Shown: positions 1 to 64,000 of the stretch, in pieces | How the letters are laid out: each line of letters starts with the position of its first letter | How positions within the stretch are numbered: the stretch's first letter is position 1 | Source of the DNA: a virus | Lineage: Duplodnaviria; Caudoviricetes | IMG/VR virus record: IMGVR_UViG_3300028832_000095 | Span: 64,001-128,000 of that record | DNA: 64,000 nucleotides | Reading direction: 5' to 3' (one strand) | The notes under the pieces: generated by a model | Told to the model about the DNA's origin: nothing | Seen by the model: only the letters and a program-made list of their open reading frames with translations | Databases searched by the model: none | Program-made: the position numbers and the translations under genes

Positions 1-1
1 T

Positions 2-406
2 TATGAAACAAAAGTCTATGACAAAGAACATAACATTATATTCCTTTGTGATGGCATTATAAAGTATAAGAACAGGCTTTTTGTGTTTGAGTGTAAAACA
101 GAATCTTCTTTTAAAGCTATGGGAAGATCGGGTGTAGATGATTCTCATAAGTATCAAGCCTATACATACGCCCTTGAATTTGGAATTGATGATGTGTTGT
201 TTGTATATGAGAATAGAGATATTTGCACCAAGAAAAGTTATATTTTACACGTTACAGATGAGAATAAACAGTTTATTTTAGATAGGATTAGTAGTTGTGA
301 TGATTATGTAAAAATGAATATTGTTCCTCCAAAAGAGGAAACAGTGGATAAGAAGATTTGTCAGTATTGTGAATATAAAACACAATGTAAGGTGGATAAA
401 GCATGA
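2..406 (+). CDS. PD-(D/E)xK nuclease, Cas4/RecB-like (5' partial)
   Basis: Frame open from position 2; CDGII..FECK, QAYTY and C-terminal CQYCEYKTQC. Confidence 0.7.
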   Translation, partial: YETKVYDKEHNIIFLCDGIIKYKNRLFVFECKTESSFKAMGRSGVDDSHKYQAYTYALEFGIDDVLFVYENRDICTKKSYILHVTDENKQFILDRISSCDDYVKMNIVPPKEETVDKKICQYCEYKTQCKVDKA

Positions 407-915
407 GAGCCGTAAATAGAGGAAAGGATTTTGAAAAAGCCATAAAGGAATGTTTTGAATCTGTTGAGAATGTTTCTTTTGACAGACTTCCTGATCCAAT
501 GGCAGGTTATTCAGGAGTTCGCAATATTTGTGACTTCTCTATGTATCATTATCCTAATATGTTTTATCTGGAATGTAAATGCTTATATGGAAATACTCTT
601 AACTATGCCGGAGCCATTACAAAGAATCAATGGGAAGGTATGTACGAAAAGAGTAAAATATTTGGTTGTGTTGCAGGAGTATGTGTTTGGTTTATTGACT
701 ATGATCTAACGGTATTTGTAAATATCAAGGATCTATGGGAACATAGAAACTCAGGAGCTAAATCATTGAACATTCAGGATATTACTGGAGAGAACAGTGT
801 TCCTCATTTCATTATAGACGGAGTTAAGAAAAAGGTAATGTTTAGATATTTCGGTGAGAGTGCTTTGAACAAACTTCATACAATAGCAAAAGAAACATGG
901 GGTGATTCTAAATGA
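403..915 (+). CDS. RecU-like Holliday junction resolvase
   Basis: NRGKDFE..CDF..LECK pattern; next to recA. Confidence 0.65.
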   Translation: MRAVNRGKDFEKAIKECFESVENVSFDRLPDPMAGYSGVRNICDFSMYHYPNMFYLECKCLYGNTLNYAGAITKNQWEGMYEKSKIFGCVAGVCVWFIDYDLTVFVNIKDLWEHRNSGAKSLNIQDITGENSVPHFIIDGVKKKVMFRYFGESALNKLHTIAKETWGDSK

Positions 916-1433
916 GTTGGAAAGACAGCTTGAACGAATATTTAGATAAAAGTGAATCCGATGCTGAGTATATTGATGATATTGTTTTTGCTATAACGAC
1001 CGATATCTGTAAAAAACTTGACGGATATGTTTCTTATGTTTCTCAGATTCTAAAAGATACCTCACACGCAATAACAGACGAAGAATTAGATGATATTATA
1101 ATGACAATACCAACATTAGTTTACTTTGTCAGTGAAGCACAGGAACGTATGGGAATCAGACAGGATGTGTCAGAAACTAATTACAAGAATCTATATAATA
1201 AGTATTATACACAAGCAGAAGGTACTGCTCAAATAAGAAAGTCTTATTGTGAGGGGTTATTAGAAAATGAAGCATTGGTATCCATAGTTTATAAGAAAGC
1301 GTATGATATTATTAAACAGAAAGTATCTATTGCGATTGAGTTGCTTCAATCTTCTAAAAAAGTTCTTTCTCGGAGGATGTCTGCAGCTGAACTTGAAAGA
1401 TCTGCACCGAATAAAGATAGGAGTGTGTTTTAA
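912..1433 (+). CDS. helical protein, possibly UvsY-like recombination mediator
   Basis: Coupled between resolvase and recA; function inferred from context only. Confidence 0.3.
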   Translation: MSWKDSLNEYLDKSESDAEYIDDIVFAITTDICKKLDGYVSYVSQILKDTSHAITDEELDDIIMTIPTLVYFVSEAQERMGIRQDVSETNYKNLYNKYYTQAEGTAQIRKSYCEGLLENEALVSIVYKKAYDIIKQKVSIAIELLQSSKKVLSRRMSAAELERSAPNKDRSVF

Positions 1434-2587
1434 TGTCTAAAACAGAGACACTGTTCAAAGAGTTTAATAAAAAGTGTAAAGCCGAATTATTCACAGTTGG
1501 TACAGCGGTACATAATTGTGAAAGAATACCTTTTAGTAGCCCTAGGGCAAACTATATGCTTTATGGAGGTATTCCAAGAGGTCGTATTACAGAATTTTCC
1601 GGAGAGGAAGGCTCGGGAAAAACAACTTCATCTATTGATATAGCCGCAAATGCACAAAAGATGTTCGAAACATCTTGGCAAGAAAAAATCAATAAGTATG
1701 AATCAATGGATAAGCTAACAAAAGAACAATCAACAGAATTATTAGAACTTCGTGATCGTGGTCCTCTTAAAGTGTTTTGGGTAGATTGTGAAAATACATT
1801 TGATGAAGAATGGGCAAGAGTTTTAGGACTTGATGTATCTAAAATATATTATATGTCTCCAGAATCACAAAGTGCAGAAGAAATATTTGAAATGGTAACA
1901 CAAATCATAGATACCGGGGAAATCGGTCTTTGTATCATTGATAGTCTTGGTATGATGGTATCACAACAGGAAATGGATAAGACCATTGAAGATTCCACAT
2001 ATGGTGGTATTTCAAGAGCTTTGACAAAATTCTCAAAGAAAGTTGAAACAGTTTGTGCCAGAACTAATTGTGCCTTAATTGGAATCAACCAAGTAAGAGA
2101 TAATCTTAATGCCGGATATGGTGGACCCACAACAGTCACTCCTGGTGGAAGATGTTGGAAGCACGTCTGTTCAGTTCGCTTACAGTTTAGACAAGGTACT
2201 CCATTTGATGAGAACTTTAAGGATGTTAAAAAAAGTGCAGAGAATCCATATGGACATAGAGTTCAGATTCATGTAGTAAAAACAAAGGTATGCAAACCAG
2301 ATAGGAAATTAGGTTTTTATACTCTTACTTATGATAAAGGAATAGTTCCTCTTGTAGATATTATTGATATTGCAATTTCTAGAGATGTTATTCATCAAGC
2401 CGGACCTTGGTTTACGTTTATTGATATTGATTCCGGAGAAATTCTTTGTAAAGAAGAAGATGGAAAACAAATTGAAATAAAGGTACAAGGTCAGGCAAAT
2501 CTAATACCCTTTTTACAAAAAGAGGAAAATGCTTATATTCTGGATATGATTCAGAGGTATGTAGACAAATTTACATATAATAAGTGA
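1433..2587 (+). CDS. recA: RecA-family recombinase
   Basis: GGIPRGRITEFSGEEGSGKT Walker A, IIDSL, INQVR, TPGG motifs. Confidence 0.95.
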   Translation: MSKTETLFKEFNKKCKAELFTVGTAVHNCERIPFSSPRANYMLYGGIPRGRITEFSGEEGSGKTTSSIDIAANAQKMFETSWQEKINKYESMDKLTKEQSTELLELRDRGPLKVFWVDCENTFDEEWARVLGLDVSKIYYMSPESQSAEEIFEMVTQIIDTGEIGLCIIDSLGMMVSQQEMDKTIEDSTYGGISRALTKFSKKVETVCARTNCALIGINQVRDNLNAGYGGPTTVTPGGRCWKHVCSVRLQFRQGTPFDENFKDVKKSAENPYGHRVQIHVVKTKVCKPDRKLGFYTLTYDKGIVPLVDIIDIAISRDVIHQAGPWFTFIDIDSGEILCKEEDGKQIEIKVQGQANLIPFLQKEENAYILDMIQRYVDKFTYNK

Positions 2588-2597
2588 GGATTATGTT

Positions 2598-2972
2598 ATG
2601 ACAAATAAGGAACAACAATATTTGAAATCCCTTAAAGATTTAGAAAGCACTGCATCTGAAGGCGTACTAGAAAAATTATCTAAAGAAGAACGTGAAATAG
2701 TTTTAATATATAACGAAGCAGAAGGTTTCTGGGTAGCAGAAACAAGTATTCCAAAGTATTGGAGAAAATTAGAAAATAAGAATTGGATCTGCACAGGTAC
2801 TCAATACTATAAAGATGGAACCATATGCAGCAAAACCTTTAAGGGCAGCAAAAAAGGTGTGTCTGTTACAGATCCTTTCAAGGTTAGGGAAGTATCGGAA
2901 GAGAATCGTCAAAAAGCCCGAGAAAGGTTTATGAAAAGGAAATCGGAGGACACAGAGGATGAAGCTGAGTAA
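2598..2972 (+). CDS. hypothetical protein
   Basis: ORF with GAGG RBS. Confidence 0.6.
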   Translation: MTNKEQQYLKSLKDLESTASEGVLEKLSKEEREIVLIYNEAEGFWVAETSIPKYWRKLENKNWICTGTQYYKDGTICSKTFKGSKKGVSVTDPFKVREVSEENRQKARERFMKRKSEDTEDEAE

Positions 2973-4224
2973 ACAGCAACAAGAAATAGTTGACAGTACA
3001 TCTAAAAATATAATTGTAGATGCCGGATCCGGTTCTGGTAAGACTAGAACCTTAACTGAAAAAGTTAGGAAGATTCTAAATGACGGTGTTAATCCAAAAT
3101 CAATTGTAGTGATTACATTTACAAATCTAGCTGCTGATGAATTGAGAAGAAGAATATCTGACATTCCAAAATCAGATAAATGTTTTATTGGAACAATCCA
3201 TTCCTATGCAAATAAGCTACTCAAAAAGACAGGATACGAATACGACATATTCTCAGAATTCCACCAAACGGAGTTTATGAAAGCCCTTATACCAAAATAT
3301 GCAAGATATTGCACAATGGACGATTACTGTTTATTTGTAAAATACAGAAATAAGGTTCAAAGAGGAACAATGTCTGAATCTGAAATGCCGTATAAGTTTA
3401 CAGACATAAAGGTATATAAAGAAATACGTTATCTTCTTGGTGAGGAATCTAATTATAATTATACTGAAACTGTTAAAACATTATGTGAGTTAAACCACAT
3501 AATAACATTTGACGAGTTACTAAGACTTAGCACTTCCTATTTCGAGGATTCAAAAACAGTGTTAGAATATCTTTTTGTAGATGAATTACAAGACATCGGT
3601 TGGCTTGAATATGATTTTCTTAAAGGGTTAAATGCAACTCATAATTTCTGGATAGGAGATGACTTCCAATCAATATATGGGTTTAAGGGAGGGGATGTTA
3701 AGATATTCCTTTCTATTATGAATAATCCTGACTGGAAAACATACTATCTAACAGAGAATTATAGAACCCCAAAACTTGTTATGAACTATGCCAATATAAT
3801 CGTATCTAATGCCAAGAGTATAATAAAGAAAGATTGTATTTGTATGAGTAAGGTTAAGGGAGAGTTAAAGTTCAACTCAAAGAGTCAAATTGAGTCCTTT
3901 ATAGCATCTTTAGATAAAAATGAAAACTGGACATTCTTAACCAGAACAAATAAAGAATTATATGAGTTAGAAGGTAAATTCAAAAAACTAAAAGTACCAT
4001 ATTATTCTTTACAGCAACCAATAGAGTCAGAAGAAAAACGAAATCAGATTATGTCCGATAACAAAATAAAGTTAATGACAGTTCATAAGTCAAAAGGTTT
4101 GGAAGATGATAATATAGCCATATATGGAAAGTTTCCGATTAAGCCCACAAAGGATGAGGATGAGTATAAGGTATTCTATGTGGGGATAACAAGAACAAAA
4201 AATAAGTGTATTATTTTTGTGTGA
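2959..4224 (+). CDS. UvrD/PcrA-like SF1 helicase (compact)
   Basis: AGSGSGKT, ITFTN, VDELQD, GDDFQSIYGF, ENYRT, TVHKSKGLE, YVGITR. Confidence 0.9.
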   Translation: MKLSKQQQEIVDSTSKNIIVDAGSGSGKTRTLTEKVRKILNDGVNPKSIVVITFTNLAADELRRRISDIPKSDKCFIGTIHSYANKLLKKTGYEYDIFSEFHQTEFMKALIPKYARYCTMDDYCLFVKYRNKVQRGTMSESEMPYKFTDIKVYKEIRYLLGEESNYNYTETVKTLCELNHIITFDELLRLSTSYFEDSKTVLEYLFVDELQDIGWLEYDFLKGLNATHNFWIGDDFQSIYGFKGGDVKIFLSIMNNPDWKTYYLTENYRTPKLVMNYANIIVSNAKSIIKKDCICMSKVKGELKFNSKSQIESFIASLDKNENWTFLTRTNKELYELEGKFKKLKVPYYSLQQPIESEEKRNQIMSDNKIKLMTVHKSKGLEDDNIAIYGKFPIKPTKDEDEYKVFYVGITRTKNKCIIFV

Positions 4225-4236
4225 TGGAGGTTTATT

Positions 4237-4833
4237 ATGTCAGATTTAAGAAAAGAGTTTATTGATCTTGTTGTTGACAATATTAACAGGGAGGGCATTG
4301 ATAACTTGCTTCGGTACCTTGACGAAAGTGGTTTTTATACATCTCCGGCAAGTACGAGGTATCATGGTTCTTATGAAGGTGGTCTTGTTGAACACAGCAT
4401 CAATGTCTACTATTCTCTCAAAGATATGTTAAAGTATATCTTTGCAGATACTCCAATTCCATATTCAGATGAAACTATTGCTATTGTATCACTATTCCAC
4501 GATCTGTGTAAGATTGGTAAATATAGAAAAGGTTTTAAAAATGTTAAAAATTCTGAAACTGGACAATGGGAGAAAGTAGAGTGTTTTGAGTACAATACAG
4601 AACACGATCCATTAGGACACGGTCCAGCATCTGTGTATAAAATTCAGAACTATATTAAGCTAACAGTAGAAGAGCAGCAAGCTATCCATTGGCATATGGG
4701 AGGATTTGATCTATCACAATATAATACAGTCGGAGATATGGGTAATACATATGAAAAGAATACACTAGCATTTGCTTTACATATAGCAGATATGATGTCA
4801 ACTTATGTCGTGGAGAATAAAAACTTACAATAA
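4237..4833 (+). CDS. HD-domain phosphohydrolase (YhaM-like)
   Basis: PAS..YHG..GGLVEHS, FHDLCK, HWHMG, HIADM. Confidence 0.85.
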   Translation: MSDLRKEFIDLVVDNINREGIDNLLRYLDESGFYTSPASTRYHGSYEGGLVEHSINVYYSLKDMLKYIFADTPIPYSDETIAIVSLFHDLCKIGKYRKGFKNVKNSETGQWEKVECFEYNTEHDPLGHGPASVYKIQNYIKLTVEEQQAIHWHMGGFDLSQYNTVGDMGNTYEKNTLAFALHIADMMSTYVVENKNLQ

Positions 4834-4834
4834 T

Positions 4835-4945
4835 TTGTATACTTTATACAAAAATCCTCCTAGATAATAGGAGGATTTTTTATTTCCAATTTCAAAAATC
4901 TACTTGACTTTTTTGAAGATATGTGTTATACTATATTTACAAGTT
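4835..4945 (+). promoter_or_regulatory. palindrome + terminator hairpin + sigma-A promoter module
   Basis: TTGTATA-CTT-TATACAA; AAAAATCCTCCTA/TAGGAGGATTTTT; TTGACT(4904)-N17-TATACT(4927) with extended -10. Confidence 0.85.
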
Positions 4946-4988
4946 AAACACTTGTATATCTTTATAAAATCTAGAGGAGGATTTCAAA

Positions 4989-5525
4989 ATGGCTTACAAT
5001 TTTAATAAACAGGGTTATTCATTACAGGAAGTATCCCAAATTCTTCATTGTAGTTACAGTACCACTCTTAGGCTGGTAGACAGTGGGAATCTCAACGCTC
5101 TTATTCAGGACGAGCTTACTGAAGGTGGTAGACGTAGAATAAGAATTACTCGTGATCAGTTGATAGATTATATGAGAAGAAATAGGAATAAAATTGCTCC
5201 TGAAACATTGGAAGCATTTAATGCACTCGACACGGCTGCTGAGAATTCTAATAAGGAACAAAGCACATCTAATTGTTTTATAAAGGGAGCCACAACAGAA
5301 CCTTGTGGTGTTTGGGCATCCCTTTATAAAAAGGAGTCTAAAACAGAGGAACCAAAAACAGAGAAAACAAATACAATCAAGGATAAGAAAACGTGTTCAA
5401 TCCTTGTTAATGGGAGAATTTGTGTATCTAACATTCTTCCGGAAACAGCAAGGACTATTATGGATGCCTTATTGCAGGACACGAATATTTCAATGAATTC
5501 TTTAACAATCGAATTCAAATATTGA
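4989..5525 (+). CDS. excisionase/MerR-like HTH DNA-binding protein
   Basis: YSLQEVSQILHCSYSTTLRLVDSGNL..RIRITR. Confidence 0.7.
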   Translation: MAYNFNKQGYSLQEVSQILHCSYSTTLRLVDSGNLNALIQDELTEGGRRRIRITRDQLIDYMRRNRNKIAPETLEAFNALDTAAENSNKEQSTSNCFIKGATTEPCGVWASLYKKESKTEEPKTEKTNTIKDKKTCSILVNGRICVSNILPETARTIMDALLQDTNISMNSLTIEFKY

Positions 5526-5585
5526 TTTGTATACTTTGTATAAAAACTCAATTAAAAATCTTTTCTATTTTTACATATATACATC

Positions 5586-5614
5586 TTGACAAAACAAAGA
5601 AAATATGTTATACT
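5586..5614 (+). promoter_or_regulatory. sigma-A promoter
   Basis: TTGACA-N17-TATACT, extended -10. Confidence 0.8.
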
Positions 5615-5669
5615 ATATATGTAAGTTAAAGGAAATAAAAAACCTTATAAATACTGAGGAGGGTATAGT

Positions 5670-5843
5670 ATGCATCAGGATAATAGAGACTACTTCGACT
5701 CCAAAACTTATAAAGTGGATAACATAAAGAGTGAATTAATTTCCTTATCCTACGATCTTGAGGAACATGGTTTTGTCCGTAAAGCCAAAAGTCTCAGAAC
5801 TATCGTAGAGAAGTTGGAACAGTGGGAACATACAAAAAAGTGA
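5670..5843 (+). CDS. small hypothetical protein (57 aa, not in ORF track)
   Basis: GAGGAGG RBS, MHQDNRDYF..EHTKK, behind a promoter. Confidence 0.65.
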   Translation: MHQDNRDYFDSKTYKVDNIKSELISLSYDLEEHGFVRKAKSLRTIVEKLEQWEHTKK

Positions 5844-5906
5844 TGTGTGGTCTTTTTGTAGATTGTTTTGTGTAACAAATAGAAATAAAAAAATTTCAAA
5901 AACTAC

Positions 5907-5935
5907 TTGACAAAAATGAAATAATATGTTATAAT
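5907..5935 (+). promoter_or_regulatory. sigma-A promoter of tRNA operon
   Basis: Consensus TTGACA-N17-TATAAT with extended -10. Confidence 0.9.
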
Positions 5936-6054
5936 ACAATTACACTAAGATGTGAATTGTACTTCTTATAGGGTATGGAGAGGGAAGAAAAAACCTTAAC
6001 ACTCAGGTTTTTCTAAATCATATGTTTGGATTTAGTTTTTTGAGAGTGTATTGA

Positions 6055-6127
6055 GTACCAGTAGCTCAGTTGGTAGAGCATATCCCTTTTAAGGATAGGG
6101 TCAAGGGTTCAAACCCCTTCTGGTACA
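6055..6127 (+). tRNA. tRNA-Lys(UUU)
   Basis: Cloverleaf GTACCAG/CTGGTAC; anticodon loop CTTTTAA. Confidence 0.95.
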
Positions 6128-6134
6128 TTTTGAT

Positions 6135-6222
6135 GGATCCTTAGCTCAACAGGTTAGAGCCAGCGTCTTATAAACACTAGGCCCTTACAAGGTATATCTG
6201 GGTTCGAGTCCCAGAGGATCCA
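6135..6222 (+). tRNA. tRNA-Ile(UAU) with long variable arm
   Basis: GGATCCT/AGGATCC; loop CTTATAA; 19-nt variable region with CCTT/AAGG stem. Confidence 0.85.
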
Positions 6223-6229
6223 CTCAAAT

Positions 6230-6302
6230 TACTCCGTGGTGAAGTGGTAAACACATACGGCTTTGACCCGTACATTCGTTGGTTCAAATCCAACCGGAGT
6301 AA
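6230..6302 (+). tRNA. tRNA-Gln(UUG)
   Basis: TACTCCG/CGGAGTA; loop CTTTGAC. Confidence 0.95.
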
Positions 6303-6309
6303 TTCTTTT

Positions 6310-6384
6310 CGGAATGTAGATCAGTTTGGCTAGATCGCCACATTTGGGATGTGGAAGTCGCAGGTTCAAATCCTGTCATTCCGA
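6310..6384 (+). tRNA. tRNA-Pro(UGG)
   Basis: CGGAATG/CATTCCG; loop TTTGGGA. Confidence 0.95.
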
Positions 6385-6385
6385 T

Positions 6386-6528
6386 TATGTAATATAAGTG
6401 CTCCGGTTTTATACTACCTTGACGCTAGATAGAGGTGGAGGAAGGTGTAACAGAGTTACTTAAAGCTATTGCCTTTGAAAATCCAAGCAGGAGTTAAATG
6501 GAGTTTGATGAACAGCTTATATTATATA
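6386..6528 (+). ncRNA. putative structured spacer RNA
   Basis: 14-bp closing stem (2 G-U) filling the Pro-Leu spacer, internal hairpins. Confidence 0.5.
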
Positions 6529-6529
6529 T

Positions 6530-6615
6530 GCTACTGTGATGGAATGGCAGACATGAAAGACTTAAAATCTTTTGCCGGATACGGTGTGCGGGTTCAAGTC
6601 CCGCCAGTAGCACCA
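6530..6615 (+). tRNA. tRNA-Leu(UAA)
   Basis: GCTACTG/CAGTAGC; loop CTTAAAA; long V-arm; encoded CCA. Confidence 0.95.
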
Positions 6616-6685
6616 ATCCTCAAATTGTTGAGGATTATGTCATTTTCGTTTTGTTGTCTCCTTTTTTACTAATCTTATCTTTTTA

Positions 6686-6874
6686 TTGTGGGAAAGTCAG
6701 CAGTACAAGAAACTATGTTTTAAAAAGAGTGCATTCTTCTTTTACATAGTTTATGATTTCTCCTGTTTCCGGATCAATCATACTCTTGTAAATTGAATAT
6801 TTATAAGTCGGATTTCCTGTCTCCATTAAAATCTATTGATTTTTAATATTCACGAAATACTGACTTTCCCGCAA
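6686..6874 (+). ncRNA. putative multibranch ncRNA with C/U-rich loops
   Basis: 15-bp closing stem TTGTGGGAAAGTCAG/CTGACTTTCCCGCAA enclosing nested helices. Confidence 0.6.
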
Positions 6875-6890
6875 ACCTTATTTTCAGAAA

Positions 6891-7316
6891 GTGGTGTTGA
6901 AAGTGATACAACAAGAATCGTTACAAATTCCATGTGAAGGAATATTTTGGGTAATAGATAATTGCTTAGTCTATTTTGCAGATAAGGTAAATCCAAAAGA
7001 TCCTTATGATTCAACAGATCTTCTACATAAAGATACATGGAGAGAAATAAAAGACGAATATCTTGTAGACGGAAAACAGGTTTCCTTTGATTATTTTCCT
7101 CGTGGAAGAGTTGAAACATTAGTAATTCAAGATACTGACGGAACCTTAGATCACTATGAAGCGACTATATATTTAGATAAATGTATCAACAATAAAGAAT
7201 TGATCTCGGAGGTTATAGATACGTTTAGACTATACCTTCCAAATGTGAAGGTTGAAAATGGAGGTCAGTTATTTATAGATGGTAGTCACTATACTTGTAA
7301 TAAGTGTAGAAAATGA
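6891..7316 (+). CDS. hypothetical protein, paralog of 46389..46814
   Basis: GIFW..H..W..Y(F/Y)PRGRVE..DGS(D)HY.C shared. Confidence 0.75.
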   Translation: MVLKVIQQESLQIPCEGIFWVIDNCLVYFADKVNPKDPYDSTDLLHKDTWREIKDEYLVDGKQVSFDYFPRGRVETLVIQDTDGTLDHYEATIYLDKCINNKELISEVIDTFRLYLPNVKVENGGQLFIDGSHYTCNKCRK

Positions 7317-7319
7317 TAG

Positions 7320-7437
7320 GGAATCTTCGTTTAAAAGTGATTAGCAACCAAAAAGAAAGACTGAATTATCAGTTTAGTTAATCCGAAGACAGTTCCTGAT
7401 CAGAACTATGTAAGGTACAAACTTACAGATTCCACCA
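7320..7437 (+). ncRNA. tRNA-like RNA with acceptor stem, T-like arm and CCA end
   Basis: GGAATCT/AGATTCC-A-CCA; GTAAG-GTACAAA-CTTAC arm; no canonical D arm. Confidence 0.6.
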
Positions 7438-7443
7438 ATATTT

Positions 7444-7516
7444 GCCGTGGTAGCATAAATGGATATGCAACATCCTTCTAAGATGTCAGATACGGGTTCG
7501 AGTCCTGTCCACGGTA
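7444..7516 (+). tRNA. tRNA-Arg(UCU)
   Basis: GCCGTGG/CCACGGT; loop CTTCTAA. Confidence 0.95.
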
Positions 7517-7522
7517 TGTTAT

Positions 7523-7676
7523 GTAGGAGTGGCGCAAGAGGTAAGACACACCGGATATAGAATCCGGTGGAAGAATTAAACATTGGTGAGTTCGACTATA
7601 ACCTAGGATGATGTCAGAACAAAATGTCCCTTGTTTATGATATCCTGTGTAGGTTCGAATCCTACCTCCTACACCA
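7523..7676 (+). tRNA. tRNA-Leu(UAG)-like RNA with 81-nt variable-arm insertion
   Basis: GTAGGAG/CTCCTAC-A-CCA; CCGGA-TATAGAA-TCCGG; GTAGG-TTCGAAT-CCTAC. Confidence 0.75.
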
Positions 7677-7680
7677 ATAA

Positions 7681-7798
7681 GTCCAGACCCAAACTCCGTA
7701 GAACAATATGGGGTTTAAACGGGGAAAAATAAGTGATTAGCTTATGGAGAAAGGTGGACGCACTTGATGACGGTTTGCAAGGGCTTTACGTCATCCAC
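7681..7798 (+). ncRNA. putative structured spacer RNA
   Basis: GTCCA/TGGAC enclosing two hairpins, then GATGACG/CGTCATC hairpin. Confidence 0.4.
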
Positions 7799-7804
7799 AA
7801 ATAT

Positions 7805-7877
7805 TCCCTGTTAGATCAATCGGTAGATCAACTGACTGTTAATCAGTGGGTTGCTGGTTCAAGTCCAGCACAGGGAG
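7805..7877 (+). tRNA. tRNA-Asn(GUU)
   Basis: TCCCTGT/ACAGGGA; loop CTGTTAA. Confidence 0.95.
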
Positions 7878-7881
7878 TTCA

Positions 7882-8092
7882 GATAAGAGTGTTTAGGTTT
7901 GTTGATTTAGACGTTCATTCTTATCACCTGTAAAAGTATCTTTTGGTTTTTCGGTTTGCGTTTCCATTGGTAGCCATGCAGGTGCCTCCTTTCTTAAAAA
8001 TCAACTGAGGAAACAACACCTTTGGTGAATGGTGTGAAATACACCAGGCTCTGTGAAAACATTTACCTCACTTTCTGTTTTCACAGAGCTTT
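7882..8092 (+). ncRNA. structured trailer of tRNA operon with anti-SD elements
   Basis: GATAAGAGTG/CATTCTTATC, CACCTGTA/TGCAGGTG, CCTCCTTTCTT, 14-bp terminal hairpin. Confidence 0.45.
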
Positions 8093-8126
8093 CCTAAATT
8101 ATATCAATATTTCGGAGATGATAGAT

Positions 8127-8615
8127 ATGCGTGAAGATCTTATTCTAAGACTTAATGATAACATAGAATATTTAGAGGAATTAAAAAAGGTGTTACAGGA
8201 ATCTAAACCATCTAATATCGTTTTAGATTATTATGAAACATCTTATGTCGATACAATTGCAGATCACATCTACAAACCTAGGGCAGTATTTGATATACCA
8301 GAACCTTGTGAGAAGTGTAATGGAACAGGCGTTATTCAAGTATCTTCCGATAAAGATATTCACTATAAAATGTGTGATTGTTTCTATTCAACAAGGAAGT
8401 ATGTTGTAGAACCCCTTGCAGTAAGATCCATTGTAGATGCCGAAACACCTTATTATATGTGTTTTGACGGACTTGATATTATTTGTATTCCAATTCAAAG
8501 CGTAAAGAATTCTTTTTGTGTTGAAGATGTATATAATGAATATTATTATAAGAATAAAGAGGACTGTGAGAAAGCCTGTGATTGCTTGAATGGGGGTTGT
8601 ATAAATGACAAATAA
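8127..8615 (+). CDS. hypothetical protein with DnaJ-like Cys motif
   Basis: CEKCNGTG; start moved to ATG behind GGAG. Confidence 0.6.
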   Translation: MREDLILRLNDNIEYLEELKKVLQESKPSNIVLDYYETSYVDTIADHIYKPRAVFDIPEPCEKCNGTGVIQVSSDKDIHYKMCDCFYSTRKYVVEPLAVRSIVDAETPYYMCFDGLDIICIPIQSVKNSFCVEDVYNEYYYKNKEDCEKACDCLNGGCINDK

Positions 8616-8946
8616 TAAAAACTCAACACGTTATTATAGTGACAGACATGAAAAAAGAACTGCTAAGAATATCGGCGCAAAGGTTCAAACAAGCAGCGGA
8701 TCAAGTTCTTTTCTAAAAGGTGATGTTATTTCTGCAAAATGTCTTATCGAGTGTAAAACAAGCACATCCGAGAAGAAATCATTTTCAATCAAAAAAGAAT
8801 GGTTGGAGAAGTTGGAAGAACAGTGTTTTGCAATGGGAAAGAAACATCCGATATTAGTGTTTGACTTTGGTGACGGTAATAATTACTACATTCTAAACGA
8901 ACAGATGATAAGGAAGTTTGTTGAATTTTTAGATGGTGAAGAATAA
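8605..8946 (+). CDS. small PD-(D/E)xK nuclease (Hjc/resolvase-like)
   Basis: E..SGS..KGDV..LIECK. Confidence 0.65.
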   Translation: MTNNKNSTRYYSDRHEKRTAKNIGAKVQTSSGSSSFLKGDVISAKCLIECKTSTSEKKSFSIKKEWLEKLEEQCFAMGKKHPILVFDFGDGNNYYILNEQMIRKFVEFLDGEE

Positions 8947-8952
8947 GAAAAT

Positions 8953-9031
8953 AAACCTTGCTAATTTTTAGCAAGGTTTTTCATTTATTTTTTATAAAAC
9001 ACTTGACTTTTTTGTGTAAATGTGTTATACT
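8953..9031 (+). promoter_or_regulatory. terminator + sigma-A promoter
   Basis: AAACCTTGCTA/TAGCAAGGTTT; TTGACT(9003)-N17-TATACT. Confidence 0.8.
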
Positions 9032-9071
9032 GTAATTACAGATTTTTAGTTTACAGGAGGTATATTATTGT

Positions 9072-11309
9072 ATGGAAACATTGGCAGTAAAGTATAGACC
9101 TAAGACATTTGATGATATGGTAGAACAAAGTGTTGTAAAAGACATTTTGATGAATCATATTAAGGAGAAGAAAGTAAGAAATGGTTATCTGTTTAGCGGA
9201 AGCGCTGGCTGCGGAAAAGCACAACCTTTGTATAGCAAGGTACTAACTCCTAAAGGTTACATTGCTATGGGTGAGGTTTCTGAAGGAACAGAAGTTATAA
9301 CACATACGGGATCAGTTGCATCCGTTTCGGAAGTATTTCCACAGGGAGAACGTGACATTTATGAGATACAGTTTAGTGATAGAACAAGTATTCGTGTGGC
9401 AGATAATCACCTAAATGTTGTATATAGGTACAATCAAAATAAGAAAATGAGAGAAGATTTTGTATTAACAACAATGGAGCTTATAGAACTATTAAAAAAA
9501 TCTAAAGATAAGATTAGAGTTGACCTTCCTGTGGTTGACTTTGATAAGACGGATGTTCCAATTGATCCATATCTATTAGGTTGCTTAATAGGTGACGGAT
9601 CACTCCATAATAATTTTGGTTTTTCTAATTCAGAAAAAGATGTTATTGATAAAGTATCCGGTATAGTTAGTAAGTATGATTGTTGCTTAGTACACAAATC
9701 TGGTTGTGATTATGCTATAAGTAGAACAACAGATTCTTTTAAAAATTACTATGTTTTTGAAGGAATTACTTATAAAGGACCTTATAAATTGATTGATAGA
9801 CTTGTTGAATTGGGTTATCCGAAATTTGATTCTGAAACAATTTTACAATTATCTTGCAATAAGGCGAAGATTATAGTTTCTAGGTATCCTGAACTCATCG
9901 GTAAAATAACCAAGATAACCAATGAAAATTATAATCAGCAAAATAAACTTTTAACACTCATAAAGAATATGGGTCTTGACGTTGGATCTAAGGACAAATT
10001 TATACCGAAAGAATATCTTATAAATGATGCCAATACAAGACTTCAAATTTTACGAGGTCTTTATGATACCGATGGATATACATCGTCTGGTGGGGAAACA
10101 AGTTTCTCCACATCTAGTAAAAAACTGTCCGATGATTTTGCTTTTTTAGTTAGATCTTTGGGTTGTCGTGATACGGTTATTGTTAAAAAATGTGGATACA
10201 GAAATCCAAATGGTGATTATGTAGAGTGTAGCAATAGTTATGAGCACTATATTAAATTTCCAAATAATTTAGTATATTGTTCTTCTGAAAAACATTTAGC
10301 TAGACGTAAAGAAAGACAACACGATCCAATCAAGAGTATTGTAGATATTAAATATGTAGGAAAAGAATTTTGTCAGTGTATTTATGTAGATCATGAAGAT
10401 CATACATACATTTCGGATGATTTTATTCCTACACATAATACAACCTCGGCACGTTGTTTCGCAAAGAGTCTTAATAGTTCTATAACAGAGCTTGACGCAG
10501 CTTCCCATAGTAGTGTGGATGATGTAAGGGATCTTATTAAAGATTCAAGACTGAAACCGATGGGAACTGATTATAGAGTATACATCATAGATGAAGCGCA
10601 TTCGCTTAGTAATCAGGCTTGGCAAGCTCTACTCAAGACATTGGAAGAGCCAACACCAACAAGCATTTTTATTTTTGCTACAACAGATCCTCAAAAAATT
10701 CCAAATACAATTTTATCCAGAATTCAAAGGTATAACTTCAAAAGAATTTCACATAAAGGAATTGTAAACAGATTAAAATACATACTTGATTCTGAAAATA
10801 AGAATGGTTGTAACTATACATATACCGAAGATGCCATTGATTATATCGCAAAATTATCTGAGGGTGGTATGAGAGATTCCATAACACTTATGGAGAAGTC
10901 ATTAGGTTATTCTGATAATCTTACAATGGAATCTGTAACAAAGGCTCTCGGAACTGTTGACTATGAAACAATGTTCACACTCACGGACAGCATTTATAAT
11001 ATGGACAGAAAATGTGTTATTTCGTGTATTGAGGAAACACATAGGGAAGGTCTTGATCTAAAACAGTTTATCAAGAATTATAGCTTTTTTGTTCTTGACC
11101 TTTGTAAATATGATGTATTTAGGTCTTTTGAGTATCTTCAGATGCCGAATACATATGAAGATAGGATGAAGAAGTATACACCAGATCACTATAAGTTCTT
11201 TACAGACTTACTCAATACAGTAATGCAACTCAATACAGATATTAAATGGGAATCTACTCCGAAGCCACTTATTGAATCAACACTTGTTCTTCTTTGTTCG
11301 GAGGGGTGA
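9072..11309 (+). CDS. dnaX: DNA polymerase III gamma/tau clamp-loader subunit, intein-containing
   Basis: LAVKYRPKTF, GCGK|TT, ELDAAS, IIDEAH, LLKTLEEP, TILSR, GGMRD. Confidence 0.93.
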   Translation: METLAVKYRPKTFDDMVEQSVVKDILMNHIKEKKVRNGYLFSGSAGCGKAQPLYSKVLTPKGYIAMGEVSEGTEVITHTGSVASVSEVFPQGERDIYEIQFSDRTSIRVADNHLNVVYRYNQNKKMREDFVLTTMELIELLKKSKDKIRVDLPVVDFDKTDVPIDPYLLGCLIGDGSLHNNFGFSNSEKDVIDKVSGIVSKYDCCLVHKSGCDYAISRTTDSFKNYYVFEGITYKGPYKLIDRLVELGYPKFDSETILQLSCNKAKIIVSRYPELIGKITKITNENYNQQNKLLTLIKNMGLDVGSKDKFIPKEYLINDANTRLQILRGLYDTDGYTSSGGETSFSTSSKKLSDDFAFLVRSLGCRDTVIVKKCGYRNPNGDYVECSNSYEHYIKFPNNLVYCSSEKHLARRKERQHDPIKSIVDIKYVGKEFCQCIYVDHEDHTYISDDFIPTHNTTSARCFAKSLNSSITELDAASHSSVDDVRDLIKDSRLKPMGTDYRVYIIDEAHSLSNQAWQALLKTLEEPTPTSIFIFATTDPQKIPNTILSRIQRYNFKRISHKGIVNRLKYILDSENKNGCNYTYTEDAIDYIAKLSEGGMRDSITLMEKSLGYSDNLTMESVTKALGTVDYETMFTLTDSIYNMDRKCVISCIEETHREGLDLKQFIKNYSFFVLDLCKYDVFRSFEYLQMPNTYEDRMKKYTPDHYKFFTDLLNTVMQLNTDIKWESTPKPLIESTLVLLCSEG
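9219..10439 (+). mobile_element. Ala-starting (class 3-type) intein with LAGLIDADG endonuclease
   Basis: AQPLYSKVLTP..CQCIYV..IPTHN/T; LLGCLIGDG and LRGLYDTDG; 407 aa inside the P-loop. Confidence 0.9.
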
Positions 11310-11311
11310 TT

Positions 11312-12160
11312 ATGTATATCTGTGGACAAAAAGAATTATTAAGTAGGATTGATTCTTTAATAGGTAGAAATAGATTTCCAAGATTTTGTATTTTAGTTGC
11401 ACCGGAAGGATATGGAAAAAAGGTATTATCTGAGTATATTGCAAACGAGCTTGAATGTACTTTTGTTCCATGTGAAACAAAAGTAGAGAGTGTTAGAGAA
11501 ACAATCTATAATTCTTATAACATATCATCTAAGATGCTTTATATGTTTTTCGATTGTGATGATATGTCTGTAAACTCTAAGAATGCGTTATTGAAAGTAA
11601 CGGAGGAACCACCAAATAATGCTTATTTCATAATGACAGTACAGAATCTATCTACTGTGCTACCAACGATCATAAGTAGAGCAACAATATTCAATCTTGA
11701 AAATTATTCTATTTCCGAACTGGAAGAATATGTAAAACAAAATAAGTATGAATTTGATAAGGAAACAAAAAAGATCATATATCAAGTATCAACTTGTCCG
11801 AAGGACATAACCACATATACAGAGGTTAATTTGAAAGAAGTATATAGTCTTGCGGATAAGTTCATACAGTATATCGGTTCTGTATCACTGTATAATGAGT
11901 TTAAGATAGGGTATTCGTTGAACATAAAAACAGAAACAGATAAGGTTGATCCTGTTCTGTTTATGCGGTGTATTATGTTCGTGTGTATGGATTATATTGA
12001 ACGTGGTTGTGAAAAAGAAGATTATAAAATATTCAATACAATAATAAAGCAAACAAGCAAATACCTTTCAGAGCTATGTCAAAAAGGAAGCAGTAAGCAA
12101 ATCGTTATTGACAACTGGATATTAAACACTCACCTTGAAATATCCGGAGGTGCATTATGA
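11312..12160 (+). CDS. holB: clamp-loader delta-prime-like subunit
   Basis: GYGKK, NALLKVTEEPP, LPTIISR. Confidence 0.8.
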   Translation: MYICGQKELLSRIDSLIGRNRFPRFCILVAPEGYGKKVLSEYIANELECTFVPCETKVESVRETIYNSYNISSKMLYMFFDCDDMSVNSKNALLKVTEEPPNNAYFIMTVQNLSTVLPTIISRATIFNLENYSISELEEYVKQNKYEFDKETKKIIYQVSTCPKDITTYTEVNLKEVYSLADKFIQYIGSVSLYNEFKIGYSLNIKTETDKVDPVLFMRCIMFVCMDYIERGCEKEDYKIFNTIIKQTSKYLSELCQKGSSKQIVIDNWILNTHLEISGGAL

Positions 12161-13098
12161 ATTTAATGGAATTGAAATCAAGTATGGCAAACAAAGATAT
12201 ACACAATTTGTATATTTTTTATGGCGCGGAATATGCCATACTTGAAATATATATCAAGAAACTGAAAGATATTGTAGGTGGTCAGTATGTTCAATATGAT
12301 GATGTAGCATCATTATACAGAACACTAGACAAGAAAGATATGTTTGGATCCCAAAAGAAGTTTGTTCTTATTAGGGAGGACAAAGATTTTTTAACATCTG
12401 AATCTATGTGGAAAGACTTTGAATCTAAACTAAGTAAGAAGGATATAACACTTGTATTGAAATATTCCAGTATAGACCAACGATCTAAGTTCTCAAAAGC
12501 ATTTTCTGACAGGATGACTGAGTTTACATACCTCTCAAAAGAAGTTCTTACAAAGTATATCAAAAAAGAAATTGATATTACTGATTCTTGCTGTCAGTAT
12601 TTGTGTGATATTACACATAATGATTATGGTAGGATTCTTTTAGAAGTAGACAAAGTAAAAAGTTATGCACAGATAAAGAATATTTCCGATATGGATGCAT
12701 TCAAACAGTGTTATAGTGAGAATGTATTTCATTGTGATGTTGAAGGTGAAGTATACGATCTTGTAAATGCCATAATGATTCGCAGTATAAAGGATATTCA
12801 TTATCTGTTACAGGAATCGAAAGAACGTAAAGATAATCCAATCATGGTATTAGCAATTCTCCATAATAATGTAAGAACTCTTTTACAGTTACAGTTAGCC
12901 GGAGATGTAAAGGATCTGGCAGATCGAACAGGACTTACTGGTTTTCAGATAAAGAATGGAAAACAGTTTGTAGGTGTTTATGACAATAAAGAACTTGTGA
13001 GATTTATGAAGTATATTAGATACTGTGAAAAAGGAATAAAAAATGGACTGTTGAATTCGGACAATGCCATTGATTATTTACTGATAAATGTTCTGTGA
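12157..13098 (+). CDS. holA: clamp-loader delta-like subunit
   Basis: LYIFYGAE, IDQRSKF, EVDKV, VYDLVNAI; synteny with dnaX/holB. Confidence 0.75.
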   Translation: MNLMELKSSMANKDIHNLYIFYGAEYAILEIYIKKLKDIVGGQYVQYDDVASLYRTLDKKDMFGSQKKFVLIREDKDFLTSESMWKDFESKLSKKDITLVLKYSSIDQRSKFSKAFSDRMTEFTYLSKEVLTKYIKKEIDITDSCCQYLCDITHNDYGRILLEVDKVKSYAQIKNISDMDAFKQCYSENVFHCDVEGEVYDLVNAIMIRSIKDIHYLLQESKERKDNPIMVLAILHNNVRTLLQLQLAGDVKDLADRTGLTGFQIKNGKQFVGVYDNKELVRFMKYIRYCEKGIKNGLLNSDNAIDYLLINVL

Positions 13099-13109
13099 GG
13101 TGTTATATA

Positions 13110-13292
13110 ATGAGTTCTGAGAATAGCAATATAGATGATAAAGTTATTTATTGTAGAAGATGTGGAAGACCACTAAAAGGTTTTTCAAGTCGTGAACTTG
13201 GTTTCGGTCCTAGATGTTATTCGTTATGGAAAAAGGAACGGAACCAACAGATGCCATTATTTGACAGTAAGGAGATAGACAAGAATGAATGA
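13110..13292 (+). CDS. small zinc-finger protein (DUF6011-like)
   Basis: CRRCGRPL..S..LGFGPRC. Confidence 0.65.
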   Translation: MSSENSNIDDKVIYCRRCGRPLKGFSSRELGFGPRCYSLWKKERNQQMPLFDSKEIDKNE

Positions 13293-14031
13293 TAGTGGAA
13301 TAGAGAAAGGGAAACAAAGAAGCAAGGGAGTTATGGAGATCGAACATAGATTAACGTGGCTTGCAGAAAATGACCCTTATAATGAAGAAATGTATAAGCT
13401 ATTAAAATCATTAGCCGGGATATTCATAAATCAAAATAAATTTGTATATGGATATAGTGGTGTTGATGATGTTTGTCATGATGTAGCAGCGGATGTGTGG
13501 ATGAGTGTTCTGAATGGTAAAAAGATAAACGCTTGGATATATTATATCGGAAAGATGATAAAACTAACCTATGTCACAAGACAAAAAAAGATTGAGCATG
13601 AAATTATAAATGTTGAACATGATCCTCACCTGAGAGAAAATGTCAAAAAGATGTGTGCCAGTTCATCTATGTCATGTGTTAAAGAATTTGATGATATGGA
13701 ACGTAGACTGATGCTTGAAAATGTTCCTGCAATGATACAGCGAACAATGTCACATACAAAGTTCACACAAGGTACAAAAGAGTGGCTTGGTGTTTATACA
13801 AATGTCTGTCTTAATCTTCTTAAAGACATTGAACGTAAGCCCAGAAAGTATTTTAGAATTGATGACTCTTTAATACCTTATGTGGATATTATCATCGAGC
13901 AGTTTAAGAAAGATTTTAGAGTATCCGGTTTTAATTCATCAATTATGGATAATGTAGAAACGGATCTTGAAATGACACTTCTTGCAGACGAATCCTTTAT
14001 GAAAGAGAATGGGGGTCACTACAATGTCTGA
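13285..14031 (+). CDS. putative sigma-factor-like protein
   Basis: VDDVCHDVAADVW..INAWIYYI resembles ECF sigma region 2. Confidence 0.4.
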   Translation: MNDSGIEKGKQRSKGVMEIEHRLTWLAENDPYNEEMYKLLKSLAGIFINQNKFVYGYSGVDDVCHDVAADVWMSVLNGKKINAWIYYIGKMIKLTYVTRQKKIEHEIINVEHDPHLRENVKKMCASSSMSCVKEFDDMERRLMLENVPAMIQRTMSHTKFTQGTKEWLGVYTNVCLNLLKDIERKPRKYFRIDDSLIPYVDIIIEQFKKDFRVSGFNSSIMDNVETDLEMTLLADESFMKENGGHYNV

Positions 14032-14407
14032 GAACGCTAATGAGATTATTGGCAGATTAAAGGACAGGGATGTATATTCTATTCTGTGTAGTCTTCTTTT
14101 TGATATTAGACATATTCCTCAGTATTCAACATTATCTGAATTATGTTATATTTTGGATGTTGATTCGTTCTTAAATCTTATTCAGTATATGGAGGGTAAG
14201 ACAATCACGATTCCTACAAAAAAAGAATTCGCAGATTGCATTCAAACACTTAGACTGTTTCAGTATTCTGAGATTGAAAAAAGACCTTGGAAAGATTGTG
14301 TGTTGTTGGCGGGTTTCAAACCGGGTGAGGGAAAACTTGCTAAATGTAAGCTCAACAGACTTTTGCAAACACTTGAAGAAACAAATATTGGTAACAGAGA
14401 ATATTAA
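14024..14407 (+). CDS. Mor-like transcription regulator (putative)
   Basis: DSFLNLIQYMEGKTITIPT resembles the Mor motif. Confidence 0.4.
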   Translation: MSENANEIIGRLKDRDVYSILCSLLFDIRHIPQYSTLSELCYILDVDSFLNLIQYMEGKTITIPTKKEFADCIQTLRLFQYSEIEKRPWKDCVLLAGFKPGEGKLAKCKLNRLLQTLEETNIGNREY

Positions 14408-14412
14408 GGTGG

Positions 14413-14694
14413 TTGCATATGACAAATGGTATAATATTGGATTGCTGTGAAACGCTTGAAAATAGATTAAATAGTAATATGTCAAAAGAGGATTTCTTCA
14501 TATCTTGTGTGAAAGAGAAAATGAATAAGATATACAATCGAGAAAATGAAGATTATGACACATTGCTGCGGAAATTAGAAGTGTATATTGATTATAACGA
14601 TCCACAAGGGGTTAAACAGTGCGTAGTTAAAATATTAAAACTTCTATCAAAGAATAGAAAAGTATTATTACATACATTAAAGGAGTTGAGTTAA
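14413..14694 (+). CDS. hypothetical protein
   Basis: ORF with RBS in operon. Confidence 0.55.
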   Translation: MHMTNGIILDCCETLENRLNSNMSKEDFFISCVKEKMNKIYNRENEDYDTLLRKLEVYIDYNDPQGVKQCVVKILKLLSKNRKVLLHTLKELS

Positions 14695-14695
14695 A

Positions 14696-15127
14696 TTGGC
14701 AAGGTTAAAAGGCAGTGTTTCTTCAAAAGAAGCTAAGACAATCTCACAGGAAATAGAGCAAATACAAGGAAGTTCATATAGATACAATTTTGATTTTCTT
14801 AGGCTTATCGAACTTCTGATATCTTATAAAATAGCTGAATCTGTTGCAGAATATAAGAAAGATACTCCATTAGATGAAATGTCCGTCACAGTAGAAATAC
14901 CACTTATAGGGGAACTTGAAATAGTTCCAAGGTATTTTCATGAAAAACATAGACTGACAGACGAACCCTCTTTACATTTTGATTTTAATTTCACTCCGAC
15001 AAGTGCTTTCAAATCTGATGTTATGAGGGCTTTTACAGTAAAGGATTGTGATCTAAAAGATGTAGCTGCTTCTATATACTCAGATAGATTACAGGAGCTA
15101 TATAAGAGATTTCAGAATGGAGAATAA
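14696..15127 (+). CDS. possible HU/IHF-fold protein
   Basis: VEIPLIGELEIVPR..FTPTSAFK resembles the HU beta-arm. Confidence 0.3.
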   Translation: MARLKGSVSSKEAKTISQEIEQIQGSSYRYNFDFLRLIELLISYKIAESVAEYKKDTPLDEMSVTVEIPLIGELEIVPRYFHEKHRLTDEPSLHFDFNFTPTSAFKSDVMRAFTVKDCDLKDVAASIYSDRLQELYKRFQNGE

Positions 15128-15129
15128 AT

Positions 15130-15672
15130 ATGGAAGAGAATGTTCTTAAATTAAAGGAACCGGAAGCATCATCAAAAGCACTTATGAAGCAGTTGGCAGA
15201 CAATGATCCAGAATTACTTGTTGACATAAACGGTGAACAACTTGTAGCACGAACAAAACTGTTTGTTATTGCACAAGCAAGAAACAATCTAAATAGAATA
15301 ATCAAACTTACTAACTTCTTGGAAAAACTGGAAGATAAGTTTATAGAAGCTGTTAGCAACAGACTTGAAAACGAACCTGAAAGTATTTCTATGATCTCCC
15401 TTGCAATGGAAACAATAAGCAAGTGTTTAGCGGATGCAAATGAAACAGTTACACAAGTATTGAAGGATGACAGACTACAAAACATAGTTATCAATACTAC
15501 AAATATTATAACACCTGATGGACAGTCTGCAACCGTTGTTGATGCTGATTCCAGAGATGCAATTAGAAACCTTGCCGGAAGTTTGTTATCTCAATTGTCT
15601 AAACTATCTGATGAAACAGAACAGCAGGTAGTTGATGTAGAATATAAGGAAGAGGGCAGTAAAGATGTTTGA
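15130..15672 (+). CDS. hypothetical helical protein (weak terminase small subunit resemblance)
   Basis: Helical core followed by NIVINTTN segment; weak. Confidence 0.3.
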   Translation: MEENVLKLKEPEASSKALMKQLADNDPELLVDINGEQLVARTKLFVIAQARNNLNRIIKLTNFLEKLEDKFIEAVSNRLENEPESISMISLAMETISKCLADANETVTQVLKDDRLQNIVINTTNIITPDGQSATVVDADSRDAIRNLAGSLLSQLSKLSDETEQQVVDVEYKEEGSKDV

Positions 15673-16177
15673 TGAATTTAGGGAACTACATGATAACAGA
15701 GAAAGTGACAGTATTCAATATTTCTCTTTTTATGATATAGAAGGTAGTCTAATCCGAGGAGATTCAATTTCCGTATCAATAGATGAAAACGGGCAGTTTA
15801 ATGAACTTTCCGTAACGGTTGACAATATCACAACCACATATGAAAGAAATCTATATACTTATACAACTGAATGCTTATATGTTCTCGGTATAGGTTTTCT
15901 ACTTCCAGGTGACATTGTTAAATTAAAAATAGATTATTGTAAAGAATATGAGCTTAACTATGGTTGGCATACAAATGTATCAGGTCAAACTATATATTCT
16001 TGGTATCTTGTTCCACATCCTGTAAAAGATTATTTCAAAGAAGATAGACAAGGACTTTTTCACAATGTAGATCCAAATATAACAAATACTGGAATTCTAA
16101 CATTTTATAAGGAATATTTAGATACAATAGAAGTTGTGGAGTTTAGAAAGGACAGAAACTCATTCAGCATTATTTGA
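15665..16177 (+). CDS. hypothetical protein
   Basis: Coupled ORF. Confidence 0.6.
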   Translation: MFDEFRELHDNRESDSIQYFSFYDIEGSLIRGDSISVSIDENGQFNELSVTVDNITTTYERNLYTYTTECLYVLGIGFLLPGDIVKLKIDYCKEYELNYGWHTNVSGQTIYSWYLVPHPVKDYFKEDRQGLFHNVDPNITNTGILTFYKEYLDTIEVVEFRKDRNSFSII

Positions 16178-16187
16178 GGTGATATGA

Positions 16188-17516
16188 ATGGCGTATGCGG
16201 TTAGCACATCATACCCGAATGTTATTAGAAGCGGTGATCCACTTCTAATTAGACTTAATGAATATGCTTTATTAGCTGGAAATAATAATTTCTGGGCTAA
16301 GTTTAAGTTCGGTATACAATTCAAAGGATATCTCATCTATGTTTCTGGAATTAGTATGCCTATAATGGAAATTAAATTTGAAGAGAATCAACTCAACGGA
16401 ACAGGTGGAACAAAAAGAAGTGATGCATTTCAACTTGACATTATACACAGATCGGCAAAAGAATGGTTTGATGATCTAGAAGAACAGTTAGCAAATAAAC
16501 CAAATGACGATTCCTTAAAGAAAGCTATTGATAGGTTTTGTTGGCAGATGCACTATGACATTACAGAATCTCCGACCAATTTTGCAACTACATTTGCTGA
16601 AGATGATTTCTCCAATGTTCGTATTGATACAAAAACAATATCTACATTCAACACACTCCCTGATACAGTTGAAGATGGATGTGTTCTTGTTAGAGATTCT
16701 ATTAAAGGAACTTCTGATGGTACATTATCTTATGCTATGAATAAGGTGGCTGAGAACCTTAGAGGAACAGGTGAATACACTATATCTAAGGCATTGCGTG
16801 ACAGTGATGATTCTACTGCTTATGGTGGAACTGTAAGATCTGTTTCATGTTCTGTAAAATTACAGACCGATGTTGAAGAAGCAAATTTTAATGAAATCAG
16901 CGTAAATCAATTAGGTGCATTTGGCGTTACAAATAGTCATAGAACATTATACGATACTGTTGGTTCTTATGCAGCTTCTGGAAATGATACACTTTCAGGA
17001 ACATTAAATACAGTTGATACAAAGATTGGAACAAATAGTGATTCTTCCTCAACCACCGTTTTTGGTGGAGTAAATAAAACTCTTGACAGAATCGGTCAAT
17101 TCAAAGACAATGCGTATCCGGGAGGAGTTTCAGATAGTTCTGTAACATTGTTTGGTTTGATCGGAGATAGTGATAGAGATGGTAAAAATCTACCTAGTGA
17201 CAATTATAAGACAGTTATGTATAATATTCTTAGAAGATCCGGTTCAAGAGACATGAATGGTGCATTGTTACAGTCTAACTCTGTCGCACAGAAGATAATT
17301 GATGGTGCCGGTTCTGGATCAACATCTACGATCAATACAATAGACACAAATGTTAGTACGATTATGTCAAGACTTGGTACACCTTCTTCCGGCAACACTA
17401 TTTGGAGTGGTATTGATTGGATTAGTGGATCCGTTGTTAATCAGAATGTAAACGGTGCAACATTTAGAGTTTCAAGATCAACATTACCTGTAAATTATGA
17501 ATCAAATTTGTGGTGA
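16188..17516 (+). CDS. putative virion fibre-like protein
   Basis: G/S/T/D/N-rich with recurring (K/R)(I/L)G..S..T(V/L/I)(F/W) units. Confidence 0.4.
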   Translation: MAYAVSTSYPNVIRSGDPLLIRLNEYALLAGNNNFWAKFKFGIQFKGYLIYVSGISMPIMEIKFEENQLNGTGGTKRSDAFQLDIIHRSAKEWFDDLEEQLANKPNDDSLKKAIDRFCWQMHYDITESPTNFATTFAEDDFSNVRIDTKTISTFNTLPDTVEDGCVLVRDSIKGTSDGTLSYAMNKVAENLRGTGEYTISKALRDSDDSTAYGGTVRSVSCSVKLQTDVEEANFNEISVNQLGAFGVTNSHRTLYDTVGSYAASGNDTLSGTLNTVDTKIGTNSDSSSTTVFGGVNKTLDRIGQFKDNAYPGGVSDSSVTLFGLIGDSDRDGKNLPSDNYKTVMYNILRRSGSRDMNGALLQSNSVAQKIIDGAGSGSTSTINTIDTNVSTIMSRLGTPSSGNTIWSGIDWISGSVVNQNVNGATFRVSRSTLPVNYESNLW

Positions 17517-17522
17517 TATTAA

Positions 17523-18113
17523 ATGAATACAATATTAGAAATATCTAATTGGAATCAATTAGTAAAAGCAAGATCAGAAAACTATCCTAATCTGAGAATA
17601 GTTGTAACACAATATAACTCAGAAGAATTAGTTGGAACAAAAATATCTGTTGTAGACTATAACACTAATGATATTTATTTCTCGGCGTTTGCCACAGATA
17701 TGTCTTCCACTATTATTCCGGAAACCGGAACAATGTGGAACGATGATATAATGAAAGTTCTAAATGATTTTGAGTTTAACGTGAAGTTCTCAGAGCCAAT
17801 TGCTGTATCTCAAAATGTTATGACAATTCTGGAAGGACTGTATGCCGGAGGATATCGTTATATTTATAAGCATTATATTCCCTGTATTGGGTATGTAAGC
17901 CCTGAAAAATACGGTTATGATTTCAAGAAGTATGTAAAGCGTGAAATGGATATTTATGCTTCTGTGAACATCAACAACGATGGGGAGAATATTCCTGTAT
18001 CTAAAATTCCGGAATTTCATAGGGATGAATGGGAATGGGTTAAAGCATTTACATCATACCCAATAAAAGATATAATTGATACAGGAACAGTACCAAATGG
18101 ACAACCTATATAA
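17523..18113 (+). CDS. hypothetical protein
   Basis: ORF in operon. Confidence 0.6.
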   Translation: MNTILEISNWNQLVKARSENYPNLRIVVTQYNSEELVGTKISVVDYNTNDIYFSAFATDMSSTIIPETGTMWNDDIMKVLNDFEFNVKFSEPIAVSQNVMTILEGLYAGGYRYIYKHYIPCIGYVSPEKYGYDFKKYVKREMDIYASVNINNDGENIPVSKIPEFHRDEWEWVKAFTSYPIKDIIDTGTVPNGQPI

Positions 18114-18462
18114 TCAAAATTTAGAAATACCAATAGATAACAAATTATCCTCTTATTACATTGTTGACAGTGATCTTAGATATCTATCTACTGTGAAAGA
18201 AGAATACTATTATTTATTTTATGTAGATTCAGGTGTTTTAGGGGAGTTGATTAGTGAAACAGTCAATGAATATGAATTTGATTGTTTTGTAATAACTAAT
18301 CATACACCAATACTTTCTGCGGTATGTGAGATAAAAAAGGATGTTCGTTATGTAACTATAAAGACACAATCGGGAAACTTTAAGCATAAGAAGTCCAGAA
18401 AATCACAAGAGGATAATGTGTTATCACGGTATACAAATAAAAATAAAACTAAACTATTCTAA
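18097..18462 (+). CDS. hypothetical protein
   Basis: ORF in operon. Confidence 0.55.
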   Translation: MDNLYNQNLEIPIDNKLSSYYIVDSDLRYLSTVKEEYYYLFYVDSGVLGELISETVNEYEFDCFVITNHTPILSAVCEIKKDVRYVTIKTQSGNFKHKKSRKSQEDNVLSRYTNKNKTKLF

Positions 18463-18465
18463 GGA

Positions 18466-19185
18466 GTGATCTTATTGGCACGACCGAAGAAAGTTGAAAC
18501 TTGTAAAGATGTACCACAAACTCTTCAAGAACATCCTTTTTATGGATTTCAACTAGACGATGATCAGAGAAATTTCAGAGATTGTATCTGGGATGAAAAG
18601 AAACGTATTGTCTTCTGCAACGCCAAGGCGGGATCTGGGAAGAGCCTTATGGCATTTGCAACAGCAAATCTACTTTATGAATATGGATTATATGACGGAA
18701 TTATATATGTCGTAAGTCCATACGGTGAAGGTAAACAAGGTTATTTACCGGGAGATATTACAGAAAAGTCAGAGGTTTATTTTGAACCAATATATCAAGC
18801 AATGATAAAGTGTAATATCTTTCCACCAAAAGCCGTATATAGTGAATCCCTTGCAACTTCTAATAAAGAATCAACAGGATATGTTAAATGTCTAACACAT
18901 ACATACTTGAGAGGAACTAACTTTGAGAATAAGGTAGTTATCATTGATGAAGCACAAAATGTAGGATTTCCGGACTTAAAGAAAATCTTGACCCGTGTAA
19001 ACGATAATTGTAAAGTCATTGTGATAGGACACAATTTGCAGAAGGATATTGCTGATCCGAAAGACTCCTTTGTGCGATATATGAATTATTTTGAAAGCCT
19101 TAATGATGACCGTGTTGCTATATGTAAGTTGACAAAGAATTATCGTGGATGGATCAGTCAAACAGCAGATTCATTTGAACTATGA
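18466..19185 (+). CDS. phoH: PhoH-family ATPase
   Basis: AGSGKS, GYLPGD, YLRGTNF, IIDEAQN, ILTR. Confidence 0.9.
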   Translation: MILLARPKKVETCKDVPQTLQEHPFYGFQLDDDQRNFRDCIWDEKKRIVFCNAKAGSGKSLMAFATANLLYEYGLYDGIIYVVSPYGEGKQGYLPGDITEKSEVYFEPIYQAMIKCNIFPPKAVYSESLATSNKESTGYVKCLTHTYLRGTNFENKVVIIDEAQNVGFPDLKKILTRVNDNCKVIVIGHNLQKDIADPKDSFVRYMNYFESLNDDRVAICKLTKNYRGWISQTADSFEL

Positions 19186-19188
19186 TAA

Positions 19189-19272
19189 TATATTGGTGTG
19201 TTTATATTTAATGAACACACCAATATTTTTTTTGAATTATAACTTGACTTTTTATTACTATTGTGTTATAAT
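19189..19272 (+). promoter_or_regulatory. terminator + sigma-A promoter
   Basis: ATATTGGTGTG/CACACCAATAT; TTGACT(19244)-N17-TATAAT. Confidence 0.8.
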
Positions 19273-19295
19273 ATAAAAGAAAGAGGTGTTGAACG

Positions 19296-19556
19296 GTGTT
19301 AGATGCTGTTTTTAGTAAAACATTTTATCTTAATATGATTAGAGCTAAGCAGTCGGAAATTCAAAAAGATGTAGATTCTTTATATAAGGAAGTTGATATT
19401 CTTTCAGCAAGAATGGCAACTGTATCAAAAATAGACAAAGAAAAGCATACACAATTAAGCAAAGAAAGAAGACATTTATATTATCTTATAAACAGGGGTA
19501 ATAAAAAAATAGCTAAACTGGAACAGGATTATAAAAGGTTTGATAGAATGATGTAA
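19296..19556 (+). CDS. hypothetical coiled-coil protein
   Basis: GAGGTG RBS. Confidence 0.55.
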   Translation: MLDAVFSKTFYLNMIRAKQSEIQKDVDSLYKEVDILSARMATVSKIDKEKHTQLSKERRHLYYLINRGNKKIAKLEQDYKRFDRMM

Positions 19557-19563
19557 CCGTTAG

Positions 19564-21762
19564 GTGGTGTGTATACAATTGGAAGAGAGATATGTGAAGT
19601 TTTTTGATCTACTACCAAAAACAGCACAATTATCATTACGAATGCTTGTGCCGAATAAGTATGAAAAACTAGACACGGAAATATTATCATGTGTTTGTAT
19701 TCAGCAAGGAATTCTAAAAAAGACAGTAATAGATAATCTAAAAGAAACAGCAGATCGTGTTGTCAACAATATAGCAAAACAGGATTCTTCATGTAAGAAA
19801 GAAATCAAGGAGTTTTCAGATCTTGAAATAACTGATGAATTTGCGGAGTTCCTTGATAACTATTTATTCTTCACAAGCGTATACGGCGATAAATTAAATT
19901 CAAACCTTATAACATACTATGTCACATATCTTCTGGTTTCAAATAAACATTTGAAAAGTCATACATTCTTTGACGCACATCTATATGTAAAATATAAGTC
20001 AAAAGTAGAATCGGAACTAATGCAAGTGATACTTTCAAGCATAGGAATAGTATTATCCGAAGAACTTATCAAATATGGTGATTATATAACGAATCCTCTT
20101 ATGTTAAATCAGTATCCATGTTTTGGAAGGGATACCGAGGTAAAACAATGTGTAGATACTTTATGTAGATTTAAGAAGTCGAATGTAATTCTTGTTGGAC
20201 AACCGGGAGTTGGAAAGACAAGTATCGTATACGGTTTGTGCAATTATCTTCAATCTCCGCATTGTCCAAAACAACTTAAAGGAAAAAGTATATTTTCCCT
20301 AAACGTGAATAGACTTATTAGCGGAACCACATACAGGGGTGATCTTGAAAAAAGAATTTCCGATGTTATAAAGGAACTTGAATCAAATAGAAACATAATT
20401 CTATTCATAGATGAGATACATACATTATTCAATAAACCTACCGGAGATGACACATCTGCATCAATACAGAATGTTTTTAAGCCGTATCTTGCGGAAAATT
20501 CTATGGTAGTTGGATGCACAACTGAGAAAGAGTATAAGATCATAGAATCTGATAGAGCCTTTGAAAGAAGATTTCAGAAAATTCAGGTAAAGGAAACAGG
20601 TGTTGAACAAACAGTTAAGATCATTATGTCCGTGAAAGATAAATATGAGAAATTTCATGGAGTATCCATACCAGATAGCATTTGTAATTATATTGTGAAT
20701 CAATGTGATACCAGAATTCGTAATAAGTTCTTTCCAGATAAAGCCTTTGATATATTGGATAAGAGCTGCGTTATGTGTAAGAATAAAGAAGTAGATATTT
20801 CAACTGATATTATTGACAACAGTATATCCGATTATATGAATATAAACGGATCGGATTCAGTTGATGTTGAAAGCATAAGAAGTCGTATAAAATCAAAAAT
20901 ACTCGGTCAGGATGAAGCAGTAGATACTGTTTTTAGATATATCCAAAAATATCTATTTGGAATAGTATCTGATAAAAAGCCATTAGGTTCTTTTTTGTTT
21001 GTAGGACCAACAGGAGTTGGAAAAACAGAATTGTGCCGTCAATTGGCATCTGAATTATTCTCCCCAGAAAGTTTTATAAGATTAGATATGTCTGAATTCA
21101 TGGAAGCACATTCTGTTTCTAAACTTATAGGATCTCCACCGGGATATGTTGGTTTTTATTCAGGTGGAAGTCTTACAGAAAAAGTAAAGAACAATGCTCA
21201 CGCTGTAATACTTGTAGACGAAGTAGAAAAAGCACATAAGGATGTTTTGAATATATTTCTTCAAATAATGGATGATGGTAGACTAACTGATTCAAGTGGA
21301 ACAACTATTGATTTCAGAAATACATTCATAATAATGACTTCAAATATAGGATGTAAGGAATATCTGGAACATAAGAATATTGGGTTTAACTCTGTTTCGG
21401 AAGATACTGATATCCTGAAAAAGAGTGTTGAACAATACTTCTCCCCTGAGTTTTTGAATAGACTGGATGAAGTTATATACTTTAATTCGATCACCGAGGA
21501 ATCATGTAAAGATATCACAAATATAATTATTGATAATAGGATAACTATGTATGATAAAAAAATGTCATTAGGTATATCTGTTTCAGATAAGGCAAGGATC
21601 AGGATAGCAGAAATGAGTTATAATAAAAAATATGGCGCAAGGTATACTGAACGAAAAGTAAATGATATTCTTGATGATGTTATTCTATTTAACAATAATG
21701 AATGTTTTATATTAGATAAGAATAATGATATTTGGTCTGTGGAGGTTAAAGATGAAAAGTAA
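19564..21762 (+). CDS. ClpA/B/C-family double AAA+ ATPase
   Basis: GQPGVGKT, FIDEIH, DRAFERRF, FPDKA, GPTGVGKT, RLDMSEF, GSPPGYVG, DGRLTD. Confidence 0.93.
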   Translation: MVCIQLEERYVKFFDLLPKTAQLSLRMLVPNKYEKLDTEILSCVCIQQGILKKTVIDNLKETADRVVNNIAKQDSSCKKEIKEFSDLEITDEFAEFLDNYLFFTSVYGDKLNSNLITYYVTYLLVSNKHLKSHTFFDAHLYVKYKSKVESELMQVILSSIGIVLSEELIKYGDYITNPLMLNQYPCFGRDTEVKQCVDTLCRFKKSNVILVGQPGVGKTSIVYGLCNYLQSPHCPKQLKGKSIFSLNVNRLISGTTYRGDLEKRISDVIKELESNRNIILFIDEIHTLFNKPTGDDTSASIQNVFKPYLAENSMVVGCTTEKEYKIIESDRAFERRFQKIQVKETGVEQTVKIIMSVKDKYEKFHGVSIPDSICNYIVNQCDTRIRNKFFPDKAFDILDKSCVMCKNKEVDISTDIIDNSISDYMNINGSDSVDVESIRSRIKSKILGQDEAVDTVFRYIQKYLFGIVSDKKPLGSFLFVGPTGVGKTELCRQLASELFSPESFIRLDMSEFMEAHSVSKLIGSPPGYVGFYSGGSLTEKVKNNAHAVILVDEVEKAHKDVLNIFLQIMDDGRLTDSSGTTIDFRNTFIIMTSNIGCKEYLEHKNIGFNSVSEDTDILKKSVEQYFSPEFLNRLDEVIYFNSITEESCKDITNIIIDNRITMYDKKMSLGISVSDKARIRIAEMSYNKKYGARYTERKVNDILDDVILFNNNECFILDKNNDIWSVEVKDEK

Positions 21763-22066
21763 TATCAAAAGAGCTATTGCTAAGAAAGCGTCACAATCAC
21801 TTCTTACATTTGATAATATTGGACATGGGTTGAAAGTTGCACATCTCAGTTATCTTGGAAAATCCGCTGTTGAATCAAAACTCAATTCTGTACTAACCAT
21901 AAAGAAATGGGTATATGACGAAGAATCTTCTTTGTGGTTTGCCCATGTTACAACTCTTGGAGGAACTGAGTTTGATGTGGAAGCGTCCTCTATGGAAGAA
22001 GTTATTGAGGAATGCAATAACTATTATGAAGAAATTTCTAAAAAGTCCTTGACAAATGAGCAATAA
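21752..22066 (+). CDS. hypothetical protein
   Basis: GGAGG RBS. Confidence 0.6.
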   Translation: MKSNIKRAIAKKASQSLLTFDNIGHGLKVAHLSYLGKSAVESKLNSVLTIKKWVYDEESSLWFAHVTTLGGTEFDVEASSMEEVIEECNNYYEEISKKSLTNEQ

Positions 22067-22077
22067 TGTGTTATACT
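22049..22077 (+). promoter_or_regulatory. sigma-A promoter
   Basis: TTGACA-N17-TATACT. Confidence 0.75.
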
Positions 22078-22096
22078 ATAATTGTAGATTGTGTAG

Positions 22097-22510
22097 GTGA
22101 CATATATGGACTTCAAGGAACTATATAAAGAAGTATTTGATACTGTTCTGGATTCTGATATACTGAGGAATTCAACAGTTCTAATGCTTGGAAAAGATCT
22201 AACCGAATCAGATAGGCTTGAAATCTTGGAACATTTATCTTTAAGACTTCAAGTTGAGTTTGGAAAAACAGTTCGATTCATTTCATCATATGGGGATAAA
22301 AGTGACATTCTAATACAAAAAGGATACGATTCAAGTTACCTTCCAACAGAATTCAATCCCCAAGAAACAGCATTCATAGCGAATGTATATGTAGGTAATT
22401 TCAATAGGTTAAACAGTTGGGAAGTTGATATGCTATCTCAATTAGCTTACTATAAATTTCCTGTATACGGTTTTAGTTCATACCAGTCAATTAAGGTTTA
22501 CGAACCTTAA
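22097..22510 (+). CDS. hypothetical protein
   Basis: ORF behind promoter. Confidence 0.55.
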   Translation: MTYMDFKELYKEVFDTVLDSDILRNSTVLMLGKDLTESDRLEILEHLSLRLQVEFGKTVRFISSYGDKSDILIQKGYDSSYLPTEFNPQETAFIANVYVGNFNRLNSWEVDMLSQLAYYKFPVYGFSSYQSIKVYEP

Positions 22511-22538
22511 AAATAAATAACATTGGAGGTTTTCCACC

Positions 22539-22736
22539 ATGACTAACAAGCCTATTGTTCACGGTTGTTTTGATCCGACTGAGGTTCCTTATTGGTGCAG
22601 AAGGTGCATTCATTATAAGAGTGGGAAAGGTTTACCGTTTCCTGTTTGTGATAAAAGGGAAGATGGAAAGTTTAAGCCCGAAATGGGTAATACTTGTCTG
22701 AGATTAAGACCCGTAAAGGAGGAACCTAAAGAATGA
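22539..22736 (+). CDS. small Cys-rich hypothetical protein
   Basis: GGAGG RBS; CRRC..C..C. Confidence 0.6.
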   Translation: MTNKPIVHGCFDPTEVPYWCRRCIHYKSGKGLPFPVCDKREDGKFKPEMGNTCLRLRPVKEEPKE

Positions 22737-23098
22737 TTGAATGTGAAGGATATATTGCCTATCACGGTGATATGGAAATAACTCCAATGAATCCAGATAT
22801 TGAACCATTTACTATTTATAATAAAGATTTTCTGTATAAGCCTGATACCGGATGTTGGTATGGAAACGGAAGAAGTTTTCCAAAAGAAATCGTATCTGGA
22901 ACATTTGAGTATATAGAAAAACAAGATAAGAAATGTGGCAATAGTTTCACGGTATCTGATGGTGTGGATGAAGTAGATCCATGTCTTTATGATGTTATTG
23001 AAACTCATAGAAATGTGACCGTTGAAGTTTTGAAGTGCTGCAACTGTGGTCACATTGAAGTATCTTGGCATGAAGATTGGGGAGATCAGGAGGTTTGA
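22733..23098 (+). CDS. hypothetical protein with C-terminal Cys motif
   Basis: DPC..KCCNCGH. Confidence 0.6.
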   Translation: MIECEGYIAYHGDMEITPMNPDIEPFTIYNKDFLYKPDTGCWYGNGRSFPKEIVSGTFEYIEKQDKKCGNSFTVSDGVDEVDPCLYDVIETHRNVTVEVLKCCNCGHIEVSWHEDWGDQEV

Positions 23099-23103
23099 AA
23101 TAA

Positions 23104-23676
23104 ATGAAAAAGTTAAAGATAAACATAGATATTGATAATACTGTAAATGACTTTATTGAAAAGTTTGTTCACTTCTGCAATGGAATGCGACCAATTGAAA
23201 ATCAATTCTATGTAGATGCTATGGTGGAATACTCTCTTGAAAAGGATACAAATATAAATGATTCTGTGCTATCAACGCTGTTCTTTAAGAATCCGTCTTT
23301 TTACAAACAGTTAAAACCTCTTAAAGATGCCGAATGGGTAATTGAAAATCTAAATAAAGAACATATAGTAAAATTTGTAACTTCTATTGACTATGATGTT
23401 ATTGATGCCAGAATACAGTTTATAAATAGATACTTCCCGTCAGTGGATATCGGAAAGCAACTTCTTGTTACAAACGATAAACATTCTATTTATGCTGATA
23501 TTGTTATTGATGATTATATCAAACATATGAATAACGTGAATCCAAACTGCAAATTCCTACTATATGATCAGCCGTGGAATAGAAATTTCAATGAGAGGAT
23601 TGCAAGAACAGATGTAAAACGTGTTTTCTCTTGGGAAGAAGTATATAAATATATAACCGAGATTACTTATTTTTGA
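23104..23676 (+). CDS. 5'(3')-deoxyribonucleotidase (HAD, NT5C-like)
   Basis: IDIDNTV, VTS, DIVIDD, QPWN. Confidence 0.85.
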   Translation: MKKLKINIDIDNTVNDFIEKFVHFCNGMRPIENQFYVDAMVEYSLEKDTNINDSVLSTLFFKNPSFYKQLKPLKDAEWVIENLNKEHIVKFVTSIDYDVIDARIQFINRYFPSVDIGKQLLVTNDKHSIYADIVIDDYIKHMNNVNPNCKFLLYDQPWNRNFNERIARTDVKRVFSWEEVYKYITEITYF

Positions 23677-24104
23677 GGAATTTGTTAAATATGACTAATA
23701 AACTGTTAAACAGTCTTTGTAGAATGTATGATTACATATATACTGATAAGCCCTATAAACATACAAAGACCGTTTCCTTTCTTATCTATAAAGGAAAAGT
23801 GGTTAGCTTTGGGATAAATTCAGATAAGACTTCACCTCTACAAAATAAGTATAGGCTTACCACGAAGTTAAGATATGTTGAAAATTTTGTTGATAAGGAA
23901 CATTCCGAGATCAACTGTCTTGGAAAAGTTCATCCAAAATTCAGTTTTAGTAAATGTGAAATAGTTATTATATCTAAAAAACGTGATGGAGAATTTAGAC
24001 TTGCAAGACCATGTGATGTGTGTATGGCTTGTATAAAGGATCTTGGAATTAAAAAAATATACTATACAAACAGGAATCAAACATTTAGCTTTGAAAAGGT
24101 GTGA
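23673..24104 (+). CDS. zinc-dependent cytidine/dCMP deaminase-like
   Basis: HSE..ARPCDVC..GIKKIYY. Confidence 0.8.
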   Translation: MRNLLNMTNKLLNSLCRMYDYIYTDKPYKHTKTVSFLIYKGKVVSFGINSDKTSPLQNKYRLTTKLRYVENFVDKEHSEINCLGKVHPKFSFSKCEIVIISKKRDGEFRLARPCDVCMACIKDLGIKKIYYTNRNQTFSFEKV

Positions 24105-24110
24105 TGTGTT

Positions 24111-24671
24111 TTGGAAACGATTGAGCGACTAAGAGGCTATGGATTTACATATAATCAAACTCTTAATCAACTGATAAAAAATGACACAGACTGTAAGCAT
24201 ATATTCTGGACAATTATTGATCTAACAGAAAGCACATTTCAGTTTATTTTATATAGTCATGAACGGTTTGAGAATTCTGTATATGGTTCGGTGTTATATA
24301 GAATACCGGATTACAGATCCAGAAAGTTGTATATTGATGTTGAAAATTTGGATCATGATAAAATAGTAGAGTTGTCAGACAGATGTTTCCGAGAGTATCT
24401 AAGTAAATATATTAGAAAGAATATCAAAGTCGGGGATGTAGTAAGACATTTCAAATCGAATCCGGAAATCGGAGATCACATTTATAGGATTATAGCAATC
24501 TCACTTGATTGTGTATATGAATCCAAAGAACCACTTGTCACATATCAAGATATAAATAATAATGAAAATTCGTATGTTCGTAAATATTTTGAGTTTATGA
24601 GTTTTGTAGATTTCGACAAATATCCGGATGCCAGACAGGATTATAGATTTGAGATTATTGAACAAAGGTGA
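24111..24671 (+). CDS. protein with C-terminal DUF1653-like domain
   Basis: GDVVRHFK..LVTYQ..YVR..FMS..KYPDARQDYRFE. Confidence 0.7.
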   Translation: METIERLRGYGFTYNQTLNQLIKNDTDCKHIFWTIIDLTESTFQFILYSHERFENSVYGSVLYRIPDYRSRKLYIDVENLDHDKIVELSDRCFREYLSKYIRKNIKVGDVVRHFKSNPEIGDHIYRIIAISLDCVYESKEPLVTYQDINNNENSYVRKYFEFMSFVDFDKYPDARQDYRFEIIEQR

Positions 24672-24678
24672 GGGAGAA

Positions 24679-25095
24679 ATGAGAATAACTGAGCGTGTAT
24701 ACGATTATAATAAACATACGTTCTGGAATGACTGTTATAGTCCAGATATTGAAAATCTGACAATAAAGGAGAAAGCCATCTCTTTTATTCCTAGCTTCGT
24801 GCAATTATATGATGTTATATATGATAAGAAAAGTTATGTGGTTGTTGAATATCAGTATGAGGATACTGAAAAGCTGCTTCTTATAAATATGTCAGATCCA
24901 ATGTTCAATGTTGAGGATATTTATAACTCCGGAGCATTATTTATTGAAATGGCTATCAAAAAAGACACGATTGATCTTTTTAGATATGAGGGTAAAAAGA
25001 ACACGGCATACAAAGTTATAACCCAAAATGGATTCTCTCAATACTACCACTTAAAACAATTTTCCGAAGAATTGAGAGAGGTGAATAATAAATGA
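24679..25095 (+). CDS. hypothetical protein
   Basis: GAGGGAG RBS. Confidence 0.55.
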   Translation: MRITERVYDYNKHTFWNDCYSPDIENLTIKEKAISFIPSFVQLYDVIYDKKSYVVVEYQYEDTEKLLLINMSDPMFNVEDIYNSGALFIEMAIKKDTIDLFRYEGKKNTAYKVITQNGFSQYYHLKQFSEELREVNNK

Positions 25096-25376
25096 CAGAA
25101 GAAGATCGGAAATATTGGAATGACTTTTGGAATAAAATAGCACAGCATGAATATGAATTCCTTGATTCAAAGGATCTACTACCTTACATAGACAAGGATA
25201 AAGATATCTATGATATTATGTGTGATATTGAGAATGCCTTTGAAGATGAATATTTATCGAAACATGAAAATGATGAATGTTTGTTTAACATGATTTCATC
25301 TGATGAATTTGTCAATTATATTTGCAATAGATATAAATTAAAGACCAGAGAGGAAACAAAACTGTTCTTTTGTTGA
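25092..25376 (+). CDS. hypothetical protein, paralog of 47819 C-terminal domain
   Basis: Y.(F/Y)LD..DL..ED.YL.K..ND..LFN.I...EFV.YI..RY. Confidence 0.65.
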   Translation: MTEEDRKYWNDFWNKIAQHEYEFLDSKDLLPYIDKDKDIYDIMCDIENAFEDEYLSKHENDECLFNMISSDEFVNYICNRYKLKTREETKLFFC

Positions 25377-25483
25377 ATATATACAAAAATCCACACAAAT
25401 ACTGTGTGGATTTTTTATTCTTATTTTTTCAAAAACAACTTGACATTTCTTGAAATATGTGTTATACTATATTTACAAGGTTA
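25370..25483 (+). promoter_or_regulatory. palindrome + terminator + sigma-A promoter module
   Basis: TTGTTGAATATATACAA; AAAATCCACACA/TGTGTGGATTTT; TTGACA(25440)-N17-TATACT. Confidence 0.85.
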
Positions 25484-25518
25484 AGCAATACGAATAGGAA
25501 TTTAGGAGGTATATAAAG

Positions 25519-26361
25519 ATGAAAGCATATAAGGCATTTAATAAGGATATGACTTGTAGAGGATTTCAGTTTGAAGAAGGAAAAGAGTATGAGGAACAGA
25601 GTGCTGTTCTTTGTAAATCTGGTTTTCATGCTTGTGAAAATCCTCTTGACTGTTGGAACTATTACGATATGCTTAATAGTGATATTCACGAAGTAGAACT
25701 TGATGGTGTATCTGATGAACGCAATATGGATACAAAAGTCTGTGCGAAGAAGATCAAGATTGGTGTTAAGATGTCCTTGTTTGACATTGTAAAGGCATCT
25801 ATTGATTATGTCAAGGAATCCATAACTAAGGAAGATAATAGGTCTGATAATGTTGACTTTGCTCAACTCGCAAACTCCGGCAATTGGGCAAAACTCGCAA
25901 ACTCCGGTGACTCGGCAAAACTCGCAAACTCCGGTTACTCGGCAAAACTCGCAAACTCCGGTGACTCGGCAAAACTCGCAAACTCCGGTTACTCGGCACA
26001 ACTTGCAAACTCCGGTGACTCGGCAAAACTTGCAAACTCCGGTGACTCGGCACAACTTGCAAACTCCGGCAATTGGGCACAGCTTGCAAACTCCGGCAAT
26101 CGGGCACAACTTGCAAACTCCGGTGATTGTGTAACTATTAGATCAACTGGAAAGAATTCAGTCCTTGTTTGTTCTGGCTATCATAATAAAGTAAGTGCTA
26201 TGAAAGGATCTTGGATCACACTTTCGGAGTGGAAACAGGACGAGGAAGGACATTGGATTCCTGTTTGTGTAAAAACAGAACAGGTTGATGGAGTAAGAAT
26301 TAAAGAAAATGTTTTGTATTCAATTAAAAACGGTGAGTTTGTTGAAGTTGGGGAGGACTGA
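25519..26361 (+). CDS. phage protein with nonapeptide repeats
   Basis: MKAYKAFNKDMTCRGFQFEEGK..GFHAC domain plus 10 A(K/Q)LANSGxx repeats. Confidence 0.8.
   Translation: MKAYKAFNKDMTCRGFQFEEGKEYEEQSAVLCKSGFHACENPLDCWNYYDMLNSDIHEVELDGVSDERNMDTKVCAKKIKIGVKMSLFDIVKASIDYVKESITKEDNRSDNVDFAQLANSGNWAKLANSGDSAKLANSGYSAKLANSGDSAKLANSGYSAQLANSGDSAKLANSGDSAQLANSGNWAQLANSGNRAQLANSGDCVTIRSTGKNSVLVCSGYHNKVSAMKGSWITLSEWKQDEEGHWIPVCVKTEQVDGVRIKENVLYSIKNGEFVEVGED
25861..26130 (+). repeat. 10 x 27-bp in-frame tandem repeat
   Basis: GCA(A/C)AACT(C/T)GCAAACTCCGG units without spacers. Confidence 0.95.
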
Positions 26362-26364
26362 ATT

Positions 26365-26637
26365 ATGAAGATCACAAAGGAAATTGTGGAAACATTGAAC
26401 ACAAAACTTGAAAAACTAGGTTGTAATTTCTGTTATGAGATGATGGAAACAAATGATTATGTTCCTACAATTCGTAGAACGATGAAGGATACTATTGGTT
26501 TTGTTGACAGTGCAACGATTAACTGCACAGCTAAATTCTACGATTGGTTAAATTCTTTCTTTGCAGAGTATGGTATCAAGCTCCAATATAATAATACTAT
26601 GGAGATATGTTGGAGCAAAGATTATTCGATGTTTTAA
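26365..26637 (+). CDS. hypothetical protein
   Basis: GGAGG RBS. Confidence 0.6.
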   Translation: MKITKEIVETLNTKLEKLGCNFCYEMMETNDYVPTIRRTMKDTIGFVDSATINCTAKFYDWLNSFFAEYGIKLQYNNTMEICWSKDYSMF

Positions 26638-26655
26638 GATAGGAGGATAATTAAA

Positions 26656-27086
26656 ATGATGCTTTTGAAAGATGTTCTTAAAATGTTTGAAAGGGATCAG
26701 ATTTTAGATTTTTACGATATGGATGGAAAGATCATCTGTGATACAATGGTTATTACCGTTGAACGTGACGGTGCAACAAACTTTGGAATATCTGAAAATA
26801 CAAATGTTCACAGAGTTGAGTTTGGGATAATGTTATTAAGGTGTTTGTTGATAATGTTAGAATCCTCGAAAAAGGTAAGGAATATTATTTTCAGGTTATT
26901 CAGGCAGCAGAAGGATATTCTTACGGCTATGTTAAGATGACATCTGAACAAGCAAGATTTGTCAACTATGTTACAAATCAAAATAATTGGAAATTGTCAG
27001 AGTTGGATAGCTATGACGGTTCATTTATTGTTAATCTTAACGATTGGAAAACAGTAGAAGAGGTAGAAGGGGATGATTCGGCATGA
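26656..27086 (+). pseudogene. frameshifted gene (26656 + 26841 ORFs), paralog of 27694..28173
   Basis: One extra T at 26821-26823 joins HRVEF-WDNVIKVFVDN; shared YYF..G.VK.T.EQAR.V..NWK..WKTV..VE. Confidence 0.65.
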
Positions 27087-27391
27087 TTATTCCAGAGGTA
27101 ATGAAAAATTTAAATAAGGATATTAAAGAATTTTGTGATAGATTGTATTTCAAATATAGTCCATTTTCAGACATGGATATTATTGCAAATATTGTTTATA
27201 GTGGGATGTTGACATATAGTAGTGACTTGAGAATGAAAGAAGAGTTTGACAGGATAGATAAATGTAAATATAGAAATCTTGCAATTGAAGTCGAGAAGAA
27301 AGTACAAAAAGAAGTTGAACAAGAGATAAAAAGTTATTTATCTGATAGATTTGGAGGATATTGTAATGCCGTACAAAGCGGAAAAGATTAA
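27083..27391 (+). CDS. hypothetical protein
   Basis: Coupled ORF. Confidence 0.55.
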   Translation: MIIPEVMKNLNKDIKEFCDRLYFKYSPFSDMDIIANIVYSGMLTYSSDLRMKEEFDRIDKCKYRNLAIEVEKKVQKEVEQEIKSYLSDRFGGYCNAVQSGKD

Positions 27392-27704
27392 ACTTCCTGA
27401 ACAGTATGACAGAAGAAGAAAACTGACAGAATCTCAAAAAAGTGAAATTAAAAGTAAATACGAAACAGGTTTTTACAGTCTTAACGGTCTTGCCAGAGAA
27501 TATACAGTGAGTAAGAAAACAATTCTTCTTATTGTAAATCCCGAATCTAAGAGAAAGAACGACCAACATATCAAAGATCATTGGAAAGACTATGTAAGAC
27601 CTAAACAGGAAAGAAATGAGATTATAAAAGAACATAGACATTATAAGCAAGAATTATATAAGAGTGGCAAGATTAAAATGGAGGAACTGAATAATGACTC
27701 TTAA
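27366..27704 (+). CDS. HTH DNA-binding protein
   Basis: RKLTESQKSEIK..SLNGLAREYTVSKKTI. Confidence 0.65.
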   Translation: MPYKAEKIKLPEQYDRRRKLTESQKSEIKSKYETGFYSLNGLAREYTVSKKTILLIVNPESKRKNDQHIKDHWKDYVRPKQERNEIIKEHRHYKQELYKSGKIKMEELNNDS

Positions 27705-28173
27705 AAATTTCATTGAAAAGAAACTTCCAAAATGTACTAACGGAGTTATCTCATTTAAGGTTTTTGAGAAAGTTGGTAATGAAGTTATTGATAGTCCATT
27801 GTTCACTAACAAGGAATGGGATGCTGAAACTTTTGATAAAAAATGGTTAAAAGCTGAAGTTGTGCATTATAGCATCGGTTATGGAATTTGTAATGATTTT
27901 ACTGAGGTTTGCTACATTTATGTTTATGATCCAGATAAGCCAGTAGAAGGAAGACCTTATTACTTCTATATGGATTCTTGTGGAGATGGTGTTTCTACTG
28001 GATCCGGTTGGGTAAAACTTACTCCGGAACAAGCTAGATGGGTTGCATTTGCTTTGGATAAAAGTAATTGGAAAGATTGGGTTCCCGGAGTTCCAATGGT
28101 TGACGGCGATACAAGAATTCATCTTGATAAGTGGAAAACAGTTAGTCAGGTTGAGAAAGGAAAGAAAAAATGA
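27694..28173 (+). CDS. hypothetical protein (paralog family with 26656)
   Basis: Shared C-terminal domain. Confidence 0.65.
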   Translation: MTLKNFIEKKLPKCTNGVISFKVFEKVGNEVIDSPLFTNKEWDAETFDKKWLKAEVVHYSIGYGICNDFTEVCYIYVYDPDKPVEGRPYYFYMDSCGDGVSTGSGWVKLTPEQARWVAFALDKSNWKDWVPGVPMVDGDTRIHLDKWKTVSQVEKGKKK

Positions 28174-28427
28174 AAGTATATGCAGTAGAAAGATATGTAA
28201 GGGATGGACTCTTGAAATCTTTTACCGCCACTCTTTTAGATATTTTTGAAACTCGTGAAGCCGGATTGGAATTCTGCAAAGAGTTTGTAAGGAAAAGTGA
28301 TATGAATTCTAAGAAAGATGGAATTAGCTTAGTAGAAACACAAAAAGACGGAGCAGATTTGATCTGTAATTCTCATGTTGGAAGATTTGAATTCTTAAAA
28401 GGTTACTGGAAGGAGGTTAAAAAATGA
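28170..28427 (+). CDS. hypothetical protein
   Basis: Coupled ORF. Confidence 0.55.
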   Translation: MKVYAVERYVRDGLLKSFTATLLDIFETREAGLEFCKEFVRKSDMNSKKDGISLVETQKDGADLICNSHVGRFEFLKGYWKEVKK

Positions 28428-28792
28428 GTATAATCGAAAATGCAAAGATCAAGGATGTTTCTATTTCTATGGCAGATCACGGAGTTCTTACTTTTACTAT
28501 TTTTGTTGAGGGTTCCGGATGGTGCTGTGGTATTGGGCAGTATGTAAATGGCGTTGGTTATCTTGGCGCAGATTACTGGAAAGGTAATGGCTCTGCTATT
28601 GTGGCAATGATGAAAATTATGGACACAGTTGGAGTTGAAAAGTGGGAAAACTTACAGGGCAAATATATCCGTATAGAGTCTAAAGGTTGGGGTTCTTCTA
28701 TTCATAAGATCGGAAATATAATTGAAGATAAATGGTTTGATCTTAAAGAGTTTTTTGAAAACACCGACGGAAAGCCCTTATATTTTAGATGA
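28424..28792 (+). CDS. hypothetical phage protein
   Basis: AGGAGG RBS; NAKI..DHG..VGVEKWE.L.GKYIR..IGNII.DKWF. Confidence 0.65.
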   Translation: MSIIENAKIKDVSISMADHGVLTFTIFVEGSGWCCGIGQYVNGVGYLGADYWKGNGSAIVAMMKIMDTVGVEKWENLQGKYIRIESKGWGSSIHKIGNIIEDKWFDLKEFFENTDGKPLYFR

Positions 28793-28806
28793 GAGGGTAG
28801 GAAAAA

Positions 28807-29289
28807 ATGAATGAATATCTAAAAGATATAAAGATTAACAACTATACATTAAATATATCGAAACTTAATTTAACACAAAAAGACTTTGAAATCGCAAAAG
28901 AAGAATATGAACGGAATAGAATTATCTATAACTTAGCACATGATCTGGAACAGCATTTATATGATTTCAATAACAAAGTTTATCTTGTAATAGACAAACT
29001 TGTATTTGACACCTTTCGAGATATAGGTGGATGTTATAATCCAGAAACAATTCTTCAAGCAATGACAGATTTATCACTTCTTCAAAGAGTTATCAAATCT
29101 GTGAATGAACAAATAAAAATGCTTGATGTATATGAAGCAACACTCACACAAACCGAACAAGGAACATGGCAATATAATCCTATACATGGATATCAATTAG
29201 CTGTTCCAAAAGAACCGTTCAAACCAACAGAAGAATTGTTTACATCTATTAAAAATAGGTGGGAGGAGATTTATGGAAAGTACATATGA
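28807..29289 (+). CDS. hypothetical protein
   Basis: ORF in operon. Confidence 0.55.
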   Translation: MNEYLKDIKINNYTLNISKLNLTQKDFEIAKEEYERNRIIYNLAHDLEQHLYDFNNKVYLVIDKLVFDTFRDIGGCYNPETILQAMTDLSLLQRVIKSVNEQIKMLDVYEATLTQTEQGTWQYNPIHGYQLAVPKEPFKPTEELFTSIKNRWEEIYGKYI

Positions 29290-29551
29290 AACACTAATAG
29301 AATTATGTAATATAAAATCACAATTGGATGACTCACTCAATAAAACGGATAATGAAATTTTGCAAAAACTTGTCTTTCAGCAAAAACTAAATGAGCTGGT
29401 TCAAACAATAATGGATGATACATCTGTTATTAAACCTCCGGTGGAAATACCAAATCCTCCATTACCACCACTTAAACATGACGAAGTTGATCATGAAAAA
29501 TTAGATTGGATAATTCCACCAATTTCAGTAAGAAAGGATAATGAAAAATGA
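29273..29551 (+). CDS. hypothetical protein
   Basis: GGAGGAG RBS. Confidence 0.55.
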   Translation: MESTYETLIELCNIKSQLDDSLNKTDNEILQKLVFQQKLNELVQTIMDDTSVIKPPVEIPNPPLPPLKHDEVDHEKLDWIIPPISVRKDNEK

Positions 29552-29763
29552 ATTTTACAATGGAAGAATTGATGATGCTTTATGCATCTGTTGGATGTTT
29601 TCATGAAAGAGCTGCCAGACAATTCGCAGATTCATTGGCAGATAAAACAGAAGAAGATAAAACAATAAGCCCAGAAGAATTCTCAGAAACAAATGAAGCA
29701 ATTATGAAACTATATGATAAACTTGAAAATGAAATAAAAAGAATTGCGGAAGAAAATAATTAA
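29548..29763 (+). CDS. hypothetical protein
   Basis: Coupled ORF. Confidence 0.55.
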   Translation: MNFTMEELMMLYASVGCFHERAARQFADSLADKTEEDKTISPEEFSETNEAIMKLYDKLENEIKRIAEENN

Positions 29764-29888
29764 AAACAAATAACAAATAAAAGAACAATAGATGGAATAT
29801 AGAAAAAACATCTATCGTTCTTTCTTTATATGCGAAAAAAGAAACAATATAAGTAGAATTTTTATCCCTTAAAGGAGTTGATCTATTT

Positions 29889-30857
29889 ATGGCATATACA
29901 GGAACAGGAACACAAGCAGATCCTTTTATTCCAACGACAATAACAAGTTTATATGACGTTTTAGATATATGTAATAATGATGAAAGTTCATTTGGTGTGG
30001 CTGGTTATTATATTAAGTTGACATCCAATCTTGATTGCGCGAGTGATACTGATTATGTCGGATACTCTAATACGCCTATAACACTAACTTCATATGTTAA
30101 TAAACTATATTCTGATAACGGATATAAGATTATCGGTCTGTGCGTAAAAGCACAGTATTTCATAAATGCTTTTGCTACAGCAAATAATTATGTTATAGAT
30201 AACATTGGATTTGAGAATTGTTTTTGGAAACCACCAGCAGCAGGAGTTTGTTTCTATTTAACAAGTAGTGGTAGTTCTACTGATGCTGTAAAGCATATGT
30301 ATAGAGTTTCATCAAGTATTTATGTAGCTGCTTCGGATAATGATACACAGTTTATATCTTTTCAATATGGCTCTATGCCTTTTTCAACAATAGAGGAAAG
30401 TTCTCTTTATTTTGATTTTAGCAATTCTGTTAATATTGATTGTAGTCAACAAAATCTTATGTTCTCTCACTTTATAAATACAAATATAATTATAACAAAT
30501 GCATATTTGTATGGTATTGGAGGAACACCTTATATTATTACGGCTTACTTAAATCACCATTCCCCATATAATAGCTTTATTTTTAAGAATTGTACTATAC
30601 GTGCAGGTAATAATGGAGATTTTAATCTAATTGCAAATCTTGATTATAGTTACGCGGCTTTTATTGATTGTACGTTTAGTGCAAATACTTTATCAGGTGT
30701 TGGCACAGCAAATAAATATGATTGTTCTCATTGCGTTGTAGCATCCGATAATTATACTAATGTTAATCACACTGATGACCCAACTTATGTGAATTATTTA
30801 ACAATACAGGAACTACAAGATAATCAAAAGTTAATTGATATAGGATTTTTACCATAA
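29889..30857 (+). CDS. putative virion beta-solenoid/adhesin-like protein
   Basis: N-terminal GTGTQADPF, YYIKLTSNLD; N/S/Y/F-rich. Confidence 0.45.
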   Translation: MAYTGTGTQADPFIPTTITSLYDVLDICNNDESSFGVAGYYIKLTSNLDCASDTDYVGYSNTPITLTSYVNKLYSDNGYKIIGLCVKAQYFINAFATANNYVIDNIGFENCFWKPPAAGVCFYLTSSGSSTDAVKHMYRVSSSIYVAASDNDTQFISFQYGSMPFSTIEESSLYFDFSNSVNIDCSQQNLMFSHFINTNIIITNAYLYGIGGTPYIITAYLNHHSPYNSFIFKNCTIRAGNNGDFNLIANLDYSYAAFIDCTFSANTLSGVGTANKYDCSHCVVASDNYTNVNHTDDPTYVNYLTIQELQDNQKLIDIGFLP

Positions 30858-30875
30858 TTAGGTTAGGGTGATATT

Positions 30876-31628
30876 ATGTCTTGGTCAAGTACAAATTGGA
30901 AGTTATTGGACGGTTCAAATTTTAGTCTACCATATCCATCTGTATTAACACAAATCGTAGATACGATTGATAACTCTAATATAAAATTTTGCTTCTATAA
31001 ATATGGAGTTGAAAATTATGGTCTGCCGAAATCAATTCCATATAATATAAATATACCGGGAGCTTGCAAAGGATTAAGTAATTTAACATCTGTGACAATA
31101 CCTGATTCTGTAAAATATATAGATCATTATGCATTTTGGGATACTGGATTGACTTCTGTAACACTATCATATAAAACAAAATATCAAAGTACATCATTTC
31201 CCCAAAACTGTACTATAAATATAATAGATGACAGACCGTTTTCATGTGATTCTGAATATTATATAGACACAGAAGTTGAATACGTTATAAATGGAAATTA
31301 TTATTATAAGTATAATGACGAACCATCAGTAGGTATGATAGTAATAATAAATGCAGGTGGCATATATTATACAACAGGTTTATTTATATCTCCTTACTCA
31401 GAAAGTGCTGTAACCTATAAAACGCAATATGGTTATGTGTGTACTTCGGTTGGAAGCATAATATATGATGGGGTTACATGGTGGTATTCTTCCGCTGATT
31501 ATGCTATTGGAGGTCAGTATCAGGGCAGCGGTATGGAAAATTATTCAGATATAGTAAATTTCCCATACACTCAACAAATTTTAACAAATATTTTACAATC
31601 AATACACGCATCTATGAATAATAATTAA
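30876..31628 (+). CDS. protein with BspA-type leucine-rich repeat
   Basis: NLTSVTIPDSVKYIDHYAFWDTGLTSVTL. Confidence 0.7.
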   Translation: MSWSSTNWKLLDGSNFSLPYPSVLTQIVDTIDNSNIKFCFYKYGVENYGLPKSIPYNINIPGACKGLSNLTSVTIPDSVKYIDHYAFWDTGLTSVTLSYKTKYQSTSFPQNCTINIIDDRPFSCDSEYYIDTEVEYVINGNYYYKYNDEPSVGMIVIINAGGIYYTTGLFISPYSESAVTYKTQYGYVCTSVGSIIYDGVTWWYSSADYAIGGQYQGSGMENYSDIVNFPYTQQILTNILQSIHASMNNN

Positions 31629-31643
31629 AACAAATATTTATTT

Positions 31644-31682
31644 ACAAACCACTTGACAAAATCAGGTGGTTTGTGTTATAAT
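31644..31682 (+). promoter_or_regulatory. sigma-A promoter overlapping an inverted repeat
   Basis: TTGACA(31653)-N18-TATAAT overlapping ACAAACCACTTGA/TCAGGTGGTTTGT. Confidence 0.7.
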
Positions 31683-31718
31683 ATATTTAAGAGTAATCAC
31701 AAAGGAGGAAATGTAATA

Positions 31719-31889
31719 ATGCCAGAAAAAGAATTATCAGAAAAAGAAATAGAACAACAGATAAAAAATCTACTTATAGATAATGTAAATATAAAAGAAC
31801 TAATGGATCTGGGAAAACAAGTCTCAGAAAAATATGATGTAGATCCAGAACTATATGAATTTTTCCATAGAGAAGTGGTAGAAGTTTAA
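31719..31889 (+). CDS. small hypothetical protein
   Basis: AAAGGAGG RBS. Confidence 0.6.
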   Translation: MPEKELSEKEIEQQIKNLLIDNVNIKELMDLGKQVSEKYDVDPELYEFFHREVVEV

Positions 31890-31993
31890 GTATATAAAAA
31901 AACAAATAATTAAACTATAAACAAAACAATCTAGAACTATAAACGATGTAACTCGTTATAGGACGGGACATTATGTGAAAAGGGGATGGTCTT

Positions 31994-32358
31994 ATGGTAA
32001 GAAGATTAAACGAAGATATATATATAAGGATAATGAGTATTATAACGAATTTCAACAGTGGTTAGACAACGATTATCCTAATCTTATCAGGGAAGTTGAG
32101 GAATATGTAGAAGAAGGATTCACAACAGAAGCTGCAATAGAGATTGTCTGTGATTATTATGGAATATATAATGACCAAGGTGAAATTGACGATATTTGCA
32201 AGTTATTTGGAGTTAGAAGAAGACGCGATTATACACCTCAGGATATGCTTCTAGCATTTGATAAAAATATGCTAGATGTTACAAATGAATACATTGATGG
32301 ATATAGAGATGCCTGCAAAGGGATCAAGGAACTGTATGGAATAAATTTGAATATTTAA
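31994..32358 (+). pseudogene. L-x-E leader family protein, frameshifted at a TA repeat
   Basis: RBS + MVRRLNEDIY at 31994 is out of frame with the body KDNEYYNEF.. Confidence 0.6.
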
Positions 32359-32371
32359 GGGAGATGTTTCT

Positions 32372-32776
32372 ATGAAACTTATTATTGAAGATATTGGTAA
32401 TTATAGGTTTGCCATTATTATTAAAAATGATTCTGGCAGAAGTTATAATTTTGTGGAATGGGCAGATTCTTTACAAGATGGTAAATCAACCGCTAGGGAA
32501 TACTATGATAGTGATTTTTATCATCGTACTCATTCAGAGTATTGGCTTTATGATACAAAGAAACATAGAGCTTATTTACCACAAGGGTTTAGTTCTACAG
32601 ATCAGCAATTTGATAATTCCTTACCTATTTATAAAGAGGATGATGAGGGTAGATATGAACTTCTTGTTGATTATGTAGATGATAAGATATATGGAATGAA
32701 AGAGTCCGTTCAGCCTGATGGTAACTCGGTCAGAAAGGCATGGGCAGAAAAACTAGGAGTAGACCAAAACTATTGA
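32372..32776 (+). CDS. L-x-E leader family protein (5' part)
   Basis: MKLIIE, internal MKES; probably continues into 32740 ORF. Confidence 0.55.
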   Translation: MKLIIEDIGNYRFAIIIKNDSGRSYNFVEWADSLQDGKSTAREYYDSDFYHRTHSEYWLYDTKKHRAYLPQGFSSTDQQFDNSLPIYKEDDEGRYELLVDYVDDKIYGMKESVQPDGNSVRKAWAEKLGVDQNY

Positions 32777-33231
32777 GATCTAGTTGCAAAGGAAATTCGT
32801 GTACTATTACAATCAGTGCATTGAATATGTTTAGTGTATACGAAAAAGGTCTTAGTAATAAAGATATTGAAGATGCTGGAAATGATGTTATCAAAGAAAT
32901 GTCATTAAATGGAAAATGTTATATCACAGATCTTGGAAATTATAGTGGAGCTAAATTAAAGTTCGAGACAGTTACAAATGAATGCATGGTTAAAGAATCT
33001 GCTATGCTGATTGGTTGGAATAAAGTAGAAGATATTTGTAATAACTTCAGATTCACAGGAGACTGGTTCAAAGATTTACATAAACTTTGGGATCGACTTG
33101 ATAAATATTATTATAATGAAGTTGAAGTTTATAATGAAAATATCATTAAAAGAATCAAGGATAAGGTAACAGAAGTTATCATTAGCAAGTATCCAGAGTT
33201 TGAAGAAGAAATTAAAGAAGAAATTTGGTAA
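32740..33231 (+). CDS. probable 3' part of 32372 gene
   Basis: Overlaps in the -1 frame; internal VKES. Confidence 0.5.
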   Translation: MGRKTRSRPKLLRSSCKGNSCTITISALNMFSVYEKGLSNKDIEDAGNDVIKEMSLNGKCYITDLGNYSGAKLKFETVTNECMVKESAMLIGWNKVEDICNNFRFTGDWFKDLHKLWDRLDKYYYNEVEVYNENIIKRIKDKVTEVIISKYPEFEEEIKEEIW

Positions 33232-33277
33232 TAAATTAAGAATCATACAAAGTATAAAATACTTAATAAACTTAAAT

Positions 33278-33398
33278 CTAGTATAATATACAAAAATGTC
33301 ACAAGGAATTCTACATTCTTTGTGACATTTTTTATTGAAAAACTTTTAGAAAACACTTGACTTTTTCTCTAAAATATGTTATACTATATTTGTAAGGT
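33278..33398 (+). promoter_or_regulatory. palindrome + terminator + sigma-A promoter module
   Basis: AAAAATGTCACAA/TTGTGACATTTTT; TTGACT(33357)-N17-TATACT. Confidence 0.85.
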
Positions 33399-33435
33399 AA
33401 AGGAAGCACAAACAACAAATAAGGAGGAAAAGAAA

Positions 33436-33774
33436 ATGACTACATCCCAGGAAAGAAAAGTTGATTATCTCCGTAGAGAAGCTGAGAAGATGGCTTCCGA
33501 GTATCATAACAACGGTGAGATTAAGAAGTTTGAAGTTGTAGATCACGGTTCCTTTGTTTCTGTTTACATTGAGGTTGGGGACACAAAAGACGAAGGAACA
33601 CTGGCAGCTTTTATTTGCCGAGAGAAAGCACACATCTTTATAGGCAAGCGTGGAGCAATGGAATTTCCGGTATGGGATGCTAAAAGATGTGACCAAAGAT
33701 ACAAGAAGTTCAGATCTTTGTGGTGTGCTTACTACGATCAGGAAAATAATGTGGTTAAAGGTTCTTATAAATAA
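33436..33774 (+). CDS. hypothetical early protein
   Basis: AAGGAGG RBS. Confidence 0.65.
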   Translation: MTTSQERKVDYLRREAEKMASEYHNNGEIKKFEVVDHGSFVSVYIEVGDTKDEGTLAAFICREKAHIFIGKRGAMEFPVWDAKRCDQRYKKFRSLWCAYYDQENNVVKGSYK

Positions 33775-33786
33775 GGAGGGTTTATT

Positions 33787-34011
33787 ATGGAAGCCACTGT
33801 AAGAATTCTTATTAATGATATTGATAAACAGGTCGTTCGTGGAAAGAATAGATTTATCAAGGATTGTTTCTATAAGGTTTGGGATGAGATATATAAACCA
33901 AATAAGCCCGTCACAGATTATGATATTGTCTGGTTTAAGAATGAATTGGAATATAGATATTCGATCTTCATTCTTTGGTCGGCACTGGATAAATTCTTTG
34001 GAGAGTTTTGA
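33787..34011 (+). CDS. hypothetical protein
   Basis: AAGGAGG RBS. Confidence 0.6.
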   Translation: MEATVRILINDIDKQVVRGKNRFIKDCFYKVWDEIYKPNKPVTDYDIVWFKNELEYRYSIFILWSALDKFFGEF

Positions 34012-34023
34012 AAGGAGTTTATT

Positions 34024-34200
34024 ATGAAAATGTTTGTTGTTTACTCTCATGGAGATTTTGAGGAAGAATTTAATGCATATTCTGAAGCCAGACAGTATGT
34101 AAAAGATCTGATTAAAGGTACAGCAGAGTGCTATGGTATTACACAAAAAAGAGCTAAAGAGGAACTGGAACTCACGATTGAAGAGGTTGAATATATTTAA
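34024..34200 (+). CDS. small hypothetical protein (58 aa, not in ORF track)
   Basis: AAAGGAG RBS; MKMFVVYSHG..EVEYI. Confidence 0.6.
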   Translation: MKMFVVYSHGDFEEEFNAYSEARQYVKDLIKGTAECYGITQKRAKEELELTIEEVEYI

Positions 34201-34217
34201 TTTTGGAGGTTTTGATT

Positions 34218-34499
34218 ATGTTTACAGTGACTAGACAAGTTTATAACACCACAATGAAATATCTTTCCAAGAACGGACTTCTTTATAAATCTTATGATCT
34301 GTTTGAGTTGTGTGAATATGATCCTGAGATTCCCGAAGACATTAAACAGTGGTCTGAAAATGATGATTATTATGAGTGGGCGCAGTGTCAGCTTGACGTT
34401 ATTCTAGCTAAACATGAACTTAAAGAAGCTCAGAAACAGCTTGATAAGAAGAATAAAAATCTTATGAATTCTGAAAAGAACATACATTTCACTGATTGA
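34218..34499 (+). CDS. hypothetical protein
   Basis: GGAGG RBS. Confidence 0.6.
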   Translation: MFTVTRQVYNTTMKYLSKNGLLYKSYDLFELCEYDPEIPEDIKQWSENDDYYEWAQCQLDVILAKHELKEAQKQLDKKNKNLMNSEKNIHFTD

Positions 34500-34569
34500 T
34501 GATGTTTCTAAATGAAACATCATTTTTTTTCAAATCAATATTGACTTTTGAACAATTATATGTTATACT
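34498..34569 (+). promoter_or_regulatory. terminator + sigma-A promoter
   Basis: GATGTTTC/GAAACATC + T-run; TTGACT(34541)-N17-TATACT. Confidence 0.8.
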
Positions 34570-34592
34570 ATATGTATGGAGGTGATCTGTTC

Positions 34593-34949
34593 ATGAGTTT
34601 GAAATCAATTCTTACAGATTATGGAATTAAGGATGAAGAAGGTCTTAGGTTTGTTCTGGATCAATATGGAAAGATTATTCAGGAACTAAGCCACAATGAA
34701 TTATCTAAACTAACATACGATGCAAATTATCTATTGGAACACTTTGAATATAAATTCAAAGAGTATATCAAGCCGTGGGAATATGATGGATTCCCACAGA
34801 ACTTCCGATCAATTGTTTTTGAGACAAACAAGGGGGATGTCTTCTCAGGGTATTTCGATGTTGAAAAACATTTGTTTATAAATTCTAACAAACAAACTTG
34901 TGATGAGTTCTACGAAGATGAAGTTTGTGGTTGGTTCTATGATAACTGA
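34593..34949 (+). CDS. hypothetical protein
   Basis: GGAGGTG RBS. Confidence 0.6.
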   Translation: MSLKSILTDYGIKDEEGLRFVLDQYGKIIQELSHNELSKLTYDANYLLEHFEYKFKEYIKPWEYDGFPQNFRSIVFETNKGDVFSGYFDVEKHLFINSNKQTCDEFYEDEVCGWFYDN

Positions 34950-34964
34950 TATTGGAGGTAATGT

Positions 34965-35558
34965 ATGCTTATTCCGGCACAATTGAGACAGGATGAATTA
35001 AAGCAGTTATTCATAAACACATGGTATGATGAAAAGTTCAAATACTATTGGGATGGAACAGGAAGATCTGTGTATCAGAGTGATGATAACTGCTATTATT
35101 CTCGGCAGTTTACATCGGTAGATAAAGATAACAATATCATCGGATATATTGGATATTCCTATAACAATGATAATCGTTCTGCCAATAACTTTGGATTATG
35201 TGCTTTTAACGGAACAAATAAAATATTTTTTGATGATGTGATCCTGTGTATATACGAGATATTCTATAAGTTTCATCTTAATAGAGTAGAGTTCTGTGCC
35301 TTTGAAGGTAATCCTGCTATAAAAGGATATAGAGCTTTTCTTAAAAGATATGGTGGTAAAGAAGTAGCACATCTCCATGAAGTTTGTAGGCTTATGGACG
35401 GAAAGTTACACGATTCATTTATATTTGAATGTTTAAGAATGGATCTGAAAGTAGAACACCATATCAATTATAATGCTGAATATGAGTTTGAAACTGTATT
35501 GGAACGAGATGCCACAAAAATTATAGAAAGACGTAAACAGGAGGAAAATAAGAAATGA
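34965..35558 (+). CDS. GNAT (RimJ/RimL-like) acetyltransferase
   Basis: IIGYI..LNRVEF..GNPAIKGY..GG..DGKLHD. Confidence 0.65.
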   Translation: MLIPAQLRQDELKQLFINTWYDEKFKYYWDGTGRSVYQSDDNCYYSRQFTSVDKDNNIIGYIGYSYNNDNRSANNFGLCAFNGTNKIFFDDVILCIYEIFYKFHLNRVEFCAFEGNPAIKGYRAFLKRYGGKEVAHLHEVCRLMDGKLHDSFIFECLRMDLKVEHHINYNAEYEFETVLERDATKIIERRKQEENKK

Positions 35559-36154
35559 TTTTATCTGATAGAGGAATTAAAGAAGCAATCGAAAAAAGAA
35601 CTATTATTGTAGACCCCTGTGATGACATTTGTATTCAACCTGCCAGTCTTGACATTAGACTAGGTAGAAGTTTTGCAACACCTGAAACAAAGAAATATGA
35701 TGTTATTCCTTTCGACAAAGAAATCAAATACAAAAGAGTTATTGCAGATAGATTCATTCTAATGCCGGGTGAGTTTGTTTTAGGAACTACTATGGAAGCT
35801 ATTAGACTGCCAAATAATATCACGGCATTCGTAGAGGGAAGAAGCTCTATCGGTAGACTTGGTTTATTTGTTCAAAACGCAGGATGGGTAGATCCTGGTT
35901 TCTGTGGTGAAATTACATTGGAATTATTCAATGCCGGAAATCACTGTATTGAACTTATTGCCGGAACTAGAATCGCACAGCTTGTATTTGCCTTAATGGA
36001 TCAAAATGCTGAAAATCCTTATAATGGAAAATATCAAGGTCAGGGTGGTGCAACAGGTTCTATGATTTATAAGGATTTTAACGTACAACCAAAGCAAGTA
36101 AACTATTCAACTGATTATCCTAGTTATATGGGAATGAGAGAATATGATGACTAA
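35555..36154 (+). CDS. dcd: dCTP deaminase
   Basis: MILSD, QPASLDIRL, EGRSSIGRLG, DPGFCGEITLE, YNGKYQGQ. Confidence 0.93.
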   Translation: MILSDRGIKEAIEKRTIIVDPCDDICIQPASLDIRLGRSFATPETKKYDVIPFDKEIKYKRVIADRFILMPGEFVLGTTMEAIRLPNNITAFVEGRSSIGRLGLFVQNAGWVDPGFCGEITLELFNAGNHCIELIAGTRIAQLVFALMDQNAENPYNGKYQGQGGATGSMIYKDFNVQPKQVNYSTDYPSYMGMREYDD

Positions 36155-36524
36155 TATAAAATTATATAATGGTGACTGCTTAACTGAAATGAATAACATA
36201 GAAGATTATTCAATTGACTGTATTATATGTGATCTTCCTTATGGAACAACTAAGTGTGAGTGGGATACTGTTATTGATTTTACGGACTTGTGGAATTGCT
36301 ATAACAGAATTTTGAAACAAAATTCAACAGTGGTCTTGTTTGCAAGCGGATTATTTACTTATCGGGTATATCAAAGTAATGTGAAAGATTATAGGTACAA
36401 ACTTATATGGAAGAAGAATGTTCCAACCGGAATGACAAGTGCAAAATATAGACCAATGAAATATTATGAAGAAATGTTGATATTTCAAAAAGGAAATCCT
36501 ACATACAATTTGATTCTAATGTAA
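36144..36524 (+). pseudogene. truncated N4/N6 DNA methyltransferase (5' half)
   Basis: GDCL..DLPYG..IWKK..PTYN then stop; no FxGxG motif. Confidence 0.8.
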
Positions 36525-36988
36525 GTTCATGCAATCTGTTTGATCCTGAATTTAATGAGAGAGTTGAGGTTTGTGCTTCACGAGCGTTAGTTCCACATAA
36601 AATGTCTGCAAAAAATTCTATTCTGACAGAATGTTTTGATGCATCCATTAAAGATAGAATGATTAAATACGGTGAGAGATATGAAAAAGAATTCTCATGT
36701 AGATTTCAACAGATTAAAAAGGGTTGTTTTGATCGCTTAGTATATGTTATATTCTTTAAGGATGTTGCTGTTGTTTATATGACATATTCAAAAGAATTGA
36801 ATAAAGATATGGGTGTGGCTAACACACAGCATAAGAATTCAGTGAATGAGTGTCAGTTCTCTGTGAATAATTTCAATATTGCAAAACACGAAAAGAACAT
36901 CTCTGCTGTTTTTACATATGATAAGATTCTTGATTATCTAAGTTATGATGCGGAGGAAACAGAGAATGAAGCCATTAAAGCAAAGTAA
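36510..36988 (+). pseudogene. restriction-endonuclease-like remnant
   Basis: Frame open upstream of 36602: NLFD..RVEVCASR, a degenerate D..ExK core; FQQIK..FD..QHK. Confidence 0.4.
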
Positions 36989-37520
36989 ATATGTAATAAC
37001 AAATGGAGAAGATTATGTAGCAAATTCAACAGGAACATCTTTCAAAGTAAATAAAGAGGATGCCTATATGTGGTCAACAGAATCAGCAGCTAATAATGTT
37101 CTAATCAATCAGATGGGGCATAAGAAGTCTTATATGGTAAAAGAGATCACTGTTTATAAATCAGATATTGCTCCTGATATAACTATGGATGTAGAAGTCA
37201 TCCAGAACTTTCTTGATATAGTTATGGATAGTGCAGAACATGAAGAAGAACTAAGATCACAACTTAGAAAAACAGATAGGTCTATATCTGATATTTTACA
37301 TTATATAGAAATGACTGATCTTAATGCCCGTGATGGGTATATGGTTTATAAGCAACTAAAAGCCTATCAGAGATCGCGGAGAGAGATTAAGAATAGGTTG
37401 AAGATTGTAGAAAGTGTGAACTCACTTTCAATTGATCCACAAGTCTTGAAGTCTGTAATTTCATTTTTCAAGGAAAGAAGTTATAGACCGAGAGAACTTG
37501 ATTTTGATGATATGTGGTAA
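36966..37520 (+). CDS. hypothetical coiled-coil phage protein
   Basis: DILHYIE..NARDGY..RREIKN..YRPR. Confidence 0.6.
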   Translation: MKPLKQSKYVITNGEDYVANSTGTSFKVNKEDAYMWSTESAANNVLINQMGHKKSYMVKEITVYKSDIAPDITMDVEVIQNFLDIVMDSAEHEEELRSQLRKTDRSISDILHYIEMTDLNARDGYMVYKQLKAYQRSRREIKNRLKIVESVNSLSIDPQVLKSVISFFKERSYRPRELDFDDMW

Positions 37521-37535
37521 ATGGAGGTAGTGTAT

Positions 37536-38771
37536 ATGAGAGCAACTATTATTTCAGAATCTACGGAAGATCAAAAGTTTAGCTTTCTTCCAAATCTAAC
37601 AAAGGCAAAAACATTTTCCGGAAAGATGGCAGCAATCTGTTATCTTAAAGATAAATACTTTAATACAAATGCTTCTGATAATGCTAAATCATATGACAGA
37701 TTTATGCGTGTAGCAGAAACAGGACATCACAGTATTGCGGATCATTATTTTGTAACGGTTCTTTTTGAGAACATTCCAAAAATGACAGCAATGATTCTAA
37801 ATAGTCTTGGGTTCTATAATACCTCCGAGAAAAGCGGAAGATATACAGTTATGAACGCCGATGAAGAAGATATGATTAAATATCATAAAAATTATGAACT
37901 GTATAACAAATGGATTCCAATCCTAACAGAACTTATTAAAAAAGAATATCCCACAATGGATGATAAACTGGTAGAAAAACTATCACTTGAAAATGCACGT
38001 TATATGCTTAGTGTATTCTCACATAGCACAACGATGTCATATACAACCTCTTTCCGGATGTGGAGTTATATTAAGTGTTATTGCGATAGGCATATTATGA
38101 CACATGAATCTAATTATGATAATATGACGCAGTTTGAAAAAGACTTGTTTGACTGTATTAAGGAACTAAGGAATTGTATTGAGGAAATGTATTTATTCTC
38201 AAATGATCTTATTGAGAATAAAGGAAGAGGTTTCTATTTCCTCGCAAAACAAACATTCTTTAATACAGACAATATGAGAGAGTGCATTGGTGATGCCTAT
38301 TTGATTAAATACGGATCATCCTTTGCCGACCTTGCACAACAGCAGAGACATAGAAACATCAAATATTATATGAACTATGACGGAAAGTACCATCAATTCT
38401 ATGTTCCAAAAATTATTAAGGACACGGAGTATGAATCACAGTGGGTAGAAGATTTAATGTCTATTGCAGAAACAACACCGATTGCAACAAAAGTTCAGGT
38501 GGTGGAGACAGGTTTTATTGGTGAGTTTTTACTGAAATGTGATGAAAGACTTTGTGGAAGAGTGCAGCTTGAAACAATGAATACTATCACACAAAATCTA
38601 ATTAGATTTGCAAGAAACCGTGGTAATTCACCGTTCATGAAAGATATGTTATCTAAATATATTGATATTGACAACTACAATGAACAAACAGTTAAGACTA
38701 AGTGTTGTAGAGTAAACTGCAAAGAACCTTGTTTCTTTGGCGCAAAGAACGGGATCACAAGAAAGATTTGA
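37536..38771 (+). CDS. thyX: flavin-dependent thymidylate synthase
   Basis: GHHSIADH, SEKSGRY, ENARY, QQRHR. Confidence 0.75.
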   Translation: MRATIISESTEDQKFSFLPNLTKAKTFSGKMAAICYLKDKYFNTNASDNAKSYDRFMRVAETGHHSIADHYFVTVLFENIPKMTAMILNSLGFYNTSEKSGRYTVMNADEEDMIKYHKNYELYNKWIPILTELIKKEYPTMDDKLVEKLSLENARYMLSVFSHSTTMSYTTSFRMWSYIKCYCDRHIMTHESNYDNMTQFEKDLFDCIKELRNCIEEMYLFSNDLIENKGRGFYFLAKQTFFNTDNMRECIGDAYLIKYGSSFADLAQQQRHRNIKYYMNYDGKYHQFYVPKIIKDTEYESQWVEDLMSIAETTPIATKVQVVETGFIGEFLLKCDERLCGRVQLETMNTITQNLIRFARNRGNSPFMKDMLSKYIDIDNYNEQTVKTKCCRVNCKEPCFFGAKNGITRKI

Positions 38772-38774
38772 TAT

Positions 38775-38872
38775 TTAGTGATATTATACAAAAACTCCTA
38801 CATCTATTTGTAGGAGTTTTATTTTATATCCTATTGACTTTTTCTTATAAATGTGTTATAATATATTTGTAA
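38775..38872 (+). promoter_or_regulatory. palindrome + terminator + sigma-A promoter module
   Basis: AAAACTCCTACA/TGTAGGAGTTTT; TTGACT(38834)-N17-TATAAT. Confidence 0.85.
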
Positions 38873-38908
38873 ACTAGATAAATAACTATCAGATCGGAGG
38901 TATTTGTT

Positions 38909-39298
38909 ATGACGTTTACTGATGCTCAGATCAATGAATTTAAGGAAAAGGTGTCCGAATTGTTTATGGATAAGTTCTATGAATTTATTGATGATGTAAA
39001 AGAAACTCGCGGAGATGGAAAAGACTTTGCATGGAAGTATGGTTTCACTATTCGCCCTAAATTCATCGAGAAGTGGACAAAGAATACAATGACTAACGCA
39101 AATAAGTTCGCATCTCAGGTTTTTAATGGAGGAACTATTGATTTCTGGATGAATAACGGTCTTGAAAAGGAAATGATCTGGAAACTGGTGTCAGAAGGAT
39201 TCCTTTCTGAATCTACTGCATGGAAAAGTGGCTCTAAGACATTCTACTTTCTCAAGCAAGATATTATAAAGGAAATTTTTAAGCAGTATAGACGATAA
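38909..39298 (+). CDS. hypothetical early protein
   Basis: GGAGG RBS. Confidence 0.65.
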   Translation: MTFTDAQINEFKEKVSELFMDKFYEFIDDVKETRGDGKDFAWKYGFTIRPKFIEKWTKNTMTNANKFASQVFNGGTIDFWMNNGLEKEMIWKLVSEGFLSESTAWKSGSKTFYFLKQDIIKEIFKQYRR

Positions 39299-39335
39299 TT
39301 AAGAAGTATTATTTGATTAAAGGAGGATTACTGAA

Positions 39336-39473
39336 ATGGAGTTTATTATTAGTGTTATGAGAGAGGAACTTGACAGACTTCCGGGCGGTATTGAGGATCA
39401 AGCTAGGGAGTTTCTTAGCAGAGTTTGCAAAACTGATGAAAGTGCGGAGGATAGTGAAAATGATTACAATTAA
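39336..39473 (+). CDS. small hypothetical protein (45 aa, not in ORF track)
   Basis: AAAGGAGG RBS; MEFIISVMREE.. Confidence 0.55.
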   Translation: MEFIISVMREELDRLPGGIEDQAREFLSRVCKTDESAEDSENDYN

Positions 39474-39795
39474 GAAATCTGATTTGTCCGATCTGTTTAA
39501 CTATATTAGGTGGACTATTGATAATCCATCTCCATGTATGAAATGTTATAGTTATGGAACACCCGAATGCTGTGGATGTATTCAGGATAGTGACTATCGA
39601 GAAAAGAAACATTCTCTTCCCGGATCATCCGTATATAATAATATGAACTATCAGAAACTTGCAGATGCTTATGTAAGAAAATATATAGCAGAAAAAGCAA
39701 AAGAAGAAGCAATCAAGAATTATAATAAAGAAGCGTCAGTGTATGAATCAGTGCTACAAGAATATGATGTAGTTTGTGAAGAAACCACTAAATAA
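39460..39795 (+). CDS. Cys-rich hypothetical protein
   Basis: PCMKC..CCGC; start revised behind GGAGG. Confidence 0.6.
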   Translation: MITIKKSDLSDLFNYIRWTIDNPSPCMKCYSYGTPECCGCIQDSDYREKKHSLPGSSVYNNMNYQKLADAYVRKYIAEKAKEEAIKNYNKEASVYESVLQEYDVVCEETTK

Positions 39796-39801
39796 AGGAT
39801 T

Positions 39802-40125
39802 TTGCGTATGAATCAAAATGAATTATATGATGAAATACCTCACGAACTTAAAGAGTGTGGAAGAGTTCAGATTAAAAATATTTTTCGTGATGCTGGATAT
39901 GTTGTATTCCGTGATCATGTTGTTGATCATACTGGATATTATATATTCAAAGAAGTATTTACTAAAAATGACATTATAAACCCAATTCGTTATAAATATC
40001 TAGGTTGGTATAAACTACTTAAACAGGTCATGTATGAAATTAAAAATGATTACATGGATTCATGTAGGCATTTTGAAGTAAATGTGACTAGCGTTCTGGA
40101 GGTATATGATAATGAAGTGTCTTGA
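39802..40125 (+). CDS. hypothetical protein
   Basis: ORF in operon. Confidence 0.55.
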   Translation: MRMNQNELYDEIPHELKECGRVQIKNIFRDAGYVVFRDHVVDHTGYYIFKEVFTKNDIINPIRYKYLGWYKLLKQVMYEIKNDYMDSCRHFEVNVTSVLEVYDNEVS

Positions 40126-40271
40126 ATTTCCACCAATGTTGTTTGATGAGTGTGAATTCGATTTCCCAGATGACATGAGAAGACTTCTGAATCTTCTTGA
40201 AATGGATTACTATTGGGATATTAAAGATTATGTATACAGACCTTGGGATAATGATAAGGAGTATGAATAAT

Positions 40272-40976
40272 ATGTATTCAAATGTAATGGCGAATATTAA
40301 AAATAATAATAAGTTCCCTGTTTGCTGTAATCAGTCTAAGTTAAATTATAATAAATACAAACAACTCTGTGAACAGAGTCAAGAAAAAGCAGAGTTGTGT
40401 GACAAAATCAGAAATGATTTTGGTGAGGAATACACAAGTGACGCTAAGCGTGAATGGAGAAAAATCGCTAAAGACCGTGACACTGTATGCACTTGTCTTA
40501 AACTAAATAAAGTTATGGATTCTTTGATGCAAGAAATCATAGATGAATATTCTTTGGAATTTATTGGTAATGGCAGTAAGGAATGTGACGGATCGCAAGG
40601 TTTAGTTCACTTGTGGAATCATGATAATGCTTCATGTTTCAAAGCAAAAGCGAAAGATGCATATATTCTGATGGAGCACAGCGAGAATATATTCAACGGA
40701 TATTACTTCATTGATTTCGATATCCATTATGTATTTTCAAATTCAGTTGAATGTGCATTGTTGGAATGGGATTTGAGAAAGCACGATGACTATTTTAACT
40801 TTTCTGATGAACCGAATCGTATTGGATTTGTCGATCTTCATTATGATGTATATGAGAAAGCAGAATATTTTTATATGCAAAAAAAGCTAAAGGAAAAGCT
40901 TGAACAGTTCTTTGAACAACATAGGTTAGATATCATTCTTTGGGAAGAACTCGAAAATGATGAATCCGGAAAATAA
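40272..40976 (+). CDS. hypothetical protein
   Basis: AAGGAG RBS; start revised. Confidence 0.6.
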   Translation: MYSNVMANIKNNNKFPVCCNQSKLNYNKYKQLCEQSQEKAELCDKIRNDFGEEYTSDAKREWRKIAKDRDTVCTCLKLNKVMDSLMQEIIDEYSLEFIGNGSKECDGSQGLVHLWNHDNASCFKAKAKDAYILMEHSENIFNGYYFIDFDIHYVFSNSVECALLEWDLRKHDDYFNFSDEPNRIGFVDLHYDVYEKAEYFYMQKKLKEKLEQFFEQHRLDIILWEELENDESGK

Positions 40977-41164
40977 CTTCTTCATATGGGATATAATCAA
41001 CAACATCCCTCATGAACTAACTCTATTTAGAATAAGTTTGAAAAGGCATACTGTATGATTAAATAAGATGACAGATATGCAACTACACATAATCTTATAG
41101 AGAATTCGTGATATTAAAAAACAACTCTATTTATTATGACGGAATCACAAGAAAGATATGATGC

Positions 41165-41282
41165 TTAGTAAATATATACAAAAACTCATGCAAATATTTG
41201 TATGAGTTTTATTTTATAAATTTCAAGAAAACACTTGACAAAATCAAAAATATATGTTATACTATATTTACAAGGTTAAGTA
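41165..41282 (+). promoter_or_regulatory. palindrome + terminator + sigma-A promoter module
   Basis: AAAACTCATGCA/TGTATGAGTTTT; TTGACA(41235)-N17-TATACT. Confidence 0.85.
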
Positions 41283-41321
41283 ACGAATAATAAAGCCAAA
41301 AACATTGAGGAGGATCTAAAA

Positions 41322-41549
41322 ATGGAAAACAAGAAAACCTGTACTTTTGTGTTCTACAAGTTTATTGACAAAGAGGAAAACTATGCCAAGGTTAGATGTA
41401 CCAACTGCGGTGATTTTGCTATTGCTCAGTACATTCACAGATGGGAAACAGAAAGACTTAATGATCTTATGCGGATCAAGTTCTGTCCTCATTGTGGTGC
41501 CGAGGATACTCTGTACGATAGAGTATGGAGTGGTGAGTTTGACGATTGA
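41322..41549 (+). CDS. zinc-ribbon protein
   Basis: CTNCG..FCPHCGA. Confidence 0.65.
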   Translation: MENKKTCTFVFYKFIDKEENYAKVRCTNCGDFAIAQYIHRWETERLNDLMRIKFCPHCGAEDTLYDRVWSGEFDD

Positions 41550-41564
41550 TGGAGGATATTAAGT

Positions 41565-41933
41565 ATGAAAATCATTGAGATTAAATATTTTGAAAACCTT
41601 AGAGAAGTAATGAAAGATCCTAAATATCGTAGAAGCCATATCGGAGTATATGTCGCTTATAAGAACTATATGGAATCCGTCAGACTTGGTGCAGAGGAAT
41701 TTGAAGTTTCTGATCCTCCGTATAATGAAGAAGATATGCGGGAATTTATCAAAACTCTGGAAGCCGCCGGAGTAAATAGATTCTGCTATACTGCCAAGAA
41801 CACCATTACAATTGATTTCCTTCATGTATGTACCGATATGTGGTGGCAGAATATTCATGTTGGATCTATTCACAGAACTAATGAAATTTTCGGAGAAGAA
41901 GATGTAAAAGGAATATGGGTAGAGATTTCTTGA
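41565..41933 (+). CDS. hypothetical protein
   Basis: GGAGG RBS. Confidence 0.6.
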   Translation: MKIIEIKYFENLREVMKDPKYRRSHIGVYVAYKNYMESVRLGAEEFEVSDPPYNEEDMREFIKTLEAAGVNRFCYTAKNTITIDFLHVCTDMWWQNIHVGSIHRTNEIFGEEDVKGIWVEIS

Positions 41934-41947
41934 AGGAGTGTATAAAA

Positions 41948-42325
41948 ATGATTATGTGTGTTTGGTTAGATGATATCAGGGAAATTCCGGAAATAAATAT
42001 TCGTCATTGTGTTCGTGAAGAACCTGAGTTTGGAATGAACACATATATCACATACAGAGCTAAATCTGTAAATTATGCAAAATCTCTTATTGAGAGTGCG
42101 GTAAAGCAGAATAGGTATGACGGATATCTTCTTGATCTTGACCATGATCTTGGAGACTATTCAAAAGACGGCGGAGATGCCTATAAGCTGATCCTGTGGA
42201 TGATTGAAAATGGATATGTAAGCAATAAATTCAAATTCAGACTGCATACAATGAATCCGGTTGGTAGAGAGAACATGAAAGAACTTATTATCCGTTATTT
42301 TGGAAAGGAAAATTATTATGATTGA
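41948..42325 (+). CDS. cyclic-phosphate-processing receiver-like domain protein
   Basis: WLDDIR..LDHDLG..HTMNPVGRENM. Confidence 0.7.
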   Translation: MIMCVWLDDIREIPEINIRHCVREEPEFGMNTYITYRAKSVNYAKSLIESAVKQNRYDGYLLDLDHDLGDYSKDGGDAYKLILWMIENGYVSNKFKFRLHTMNPVGRENMKELIIRYFGKENYYD

Positions 42326-42560
42326 CAGACATTGGAATGAAGTAAGAGAATTGGGTGAGAAGATCGGATATGGGAAACTAATGACAGTTGCTTCTATCCT
42401 ATGGGCATCAAAACTTATTGATGCCGGACTACCAGATAACGGAGCATTTTATCCAACAGGTTTATTTAATATGAAGGATTCGACAACAACAAAAGATCAA
42501 GTCGAATATCGTAAAGCATGGCTTGAATTTTATAGGAAGAATATAGTATACAAAGAATAA
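42318..42560 (+). CDS. hypothetical protein
   Basis: ORF in operon. Confidence 0.55.
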   Translation: MIDRHWNEVRELGEKIGYGKLMTVASILWASKLIDAGLPDNGAFYPTGLFNMKDSTTTKDQVEYRKAWLEFYRKNIVYKE

Positions 42561-42573
42561 GGAGGATATAATA

Positions 42574-42990
42574 ATGGATCTTAATCTCAAACTCAAAGAT
42601 CATACCCTTATAAAAATTACATCTGAACTTGACACAGAAAGAGTTTATGATTACTACGGTGATTATGATCGTCCAACTCAGGACATTAGATTTATTTTCG
42701 ATGACGGAATGATAGTTGATTTTTTGTCAATTAGAGATGACAGTGCTTCCTTTACATATCTTGCAAGTTTCTTCTACCAGAAAGATTTTTCAGAATACAC
42801 AAAAGATCAATTTATTTCTGAATTTTCGGAATATGTTAGTGTGAAACCATCAGTTATGAGAATAAATTGGCGTGATCAATATAATTCTAACTGCTCAGTT
42901 ATGAAGTCTGACCATTATGCAGTTTTCAGAGATATTGAATCTCCGAAAGAATCAACTGGATATGCTAACTATGACGGTAGAGAATTTTAA
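42574..42990 (+). CDS. hypothetical protein
   Basis: AAGGAGG RBS. Confidence 0.6.
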   Translation: MDLNLKLKDHTLIKITSELDTERVYDYYGDYDRPTQDIRFIFDDGMIVDFLSIRDDSASFTYLASFFYQKDFSEYTKDQFISEFSEYVSVKPSVMRINWRDQYNSNCSVMKSDHYAVFRDIESPKESTGYANYDGREF

Positions 42991-43004
42991 GGAGGACTAA
43001 CACA

Positions 43005-43244
43005 ATGAAAACATACTATCCAATGGCTACTTATGATGGACAGACAGATAATTTTCATACGCTTACTACATACGATAGTCAATTTACTGTTAATGAGTGT
43101 TTGATTGCAATTCGTAATTGGATTTCTGCCGGGTTCAAAATTGATAAATGTTGGATTCAAGAATATGATACAGATACGAATGTTCCGAGAAATATCTCTG
43201 TTCACATTGTAGGCAGAGAACCTAAAGTTATTTATAGTAGATAA
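43005..43244 (+). CDS. hypothetical protein
   Basis: AAGGAGG RBS. Confidence 0.6.
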   Translation: MKTYYPMATYDGQTDNFHTLTTYDSQFTVNECLIAIRNWISAGFKIDKCWIQEYDTDTNVPRNISVHIVGREPKVIYSR

Positions 43245-43257
43245 AGGGGGGTTAATT

Positions 43258-44028
43258 ATGAAAAAAGAATGGGTTGAGAAGAAAGAACAGGAACGTAAAG
43301 TAAGAATTAAAGAACTTACAAAACAAATCATGGATGCACTAACTTCTTTGGAAGATTTTACGGATAAAGAAAGAGATATGTTTGTTGAAAGATTTTACGA
43401 GATGAAAAATATTGGCATGAGTGATGCTCATATGTATATGCCGCATATTAAAGGAAAGTTCAAATACAGAGATGACCTATATAATAAGATAATGGATATT
43501 CTCAAAGAACTTCCGTTTGATCAACTTATCATGACCGAGCGTTATAGTTATGAAAATTATCTTGATTCTGAACATAAACATTTTACCGGAGATATTATTA
43601 TCACAGATCCTTGTTATATTGCAAAAGAAAATGAATGGCCCGATTATCTTGATGATGCGTATGATAATGAGGATCATCCTTTAAGGACTTTCATTGAACG
43701 TGGAACCATTTATGGTGACTGGTCTTGTACTACATTTGATACTGTTAATAGTTGGAAACCCATTGGAAACTTTTGTGCGGATGCTGGATGGGTCGGCGTG
43801 TTTGATCTTTCAGAAGTTTTAGCATATAACCCGAATTTTAACTATCATATAGAAAGACCTTGGACAACAACACTAATTAAGAATTTTGACGGTACTGTTT
43901 GGTTTGAAGTTGATGAGCACTACGATGAAGACTACGGATATGAATACTCTGTTCATGTTATTGGTAAAGGGGTTAATACAGAGACCGGAGAGCCTATTGA
44001 GTTCAGGACAACTCAGACAGGACTTTGA
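43258..44028 (+). CDS. hypothetical phage protein
   Basis: GDIIITDPCY..TIYGDW..FCADAG motif. Confidence 0.65.
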   Translation: MKKEWVEKKEQERKVRIKELTKQIMDALTSLEDFTDKERDMFVERFYEMKNIGMSDAHMYMPHIKGKFKYRDDLYNKIMDILKELPFDQLIMTERYSYENYLDSEHKHFTGDIIITDPCYIAKENEWPDYLDDAYDNEDHPLRTFIERGTIYGDWSCTTFDTVNSWKPIGNFCADAGWVGVFDLSEVLAYNPNFNYHIERPWTTTLIKNFDGTVWFEVDEHYDEDYGYEYSVHVIGKGVNTETGEPIEFRTTQTGL

Positions 44029-44042
44029 AAGGATTTTACATT

Positions 44043-44369
44043 ATGAAAACTGTTTTGGTTTACAGTCTTAACGAAATTAGAGATATTCTTTTGAAATATC
44101 TTCCGCCTGATTCAGAGTCGTACATTGAAGACGCTCTGTTTGAGTGGGCTAGATATGAACGATTTATTCATATTAACGTAGATAAACTCGAAAACATTTC
44201 CGTTGAGTATGAGGAAGGTGGGTTACGCGCATCAAATGATGGTGCTGTGCCTAAGAAAATTCAGAAATGGATTGACATTATCAATGAATTGATCCTAATT
44301 ATTGAGAATATGGAACTTCCGGAAGAGTTCATTATTGACTATGAATCAGACATTTCTATTTATAAATAA
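44043..44369 (+). CDS. hypothetical protein
   Basis: AAAGGA RBS. Confidence 0.55.
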   Translation: MKTVLVYSLNEIRDILLKYLPPDSESYIEDALFEWARYERFIHINVDKLENISVEYEEGGLRASNDGAVPKKIQKWIDIINELILIIENMELPEEFIIDYESDISIYK

Positions 44370-44381
44370 AGGTGAATTACT

Positions 44382-44945
44382 ATGGTTGGATATAAAATTG
44401 CAGTTGGTATTGACTCCGTAGACGGTCCGTTTCTTGTAGTAGTTAAACTAGAGACATTACCAGAATCTACTATTGTTACACCAAATAATAAAATTCAGTT
44501 AGCAGCAGAATGTTCTATTCTCTATTACGTTGAAGAAATATTAAATGTATGTAATTTTTATTATATACCAGATAAAAAAGAAATTCAACAATATAGAACA
44601 GATGCTGCAATCGTAACGGGAATTGCACCTATTAAATTAGATTATAAACCTAATAATTGGAATAATAAGGCGTATTCTATTCACGACATTTCAAATAGAC
44701 TTGAATTGCCAGCAGCATATTCAGACAGTTCTGCTTTTACATATATGAATTGTAATAAAGTTTATTCCAATCTTGATTTAAGACCCGAAAATACTTGTGG
44801 GTATGGAATACATTTCTTTGAAAGTTTAGAGGATGCTATTTATTATTTTGCATATGATTATGAGTCTTATATAGTAAATAATTTTCGTCAGATAAAAGGC
44901 GCTTGGAGAAGAGAATCTAAATTATTAAAGGAGTTAGTAAAATGA
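44382..44945 (+). CDS. DUF5758-like protein, tandem paralog 1
   Basis: GYKIAVG..VKLE..RTD.A..AYS..C..GIHFF. Confidence 0.6.
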   Translation: MVGYKIAVGIDSVDGPFLVVVKLETLPESTIVTPNNKIQLAAECSILYYVEEILNVCNFYYIPDKKEIQQYRTDAAIVTGIAPIKLDYKPNNWNNKAYSIHDISNRLELPAAYSDSSAFTYMNCNKVYSNLDLRPENTCGYGIHFFESLEDAIYYFAYDYESYIVNNFRQIKGAWRRESKLLKELVK

Positions 44946-45505
44946 TTGGATATAAGATTGCAGTTGGAATAGATCGAAAGAACGGACCGTTTCCAGTATT
45001 GGTTAAACTTGAAGTTCCGGAAGATGCAACAATAGTAAGACCTTTTGATGGAATTAAACTTGAAATACTGAATCGCTGTTTCTTTTCAGAAAGAACACTT
45101 CATCAATTAAGAACTGATAAAGCAAAAGTTCTTGAAATAAATCCCGTGTCAACGTGGGAAAATTATTTAGAAGACTGGAATGGAAAAGCATATTCAGTTT
45201 ATAGCTTATCAAGAGATATTAACATGAATATCTCCGGTCATGTTTTTTGTTACGAAGAAGGAAAAGAAGTTTCAAGTTATCTTGATCTCGACGAAAGATA
45301 TTCGTGCGTTCCGGGAATTCATTTATTTGAATCAAATGCAGATGCTGTTGAATATCTACTCTTTGATGATTATTTTATGAATTGCATAAATAAGTTCAGT
45401 AAAGTGTGGACATATAAAACAAATTGGAATGATCCTTGGGATGATGAAGACTACCAACAATATGCAAATTCCTGTAAAAATCATCTTATTGATCTAAGTA
45501 AGTAA
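44942..45505 (+). CDS. DUF5758-like protein, tandem paralog 2
   Basis: Same motifs, also 187 aa. Confidence 0.6.
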   Translation: MIGYKIAVGIDRKNGPFPVLVKLEVPEDATIVRPFDGIKLEILNRCFFSERTLHQLRTDKAKVLEINPVSTWENYLEDWNGKAYSVYSLSRDINMNISGHVFCYEEGKEVSSYLDLDERYSCVPGIHLFESNADAVEYLLFDDYFMNCINKFSKVWTYKTNWNDPWDDEDYQQYANSCKNHLIDLSK

Positions 45506-45610
45506 AGACAAAATAGATGTAGAATAAACTCTACATCCATTGTTTATTTTATATAAAAAATGTGCAAATACTTTATTATTGTTTTTACATATAAAATTAT
45601 TCAAAACCTA

Positions 45611-45650
45611 TTGACTTTTTGAGCATTATGTGTTATACTATATTTACAGG
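45611..45650 (+). promoter_or_regulatory. sigma-A promoter
   Basis: TTGACT-N17-TATACT-ATATTTACA; upstream GATGTAGA/TCTACATC hairpin. Confidence 0.8.
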
Positions 45651-45681
45651 ATAACACAATAATTCAAGGAGGATAAAGGTT

Positions 45682-45951
45682 ATGAAAAACACGATTATTG
45701 GAAATGAAACTTGGTTCGATATGTGGTTCTCCGACAAGCAGAATATGCTTGATACAATGGTAAGAAATATGCAAGCCGATCTGGATTGCGGATATGATTA
45801 TTTTGGAAAGTCTATCACTTCTCAGCGAGAGATGATTGATGAGTACAAGAAGAACTTTGATGATCAGATGGACAAGTTCAAGGAAATGGAAGATAAAGCC
45901 GTCAATAGATGGTGCTATTACGATATGAAGAAACGTGGAGTTATTGAGTGA
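45682..45951 (+). CDS. hypothetical early protein
   Basis: AAGGAGG RBS. Confidence 0.65.
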   Translation: MKNTIIGNETWFDMWFSDKQNMLDTMVRNMQADLDCGYDYFGKSITSQREMIDEYKKNFDDQMDKFKEMEDKAVNRWCYYDMKKRGVIE

Positions 45952-45964
45952 AGGGAGGATTATT

Positions 45965-46372
45965 ATGGTTACAGTGGTTTTGGGGTATAGTTGTCTTGTT
46001 CTATTTACATATTCTGCTATAATTACTCTTATTGTTTTCGACAAAGAACGTAAACAGAAGAAAGAACCGGAACCGGAACTTTTTGACGGAGATATAATGA
46101 GAGAAATAAGCAAGGCAAATGAGGGTATGTATAAGTTTGAATATTCTTCAGAACAGAAGAAGATCTTAAAAGAATTGGTTGCTATCATTAAAAACTCCGC
46201 CGAAAAAGGATTCACATCTGTAAACCTATTAAAATGTAGGAATCTTAATTATCGGATACAGAACTATTTTACAAGACAGCAAATTCTTGATTATTTCGAG
46301 CCTAAGAAATATACAGTAAAATTTGAAATGGATTCAGAAAATACTTCTTATATTGAGAAGATAACGTGGTAA
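45965..46372 (+). CDS. membrane-anchored hypothetical protein
   Basis: N-terminal hydrophobic helix. Confidence 0.55.
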   Translation: MVTVVLGYSCLVLFTYSAIITLIVFDKERKQKKEPEPELFDGDIMREISKANEGMYKFEYSSEQKKILKELVAIIKNSAEKGFTSVNLLKCRNLNYRIQNYFTRQQILDYFEPKKYTVKFEMDSENTSYIEKITW

Positions 46373-46388
46373 AAAGGAGAAATAAATC

Positions 46389-46814
46389 ATGTTATTAAAA
46401 GAAGATAAACAGTTATACAGAGGTATATTCTGGATTCCGGATATTGATAATGTGAAATCATCTAATCTATATTTTACAATTCCTTGTGATGTTGATGGAT
46501 ATATAAACGATACTGAATTTCAGATTTCCGATATTGTATCTTCTACTGGATCAGATAATTATAACCATAAAAAACTGTGGAAATCTTTGGGAAATAAATA
46601 TACAAATGGAAAGGACTTTTCTTATTATCCTAGAGGTAGAGTTGAAATTAGCAATGGAATTGCAAAAGTATTTCATTCTCCACATATTCCACAAGATGAT
46701 CTTAAAAGATTTGTTATTGATAAATTTAATCTAACTCCGTCAAACGGAATCAAGAAGATTAAAATGATTGCTGATGGAAGTGACCATTATAAATGTTATT
46801 TAGATGAGGAGTGA
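46389..46814 (+). CDS. hypothetical protein, paralog of 6891..7316
   Basis: GIFW..NHKKLW..YYPRGRVE..DGSDHYKC. Confidence 0.75.
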   Translation: MLLKEDKQLYRGIFWIPDIDNVKSSNLYFTIPCDVDGYINDTEFQISDIVSSTGSDNYNHKKLWKSLGNKYTNGKDFSYYPRGRVEISNGIAKVFHSPHIPQDDLKRFVIDKFNLTPSNGIKKIKMIADGSDHYKCYLDEE

Positions 46815-46820
46815 TATTAT

Positions 46821-47258
46821 ATGAATATTTACAGACTAACTATTTGTAAAATTACTTGCTATCAATACGAAGATACATGGTATGAGTGGTTTTTAACAGA
46901 AGATGAAATGAAAGCATATAAAGAGAAATATGAAAAAGAACATAGACGGGAAAACGGAGATTATATTCCACATATTACTGATATTTCATATTATGAAGAT
47001 ACAATGACATTAGAGGAAGCGAGGGAATCAGATACATTTACAGTGAATGACTTTGAAGAATTGTTTAATGTTGATGTTACAAATTTATTAACAAATGAAA
47101 CAGATTGGTATCTTGATGAGGATGGATAAATTAGATGTTCTTACTGTGACGAAAAGTCTTATATTCAGGATCCGTCTTTGAACAGAGAATGCTATTGTTC
47201 TATTTGTGGAAATAAGATGTCAAATAAAATTCTTCCAGAAAAAACTATAACCAAGTAA
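46821..47258 (+). pseudogene. gene with in-frame TAA cutting off a zinc ribbon
   Basis: WYLDEDG*IRCSYC..YCSICGNKM. Confidence 0.55.
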
Positions 47259-47300
47259 GAGGAGAGTATAAATTATTCCTATCAAACCGGAGGTAGATGA

Positions 47301-47492
47301 ATGAAAAATTCTTTGTGCGCTCACTGTCTTAATTGCAGTGAGATCAAGTATGATGGATTCTTTTGTGACGAGACTGGATATACAGAAAGTAAAGATATTT
47401 CTGATGGATGTGAAATGTTCAAAGATGATTCAGTTAAATTTTTCGCAGAAAAGTTAGCATATACGTTTAATGATAAGGAGGAGGAAGAATAA
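47301..47492 (+). CDS. small Cys-rich protein
   Basis: GGAGG RBS; CAHCLNC. Confidence 0.55.
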   Translation: MKNSLCAHCLNCSEIKYDGFFCDETGYTESKDISDGCEMFKDDSVKFFAEKLAYTFNDKEEEE

Positions 47493-47815
47493 TGAAAGTA
47501 ATTACAATTTATGAGGCGTTTGACGGTGAACAGTTTGATGACGAAATTGACTGCTTAGAGCACGAACTTATCTTTAAAGAAAAGACTACTACACTAAGAG
47601 CTTACGGTAAACGTAATAAACGACTTTATGATCTTTACAAAGACGATACATATAATGAAACAATGAAAATTGTTATTCCTGATACTGAGGCTCTTAAGAT
47701 GCTAATGGAACTTCAAGATTATTGTGGTTTCTATTTTGATATTCCTGCTGTTGCATCCAGCATTGGAACATGGAAGTATGATGAAAAGGAAGATCATTGG
47801 AAGAAGGTCGGATAA
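47492..47815 (+). CDS. hypothetical protein
   Basis: YEAFDG..F.DE..C..HE start. Confidence 0.6.
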   Translation: MKVITIYEAFDGEQFDDEIDCLEHELIFKEKTTTLRAYGKRNKRLYDLYKDDTYNETMKIVIPDTEALKMLMELQDYCGFYFDIPAVASSIGTWKYDEKEDHWKKVG

Positions 47816-47818
47816 ATT

Positions 47819-48244
47819 ATGGCTATCATAGCAATTAAACAACCTAACGGACAATTGATGATGTTTTCATCTCTATGTTCCGTTCCAATTGAAATGATCC
47901 TTACACAAGAAGATTTTATAAGTTTAGGAGTATTGAAAATGAAATTTGAAGATTATCGTAATTGGCTAAGAGAACATGATTGGCTAGGAGCGCAAGAATA
48001 TGATTATTTAGATACACTTGATCTAGGTGTAATTCTGTGTGCAAATTCAGATAAGACTTGCAGAGAGATTATGGAAATCATTGCTGATAAGTATGAGGAC
48101 GATTATCTAGCGAAATATCCAAATGATCAGGAATTATTTAATAGTATTCCGGAAAGTGAATTTGTTGATTATATTCATTGGCGTTATGGAATTCCAGTTA
48201 GCGAGGAAGTTATATATAGGTTTAATATTGGGGAGAAAAAATAG
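47819..48244 (+). CDS. hypothetical protein, C-terminus paralogous to 25092
   Basis: See 25092. Confidence 0.6.
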   Translation: MAIIAIKQPNGQLMMFSSLCSVPIEMILTQEDFISLGVLKMKFEDYRNWLREHDWLGAQEYDYLDTLDLGVILCANSDKTCREIMEIIADKYEDDYLAKYPNDQELFNSIPESEFVDYIHWRYGIPVSEEVIYRFNIGEKK

Positions 48245-48258
48245 GAGGAAATAAAAAA

Positions 48259-48561
48259 ATGAAAATCTCTATTAAATTTCTTAATGATCTAATTGCCAAG
48301 AACAATATTCCTGAAACCGCAACACTTCAAACCGATACTGATTGGAAATGTTGGGAATGTGGTCCAGTTGATTGTTATAGTGTTTATTATAACCCAAAAG
48401 AAAATACAATCATTCTACACGGAGAAAATAATTCCATGTATCATAGAGAAGGATGTATTCAGCTATTTTCTGATGATAATCATAAAGAATCGTTTTATGG
48501 AGTTTTTCGATACTATGTAAAGGATGATACAAAAGAAGTTTGTGTAGAAAGACAGAGGTAG
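48259..48561 (+). CDS. hypothetical protein
   Basis: AGGAGG RBS. Confidence 0.55.
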   Translation: MKISIKFLNDLIAKNNIPETATLQTDTDWKCWECGPVDCYSVYYNPKENTIILHGENNSMYHREGCIQLFSDDNHKESFYGVFRYYVKDDTKEVCVERQR

Positions 48562-48564
48562 TAT

Positions 48565-48759
48565 GTGATTCTAACTACTATTCAATTTGTGAAATATAAT
48601 TATATTGTAGAGTTCATAAATAAGCGTCTGAAATATTCATTATGTCCTTTTGATGATATGTTTGAGGTGTTTCAGGTAGGAGCGTTTTCAAAACCTTTGG
48701 AACCGTCCGGAGAACTTGAGAATAAACTTGTAATAGAGTGGGAAAGGGTAATGTCATGA
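48565..48759 (+). CDS. hypothetical protein
   Basis: Short ORF in operon. Confidence 0.4.
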   Translation: MILTTIQFVKYNYIVEFINKRLKYSLCPFDDMFEVFQVGAFSKPLEPSGELENKLVIEWERVMS

Positions 48760-49238
48760 AATATTCAAACATTGAAATTCCTGAGATAGATATAAACGAT
48801 GTTTCGCCGGAAGTTTATTTTTTTGATGTAATCTGTCCTAATTGCAAATGTCCGTTATGTTCAGATGAAATTAGAGTTGCTAATATATCTACGGGGCATA
48901 GTTTTGGTAGTATTGAAACCACTTCTATGGCGCACTGTAGATGCAAAGTCTGCAAAACTAAATTTGATGCAGAAACAACTATTTACTCAAAGTTTAGTAT
49001 TGGCTTGTTTGCTCATATGATTTGTTGTATTGTGATGACCGTTGCATTTATTTTAACTGGAACGAGTCTTATCGGTATTTTAATTACAGAACTAATGAAA
49101 GAATATTCTATCAGAAACAATATATTTGCGGTTTTTATAGTTTCTTTGTGCATCTTAATTGTTTCTGGTATTATTGGCTCTATTCTGGAAACGTGTAATG
49201 ATGATTGTTGCAAATATGTCAAAACATTTAATAAATGA
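48756..49238 (+). CDS. zinc-ribbon + two transmembrane helix protein
   Basis: CPNC..CKVC then two hydrophobic helices. Confidence 0.6.
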   Translation: MKYSNIEIPEIDINDVSPEVYFFDVICPNCKCPLCSDEIRVANISTGHSFGSIETTSMAHCRCKVCKTKFDAETTIYSKFSIGLFAHMICCIVMTVAFILTGTSLIGILITELMKEYSIRNNIFAVFIVSLCILIVSGIIGSILETCNDDCCKYVKTFNK

Positions 49239-49335
49239 AATGAGGGTAAATGTATATGAACGCTGATATTGAAAAGCTACGAATCTTGTATAACAAAAAA
49301 GACGAGATATTATCAGAAACATAGGAGGTAATTAT

Positions 49336-49725
49336 ATGCTAACATTTATTAAATATCCAAAAGGAATAGATAGAACTGAGTTCATTAAATATATTGAAGG
49401 TGATATGGTACAGTCTGTAATGAAATGTAGAGGAATTCCTATTGTTGGACATGGATGTGTTTACTACTCAGATTCACCTAATAATTTTATTGAAGTATTT
49501 CTGTCTCCTGACAGATACCTTGGTTATGTGAAAAACATAACATTTGATCCTATCCCTCCAAATATGGATTATATTGAATTTGATTTACTTGATAACCAAG
49601 CCGGAAGACTTGCAAAAGAACTTGTCATGGATCAAGAAACAGAATATTCAATCAGTCCATGTTGCATCGTAAATCCTTTGGATGGAAGTATTAGACTATT
49701 AGGATTCACTATTCATTTTGAATAA
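49336..49725 (+). CDS. hypothetical protein
   Basis: AGGAGG RBS. Confidence 0.6.
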   Translation: MLTFIKYPKGIDRTEFIKYIEGDMVQSVMKCRGIPIVGHGCVYYSDSPNNFIEVFLSPDRYLGYVKNITFDPIPPNMDYIEFDLLDNQAGRLAKELVMDQETEYSISPCCIVNPLDGSIRLLGFTIHFE

Positions 49726-49738
49726 TTTGGAGGTCTTT

Positions 49739-50470
49739 ATGAAGATTGACATAAATAGTGATGTATTAAATCTATTTAATAATATAACATTGGATATTCG
49801 AGATTATATTTCCTATAAAGCGCAGGAACGGCATTGCGGTTGGGAGTGCTGTTTACAAACATATAATCAAGTTATTTTTAGTTTGTCAGATAATTATGTC
49901 ACGATTGAGATTGCAAAAGACGAGAAAGAAAGAGACTATGTAAAGCTGTTTACCGGAAACAGATATAGCAGTATTCTTCTTGTTAATACAGAACATAATA
50001 AATTTCTAGTTGTTCCATATACAGGGAAAAATAAGTTATTATATTATTGGAATGAAAAAGATTTAGATAAATTCATAGATATCGTGAGAACAAGATTTCA
50101 CGAATATTTAGTAAAGATAAATTCGGAACAAAAAGAACATAATTTCAAGCTCAGAATCATTACAGATGCTATTGATCCATATGTTGATAATTTGTCTTAT
50201 ACCGATATTGATAATCTTGTATCCCAGCTTAGATTAACATTAGATTGGGTAAGAAAGAATGAGGATAATAAAATGGTTGACGATTCTAATGTAAAATATT
50301 TGGAAGATAGAATTAAAGAACTTAAACAACAGATTGAAGAAATTGAACAAAGACATTATGAAGAACTAGATCCAGTTAAACAGGAACTTGAAGATACAGA
50401 GTGGGAGTTGGCATCCGCCCGTGTAATATTTGAGAGTCAAAAGAATGAGGATGTTGTAGATGATGAATAA
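49739..50470 (+). CDS. hypothetical protein with C-terminal coiled coil
   Basis: GGAGG RBS. Confidence 0.6.
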   Translation: MKIDINSDVLNLFNNITLDIRDYISYKAQERHCGWECCLQTYNQVIFSLSDNYVTIEIAKDEKERDYVKLFTGNRYSSILLVNTEHNKFLVVPYTGKNKLLYYWNEKDLDKFIDIVRTRFHEYLVKINSEQKEHNFKLRIITDAIDPYVDNLSYTDIDNLVSQLRLTLDWVRKNEDNKMVDDSNVKYLEDRIKELKQQIEEIEQRHYEELDPVKQELEDTEWELASARVIFESQKNEDVVDDE

Positions 50471-50903
50471 TCAAAATAACATAGTCATTACATATGATGA
50501 CATATATAATATCTTAAAGTGGATGTACGCAAAATACAGGGAACAAAGATATAATTGTCTTGTAAATTTCGATATCGAACAAAAGCATTGGGTATTTCCA
50601 AATGTATTTGGTGTGAAGAAACTTTACCTTTATTGTCCGGAAAATAAGAAAGAGAATGAGATCGCATATATTGGATTCTGTGAAACACATATTGATGATC
50701 CAGATACAATTCTACAAGACTATCCACCTATTATAACAGTGACAGATGAAACGATTAGTTTTACATACAATAGAGATTTAATGCCAGTTTGTGAAGAAGA
50801 GTTTGTTCTTGAAATGGTAAATAACCTTATAAGGGTAAATAACCTTATAAGGGCAAATGAAGAACTATATCGTGAGAAAGAACTGCAAGAAAGTGAACAA
50901 TGA
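50460..50903 (+). CDS. hypothetical protein
   Basis: Coupled ORF; 18-bp internal duplication near 50820. Confidence 0.55.
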   Translation: MMNNQNNIVITYDDIYNILKWMYAKYREQRYNCLVNFDIEQKHWVFPNVFGVKKLYLYCPENKKENEIAYIGFCETHIDDPDTILQDYPPIITVTDETISFTYNRDLMPVCEEEFVLEMVNNLIRVNNLIRANEELYREKELQESEQ

Positions 50904-50950
50904 TACTATATCTAGTATAATATAGTATTACACATAACAACATATAGTTA
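50903..50950. promoter_or_regulatory. tandem NrdR-box-like sites
   Basis: ACTATATATCTAGTAT and TAACAACATATAGTTA, 32 bp apart, upstream of nrdD. Confidence 0.55.
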
Positions 50951-51138
50951 ATTCTTTACTTTATCAATAAAATAAACATACAATATTTCCATCAATTTTT
51001 GTGAAAGTAGTAGAATCTAAAAATCTTGATTTTTATTTCACAAAAAGAGATGGAAATATTCTTATGTGACCTACTATAACAAATACAACTCCATTTGGAG
51101 GATGGGGAAATATAGAATTAAGAGAGGATTGATCCATT

Positions 51139-54100
51139 ATGTATCAAATTAAGAAACGAAGCGGAGAGTTAGAACTATTTGAACTATCAAAAATCAAGAC
51201 AGCAATAAAAAGGACATTTGATTCTTGTAATAGAAATTATCAAGAGTCTATTATAGAAACAATATCAATCAAATCAGTGGCAGATGCAGAAACAAAGATA
51301 AAGGATAATGTTCTCAATGTAGAAGATATACAAGACAGTGTAGAAAAAGTCTTAATGACATATGGATATGAAGATGTAGCAAAAGCATATATTCTATATA
51401 GAAAACAACATGAAAAAGCAAGGAATGCTAAAGAGACATTATTGAATTATAAGAAAACTATCGAAAGTTATAAGAACAGAGATGACTGGCGTGTAAAAGA
51501 AAACTCTACTGTCACCTATTCTCTTGGAGGTCTTATTCTAAATAATAGTGGAGCTATGACAGCTAACTATTGGCTTTTTGAAATATATGATGATGAAATT
51601 GGAAATGCTCATAGAAATTGTGAAATGCACATACATGATCTTTCTTTTCTATCTGCTTATTGTGCCGGATGGTCACTTAAACAACTAATACAAGAAGGAT
51701 TAGGTGGAGTACCTGGAAAAATCAGTTCAGATCCGGCATCTCACTTATCTACATTATGTAATCAAATGGTGAATTTTATAGGTATACTCCAAAATGAATG
51801 GGCAGGAGCACAAGCATTTTCAAGTGTGGATACATATTTAGCACCTTTTGTAAAAGTAGATAATCTTTCTTATAAAGAAGTAAAGCAGTGCATCCAGTCT
51901 CTTGTGTTTGGTCTTAATACTCCTTCAAGATGGGGATCACAATCACCTTTTAGTAATTTTACCATGGATTGGACAGTTCCGGATGATCTTGCAGAACTTA
52001 ATTGTATCGTAGGAGGTAAAGAGTTAGACTTCCGTTATAAAGACTGTAAACGTGAAATGGATATGGTAAATAAAGCATTTATGGAAGTTATGATGGAAGG
52101 TGATGCAAACGGTAGAGGTTTTCAATACCCCATACCGACTTACTCAATAACAAAAGAATTCGATTGGGATCCTGAAATCCCAAATAATAAACTTCTATTT
52201 GAAATGACAGCAAAGTATGGAATTCCATATTTTAGTAATTATGTTAATAGTGATATGTCCCCCTCAGATCTGAGAGCAATGTGTCTACATCCAGATACAG
52301 AAGTTAGATTTAAATACGACAAGGTTTTTGTAGAAACATCTATTCAGGATATGTATGATAATTACGATGTTAATAAGATTCAAATCCTAACAAAATTTGG
52401 TCTTAGACCTGTGAAAGAAGTACAACGATTTGGTTATACTGGAAAACTACTTAAATTTACATTTGATAATGGTACTACGTTAATCACCACACCTGATCAT
52501 GATCACGTTATTTATGAATTTACAGGTGTTCGTAGATATACCAACGGGGAAAAAGGTGGCTTCTTTGAATATGGAAAACAGCCTGAAGGTTGGTATCTAA
52601 AATCAAAATCACCTGTCATAGACGGTAAATGTCATCTTATTAAAAGAAAGGCTTCAGATCTTAAAGTAGGGGATTATTTATCTGTAAGATCTAAAAACGG
52701 TGGTGAATATCGTAGAGGAAAGACTTATGAAGAATCATACGGTGAGGATAAAGCAAAACAATTAAAACAAATGTTTAGCAAAGATCGAAAAGGTCGTGTT
52801 TCTTGGAATAAAGGTATACCAACTCCCTTAGAAGTAAGAAAGAAGATATCAGAAGCTGAAATTGGACATTATGTATCTGAGAAATGCCGTAAAGCATCCT
52901 CCGAAAGATGGAAAGGATCCAAAAACCCATATAATAAAAATGGCGTGAGGGTTTCTGGAAGAAGCGCTAGTATTAGTAACTATGAAATAGATTTTGAAAA
53001 AGAGTTATTAGCACTGGACACAGAATTTGTAAAACAGTATCCAGTTTTAAATAATAACAAAACCTATATTTGTGATTTTTATATCCCAGAAAAAAATCTT
53101 ATTATAGAACTGGAAACTGATTATAGATATAGTGAGTGTTCTTATAATAACACTGAAAAAGTTTTTATATCCCACCTGAAAAACAAATATGACGATATCA
53201 TAAGTTCCGGTTATAATCTTTTAGTAATTAATCCAAAGATAGATAAATCTTCTTATAGATGCCATATAAATAATCATACTCAAATCATAAACATTGAATC
53301 CATTGATTATGATGGTTATGTGTATGATCTAGAAGTAAATTGTGATGACGTTGGTGGTGATACTACATTATATCATACTTTCTATGCTAATAATATCTTA
53401 ACTGGGAATTGCTGTAGATTGCGTTTAGATCTTCGTGAACTTAGACGTAAATCAGGAGGATATTTCGGTAGTGGGGAATCCACTGGAAGTATTGGAGTTG
53501 TAACATTAAACCTTCCAAGAATAGCATATACATCAAAAACAGAAGAAGAATTCTTTACTAAGCTAGATAAACTAATGGATATAGCGGCAAGATCATTAAA
53601 TATAAAAAGAACAGTTGTATCACAGTTATTAGAACAAGGATTATATCCCTATACAAAGAGATATCTAGGATCTTTTAATAATCACTTCTCTACAATTGGA
53701 ATTGTTGGTATGAATGAATGTTGCTTAAATGCTAATTGGATTGGTTATGATATCTCTACAAAGATTGGGTATGAATTTTCTAAGAAGGTTTTAGATCATA
53801 TAAGGGAACGACTTTCGGATTATCAAGAACAGTATGGTGATCTATTCAACCTTGAAGCAACACCTGCGGAAAGCACTTCATTTAGATTTGCAATGCATGA
53901 TAAGAAAGATTTTCCAAATATAATCACAGCCGGAGATAAAACAGATGGAGCACCTTATTATACAAATAGTTCTCATCTTCCAGTAGGTTATACAGATGAT
54001 ATTTTTGAAGCACTGGATCACCAAGACGATTTACAAACTAAATATACTTCTGGAACTGTATTTCATGCTTTCCTAGGAGAGAAACTTCCTTCTTGGCAAG

Positions 54101-54657
54101 CTGCTATGAATCTTACTAGAAAAATAGCAGATAATTATAGACTTCCTTATTTCACATTCTCTCCCACATATTCTATTTGTCAGGAACATGGATATCTAAC
54201 AGGGGAACAATGGAAATGTCCTCACTGTGGAAAAGATACAGAAGTATATAGCCGTGTTACAGGTTATTATCGTGCTGTTCAAAACTTCAATGATGGTAAA
54301 GCACATGAGTTTATGGATAGAAAAGAATATACAGATTTTTCCAGAGAATTTGCAACACCAGAGATAAACTATTCTGAAACAAAAGAAGTAAATACAGAAG
54401 AAGTAAAACTTGAAAGACCAATTCTCTTTACCACATCAACCTGTCCAAATTGTAAAATAGTAAAACAGATTCTTGAAGAACATGGATTTGTATATGATGT
54501 AGTAGTTGCAGATCAGGATATGGAAACTGCAAGAAAGTTCAATATCAATCAAGCACCAACTCTTGTTGTTCAAGATGAAGAAGGAAATCTAATTAAAGTA
54601 GCAAATGTATCTAATATAAAGAAGTTCCTTGAAGAAACAGAGGAATCAGAAGAATAA
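51139..54657 (+). CDS. nrdD: anaerobic ribonucleoside-triphosphate reductase (ATP cone, intein, C-terminal glutaredoxin-like domain)
   Basis: HIHDL, YCAGW, AGAQA, M|CCRL, EATPAES, YSRVTGYY, CPNC. Confidence 0.95.
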   Translation: MYQIKKRSGELELFELSKIKTAIKRTFDSCNRNYQESIIETISIKSVADAETKIKDNVLNVEDIQDSVEKVLMTYGYEDVAKAYILYRKQHEKARNAKETLLNYKKTIESYKNRDDWRVKENSTVTYSLGGLILNNSGAMTANYWLFEIYDDEIGNAHRNCEMHIHDLSFLSAYCAGWSLKQLIQEGLGGVPGKISSDPASHLSTLCNQMVNFIGILQNEWAGAQAFSSVDTYLAPFVKVDNLSYKEVKQCIQSLVFGLNTPSRWGSQSPFSNFTMDWTVPDDLAELNCIVGGKELDFRYKDCKREMDMVNKAFMEVMMEGDANGRGFQYPIPTYSITKEFDWDPEIPNNKLLFEMTAKYGIPYFSNYVNSDMSPSDLRAMCLHPDTEVRFKYDKVFVETSIQDMYDNYDVNKIQILTKFGLRPVKEVQRFGYTGKLLKFTFDNGTTLITTPDHDHVIYEFTGVRRYTNGEKGGFFEYGKQPEGWYLKSKSPVIDGKCHLIKRKASDLKVGDYLSVRSKNGGEYRRGKTYEESYGEDKAKQLKQMFSKDRKGRVSWNKGIPTPLEVRKKISEAEIGHYVSEKCRKASSERWKGSKNPYNKNGVRVSGRSASISNYEIDFEKELLALDTEFVKQYPVLNNNKTYICDFYIPEKNLIIELETDYRYSECSYNNTEKVFISHLKNKYDDIISSGYNLLVINPKIDKSSYRCHINNHTQIINIESIDYDGYVYDLEVNCDDVGGDTTLYHTFYANNILTGNCCRLRLDLRELRRKSGGYFGSGESTGSIGVVTLNLPRIAYTSKTEEEFFTKLDKLMDIAARSLNIKRTVVSQLLEQGLYPYTKRYLGSFNNHFSTIGIVGMNECCLNANWIGYDISTKIGYEFSKKVLDHIRERLSDYQEQYGDLFNLEATPAESTSFRFAMHDKKDFPNIITAGDKTDGAPYYTNSSHLPVGYTDDIFEALDHQDDLQTKYTSGTVFHAFLGEKLPSWQAAMNLTRKIADNYRLPYFTFSPTYSICQEHGYLTGEQWKCPHCGKDTEVYSRVTGYYRAVQNFNDGKAHEFMDRKEYTDFSREFATPEINYSETKEVNTEEVKLERPILFTTSTCPNCKIVKQILEEHGFVYDVVVADQDMETARKFNINQAPTLVVQDEEGNLIKVANVSNIKKFLEETEESEE
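52282..53409 (+). mobile_element. intein with NUMOD3-like motifs and Vsr/DUF559-like endonuclease
   Basis: CLHPDTEV..TTPDH..VYDLEV..FYANNILTGN/C; WNKG..RKKISE; CDFYIPEKNLIIEL. Confidence 0.88.
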
Positions 54658-54660
54658 TTG

Positions 54661-54752
54661 TAGTAATAATCCACAAATAAGTTCTGAAATAATAGGACTT
54701 ATTTGTGGGTTATTTTGTATTGACATTTTTATGTTTTTGTGTTATACTATAT
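54661..54752 (+). promoter_or_regulatory. terminator + sigma-A promoter module
   Basis: CCACAAATAAGT/ACTTATTTGTGG; TTGACA(54720)-N17-TATACT. Confidence 0.8.
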
Positions 54753-54884
54753 TATATAGACAGAATAATATAACTATAACATTTAATTCGGTTTAACTTG
54801 AAAAAAAAAGACAAATGATTAACAATATGTATTGAGTTCGGTAAGATACCGACAATACAATAAATAAGAAAGGTTGAATGACTT

Positions 54885-55466
54885 ATGGTAAAGAAATTAA
54901 GATTGGACGAATCAAATCAGAAACCTGTTGTAAATGAGATTTTGTCCGACAACCTGGAATTATACCTCCAAGATTTTGCACAGGAATACGGTGGTATTGA
55001 TTATAACGATATTTCAGATCTTAGTAAATGTTGGGATAAACTTGAGAATGCTACGAAGTCCAGAATCAGAAAGTTTGTTTCGGAGATCAAAAAAGCCTGT
55101 AAAGAAACAGGAATGGATGCTTACGAACTTTCCCAGGAATATCCGGAAGATAAAGAAAATTGTGAAAACCTTGTAAAGCATATCAAAAATGCTATTAAGG
55201 GATGTAAGAAAGAATCTGTAAACGGAAAGTTAAAAGAATATGTCACAGTTAGTACAAATGTTAAGGAAGAAATAAACACTACCTTAAGTAGACTTCAAGA
55301 TACTCTTAAAGGCCTGTACTTTATGAAAGACGAATTTTATAAGGACGAATATGTAGCAAGACTTGTAGATAATCTAGACACAATAAATGATTGTATATCT
55401 AGAATTCAGTATGACGAATCAGATGCTTGGCAACATGACAATAATGGAAAAGAAATAAATTGGTAA
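54885..55466 (+). CDS. L-x-E leader family protein
   Basis: MVKKLRLDE; linker KKESVNGKLKE. Confidence 0.7.
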   Translation: MVKKLRLDESNQKPVVNEILSDNLELYLQDFAQEYGGIDYNDISDLSKCWDKLENATKSRIRKFVSEIKKACKETGMDAYELSQEYPEDKENCENLVKHIKNAIKGCKKESVNGKLKEYVTVSTNVKEEINTTLSRLQDTLKGLYFMKDEFYKDEYVARLVDNLDTINDCISRIQYDESDAWQHDNNGKEINW

Positions 55467-55602
55467 GAAACGGTCTTAACATTAGAAATTTAATTTGTAA
55501 GAAATACAAAAAAAAAACAAATACCTACAATAAATAGTGGTACAAGAAGAGAAGTTGTTATTAGTACCACATAAAAATAATTTTAGAAAGGAATTATGCG
55601 TT

Positions 55603-56283
55603 ATGGTTAAGAAATTAAGACTAAGTGAAGCTAATACTCAAAGAATTGACCAGGTAATGACTAAAAAAACTATTCAAAACAAACTCGATGAGATTCGTGA
55701 TGATGTTTTTCGTCGAGGAACATACAGAATGGATGGAGTAGACCATAAAATTAAAAGTGTAAGATGTACCATCGAGGATGTGTGGGATGTTCCTACTAAG
55801 CCTGGTATTTGGGATATACTGGGTTATGTTGATATTAGATGGGACTACGATGAAGATTCAGATACAGTTGGAACACAAGATAATTTTAGTTTTTACTATG
55901 ATCCGGAAAAAGATGTTATTATAGAGAAAACAGACGAGTCTAAATTGAGAAAAAGATATGGGCATAGATTAAAAGAATCCGAACGTATGTTAAAAGAAGG
56001 CAACCAGGAATGGTTTGATAAACAACTAACTACCGCGAAAAGATATCTGACAGACATTATAGATGCTGCGGAGAACGCTAGAGATCAATTATCCCAGTAT
56101 GTTACAGATGTTGAAGACGAGGTAGGAATTTCTGACGACCCAGAAAGACTGTTAGCTTTGGCTGGAAACCTAATAGCTAAAGCAAATAGAAAACTTGGGC
56201 AAGCAACAGAATTAGTTAATTCGTCTGACGTTTATTTTGATTTGTATTACTATAAACATGGTGGAACAGACGATGATATCTGA
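55603..56283 (+). CDS. L-x-E leader family protein
   Basis: MVKKLRLSE (revised start); linker DESKLRKRYGHRLKESERMLKE. Confidence 0.7.
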   Translation: MVKKLRLSEANTQRIDQVMTKKTIQNKLDEIRDDVFRRGTYRMDGVDHKIKSVRCTIEDVWDVPTKPGIWDILGYVDIRWDYDEDSDTVGTQDNFSFYYDPEKDVIIEKTDESKLRKRYGHRLKESERMLKEGNQEWFDKQLTTAKRYLTDIIDAAENARDQLSQYVTDVEDEVGISDDPERLLALAGNLIAKANRKLGQATELVNSSDVYFDLYYYKHGGTDDDI

Positions 56284-56290
56284 TTAGTAT

Positions 56291-56393
56291 ATAGTGAATA
56301 TACACAAAAACCCTTACATATATTTGTAAGGGTTTTTATTTTTGTCCTATTGACTTTTTCTATAAAATGTGTTATACTATATTTGTAAGTTAA
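56291..56393 (+). promoter_or_regulatory. palindrome + terminator + sigma-A promoter module
   Basis: AAAAACCCTTACA/TGTAAGGGTTTTT; TTGACT(56350)-N17-TATACT. Confidence 0.85.
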
Positions 56394-56424
56394 ACGGAAC
56401 AACAACCAACAGGAGGAAAAGAAA

Positions 56425-56631
56425 ATGAGTAAAACAAGATGTAGGAAGACAAGATACACGGTTACGTTTGAGATATTTTCTAATAATGGTGAACACAGAA
56501 AGTTCAATGAAAACTTCTGTTCCTATGATCCTGAAAAGTACATTGAAACATATGTGAAACGTGTTAAAAGGAAGTGGGCATATGCTGGTCTTTCCATTTC
56601 CATTAAATTCTATGATCTAAAAGAAAGATAA
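56425..56631 (+). CDS. hypothetical early protein
   Basis: AGGAGG RBS. Confidence 0.6.
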   Translation: MSKTRCRKTRYTVTFEIFSNNGEHRKFNENFCSYDPEKYIETYVKRVKRKWAYAGLSISIKFYDLKER

Positions 56632-56648
56632 TTAAGGAGGATATCAAT

Positions 56649-56912
56649 ATGAAACAGATAAGATTTGTAATTAGTAATGATACCTTTGGAAGAAACTATC
56701 TTGCTATTAGTGCGTGGAATTGTACGTTGGATGATCCGGTCGGTGTTTTTTGGACTTCTTTTGTGAATTGGGAGATTCTTCAAAAGGAGATTGCAAAACA
56801 TTCTGATTTTGGAAGAGTTACAGCGTTCAAAACAAAAGAAGAGGCAGAATCTGTTTGTCGTGAATTTGAAATCAAAGACTATACTATCCGTGAAATTATT
56901 ATGGATGTTTAA
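56649..56912 (+). CDS. hypothetical protein
   Basis: AAGGAGG RBS. Confidence 0.6.
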   Translation: MKQIRFVISNDTFGRNYLAISAWNCTLDDPVGVFWTSFVNWEILQKEIAKHSDFGRVTAFKTKEEAESVCREFEIKDYTIREIIMDV

Positions 56913-57001
56913 TAATATGAAATTCAAGAAATTTATTGGAAATCTCACACTTTGTATTTGACGAATAATGAATAGTCATGAACCGAATGAGGAGGTACTT
57001 T

Positions 57002-57220
57002 ATGACATTAACAGATATTTTATCCATGCCACAAGGATACACTCCAGAACAGTGGCAGAAAGAATTAGACCGTAAAAAGAGAATTGAAAAGAAGTTGAGG
57101 AAGTTGTCTACTGATCTTGATTTCTACTTAGACGGTTATGATATGACAGGGAAAGAAAAGTTCAAAGAACAGGCAGATCAGATTAAGTTTGAAATGGATA
57201 AGTTGAAGAAGAATTTATAA
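57002..57220 (+). CDS. hypothetical protein
   Basis: AGGAGG RBS. Confidence 0.6.
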   Translation: MTLTDILSMPQGYTPEQWQKELDRKKRIEKKLRKLSTDLDFYLDGYDMTGKEKFKEQADQIKFEMDKLKKNL

Positions 57221-57230
57221 GGAGGATATT

Positions 57231-57512
57231 ATGGCAAAGGGTTTTACAGATTATGTTTTTAATAATCTCAAGAGTAGTGGTTTTTACCATAACTATGATT
57301 ATCGTCATTATCCAACGGAAACACTTCCATACGATAACCATGTGAACAGACATATTGAAATTTATCTTCTTGTCAAAGAATATGTCGATCTTTATGAAGA
57401 TGGAAAGAACGCTTCTGAAGCTACTGCGAAACTTATCAAGGAACGTCTGAATGAAATAGCTAAGAAATTAGCAAAGACTTATTATATCGTAACAGAAGAT
57501 GAGTTGAAGTGA
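57231..57512 (+). CDS. hypothetical protein
   Basis: AAGGAGG RBS. Confidence 0.6.
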   Translation: MAKGFTDYVFNNLKSSGFYHNYDYRHYPTETLPYDNHVNRHIEIYLLVKEYVDLYEDGKNASEATAKLIKERLNEIAKKLAKTYYIVTEDELK

Positions 57513-57619
57513 CACAATGTTATGATGAGATTATACTTATGGAAAAGTTGAGAATAGTAAGGAGTTTGTAAAATCTCCTTATACATTCTATTCTAGCTAT
57601 ATGGAAGGTAGGTAAACAA

Positions 57620-57871
57620 ATGAACTACTATCTTATAAGAGAAACAATAGAATATAATAATAAAGTCACAACAGAAAAAATATGTGTCTCTGCCGGAGTT
57701 TTCAAAACAAAAGAATCCGCATGGAACTATGCAAAAGAACTTATTGATTCATGTGGAGAATTTGGGAAAACAGTAAGAACAAAGACATATGAAAAAATGA
57801 GACTTGTGTGTAATTATTGGGATGGAACAGAATTTACATATTCACTTGTTCCGGTAAGAGTTATGGAGTGA
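57620..57871 (+). CDS. hypothetical protein
   Basis: ORF with weak RBS. Confidence 0.55.
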   Translation: MNYYLIRETIEYNNKVTTEKICVSAGVFKTKESAWNYAKELIDSCGEFGKTVRTKTYEKMRLVCNYWDGTEFTYSLVPVRVME

Positions 57872-57878
57872 TATAATT

Positions 57879-58226
57879 ATGATTACAAAAGAAACATTCA
57901 AAAACGGTAAGGATACCCTTGTTGGTCTTCCGGCAAAAGAAGTGATTGAATTCATTAAAAACTCAGAAAAGTTTTCCATAGATTATATAACGGATAACGC
58001 TTATCCGATGGATTTTAATAGATATGGAAGAATTGTTTTTGATCTTCCTAGTGGATATGAACGTATTGGAGGAACTGGAAGAGGACATATCTCTATTCAC
58101 TTTAAGTATGTTCAAATAAATCCTAAATCATATCGTTTCAATGTTTCTAATCTGTTTAGAGTTATCATGGAAGTAGATAAGATCACAGAATCACAAGTAT
58201 ATCTTCCGGAAAATTTTGAGTTTTAA
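57879..58226 (+). CDS. hypothetical protein
   Basis: GGAGTG RBS. Confidence 0.55.
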   Translation: MITKETFKNGKDTLVGLPAKEVIEFIKNSEKFSIDYITDNAYPMDFNRYGRIVFDLPSGYERIGGTGRGHISIHFKYVQINPKSYRFNVSNLFRVIMEVDKITESQVYLPENFEF

Positions 58227-58339
58227 GAACTATGTAATTCAAAATACATTGATAATACATCTGACTATTATGATACGGCAGATGAGTTAATTAGATACTT
58301 CAATGAGATGCAGCGGAAAGGTAAGAATTATAGAGATGA

Positions 58340-58945
58340 ATGTTTGTTGAATTGAAAAGTTATGTTGCGGATACATTTTCAGTATCCGCTGATAGTATAT
58401 CCGAATCAATGTTTATACTTCCATATGATGAAGGTTCTTATCAAATAAATGAACAAATAGAAGATCCAATAAAAACAAGTATATTCTATAATGTAGATAA
58501 AGAGAATGGAATAATCAAATCAAGTATTTGTTCTGATATAGAGTATATTCCTGGTGAAGGTTATGTTAGTTTCAAATCTGCTGAGATAGAGGATTATAGA
58601 AGTTCAAGAAAACAAGAATTTTCTATTCCACAAGAACTGTTAGACATAATACCAAAAAGAGATGAACAGGGTAAAAAAGGATCTTCCGGAGCAAAAGCAC
58701 CCGTTGGTAGTTCATATTATATATTCGATGACGGAACTAATTTTACAGAAATTACATCATATGAGAATCTTGCAGATGCCGTGGATGATGAGAAACAAAG
58801 AGGCAATATATTCACAAAAACAAATATAATAGGACGAAGCGGAGGAATCTTATATATTCAATCTTGGGGATTCCAAAACATATACAAAATGATTCCATAT
58901 ATACAATTCATTCCAAGAAAGTATTTCCTATATACCGGAGAGTAA
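58340..58945 (+). CDS. hypothetical protein
   Basis: 201-aa ORF. Confidence 0.5.
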   Translation: MFVELKSYVADTFSVSADSISESMFILPYDEGSYQINEQIEDPIKTSIFYNVDKENGIIKSSICSDIEYIPGEGYVSFKSAEIEDYRSSRKQEFSIPQELLDIIPKRDEQGKKGSSGAKAPVGSSYYIFDDGTNFTEITSYENLADAVDDEKQRGNIFTKTNIIGRSGGILYIQSWGFQNIYKMIPYIQFIPRKYFLYTGE

Positions 58946-59076
58946 GAAATATTCAGTTTAGGTTATAATTTTAATCAGTATTAAACACAAAAAAACCCCA
59001 AGACTTTACATTAAGTAGTGAACAGCAATTATGTTCACTACTTAATTTTTTGTAATATGAAAGGAATTGATTATAT

Positions 59077-59655
59077 ATGATAAGAAGATTGAATGAGAAT
59101 AATGCCCGTGAAGAAATGATAAAAGATGATATTGAATACATAACAAAACAGGGTGGAGATATTTATGAGGTAGCCGATTATCTTGAAAATCTTGGATTTG
59201 AAGAAGGTGGAAGCACCGCACTTAAAGATAACCAAACAGGTAAAACAGAAATAACAACATTTTACAAAGATAGCGGTAGTAATATGTCTGTTGGTGTTAC
59301 ACATGAACCTTTATATAAAGGAGGAATGGTTCTAGGTACTCGCTTTACATATGGTGGAGGAACTAGAAATAAACTTGAATCTGTAAGAAGAAAACGTATT
59401 GTAAAAGAATCAGCAAAAACAGAAAAATTTGAAAAAATACTTGATATGCTTAGTGGATTAGGTTATGAGGGTAATGTAAATATTGTTGAGGCAGATCTAT
59501 CGAAAGGTAAAACAGTAGGAACTGTTAAAATTTTCAGATCTTCATATAGAATAGATTCTGATACATATGATGAAGACGATATTCTAAATGCCACCTGTTT
59601 AGGTCTTTCTCAAAAGAATGGCGGGGCTATTGATAGATTTTATATTTCTATCTAA
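59077..59655 (+). CDS. L-x-E leader family protein
   Basis: MIRRLNE; linker LESVRRKRIVKES. Confidence 0.7.
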   Translation: MIRRLNENNAREEMIKDDIEYITKQGGDIYEVADYLENLGFEEGGSTALKDNQTGKTEITTFYKDSGSNMSVGVTHEPLYKGGMVLGTRFTYGGGTRNKLESVRRKRIVKESAKTEKFEKILDMLSGLGYEGNVNIVEADLSKGKTVGTVKIFRSSYRIDSDTYDEDDILNATCLGLSQKNGGAIDRFYISI

Positions 59656-59773
59656 GTTGATCTTTATTAAACACAAAAAAAAAACAAAGAATAACAATAT
59701 CCATGTAGACTGATATGGTAAACAGTTTACATTGATATTTTTCAGTAATATGAAATAGAAAGGATAATGATAT

Positions 59774-60316
59774 ATGATTAAGAGATTGAATGAAATTACG
59801 GACGGAAAAACTTTTCTTGAAAAATCTATAGAACTCGCAAGGTGGTTATACGGTCATACTGCAAATTATGAAATGTCATCTGAGAGTAGACTGGATTTAC
59901 AGATGGAGCTTTCTAAACTTATTGCAATGATTGAAGGAGCAAATAATTATTATTTAGATGTAAAGAAAGAATCTAAATCAAGAACTAGAAAAAGAAGTAT
60001 TAAAGAAGGAATTGAACAAGTAGATGGCTATGCTGTTCAAATACATGATATGGGTAAGGGTTATATTCATCTTCTTCTTTTTAATGACGAATCGACAGCA
60101 GAAGAAGTATTAGAGTCACTTGAATATTTAGAATCAGCAGAAGATATTGATGAAGAAATGTTTTATGCCGAAGTTGATTATAATGTTGATATTGCCGATG
60201 ATGTTGTAAATGAAATTGATTGGAGAAGAGAAGTTGATAATAACGATGTATGGACTGCCTCTGACGATACAAAATACAAAATTATTGGCAGTGTTGATCT
60301 TTGGTTGTATTGGTAA
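59774..60316 (+). CDS. L-x-E leader family protein
   Basis: MIKRLNE; linker KKESKSRTRKRSIKEG. Confidence 0.7.
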   Translation: MIKRLNEITDGKTFLEKSIELARWLYGHTANYEMSSESRLDLQMELSKLIAMIEGANNYYLDVKKESKSRTRKRSIKEGIEQVDGYAVQIHDMGKGYIHLLLFNDESTAEEVLESLEYLESAEDIDEEMFYAEVDYNVDIADDVVNEIDWRREVDNNDVWTASDDTKYKIIGSVDLWLYW

Positions 60317-60333
60317 TTTCACATCATTGTTAA

Positions 60334-60442
60334 TTAGTAATAATACACAAAAACTTCCTAATTTATGTTAGGAAGTTTTTATTTTTCTATTTCAGGAAAA
60401 CACTTGACTTTTTAGATTGTTTGTGTTATACTATATTTACAG
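60334..60442 (+). promoter_or_regulatory. palindrome + terminator + sigma-A promoter module
   Basis: AAAAACTTCCTAA/TTAGGAAGTTTTT; TTGACT(60404)-N17-TATACT. Confidence 0.85.
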
Positions 60443-60469
60443 TAATACGTTTTAGGAGGTAACTGTAAT

Positions 60470-60718
60470 ATGCCTAATATCAAAAAACAGGAAGTAGAAT
60501 TTCTCCGGTCACTGGTTGATAAGATTGAGAACTGTAAAGATATGGAACAGGAAGCGTTCACTCTCCAAACAATCCTGAACAGACTTGATGCTAAACAGGA
60601 AGAAGCAAATAAAAGAACTCTTGAAATTGTTACAGAGAAGAGGGAACAAGATCCTTGTTACGGCAGATCAAAAGAAGAAAAGGAACGGATTAAGAATAGA
60701 AAGCGAGGTAAGAAATAA
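60470..60718 (+). CDS. hypothetical early protein
   Basis: AGGAGG RBS. Confidence 0.6.
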   Translation: MPNIKKQEVEFLRSLVDKIENCKDMEQEAFTLQTILNRLDAKQEEANKRTLEIVTEKREQDPCYGRSKEEKERIKNRKRGKK

Positions 60719-61308
60719 TGGAATCCTATGTAGTGATGGAACTTGAAAAAGAAAGACAGAAGTTATATGATGAATTCAGATCTATTGAGATTAGACTTTG
60801 TGCAATTACAAAGGAACAAATCGAAGAAAGAAAAAGAGCTATTGAGAATCCGGATAATGGATTGGTTTATATTCTGAATGCTTGTAGAGATTACTTAAAG
60901 GCATCGGATCAGTTGGAACACAGTAAATGTATCAATAGGGCAGAAGTACATCTTGCAGATTTCTTTGGAAGTAAGCAAGTATCTGTTGCTGACATTATTG
61001 GTCATGGATATGACGATAGAGAGATTACAATTAGATTCACTTGTCGGGAAAGTAATCTTGAATGGGAACTTGTAATTGCAAATCCAGAAAGTAATTATCG
61101 GATCAATGATAAGTCTGTTATTTATGCTACATATAATGATTATCTTAAAGTATTTTCTCTTACGGCAACTTTAAGGTACATAAAAAGATCTTCTGAATAT
61201 GCATCCTATTCTGTATCATTCAAAGATATATTTCTTGATAAAGATTTCCAAGAAGTTGTGATTAAAACAAATAAGGAGGATATTGAAAATGGCACTGATG
61301 AAGATTGA
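60718..61308 (+). CDS. hypothetical protein
   Basis: Coupled ORF. Confidence 0.6.
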   Translation: MESYVVMELEKERQKLYDEFRSIEIRLCAITKEQIEERKRAIENPDNGLVYILNACRDYLKASDQLEHSKCINRAEVHLADFFGSKQVSVADIIGHGYDDREITIRFTCRESNLEWELVIANPESNYRINDKSVIYATYNDYLKVFSLTATLRYIKRSSEYASYSVSFKDIFLDKDFQEVVIKTNKEDIENGTDED

Positions 61309-61591
61309 TTCCGGTAGAGTTAGTGCGGTAGGTCTTTTGACTTCCTCACTGGATTTGTTTAATATCTCATATGAGGTTTATTATGTTGCGGATCAGAATG
61401 GCTTTATGGTTGTATTCCCTAATTTGAAAGATCGTAAAGGTGATGTTGTTCTACACGATTTTTCCTACGGTCACGAAGGTAATCTGTTTGAAGGTTATGG
61501 GGAAATGAGTACAGTTGATGGAGATGTTTGTGTGTTTGAAAGTCTTGGGGAGATTGTAGAACTCGCAAAGCAGAAAGGTTTTTATTTTTAA
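61289..61591 (+). CDS. hypothetical protein
   Basis: AAGGAGG RBS; HDFSYG motif. Confidence 0.6.
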   Translation: MALMKIDSGRVSAVGLLTSSLDLFNISYEVYYVADQNGFMVVFPNLKDRKGDVVLHDFSYGHEGNLFEGYGEMSTVDGDVCVFESLGEIVELAKQKGFYF

Positions 61592-61604
61592 GGAGGAAGA
61601 ATAA

Positions 61605-62117
61605 ATGATACCGTTAATTAAAGAAGATAGTTTTATGGAAATGGCGAAACTGATTCCAGATTATGCCGATGAATTGCTTTGTGGAGACTTTGGAGATTTT
61701 ATATATTTTTCTCCAAAACTACATCCGGCAGGTCCAAGAGTAAAGTTCTATGGTGGAACCAAAGAAACATCGACAACAAGAAAAGCACCTACACTTGCTT
61801 TTACAAATACAGGTGAAACAACTCTTGAATTAGCTAATTGGATGAACAAGAAGAATTGTCCAAATGCATTTGATTCTGAATATGTTGAAAAAGTACATAA
61901 CTTTGTAAACAGACTTCTTCCGATTCTACTTCTTGTTTGGTATGGGAAATTAGACGAAGCCCGCGCATTGAAGTATTTTGAAGGGGCTATTACATTAACA
62001 AAATTATTGTCGTATCTTAGGGAGATTCCTGAAAATCATCTTAAATATCTAAGAACTTGTGAGACATTGGATCAGATACAGGAATATTGTTTGAAGAATA
62101 ACCTATATAAATCATAA
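61605..62117 (+). CDS. hypothetical protein (possible L-x-E leader: MIPLIKE)
   Basis: AAGGAGG RBS. Confidence 0.6.
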   Translation: MIPLIKEDSFMEMAKLIPDYADELLCGDFGDFIYFSPKLHPAGPRVKFYGGTKETSTTRKAPTLAFTNTGETTLELANWMNKKNCPNAFDSEYVEKVHNFVNRLLPILLLVWYGKLDEARALKYFEGAITLTKLLSYLREIPENHLKYLRTCETLDQIQEYCLKNNLYKS

Positions 62118-62131
62118 GGAGGAAAAAATAA

Positions 62132-62602
62132 ATGAGATTTGTTTCAGAACTGGAATATGACAGATGGATTACAGATATGTATGATTCATATCAAAATAGA
62201 GGTAAAGAGTTTACTAATGTTCGTGTTCTAACTTTACAGGAAAGAGAAGCAACAAAAAGAACAATTATTATGAATATTATGACAGGAAGAACATCAGTCG
62301 CAAAATGCCACAAAGATGATAAATTCTCTTATACTATTGGAGTAGCAATCGCTTGGGCAAAATATAGGAACATGGAAATTCCTATTAAATCTAGTATTGT
62401 CAGTATCCATGATCTTGAACCCGGAGATGAATTCTATTTCAGACATAATTTCTCAAAGTCACACATTTTCATCGGTTTCCACTCTAACGGAGTTGAAGGA
62501 GATGATGTTATTCTATATAAGAATACAAGAAAGTCGAAGAAGATTGAAATTGAACCCTTGTCACAGTTCAAAGAACCGTTGACAGTTTATAAGGTATTTT
62601 GA
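62132..62602 (+). CDS. hypothetical phage protein
   Basis: VAKCHKDDKFSYTIGVAIA motif. Confidence 0.6.
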   Translation: MRFVSELEYDRWITDMYDSYQNRGKEFTNVRVLTLQEREATKRTIIMNIMTGRTSVAKCHKDDKFSYTIGVAIAWAKYRNMEIPIKSSIVSIHDLEPGDEFYFRHNFSKSHIFIGFHSNGVEGDDVILYKNTRKSKKIEIEPLSQFKEPLTVYKVF

Positions 62603-62618
62603 GTGGAGGTAAATAATT

Positions 62619-63101
62619 ATGAAGAAAACAATTGAAGTAGAAGTTCCTATTACAGTAGATGATATTGTAGAATTCCTTTCATCCGGATCAGCATCAGCAG
62701 TAAAGGAACTAGCAACTAAACTTAGCATTAATACTTTGTCTTATTTTGCATCACGATATGTAAATAGAGTAAATGAAGAAGATCCGGAAACATATGAAAA
62801 ATTCGTACAGTATCTTCCTACAATTAAGCCCACAGTAAAAACAGAGTCAAAGAATATGGAAGATAAAAAAGAAGAACAGAAACCAAAATATGAGCTTGGA
62901 TACAGGTTTAAGATACAGTTGACAAATATATTCGGTAATAAGAGTGAAACAGAGTGTTGTATCTCAGCGATTACAAGAACAGAGAGATATGGAAGATATA
63001 GATATTCATACACAATCTCAACAAACAGATTTCCTTATGAGTGGACATGGGATGAAAATACGTTGAGGAAGTACATAGAGGATGGAAAGACATTCTTGTG
63101 A
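62619..63101 (+). CDS. hypothetical protein
   Basis: GGAGG RBS. Confidence 0.6.
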   Translation: MKKTIEVEVPITVDDIVEFLSSGSASAVKELATKLSINTLSYFASRYVNRVNEEDPETYEKFVQYLPTIKPTVKTESKNMEDKKEEQKPKYELGYRFKIQLTNIFGNKSETECCISAITRTERYGRYRYSYTISTNRFPYEWTWDENTLRKYIEDGKTFL

Positions 63102-63211
63102 AAAGTATACAAAAATACCCACATAACTTTGTGGGTATTTTTTATTCTAATTTTTTCTAAAACACTTGACATTTTACTATAAATATGTTATACTATATTT
63201 GTAAGGTTAAG
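63096..63211 (+). promoter_or_regulatory. palindrome + terminator + sigma-A promoter module
   Basis: TTGTGAAAAGTATACAA; AAAAATACCCACA/TGTGGGTATTTTT; TTGACA(63166)-N17-TATACT. Confidence 0.85.
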
Positions 63212-63238
63212 GTGTTACACGCGAACAGGAGGTACAAT

Positions 63239-64000
63239 ATGAAGACTTATACAACAACAAAGGTTAAGTTCACCGAACTGGAAAAGAAACTCAACAGATT
63301 GTTCAAGAAACTGGATGCAATCGGTGCAGACTACACATTCAATAAGATCAGAGACTTCGCAGATGATGTTCCTGTTTACGCAATTGATGAGCTCACTCAG
63401 ACCAAAGTTAAGGTTGATACTGTTAAGGTTGAGTGTGTTGAATTTGAACTGGATTTCGACACATACAAGGTTGGAGATTACAGAGTAGCAGCAGTTCTGG
63501 AAAGAACAACTGATGAGAATGACAACCTTGTTTACACTCTGGATGAAGCACTGGATTATAAGAAATATGCCCATACCGCACTCCGTTGCGATCACTGCCA
63601 TACTGCACATAACAGAAAAAGAGCAATCGTACTTATCGACAATAATAATGGTAATGAAATCGTAGTCGGTAAGACCTGTGTAAAGGACTTCATTGGTATT
63701 TGCACAGATACTTTTAGCAATTACCTTTACGGAATCACTGAGATCCTGAATGACATTGACGATGGGATTTGGGATAACGAAATGCACCTTTACACAAGAG
63801 TTATTGATCATGTTGAGTATCTGGCAAGATGCATCGAACTCACAGAGAAAAAGGGTTATTACAAGAGCCTTAAAGCAGATTCCCTTTACAACCTCAAGAA
63901 CCATGTTAATGATAAGTATTATGATCTTGCTAAGAAGGTAGTAGACTTTTACGAGAACTATGAGACTGTTGACAACTTTGAACACAATATTCGGATGTTC
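63239..64000 (+). CDS. early phage protein with Cys motif (3' partial, not in ORF track)
   Basis: AGGAGG RBS; MKTYTTTKV..CDHC..VGKTCVKDFIG; open to window end. Confidence 0.8.
   Translation, partial: MKTYTTTKVKFTELEKKLNRLFKKLDAIGADYTFNKIRDFADDVPVYAIDELTQTKVKVDTVKVECVEFELDFDTYKVGDYRVAAVLERTTDENDNLVYTLDEALDYKKYAHTALRCDHCHTAHNRKRAIVLIDNNNGNEIVVGKTCVKDFIGICTDTFSNYLYGITEILNDIDDGIWDNEMHLYTRVIDHVEYLARCIELTEKKGYYKSLKADSLYNLKNHVNDKYYDLAKKVVDFYENYETVDNFEHNIRMF

Follow-up and report, generated by a model that had tools for sequence, protein, structure and literature searches.

The sequence comparisons described here indicate that a 154-nt element in a phage tRNA cluster, a tRNA-like RNA of the Leu type with an 81-nt variable region, is a real, conserved, and structured RNA gene. 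On balance we lean slightly towards the view that it is a tRNA-scaffolded RNA that does not decode, in which a long rod and the loop at its tip would be the working part.

A tRNA-like gene in a phage tRNA cluster

The window analyzed here is a stretch of 64,000 nt, bases 64001-128000 of a 201,895-bp IMG/VR virus record (G000; 33% G+C, 84% complete). Genes for a RecA/UvsX-type recombinase, a UvrD-type helicase, an HD-domain protein, a Holliday-junction resolvase, and three clamp-loader subunits lie near the element. The closest matches of the RecA-type protein are from Streptococcus and Clostridium phages (38-43% identity), so that the host is probably bacterial and, more narrowly, probably a Firmicute. 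Related contigs were drawn from ENA and Logan records with the prefixes STEW19 and XIEF21, which presumably belong to ruminant-gut catalogues, and the source may be a large phage of the gut or rumen. The tRNA cluster occupies positions 6055-7878 of the + strand and consists of tRNAs Lys, Ile(UAU), Gln, Pro, and Leu(UAA), a 141-aa ORF, tRNA-Arg(UCU), the element, and tRNA-Asn. The features relevant to the element are as follows:

5907..5935, + strand: consensus sigma-70 promoter upstream of the tRNA genes (TTGACA-17-TATAAT with TG), by pattern match only
7443..7517, + strand: tRNA-Arg(UCU), 5 nt upstream of the element on the same strand (ARAGORN, Rfam)
7523..7676, + strand: the whole tRNA-like RNA gene, 154 nt with encoded CCA (Rfam tRNA, 29.9 bits; covariance models R1 and R2)
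7523..7529, + strand: 5' strand of the acceptor stem, GUAGGAG, pairing with 7666-7672; 7 bp, perfect (100% of alignment cells paired, 4 of 7 pairs changed on both sides)
7532..7549, + strand: D arm, with a 3-bp stem, a loop containing G18 G19, and a C11.A24 mismatch in the window copy (Rfam, covariation)
7551..7567, + strand: anticodon arm, with a 5-bp stem (CCGGA/UCCGG) and a 7-nt loop, UAUAGAA, at 7556-7562 (Rfam)
7568..7648, + strand: 81-nt variable region, one long imperfect rod (Rfam, folds, covariation)
7569..7571, + strand: 5' strand of the outer stem of the rod, GGA, pairing with 7643-7645 (UCC); helix 4, 94.4% of cells paired
7577..7588, + strand: 5' strand of the middle stem of the rod, pairing with 7625-7637; 2x2 internal loop in the window copy
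7590..7596, + strand: 5' strand of the apical stem of the rod, GUUCGAC, pairing with 7613-7620 (GUC-A-GAAC); helix 6
7597..7612, + strand: apical loop UAUAACCUAGGAUGAU, containing AUARCCUAGGAU, nearly invariant among copies
7649..7665, + strand: T arm GUAGG-UUCGAAU-CCUAC, perfect, with the stem invariant in 6/6 sequences
7666..7676, + strand: 3' strand of the acceptor stem (7666-7672), discriminator A73 (7673), and encoded CCA (7674-7676)
7804..7878, + strand: tRNA-Asn(GUU), with the element directly upstream in every main-type copy

The Rfam tRNA model (RF00005) aligns to 7523-7673 over the full model (1-71) and recognizes the cloverleaf, with its 7-bp acceptor stem and its D, anticodon, and T arms, only marginally: the score of 29.9 bits (E 0.0024) lies a small margin above the gathering score of 29, and the entire excess length is placed in one insertion in the variable region. 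Up to E = 1, tRNA is the only Rfam family with a match to the element, and ARAGORN reports no tmRNA. Moreover, ARAGORN does not call the element with its intron option on or off, which, together with an Rfam score only at threshold, bears out the atypical status suspected in the earlier note, a reading of the bare sequence. Sequence and Rfam likewise agree with that reading on the perfect acceptor stem and T arm, A73, the encoded CCA, and the 81-nt variable region at 7568-7648, as well as on a paired anticodon stem (5 bp), an imperfect D stem (C11.A24), and A33. The latter is the A at 7557, followed by UAG (positions 34-36) at 7558-7560. The fold of the 154-nt RNA is more stable than those of its shuffled versions (z = -2.9).

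The neighborhood of the element varies among relatives. The 127-nt spacer between the element and tRNA-Asn (7677-7803), which holds a GAUGACG...CGUCAUC hairpin, is present only in the window and the L031 lineage, the spacer being 6 nt in L002, L024, and L038. The 141-aa ORF inside the cluster (6891-7316) has no family match; it is kept in the same place in L040-L048 and is split in L031. For a 197-aa ORF downstream of the element no relatives were found. The tRNA clusters of relatives are interspersed with HNH and GIY-YIG endonuclease genes. The gene for the clamp-loader large subunit (window 9072-11309) encodes 745 aa, versus 338 aa in L024 and L031, and the additional segment in its middle matches, in the relatives L041 and L050, intein/LAGLIDADG families; inteins were also observed in the helicase and DNA polymerase of L020, L025, and L027. 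Upstream of the RecA-type gene in L019, L022, L024, and L030 there is a block of QueC, QueD (PTPS), QueE (radical SAM), and GTP cyclohydrolase I that adjoins a dCMP deaminase, which suggests 7-deazaguanine modification of the phage DNA.

Distribution, conservation, and fold

Exact and degenerate DNA scans of IMG/VR, JGI metagenome contigs, and GTDB genomes yielded one true homolog only, in the 207-kb phage record G001 (L002:11686-11837, 80% identical to the window element over the whole length), plus three relatives of the loop module (L059, L065, and L067) discussed below. Three matches in GTDB genomes were rejected as chance or as archaeal intron-bearing tRNA. Searches of IMG/VR with the neighboring proteins gave few real relatives, and R1, a covariance model derived from the window and L002 copies, gave a match in G001 alone when run on 12 whole virus records. 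The productive route led through homologs of the HD-domain protein and the Holliday-junction resolvase to ENA and Logan contigs. R1 and R2 recover homologs at 153-178 bits, and the copies found with the covariance models are the following:

L024:15420-15568: main-type homolog
L038:66-215: main-type homolog
L031:2919-3069: main-type homolog, with the same score, 170.4 bits, in six assemblies (L031 to L036)
L052:362-507: divergent sixth relative

Thus the full-length main type is represented by five distinct copies (window, L002, L024, L031, and L038) in related phage contigs of about 200 kb, and a seventh assembly, L037, holds a 5'-cut fragment of the L031 variant. The synteny with a downstream tRNA-Asn(GUU) is common to all main-type copies. 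In the L050-L054 group the element is absent and Arg is followed by Asn after 6 nt, and the L040-L049 group has the order Arg-Gly-Glu without the element. No relative has a plain, "empty" tRNA-Leu(NAG) at the element site; there is either the whole element or nothing. The CCA is encoded in the window, L031, and L052 copies, whereas L002, L024, and L038 read AUUU instead.

The window and L002 elements share 80.5% identity, with 79% for the insert taken by itself. This is close to the identity of the orthologous tRNAs Pro, Ile, and Asn (80-81%); the flanks reach about 50% in a forced global alignment, that is, they are unalignable, and the neighboring HD protein is 68% identical at the protein level. 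Conservation of the insert at the level of real tRNAs between unalignable flanks points to purifying selection on it as strong as that on real tRNAs. The earlier note had allowed that relatives might carry a normal tRNA-Leu, the insert being unique to this copy; the opposite was found, as relatives carry the insert, it is conserved like real tRNAs, and its stems covary. The insert is single-copy in the genome, which rules out a repeat or mobile element.

Conservation is distributed unevenly over the RNA. The regions are listed below with differences per site over the five main-type copies and identity counted against L052:

Anticodon stem: 0.000 differences per site; 2/10 identical to L052
Apical loop of the rod: 0.075 differences per site; 13/16 identical
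Acceptor stem: 0.100 differences per site; 5/14 identical
T arm: 0.118 differences per site; 17/17 identical
Rod stems: 0.147 differences per site; 8/40 identical
D arm: 0.217 differences per site; 13/18 identical
Anticodon loop: 0.457 differences per site; 2/7 identical

The apical loop is the most conserved unpaired part, and the anticodon loop, on a stem invariant in the main type, is the fastest-evolving part. Main-type anticodon loops read UAUAGAA, AGCAGGC, AGAAGGC, and AGAAGGA, with changes between close relatives at positions 32, 33, 34, 37, and 38. Position 33 is a purine in all five copies: the window and L031 have A there, and L002, L038, and L024 have G. Position 34 varies between U, C, and A; none of the five departs from A35 and G36, so that an NAG (Leu) anticodon is formally retained. 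In L052 the loop is AUUGGAG, with the anticodon UGG and normal U33 and A37. The anticodon loop of real tRNAs is among their most conserved parts. Judged from these copies, the conservation pattern is the reverse of that of a decoding tRNA, and the constrained surfaces are the elbow and the rod tip.

With class II tRNA-Leu the element shares the 7-bp acceptor stem, A73 (6/6 sequences), a 3-bp D stem with G18 G19, a 5-bp anticodon stem, a 7-nt anticodon loop, a canonical T arm, the NAG anticodon of the main type, and the location in a tRNA operon. It differs from class II tRNA-Leu in the length of the variable region (81 nt in the window and 76-81 nt in relatives, versus roughly 10-25 nt in class II and 4-5 nt in class I tRNAs), in the purine at position 33 and the fast evolution of the anticodon loop in the main type, and in being missed by ARAGORN and scored at threshold by Rfam.

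The fold was assessed on a model-based alignment (A5) of six distinct sequences, which stem from two or three lineages. On this alignment, whose fitting to the counted structure favors that model and whose double changes come mostly from L052, the cloverleaf plus rod places 96.7% of cells in standard pairs, with changes on both sides in 24 of the 40 pairs; none of 500 shuffles matches these values, and sliding the partners by 1-3 columns lowers pairing to 37-48%. All four cloverleaf helices stay paired across the six homologs, with many two-sided changes. In the rod, helix 5 (12 pairs) is 91.5% paired with 8 pairs changed on both sides, and helix 6 is 100% paired with two-sided changes in all five inner modeled pairs, so that 13 of the 17 pairs of the two helices are changed on both sides; the outermost two pairs of helix 6 (7590-7591 with 7619-7620) are seen in single-sequence folds only. 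Several double changes are also present among close copies aligned by MAFFT. Among close copies, pair 3-70 is A-U, U.G, or U-A (G-C is also seen across the six sequences), pair 11-24 is C.A in the window, C-G in L002, L038, and L024, and U-A in L031, and in the rod one pair changes from G-C to A-U and another from C-G to U-A. The G.U pairs place the structure on the + strand. Finally, in L031 the change of G19 to A occurs together with that of C56 to U, in a variant identical across six assembled samples; this joint change keeps the tertiary 19-56 pair, which argues that the L-shaped elbow probably forms in vivo.

A different shape was drawn for the variable arm in the earlier note, namely one branched into two sub-hairpins, with a second GTTCGA resembling a T loop. 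The branched model pairs 82.7% of cells on the six homologs and does not outperform shuffles, of which 77 of 500 reach this value; its pairs 66-83 and 87-113 each break in three of six sequences. A single long rod is supported instead, and the second GTTCGA is the 5' strand of its apical stem and not a T loop. In the computed thermodynamic minimum of the window copy, which is yet another fold, the T arm is invaded by the insert, and the pair probability of the T stem is 0.02. The alternative helix, between GUUYGACUAUA of the insert and the T arm, can form in 5/5 main-type copies with 89% of cells paired; it is not the computed minimum for L002 or L038, fails in L052, and is indistinguishable from shuffles. 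That this helix serves as a conformational switch is a possibility raised by the folding model.

Proposed role and competing explanations

The loop motif AUARCCUAGGAU lies in a 16-17-nt loop that tips the rod. Its DNA form RCCTAGGAT occurs among 57 loci only in these elements, bar one apparent chance match in L005. Searching for the loop in combination with a T-loop-like motif identified L065 and L067, phage records of 56-60 kb, where a free-standing 11-bp hairpin (L065:5072-5112, the same in L067) is capped by the L052-type loop AAUAACCUAGGAUAAAA, which differs from the loop of the window at about three positions. The hairpin stands directly after a normal tRNA-Ser(GCU) with the T stem AUAGG/CCUAU. 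In addition, the tRNA cluster of a 320-kb phage encodes an RNA of about 147 nt (L059:2903-3049) that shares the T arm exactly and also has an acceptor-like stem and GGCCUAGGAUG. The occurrence of the L052-type loop on a free hairpin in another phage indicates that the loop is portable. The loop also contains CCUA and UAGG, both strands of the invariant T stem. Matches to possible antisense targets in the phage genome are at chance level (10-14 nt only). CCTAGG sites number 5 against 13.6 expected; this deficit follows the general depletion of CTAG and thus says nothing about restriction-site avoidance.

We propose the following mechanism. The element, a derivative of a Leu-type class II tRNA, would be transcribed as part of the tRNA operon and probably excised by RNase P and the enzymes of the tRNA 3' end like any tRNA, with CCA added where it is not encoded. 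The RNA would then take the usual L shape, from which a rod of roughly 22-25 bp, carrying the invariant 16-17-nt loop at its tip, would project at the position of the variable arm. The tRNA body would serve as a scaffold for processing and stability and offer the elbow as a docking surface, the rod and loop would be a portable hairpin module binding a putative partner, protein or other RNA, and the CCUAGG core could form a kissing contact with itself; decoding would have no part in it. Among the roles listed in the earlier note, that of a tRNA scaffold carrying an RNA cargo appears to fit best, since the apical loop is invariant and is also found on a free-standing hairpin elsewhere. A more far-reaching version we offer only tentatively and consider doubtful as a whole: an adaptor-RNA family of these phages, not described before, in which an intact tRNA body would dock through its conserved elbow to the tRNA-handling machinery, and a rigid rod of about 25 bp would present a portable hairpin whose invariant CCUAGGAU loop either brings in a second factor or forms pairs with the UAGG/CCUA T stem, which is just as invariant. 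Such RNAs would be natural "aptamer-tagged tRNAs" for manipulating host translation, tRNA processing, or tRNA-targeting defense, beside other expanded tRNA-like RNAs of the same operons.

Neither G000 nor G001 encodes RtcB, a CCA-adding enzyme, Ro60/TROVE, a tRNA-intron endonuclease, or a reverse transcriptase. Outside the window (L060:1216-3245, that is, G000:C1:153811-155840) an RNA-ligase-like ORF (PF09414, 22.6 bits, below the Pfam cut-off of 27) is followed by an ORF with AAA_33 kinase and HD domains, and the same pair is present in G001. By these domain matches the two ORFs are a possible RNA-repair pair of a polynucleotide kinase-phosphatase and a ligase, which keeps defense-related readings alive.

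That the element is a working tRNA-Leu(NAG) reading CUN codons, with the giant arm as a recruiting or regulating handle of a natural aptamer-tagged tRNA, seems to us rather unlikely. Engineered tRNAs with an aptamer on the variable arm do stay active (PMC7590224). Moreover, the cloverleaf is complete, A73 and a 7-nt loop with A35-G36 in five copies are kept, ARAGORN finds no other CUN-reading tRNA in the window phage, the neighboring tRNA(UAU) of the operon also has a conserved extra arm, and L052 has the normal U33 and A37. However, position 33, where U is near-universal, is the purine described above in every main-type copy, and the loop is the part that changes between close relatives; its A34 in L024 and L038 is unusual in bacterial Leu tRNAs. 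L052 keeps the rod and loop but combines the anticodon UGG with a Leu-like body, and the rod of about 25 bp far exceeds anything that, to our knowledge, fits the ribosome. The odd, fast-changing anticodon loop could instead be bait or an uncleavable mimic, the element being a decoy or inhibitor of host factors that bind tRNA, be it an anticodon nuclease, another tRNA-cleaving defense, a leuS T-box leader, or LeuRS. A loop that evolves fast while its stem is invariant would agree with an arms race, within the tRNA body nothing is more conserved than the elbow (D and T arms, 13/18 and 17/17 identical to L052), the putative RNA-repair pair hints at conflict over tRNA cleavage, and T-boxes are common in Firmicutes, to which the host probably belongs. 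We nevertheless hold this to be quite unlikely: the synthetase, T-box, and anticodon-nuclease ideas all leave the most distinctive feature, the conserved rod and loop, without explanation, R33 would distort the anticodon presentation read by a T-box specifier or an anticodon nuclease, and the ligase match is below the cut-off of Pfam.

The rod itself would be the object of processing if the insert were an intervening sequence or cassette, cut by RNase III, for instance, or another endonuclease, and perhaps sealed by the phage kinase/ligase to give a normal class II or split tRNA and a free hairpin RNA. Rods of more than 20 bp, such as the one here, are the kind of substrate that RNase III takes, the kinase/HD and ligase-like ORFs are present, and the same hairpin is free-standing in L065; the 48-nt insert in the tRNA-Leu(UAA) of a close relative, absent from its orthologue, indicates that tRNA genes of this phage group do acquire short inserts. 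Yet the junctions lie in a 3-bp stem beside a 5x5 internal loop and form no bulge-helix-bulge, G000 and G001 have neither a tRNA-intron endonuclease (tRNA_int_endo) nor RtcB, no Rfam ribozyme or intron matches, a group I intron would need far more than 81 nt, removal of the insert would still leave the R33 loop, and the site is not seen "empty" in any relative, so that we judge this explanation highly unlikely. As for a dead tRNA gene broken by junk DNA, or an assembly artifact, it would agree with the missing ARAGORN call and with the D-stem mismatch and A33 of the window copy, but it is extremely improbable and, by the comparative data, already contradicted. There are five distinct full-length copies and a divergent relative, six independent assemblies agree exactly on one variant, of which a seventh holds a 5'-cut fragment, and the single-copy insert is conserved like real tRNAs while the flanks are not, with compensatory changes throughout. 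Thus the preference of the earlier note for a retained, probably non-decoding role over decay is upheld by the conserved insert, the covariation, and the fast anticodon loop, whereas its branched fold is not.

Known systems and other expanded tRNA-like RNAs

For a non-decoding RNA on a tRNA scaffold, the closest natural analogues appear to be T4 RNAC and RNAD (species 1 and 2 stable RNAs), which are likewise small RNAs encoded among phage tRNA genes. According to PMC3014915 and PMC9697503, both are stable RNAs that are expressed, and their role is unknown. The acceptor and T arm of RNAC resemble those of a tRNA; in contrast to the element, RNAC lacks a complete cloverleaf and carries its extra domain outside the variable arm, and neither RNA has the CCUAGGAU loop. 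At the T4 locus (L015) R2 matched only tRNA-Leu at E <= 0.01, with no homology to rnaC or rnaD, and what these RNAs have in common with the element is limited to tRNA-like ends and a place in a tRNA cluster. In design, the nearest analogue would be the aptamer-tagged or V-Spinach tRNAs, where a hairpin for a cognate partner is placed on the variable-arm tip of an otherwise intact tRNA (PMC7590224). These are man-made, with inserts of 19-51 nt, and V-Spinach tRNAs with the 51-nt insert are only marginally active (PMC7590224), whereas the element occurs in nature, exceeds them in length, and departs from the canonical anticodon loop. The bacterial Y RNA YrlA, which works with Ro60, also combines a tRNA-like module and a long protein-binding helix in one non-coding RNA, but there the long helix is formed by the two ends of the RNA and the tRNA-like part is internal; the Rfam YrlA model does not match the element, and G000 and G001 lack a TROVE/Ro60 gene.

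In the literature searched, whose coverage is incomplete, no natural tRNA with such an arm was found, and the variable arm of the element is 3-4 times longer than any natural one described there. Because ARAGORN misses such genes, they are left unannotated. Phage tRNA clusters are usually read as codon supply or as anti-defense spare parts. The element would be a tRNA-shaped RNA kept in such a cluster by selection for something besides ordinary decoding, and a natural counterpart of the synthetic aptamer-tagged tRNAs. The CCUAGGAU hairpin offers a testable handle through which a new interaction in phage-host conflict, RNA-protein or RNA-RNA, could be found, and the element may provide a comparative entry to the long-unsolved role of T4 RNAC/RNAD-type RNAs in phage tRNA operons.

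This phage group tends to build on tRNA bodies, with the element as the most extreme case, and its other expanded tRNA-like RNAs appear to be under selection as well. In the window, the tRNA(UAU) at 6135-6223, called Ile, has a conserved extra arm of 15-16 nt (CCCUUACAAGG...); this form is also present in L002, L020, L023, and L027, and L024 and L040 have unrelated UAU tRNAs of class I length. With A73 and a long arm in one tRNA, the identity of the charging synthetase becomes a question. The tRNA-Leu(UAA) genes L053:216-347 and L052:1872-1956 belong to loci with identical resolvase proteins, and one has the 48-nt insert that is absent from the other. The insert lies between U34 and A35, the classic site of a group I intron, is far too short for such an intron, and holds a T-arm-like hairpin, GAAGG-UUCAACU-CCUUU. 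A 128-nt tRNA-like RNA in L052 (1513-1640) and L050 (667-794) has a Leu-type D arm, a 27-nt variable arm, and a hairpin of about 30 nt in place of the anticodon loop, with compensatory differences between the L050 and L052 copies (ACCG/CGGU versus GUCG/CGAC). Finally, in other phage tRNA clusters R2 detects tRNA-like RNAs of 125-139 nt with large internal expansions (L017:5204-5328 and L065:4612-4750).

Follow-up and report, generated by a model that had tools for sequence, protein, structure and literature searches.

Small interchangeable modules framed by leader and linker peptides in a tailed phage: candidate head-loaded, protease-processed proteins

Four genes of an uncultured tailed phage encode proteins built of two small, unrelated acidic modules, every module being framed by the same kind of short signal, a basic N-terminal leader or an internal basic linker that ends in [LIVM]-x-E. 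These tags end in the motif of the phage's own head protease and mark the points at which modules are swapped, and the proteins are therefore probably capsid-loaded cargo that is cut apart. We favor, with modest confidence, a reading in which capsid targeting and protease processing of the T4 type are extended to shuffled two-module proteins. The genes lie in the window, i.e., the whole 64,000-nt stretch of DNA analyzed, together with two further leader genes (↓, putative cut):

54885-55466, + strand: two-module gene, 193 aa; leader MVKKLRLDE plus another site, VVNE↓
54885 gene, residues ~19-108: module 1, LELYLQDFAQEYGG family
54885 gene, residues 108-118 (nt 55209-55238, + strand): junction KKES-VNGKLKE↓
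54885 gene, residues 119-193: module 2
55603-56283, + strand: two-module gene, 226 aa, counted from the ATG that follows SD GAAAGGA; leader MVKKLRLSE
55603 gene, residues 111-132 (nt 55933-55998): linker DESKLRKRYGHRLKESERMLKE, in tandem form DES-KLRKRYGHRLKE↓SERMLKE↓
59077-59655, + strand: two-module gene, 192 aa; leader MIRRLNE; orphan cargo
59077 gene, residues 100-111 (nt 59374-59409): linker LESVRRKRIVKE, form LES-VRRKRIVKE↓
59774-60316, + strand: two-module gene, 180 aa; leader MIKRLNE
59774 gene, residues 11-65: module 1, helical hairpin
59774 gene, residues 64-78 (nt 59963-60007): linker KKESKSRTRKRSIKE, form KKES-KSRTRKRSIKE↓
59774 gene, residues 80-180: module 2, alpha/beta, DGYAV...LWLYW family
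31994-32358, + strand: leader gene MVRRLNE↓D..., with a -1 frameshift in an (AT)5A run at 32016-32026
32372-32776, + strand: single-module gene, 134 aa; leader MKLIIE↓, of a second leader class (M-K-L-x-I-x-E)

A preliminary description had proposed that otherwise dissimilar proteins share such N-termini and carry a mid-protein linker between two acidic domains of roughly 60-110 aa. The N-termini at 54885, 55603, 59077, and 59774, of the form M-[VI]-[KR]-[KR]-L-x(0-2)-x-E (7-9 residues), were all confirmed from the ORFs, as was MKLIIE at 32372, and leader-bearing proteins showed no mutual paralogy by BLASTP. All four two-module ORFs carry the linker, in the form xES-basic-[LIVM]-K-E and with a net charge of +1 to +5, between modules of 59-103 aa with net charges of -3 to -23. 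The proposed several effectors per gene amount here to two modules per gene. At 31994 the leader MVRRLNE is present behind a good SD; it opens a frame of 23 codons only (stop at 32063-32065), the gene being frameshifted, and the body, of 127 aa, is read in the -1 frame and runs to 32358.

Leader and linker also stand apart from the modules in structure models. In an AF2 model of the 59774 protein (28-sequence alignment, pLDDT 81.7), they are the only disordered stretches, with only residues 1-8 and 66-79 below 50; in a single-sequence AF2 model of the 55603 protein, a poor one with a mean pLDDT of 51, the values are lowest at residues 1-19 and 110-133. Pfam, PHROG, and structure searches assigned none of the cargo modules to a known family or fold. 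Pfam or PHROG domains were found in none of the four two-module proteins, and no such family matched the 32372 protein; the 59774 model had no Foldseek match in the PDB at E <= 0.001, and a VIA wide search with its module 1 gave generic helical hairpins only (Z <= 8.2). The 59077 protein matched only itself among 5.8 billion proteins, an atlas search with it yielding nothing convincing and weak PepSY-like look-alikes for module 1. Megablast of the region against GenBank phages and tblastn of the 55603 protein gave no match, nor did the latter protein match three related phage records; a related-locus search of IMG/VR with the 55603 and 59774 proteins confirmed none, and tblastn and phmmer of five proteins against three related phages (G001-G003) returned the shared linker only.

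Among relatives, swaps were found exactly at linkers, and leader and linker proved interchangeable before the same module, bearing out the earlier idea of portable tags with interchangeable cargo. A metagenomic homologue of the 55603 protein (P0002), which has the same start Met, is 94% identical to it over residues 1-127, through HRLKES, and unrelated beyond. Forty nucleotides at 59969-60008 (+ strand), encoding the 13-aa ESKSRTRKRSIKE, recur without change in the related phage G001, where the flanking modules are unrelated; this is the sole exact match of at least 35 nt between the two phages with unrelated flanks, and the sequence was absent from other IMG/VR contigs. Module 1 of the 54885 gene recurs in nine other architectures, N- or C-terminal and always ~5 residues past [LIVM]xE, while module 2 of the 59774 gene stands alone or behind other modules in ~25 protein clusters and its module 1 is also found in P0006 and P0012. 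Homologues fetched by cargo, not by tag, nearly all start with [LIVM]xE leaders, and modules begin ~5 residues past the Glu after leader or linker alike. One module follows the leader MVRRIDE in P0009 and the linker SES-TKRNKRVKE in P0010, and the second module of P0036 is a gene of this phage (G000) at 200119, with its own leader, MIKLFME. In a second lineage, the DGYAV module lies behind leaders such as MKIYSNKKRPVKAS and linkers of the form NAS-basic-VKAS, and other genes start MKRY[IV]K[AS]; since V-K-A-S stands on both tags, leader and linker change together. The capsid maturation site of this lineage was sought in the 92.7-kb G004 (64% complete), which carries terminase, portal, and sheath; none of S77, Gp23, or a capsid gene was found there, and the other contigs of the lineage (L035 and L036) are short.

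The leader/linker pattern exceeds chance. Across the whole ~200-kb genome, 36 N-termini match basic-[LIV]xE, compared with 17.3 +/- 3.6 (maximum 29) when residues were shuffled within each N-terminal column (2000 shuffles), a count to be read against a short and common [LIVM]xE, with a regex background of ~17 per genome and clear false positives among the matches, e.g., QueE-like MKITELF. The same excess of leaders was seen in related phages G001 and G002. Linker-like sites numbered 22 versus 9.7 +/- 3.0 in shuffled proteins and were associated with leaders (Fisher p = 0.0013). Leader codons vary synonymously (GTA/GTT, TTG/CTA, GAG/GAA), so that the conserved entity is the peptide. Linkers of distant homologues keep the final Glu and the opening ES, the N-terminal leaders being without ES; the residue three before the linker-opening E↓S is mostly non-hydrophobic, and the E↓S site therefore misfits the gp21 rule.

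As the preliminary description had stated, the protease gene lies outside the window; the prohead protease and the capsid propeptide motif that it proposed to look for elsewhere in the genome were both located:

Genome 11130-12836: protease of the gp21 family (Peptidase_S77) with a fused coiled coil, Pfam PF03420, single copy

The protease matched PF03420 above cut-off (1.2e-12) and PDB 5jbl (T4 gp21) at 2e-5, with the His in ELDHPE and the Ser in GVSSRG aligned with the gp21 chain. In each of the four related phages, its N-terminus reads M-basic-(V/H)LIE↓T, comparable to LIE-9 of T4 gp21, and the scaffold part of the fusion bears ES-basic-...xE elements. The capsid protein is of the gp23 type (Pfam Gp23 match), with a putative [LM]-x-E↓A(T/S)N site at residues 62-64, kept in four phages and directly before the conserved body and Gp23 match, and IAE↓SVQKK at residue 31. 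Taken together, these sites support a fit of the leader/linker motif to the phage's own protease family. Of the ~30 leader genes in this phage, another six, at genome 1904-6102, lie immediately upstream of terminase and portal. Amid the capsid and tail genes of Streptococcus phage vB_SagM-GXN1, a cultured relative on which no paper was found in the literature, are genes starting MRLVRLTE, MRLVKLTE, and MRLIRLNE.

In the proposed head-loading system, the 7-9-residue leader would dock each new protein onto the prohead core, which here would be the coiled-coil tail of the protease-scaffold fusion. The activated gp21-family protease would then cut past the Glu of [LIVM]-x-E in leader and internal linker, with the linker-opening E↓S as a possible further site, releasing two small acidic domains per gene along with short basic peptides; the freed domains would remain in the head and exit with the DNA. 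With one kind of short signal framing all modules, recombination could occur at leaders and linkers and exchange modules between genes and between phages, giving a fast-changing kit. Docking, cleavage, virion retention, ejection, and module action are the inferred parts of this scheme, and the anti-defense role that the preliminary description had thought plausible is hypothetical.

The genes are preceded by two kinds of conserved upstream sequence:

54720-54748, + strand: host-type promoter TTGACA-17-TGTTATACT, preceding the 54885 and 55603 genes
59673-59773, + strand: upstream cassette of A-run ACAAAAAAAAAAC, AACAATA, hairpin, T-run, and SD GAAAGGA

The promoter belongs to a set of ~38 near-identical ones, of which a single one lies within the structural block at 1-43 kb, and this strong host-type class presumably drives early genes. 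The 54885/55603 transcription unit, flanked by terminators at 54666-54713 and 56306-56337, sits in the nonstructural region, and its early-class promoter counts against the head-loading reading. Cassette copies also start at 31894, 54801, 55506, and 58987, the A-run/ACAATA/hairpin/T-run block lying 83-103 nt upstream of five window genes, i.e., the 31994 gene and the four two-module genes, and of three G001 genes. The composite motif is exclusive to leader-gene upstreams (6/6 in this phage, 3/3 in G001) and extends into the first codons of leader genes. The A-run/ACAATA element is a putative promoter. A T4-like late promoter, TATAAATA, showed no association with leader genes, and [AT]ACAATA was not relied on as a late promoter, its sites being few and some lying within terminator hairpins.

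These upstream features bear on an explanation that we consider unlikely, in which the tags would be no processing signals at all. The leader would be an expression-optimized N-terminus that moves with a mobile promoter-hairpin-SD cassette, the linkers fossil leaders from gene fusion kept as flexible basic tethers, and the proteins uncut early host-takeover factors. Phage early genes typically encode small acidic proteins, which agrees with this account, as do the host-type promoter before 54885 and 55603 and second modules that in some proteins start at an internal Met (ERMLKE; DMVDRICQLNE in P0002). The run of the cassette into the first codons also fits and is reminiscent of the PeSL cassettes of T4-like phages, by which variable genes are shuffled (PMC2839356, PMC4122927). 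However, the synonymous leader variation points to selection on peptide, not DNA, and the linkers of distant homologues retain, besides the final Glu, an ES that N-terminal leaders lack; leader and linker co-vary in the second lineage, and the same motif recurs at the protease N-terminus and the capsid maturation site.

Tags might instead be cut, by the head protease or another, without packaging. Cleavage would then be a timing switch: with the appearance of late proteins, early ones would be released or destroyed. The cleavage-site evidence is the same as for head loading, fits cutting inside or outside the prohead equally, and is joined here by the early-type promoter. We nevertheless regard this as decidedly improbable, given that those gp21-family proteases which have been characterized work within the assembled prohead (PMC9026906), that the genome holds only one such protease, with no second S77 protease or other peptidase noticed, and that a bare cleavage site needs no conserved basic-hydrophobic stretch before it. 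Very little credence is given to leader and linker as some other localization or binding signal (DNA or membrane binding, export) unrelated to head assembly. Lys/Arg-rich tags (+1 to +5) do adjoin acidic domains, but no hydrophobic core follows the leader, which is therefore not a signal peptide, and both the invariant [LIVM]xE ending and the match to capsid and protease sites would go unexplained.

Beyond the head-loading reading of these genes, we tentatively raise a broader possibility, to which we lean less than to its opposite: several lineages may use their own "address + cut here" peptide code ([LIVM]-x-E or V-K-A-S), at N-termini and between domains, by which any small domain could be captured, capsid-loaded, freed, and injected, domains moving by recombination at the code. 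If so, the injected proteomes of uncultured phages would be readable from sequence alone, and the code would amount to a natural tag for protein delivery. Should this grammar mark capsid-carried proteins, a sequence-only listing would be possible for uncultured gut and rumen phages, rapid reshuffling of the injected set would be accounted for, and short tags and linkers would become available with which foreign proteins could be packed into phage heads. Capsid-borne proteins act ahead of any phage gene expression, and those of T4 include anti-restriction factors. The ~30 small domains of this phage, without assigned fold or function, and many more in its relatives would be candidates for early host manipulation.

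The closest known system is that of T4, in which proteins enter the core by virtue of a 10-residue N-terminal CTS and gp21 cleaves past L/I-x-E (PMC9026906), the CTS of IPI, IPII, IPIII, and Alt being processed by gp21 (Mullaney and Black 1996; PMC9026906, PMC3012670). Here, too, a short N-terminal peptide ending in L/I-x-E (LRLDE, LRLSE, RLNE, and RLNE) marks otherwise unrelated proteins that evolve fast, one genome encodes both a gp21-family protease and a gp23-type capsid, and the protease has its own N-terminal LIE site. Unlike the T4 CTS (MKTYQEFIAE), the leader has 7-9 aa, and by inspection its likeness to the CTS is limited to Met, one basic residue, and x-x-E at the end; tagged genes number ~30 here, which would be an unusually large cargo list, and a handful in T4; and the cargo is acidic (-3 to -23), whereas T4 IPI-III are basic. 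Each of these three differences counts against the head-loading reading. Also in contrast to T4, there are two modules per gene, with a conserved ES-basic-[LIVM]xE linker that would act as an internal leader, scaffold and protease form one fusion protein, and packaging is putative.

In phiKZ and SPN3US, gp175/gp245 cut head and ejection proteins (PMC10052503, PMC5694885). The diverged gp21-type protease there has many head-internal substrates, which it cleaves past x-x-Glu with a preference for Ser at P1', and propeptides hold several sites, both of which are likenesses to the present tags; unlike here, the motif reads A/S-x-E and belongs to large proteins with long propeptides, and no description of a shared short leader or of module swapping at standard linkers was found in the literature on these systems. 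Polyvalent proteins of phages and conjugative elements, for which co-delivery with DNA and cutting into units have been proposed (Iyer et al. 2017, PMC5512222), likewise join several unrelated domains in one polypeptide. Those proteins are large, with 2-15 recognizable, mostly enzymatic domains and usually their own MPTase peptidase, whereas here two 60-100-aa modules of no known family lack an in-cis MPTase and would depend on the head protease for cutting in trans, at a standard linker. Like the promoter-stem-loop (PeSL) cassettes of T4-like phages (PMC2839356, PMC4122927), the conserved, putatively regulatory stem-loop block flanks hypervariable genes and could be a recombination handle; unlike them, it is a promoter only putatively, it continues into the leader codons, and the gene itself contains a second handle in the form of the linker.

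The phage record (201,895 bp, 32% GC), of which the window is bases 64001-128000, carries nearly all its genes on the + strand. Four ORFs in the window, all present with the N-termini given in the preliminary description, open with a leader, a short basic N-terminus ending [LIVM]xE. Each holds one Lys/Arg-rich mid-protein stretch, a linker of the form ES-basic-[LIVM]xE, which does separate two acidic domains as proposed, the flanking modules being 59 to 103 aa long with net charges of -3 to -23. Named by start coordinate, these genes are:

54885-55466, gene 54885, 193 aa, leader MVKKLRLDE, linker KKES-VNGKLKE
55603-56283, gene 55603, 226 aa counted from the ATG after SD GAAAGGA, leader MVKKLRLSE, linker DES-KLRKRYGHRLKE-SERMLKE
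59077-59655, gene 59077, 192 aa, leader MIRRLNE, linker LES-VRRKRIVKE
59774-60316, gene 59774, 180 aa, leader MIKRLNE, linker KKES-KSRTRKRSIKE

The 55603 linker is doubled (RLKE/SERMLKE/; slashes mark putative cleavage positions), and a protein of the related phage G001 (reverse complement, 138172-138621) opens with two tandem leader units, MVKKYMKE/SNRKMRRRNIKE/. The MKLIIE N-terminus at 32372 was also recovered. At 31994, the reported MVRRLNE N-terminus and a good SD are real, but the gene is not intact: the leader frame spans only 23 codons and a 127-aa body is encoded one frame back (-1), past an (AT)5A run at 32016-32026, hence a frameshift. Deleting one AT unit there would bring leader and body into one frame; the shift may reflect assembly error, repeat slippage or decay of a dead gene. 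Further possible leader genes, absent from the earlier list, start MLLKE (46389-46814, one of a four-copy YPYEGYFW family), MIPLIKE (61605-62117) and MKIIE (41565-41933).

Across the whole genome, a regular expression for M, a basic residue and [LIV]-x-E inside 11 residues matched 36 N-termini, including false positives such as the QueE-like MKITELF, compared with 17.3 +/- 3.6 (maximum 29 in 2000 trials) under a conservative null that shuffled residues within each N-terminal column. The same excess occurred in the related phages G001 and G002, and the motif was more frequent at N-termini than in internal windows (31 against 6.7). Linker-like sites numbered 22 vs 9.7 +/- 3.0 in shuffled proteins and co-occurred with leaders (Fisher p = 0.0013). 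The leader proteins had been described as otherwise dissimilar, and BLASTP showed them not to be paralogues. Since their leaders vary at synonymous positions, it is the peptide, not the DNA, that is conserved.

Our strongest result, drawn from sequence comparison, is that leader and linker form a single portable signal. The proposed combination of tags with interchangeable cargo was evident both from module swaps at linkers and from the same module standing behind either tag. Up to residue 127 (…HRLKES), the metagenomic homolog P0002 matches the 55603 protein at 94% identity; beyond that point the two are unrelated. G001, with a protease 64% identical to that of the source phage and a genome about 74% identical where alignable, encodes a protein sharing the 59774 linker ESKSRTRKRSIKE (13 residues, 40 nucleotides identical) between unrelated modules, and this 40-nt linker is the sole long exact match between the two phages outside conserved genes. 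In an exhaustive HMMER search, 59774 module 2 (DGYAV…LWLYW) was found alone behind a leader (P0007, MVILIKE/) or other basic N-termini, and also ending proteins of 190-540 residues behind ES-basic-[LIVM]xE linkers. Module 1 of 59774 forms the N-terminal part of two longer proteins, one and the same module follows leader MVRRIDE in P0009 and linker SES-TKRNKRVKE in P0010, and 54885 module 1 recurs in nine further architectures, as the first or the last module, and in every case starts some five residues past the Glu. In P0036, the second module is a homolog of the source phage's gene at 200119 of the genome (leader MIKLFME). Nearly all homologs bear a leader, though found through cargo sequence. 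Between the two leader-gene pairs, the operon holds an 87-aa gene (56649-56912) whose DNA is about 90% identical to G001, greatly exceeding the genome average of 74%; the genes next to it are not conserved.

As anticipated, the protease gene is outside the window: the sole Peptidase_S77 (T4 gp21 family) protease lies at 11130-12836 of the genome, its protease domain (residues 1 to about 215) fused to a coiled coil of roughly 350 residues, after the portal gene and before a gp23-type capsid gene. T4 gp21 cleaves after L/I-x-E, and a 10-residue capsid targeting sequence (CTS) brings T4 internal proteins into the prohead core (PMC9026906; PMC3012670). In the source phage and three relatives, the protease N-terminus reads M-basic-(V/H)LIE/T, recalling the LIE-9 site of gp21. 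The suggested search for a capsid cleavage motif found a candidate, [LM]-x-E/A(T/S)N at capsid residues 62-64, immediately before the conserved body and kept in the same four phages. IAE/SVQKK at capsid residue 31 resembles linker beginnings, and the scaffold part of the protease fusion contains ES-basic-...-x-E elements. Six more leader genes lie immediately upstream of terminase and portal (genome 1904-6102), with equivalents in relatives.

Of several readings, we modestly favor one in which the leader would dock cargo on the prohead core as in T4, the S77 protease would cut after [LIVM]-x-E at leader and linker, and the small acidic domains freed within the head would leave it with the DNA at ejection; the shared tags may double as recombination handles. 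Cleavage without packaging, with which the protease and capsid motifs would also agree, seems improbable. That the tags are a localization signal of another kind, for which a basic peptide might also serve, is very improbable beside their likeness to the phage's own protease and capsid sites.

An unlikely though more serious alternative is that these are early proteins that stay uncut, their tags being expression cassettes and scars of gene fusion; the promoter evidence below speaks for it, conservation of the leader peptide against it. Genes 54885 and 55603 form one unit bounded by terminators and preceded by TTGACA-17-TGTTATACT. About 38 near-identical host-type promoters (TTGAC[AT]-N17-TGTTATA[AC]T, then ATATTTACA) occur genome-wide, including 54720, 56350 and 60404 in the window; apart from one at 676, none falls within the 1-43 kb structural block. 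A promoter of this class points to early expression of 54885/55603, which is compatible with packaging yet unlike what a head component made only late would show. All five M-[VI]-[KR]-[KR]-L genes in the window share a block 83-103 nt before the ATG (A-run, ACAATA, hairpin, T-run, SD GAAAGGA), and the composite motif precedes leader genes only (6/6 in the source phage, 3/3 in G001). It is similar to the PeSL cassettes known from T4-like phages (PMC2839356, PMC4122927), and we only infer that it acts as a promoter. At 51139-54657 lies an NrdD-like anaerobic ribonucleotide reductase ORF (1172 aa) with a glutaredoxin-like tail and a large insertion resembling an intein whose middle part is homing-endonuclease-like.

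AlphaFold2 modeled the 59774 protein (28-sequence alignment, mean pLDDT 81.7) with residues 11-65 as a helical hairpin and residues 80-180 as an alpha/beta domain whose pLDDT exceeds 90; pLDDT fell under 50 only at residues 1-8 and 66-79, the leader and linker. Sequence-family and structure searches found no known fold or family for any module. The only recognizable domains in tagged proteins belong to genes in other parts of the genome: a PRTase behind leader MKLEFE (1904-2725, L001), with a stand-alone paralog at 145513, and a methyltransferase after linker YES-VRKPMKLRITE (191961-192998; L007:7961-8998). An anti-defense function for the cargo is pure conjecture.

A second lineage (39% GC) has the DGYAV module preceded by leaders including MKIYSNKKRPVKAS and by NAS-basic-VKAS linkers, and many unrelated neighboring genes begin MKRY[IV]K[AS]. 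Leader and linker thus shift in step between lineages, as a single lineage-specific reader would predict. The capsid gene of this VKAS lineage was not found among its contigs, its relative G004 being 64% complete. In G004 (IMGVR_UViG_3300031867_000027; L039-L043; 92.7 kb), many small genes begin MKRYI[KR] and a 1513-aa protein starts MAIKKYSVKAS/AEAKAVVAS/; it appears to hold a system of this kind that uses another tag. In the related phage G003 (protease 39% identical), leaders have collectively shifted to M-I-[IT]-[IL]-[KR]-E. In the cultured Streptococcus phage vB_SagM-GXN1 (protease domain 51% identical), genes starting MRLVRLTE, MRLVKLTE and MRLIRLNE lie amid capsid and tail genes.

We found no description in the literature of standard protease-site linkers serving as internal leaders and swap points. 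The T4 CTS and gp21 processing are established, as is the variability of internal proteins, and both the cleavage of phiKZ and SPN3US head proteins at multiple sites (PMC10052503, PMC5694885) and polyvalent proteins (PMC5512222) are already known.
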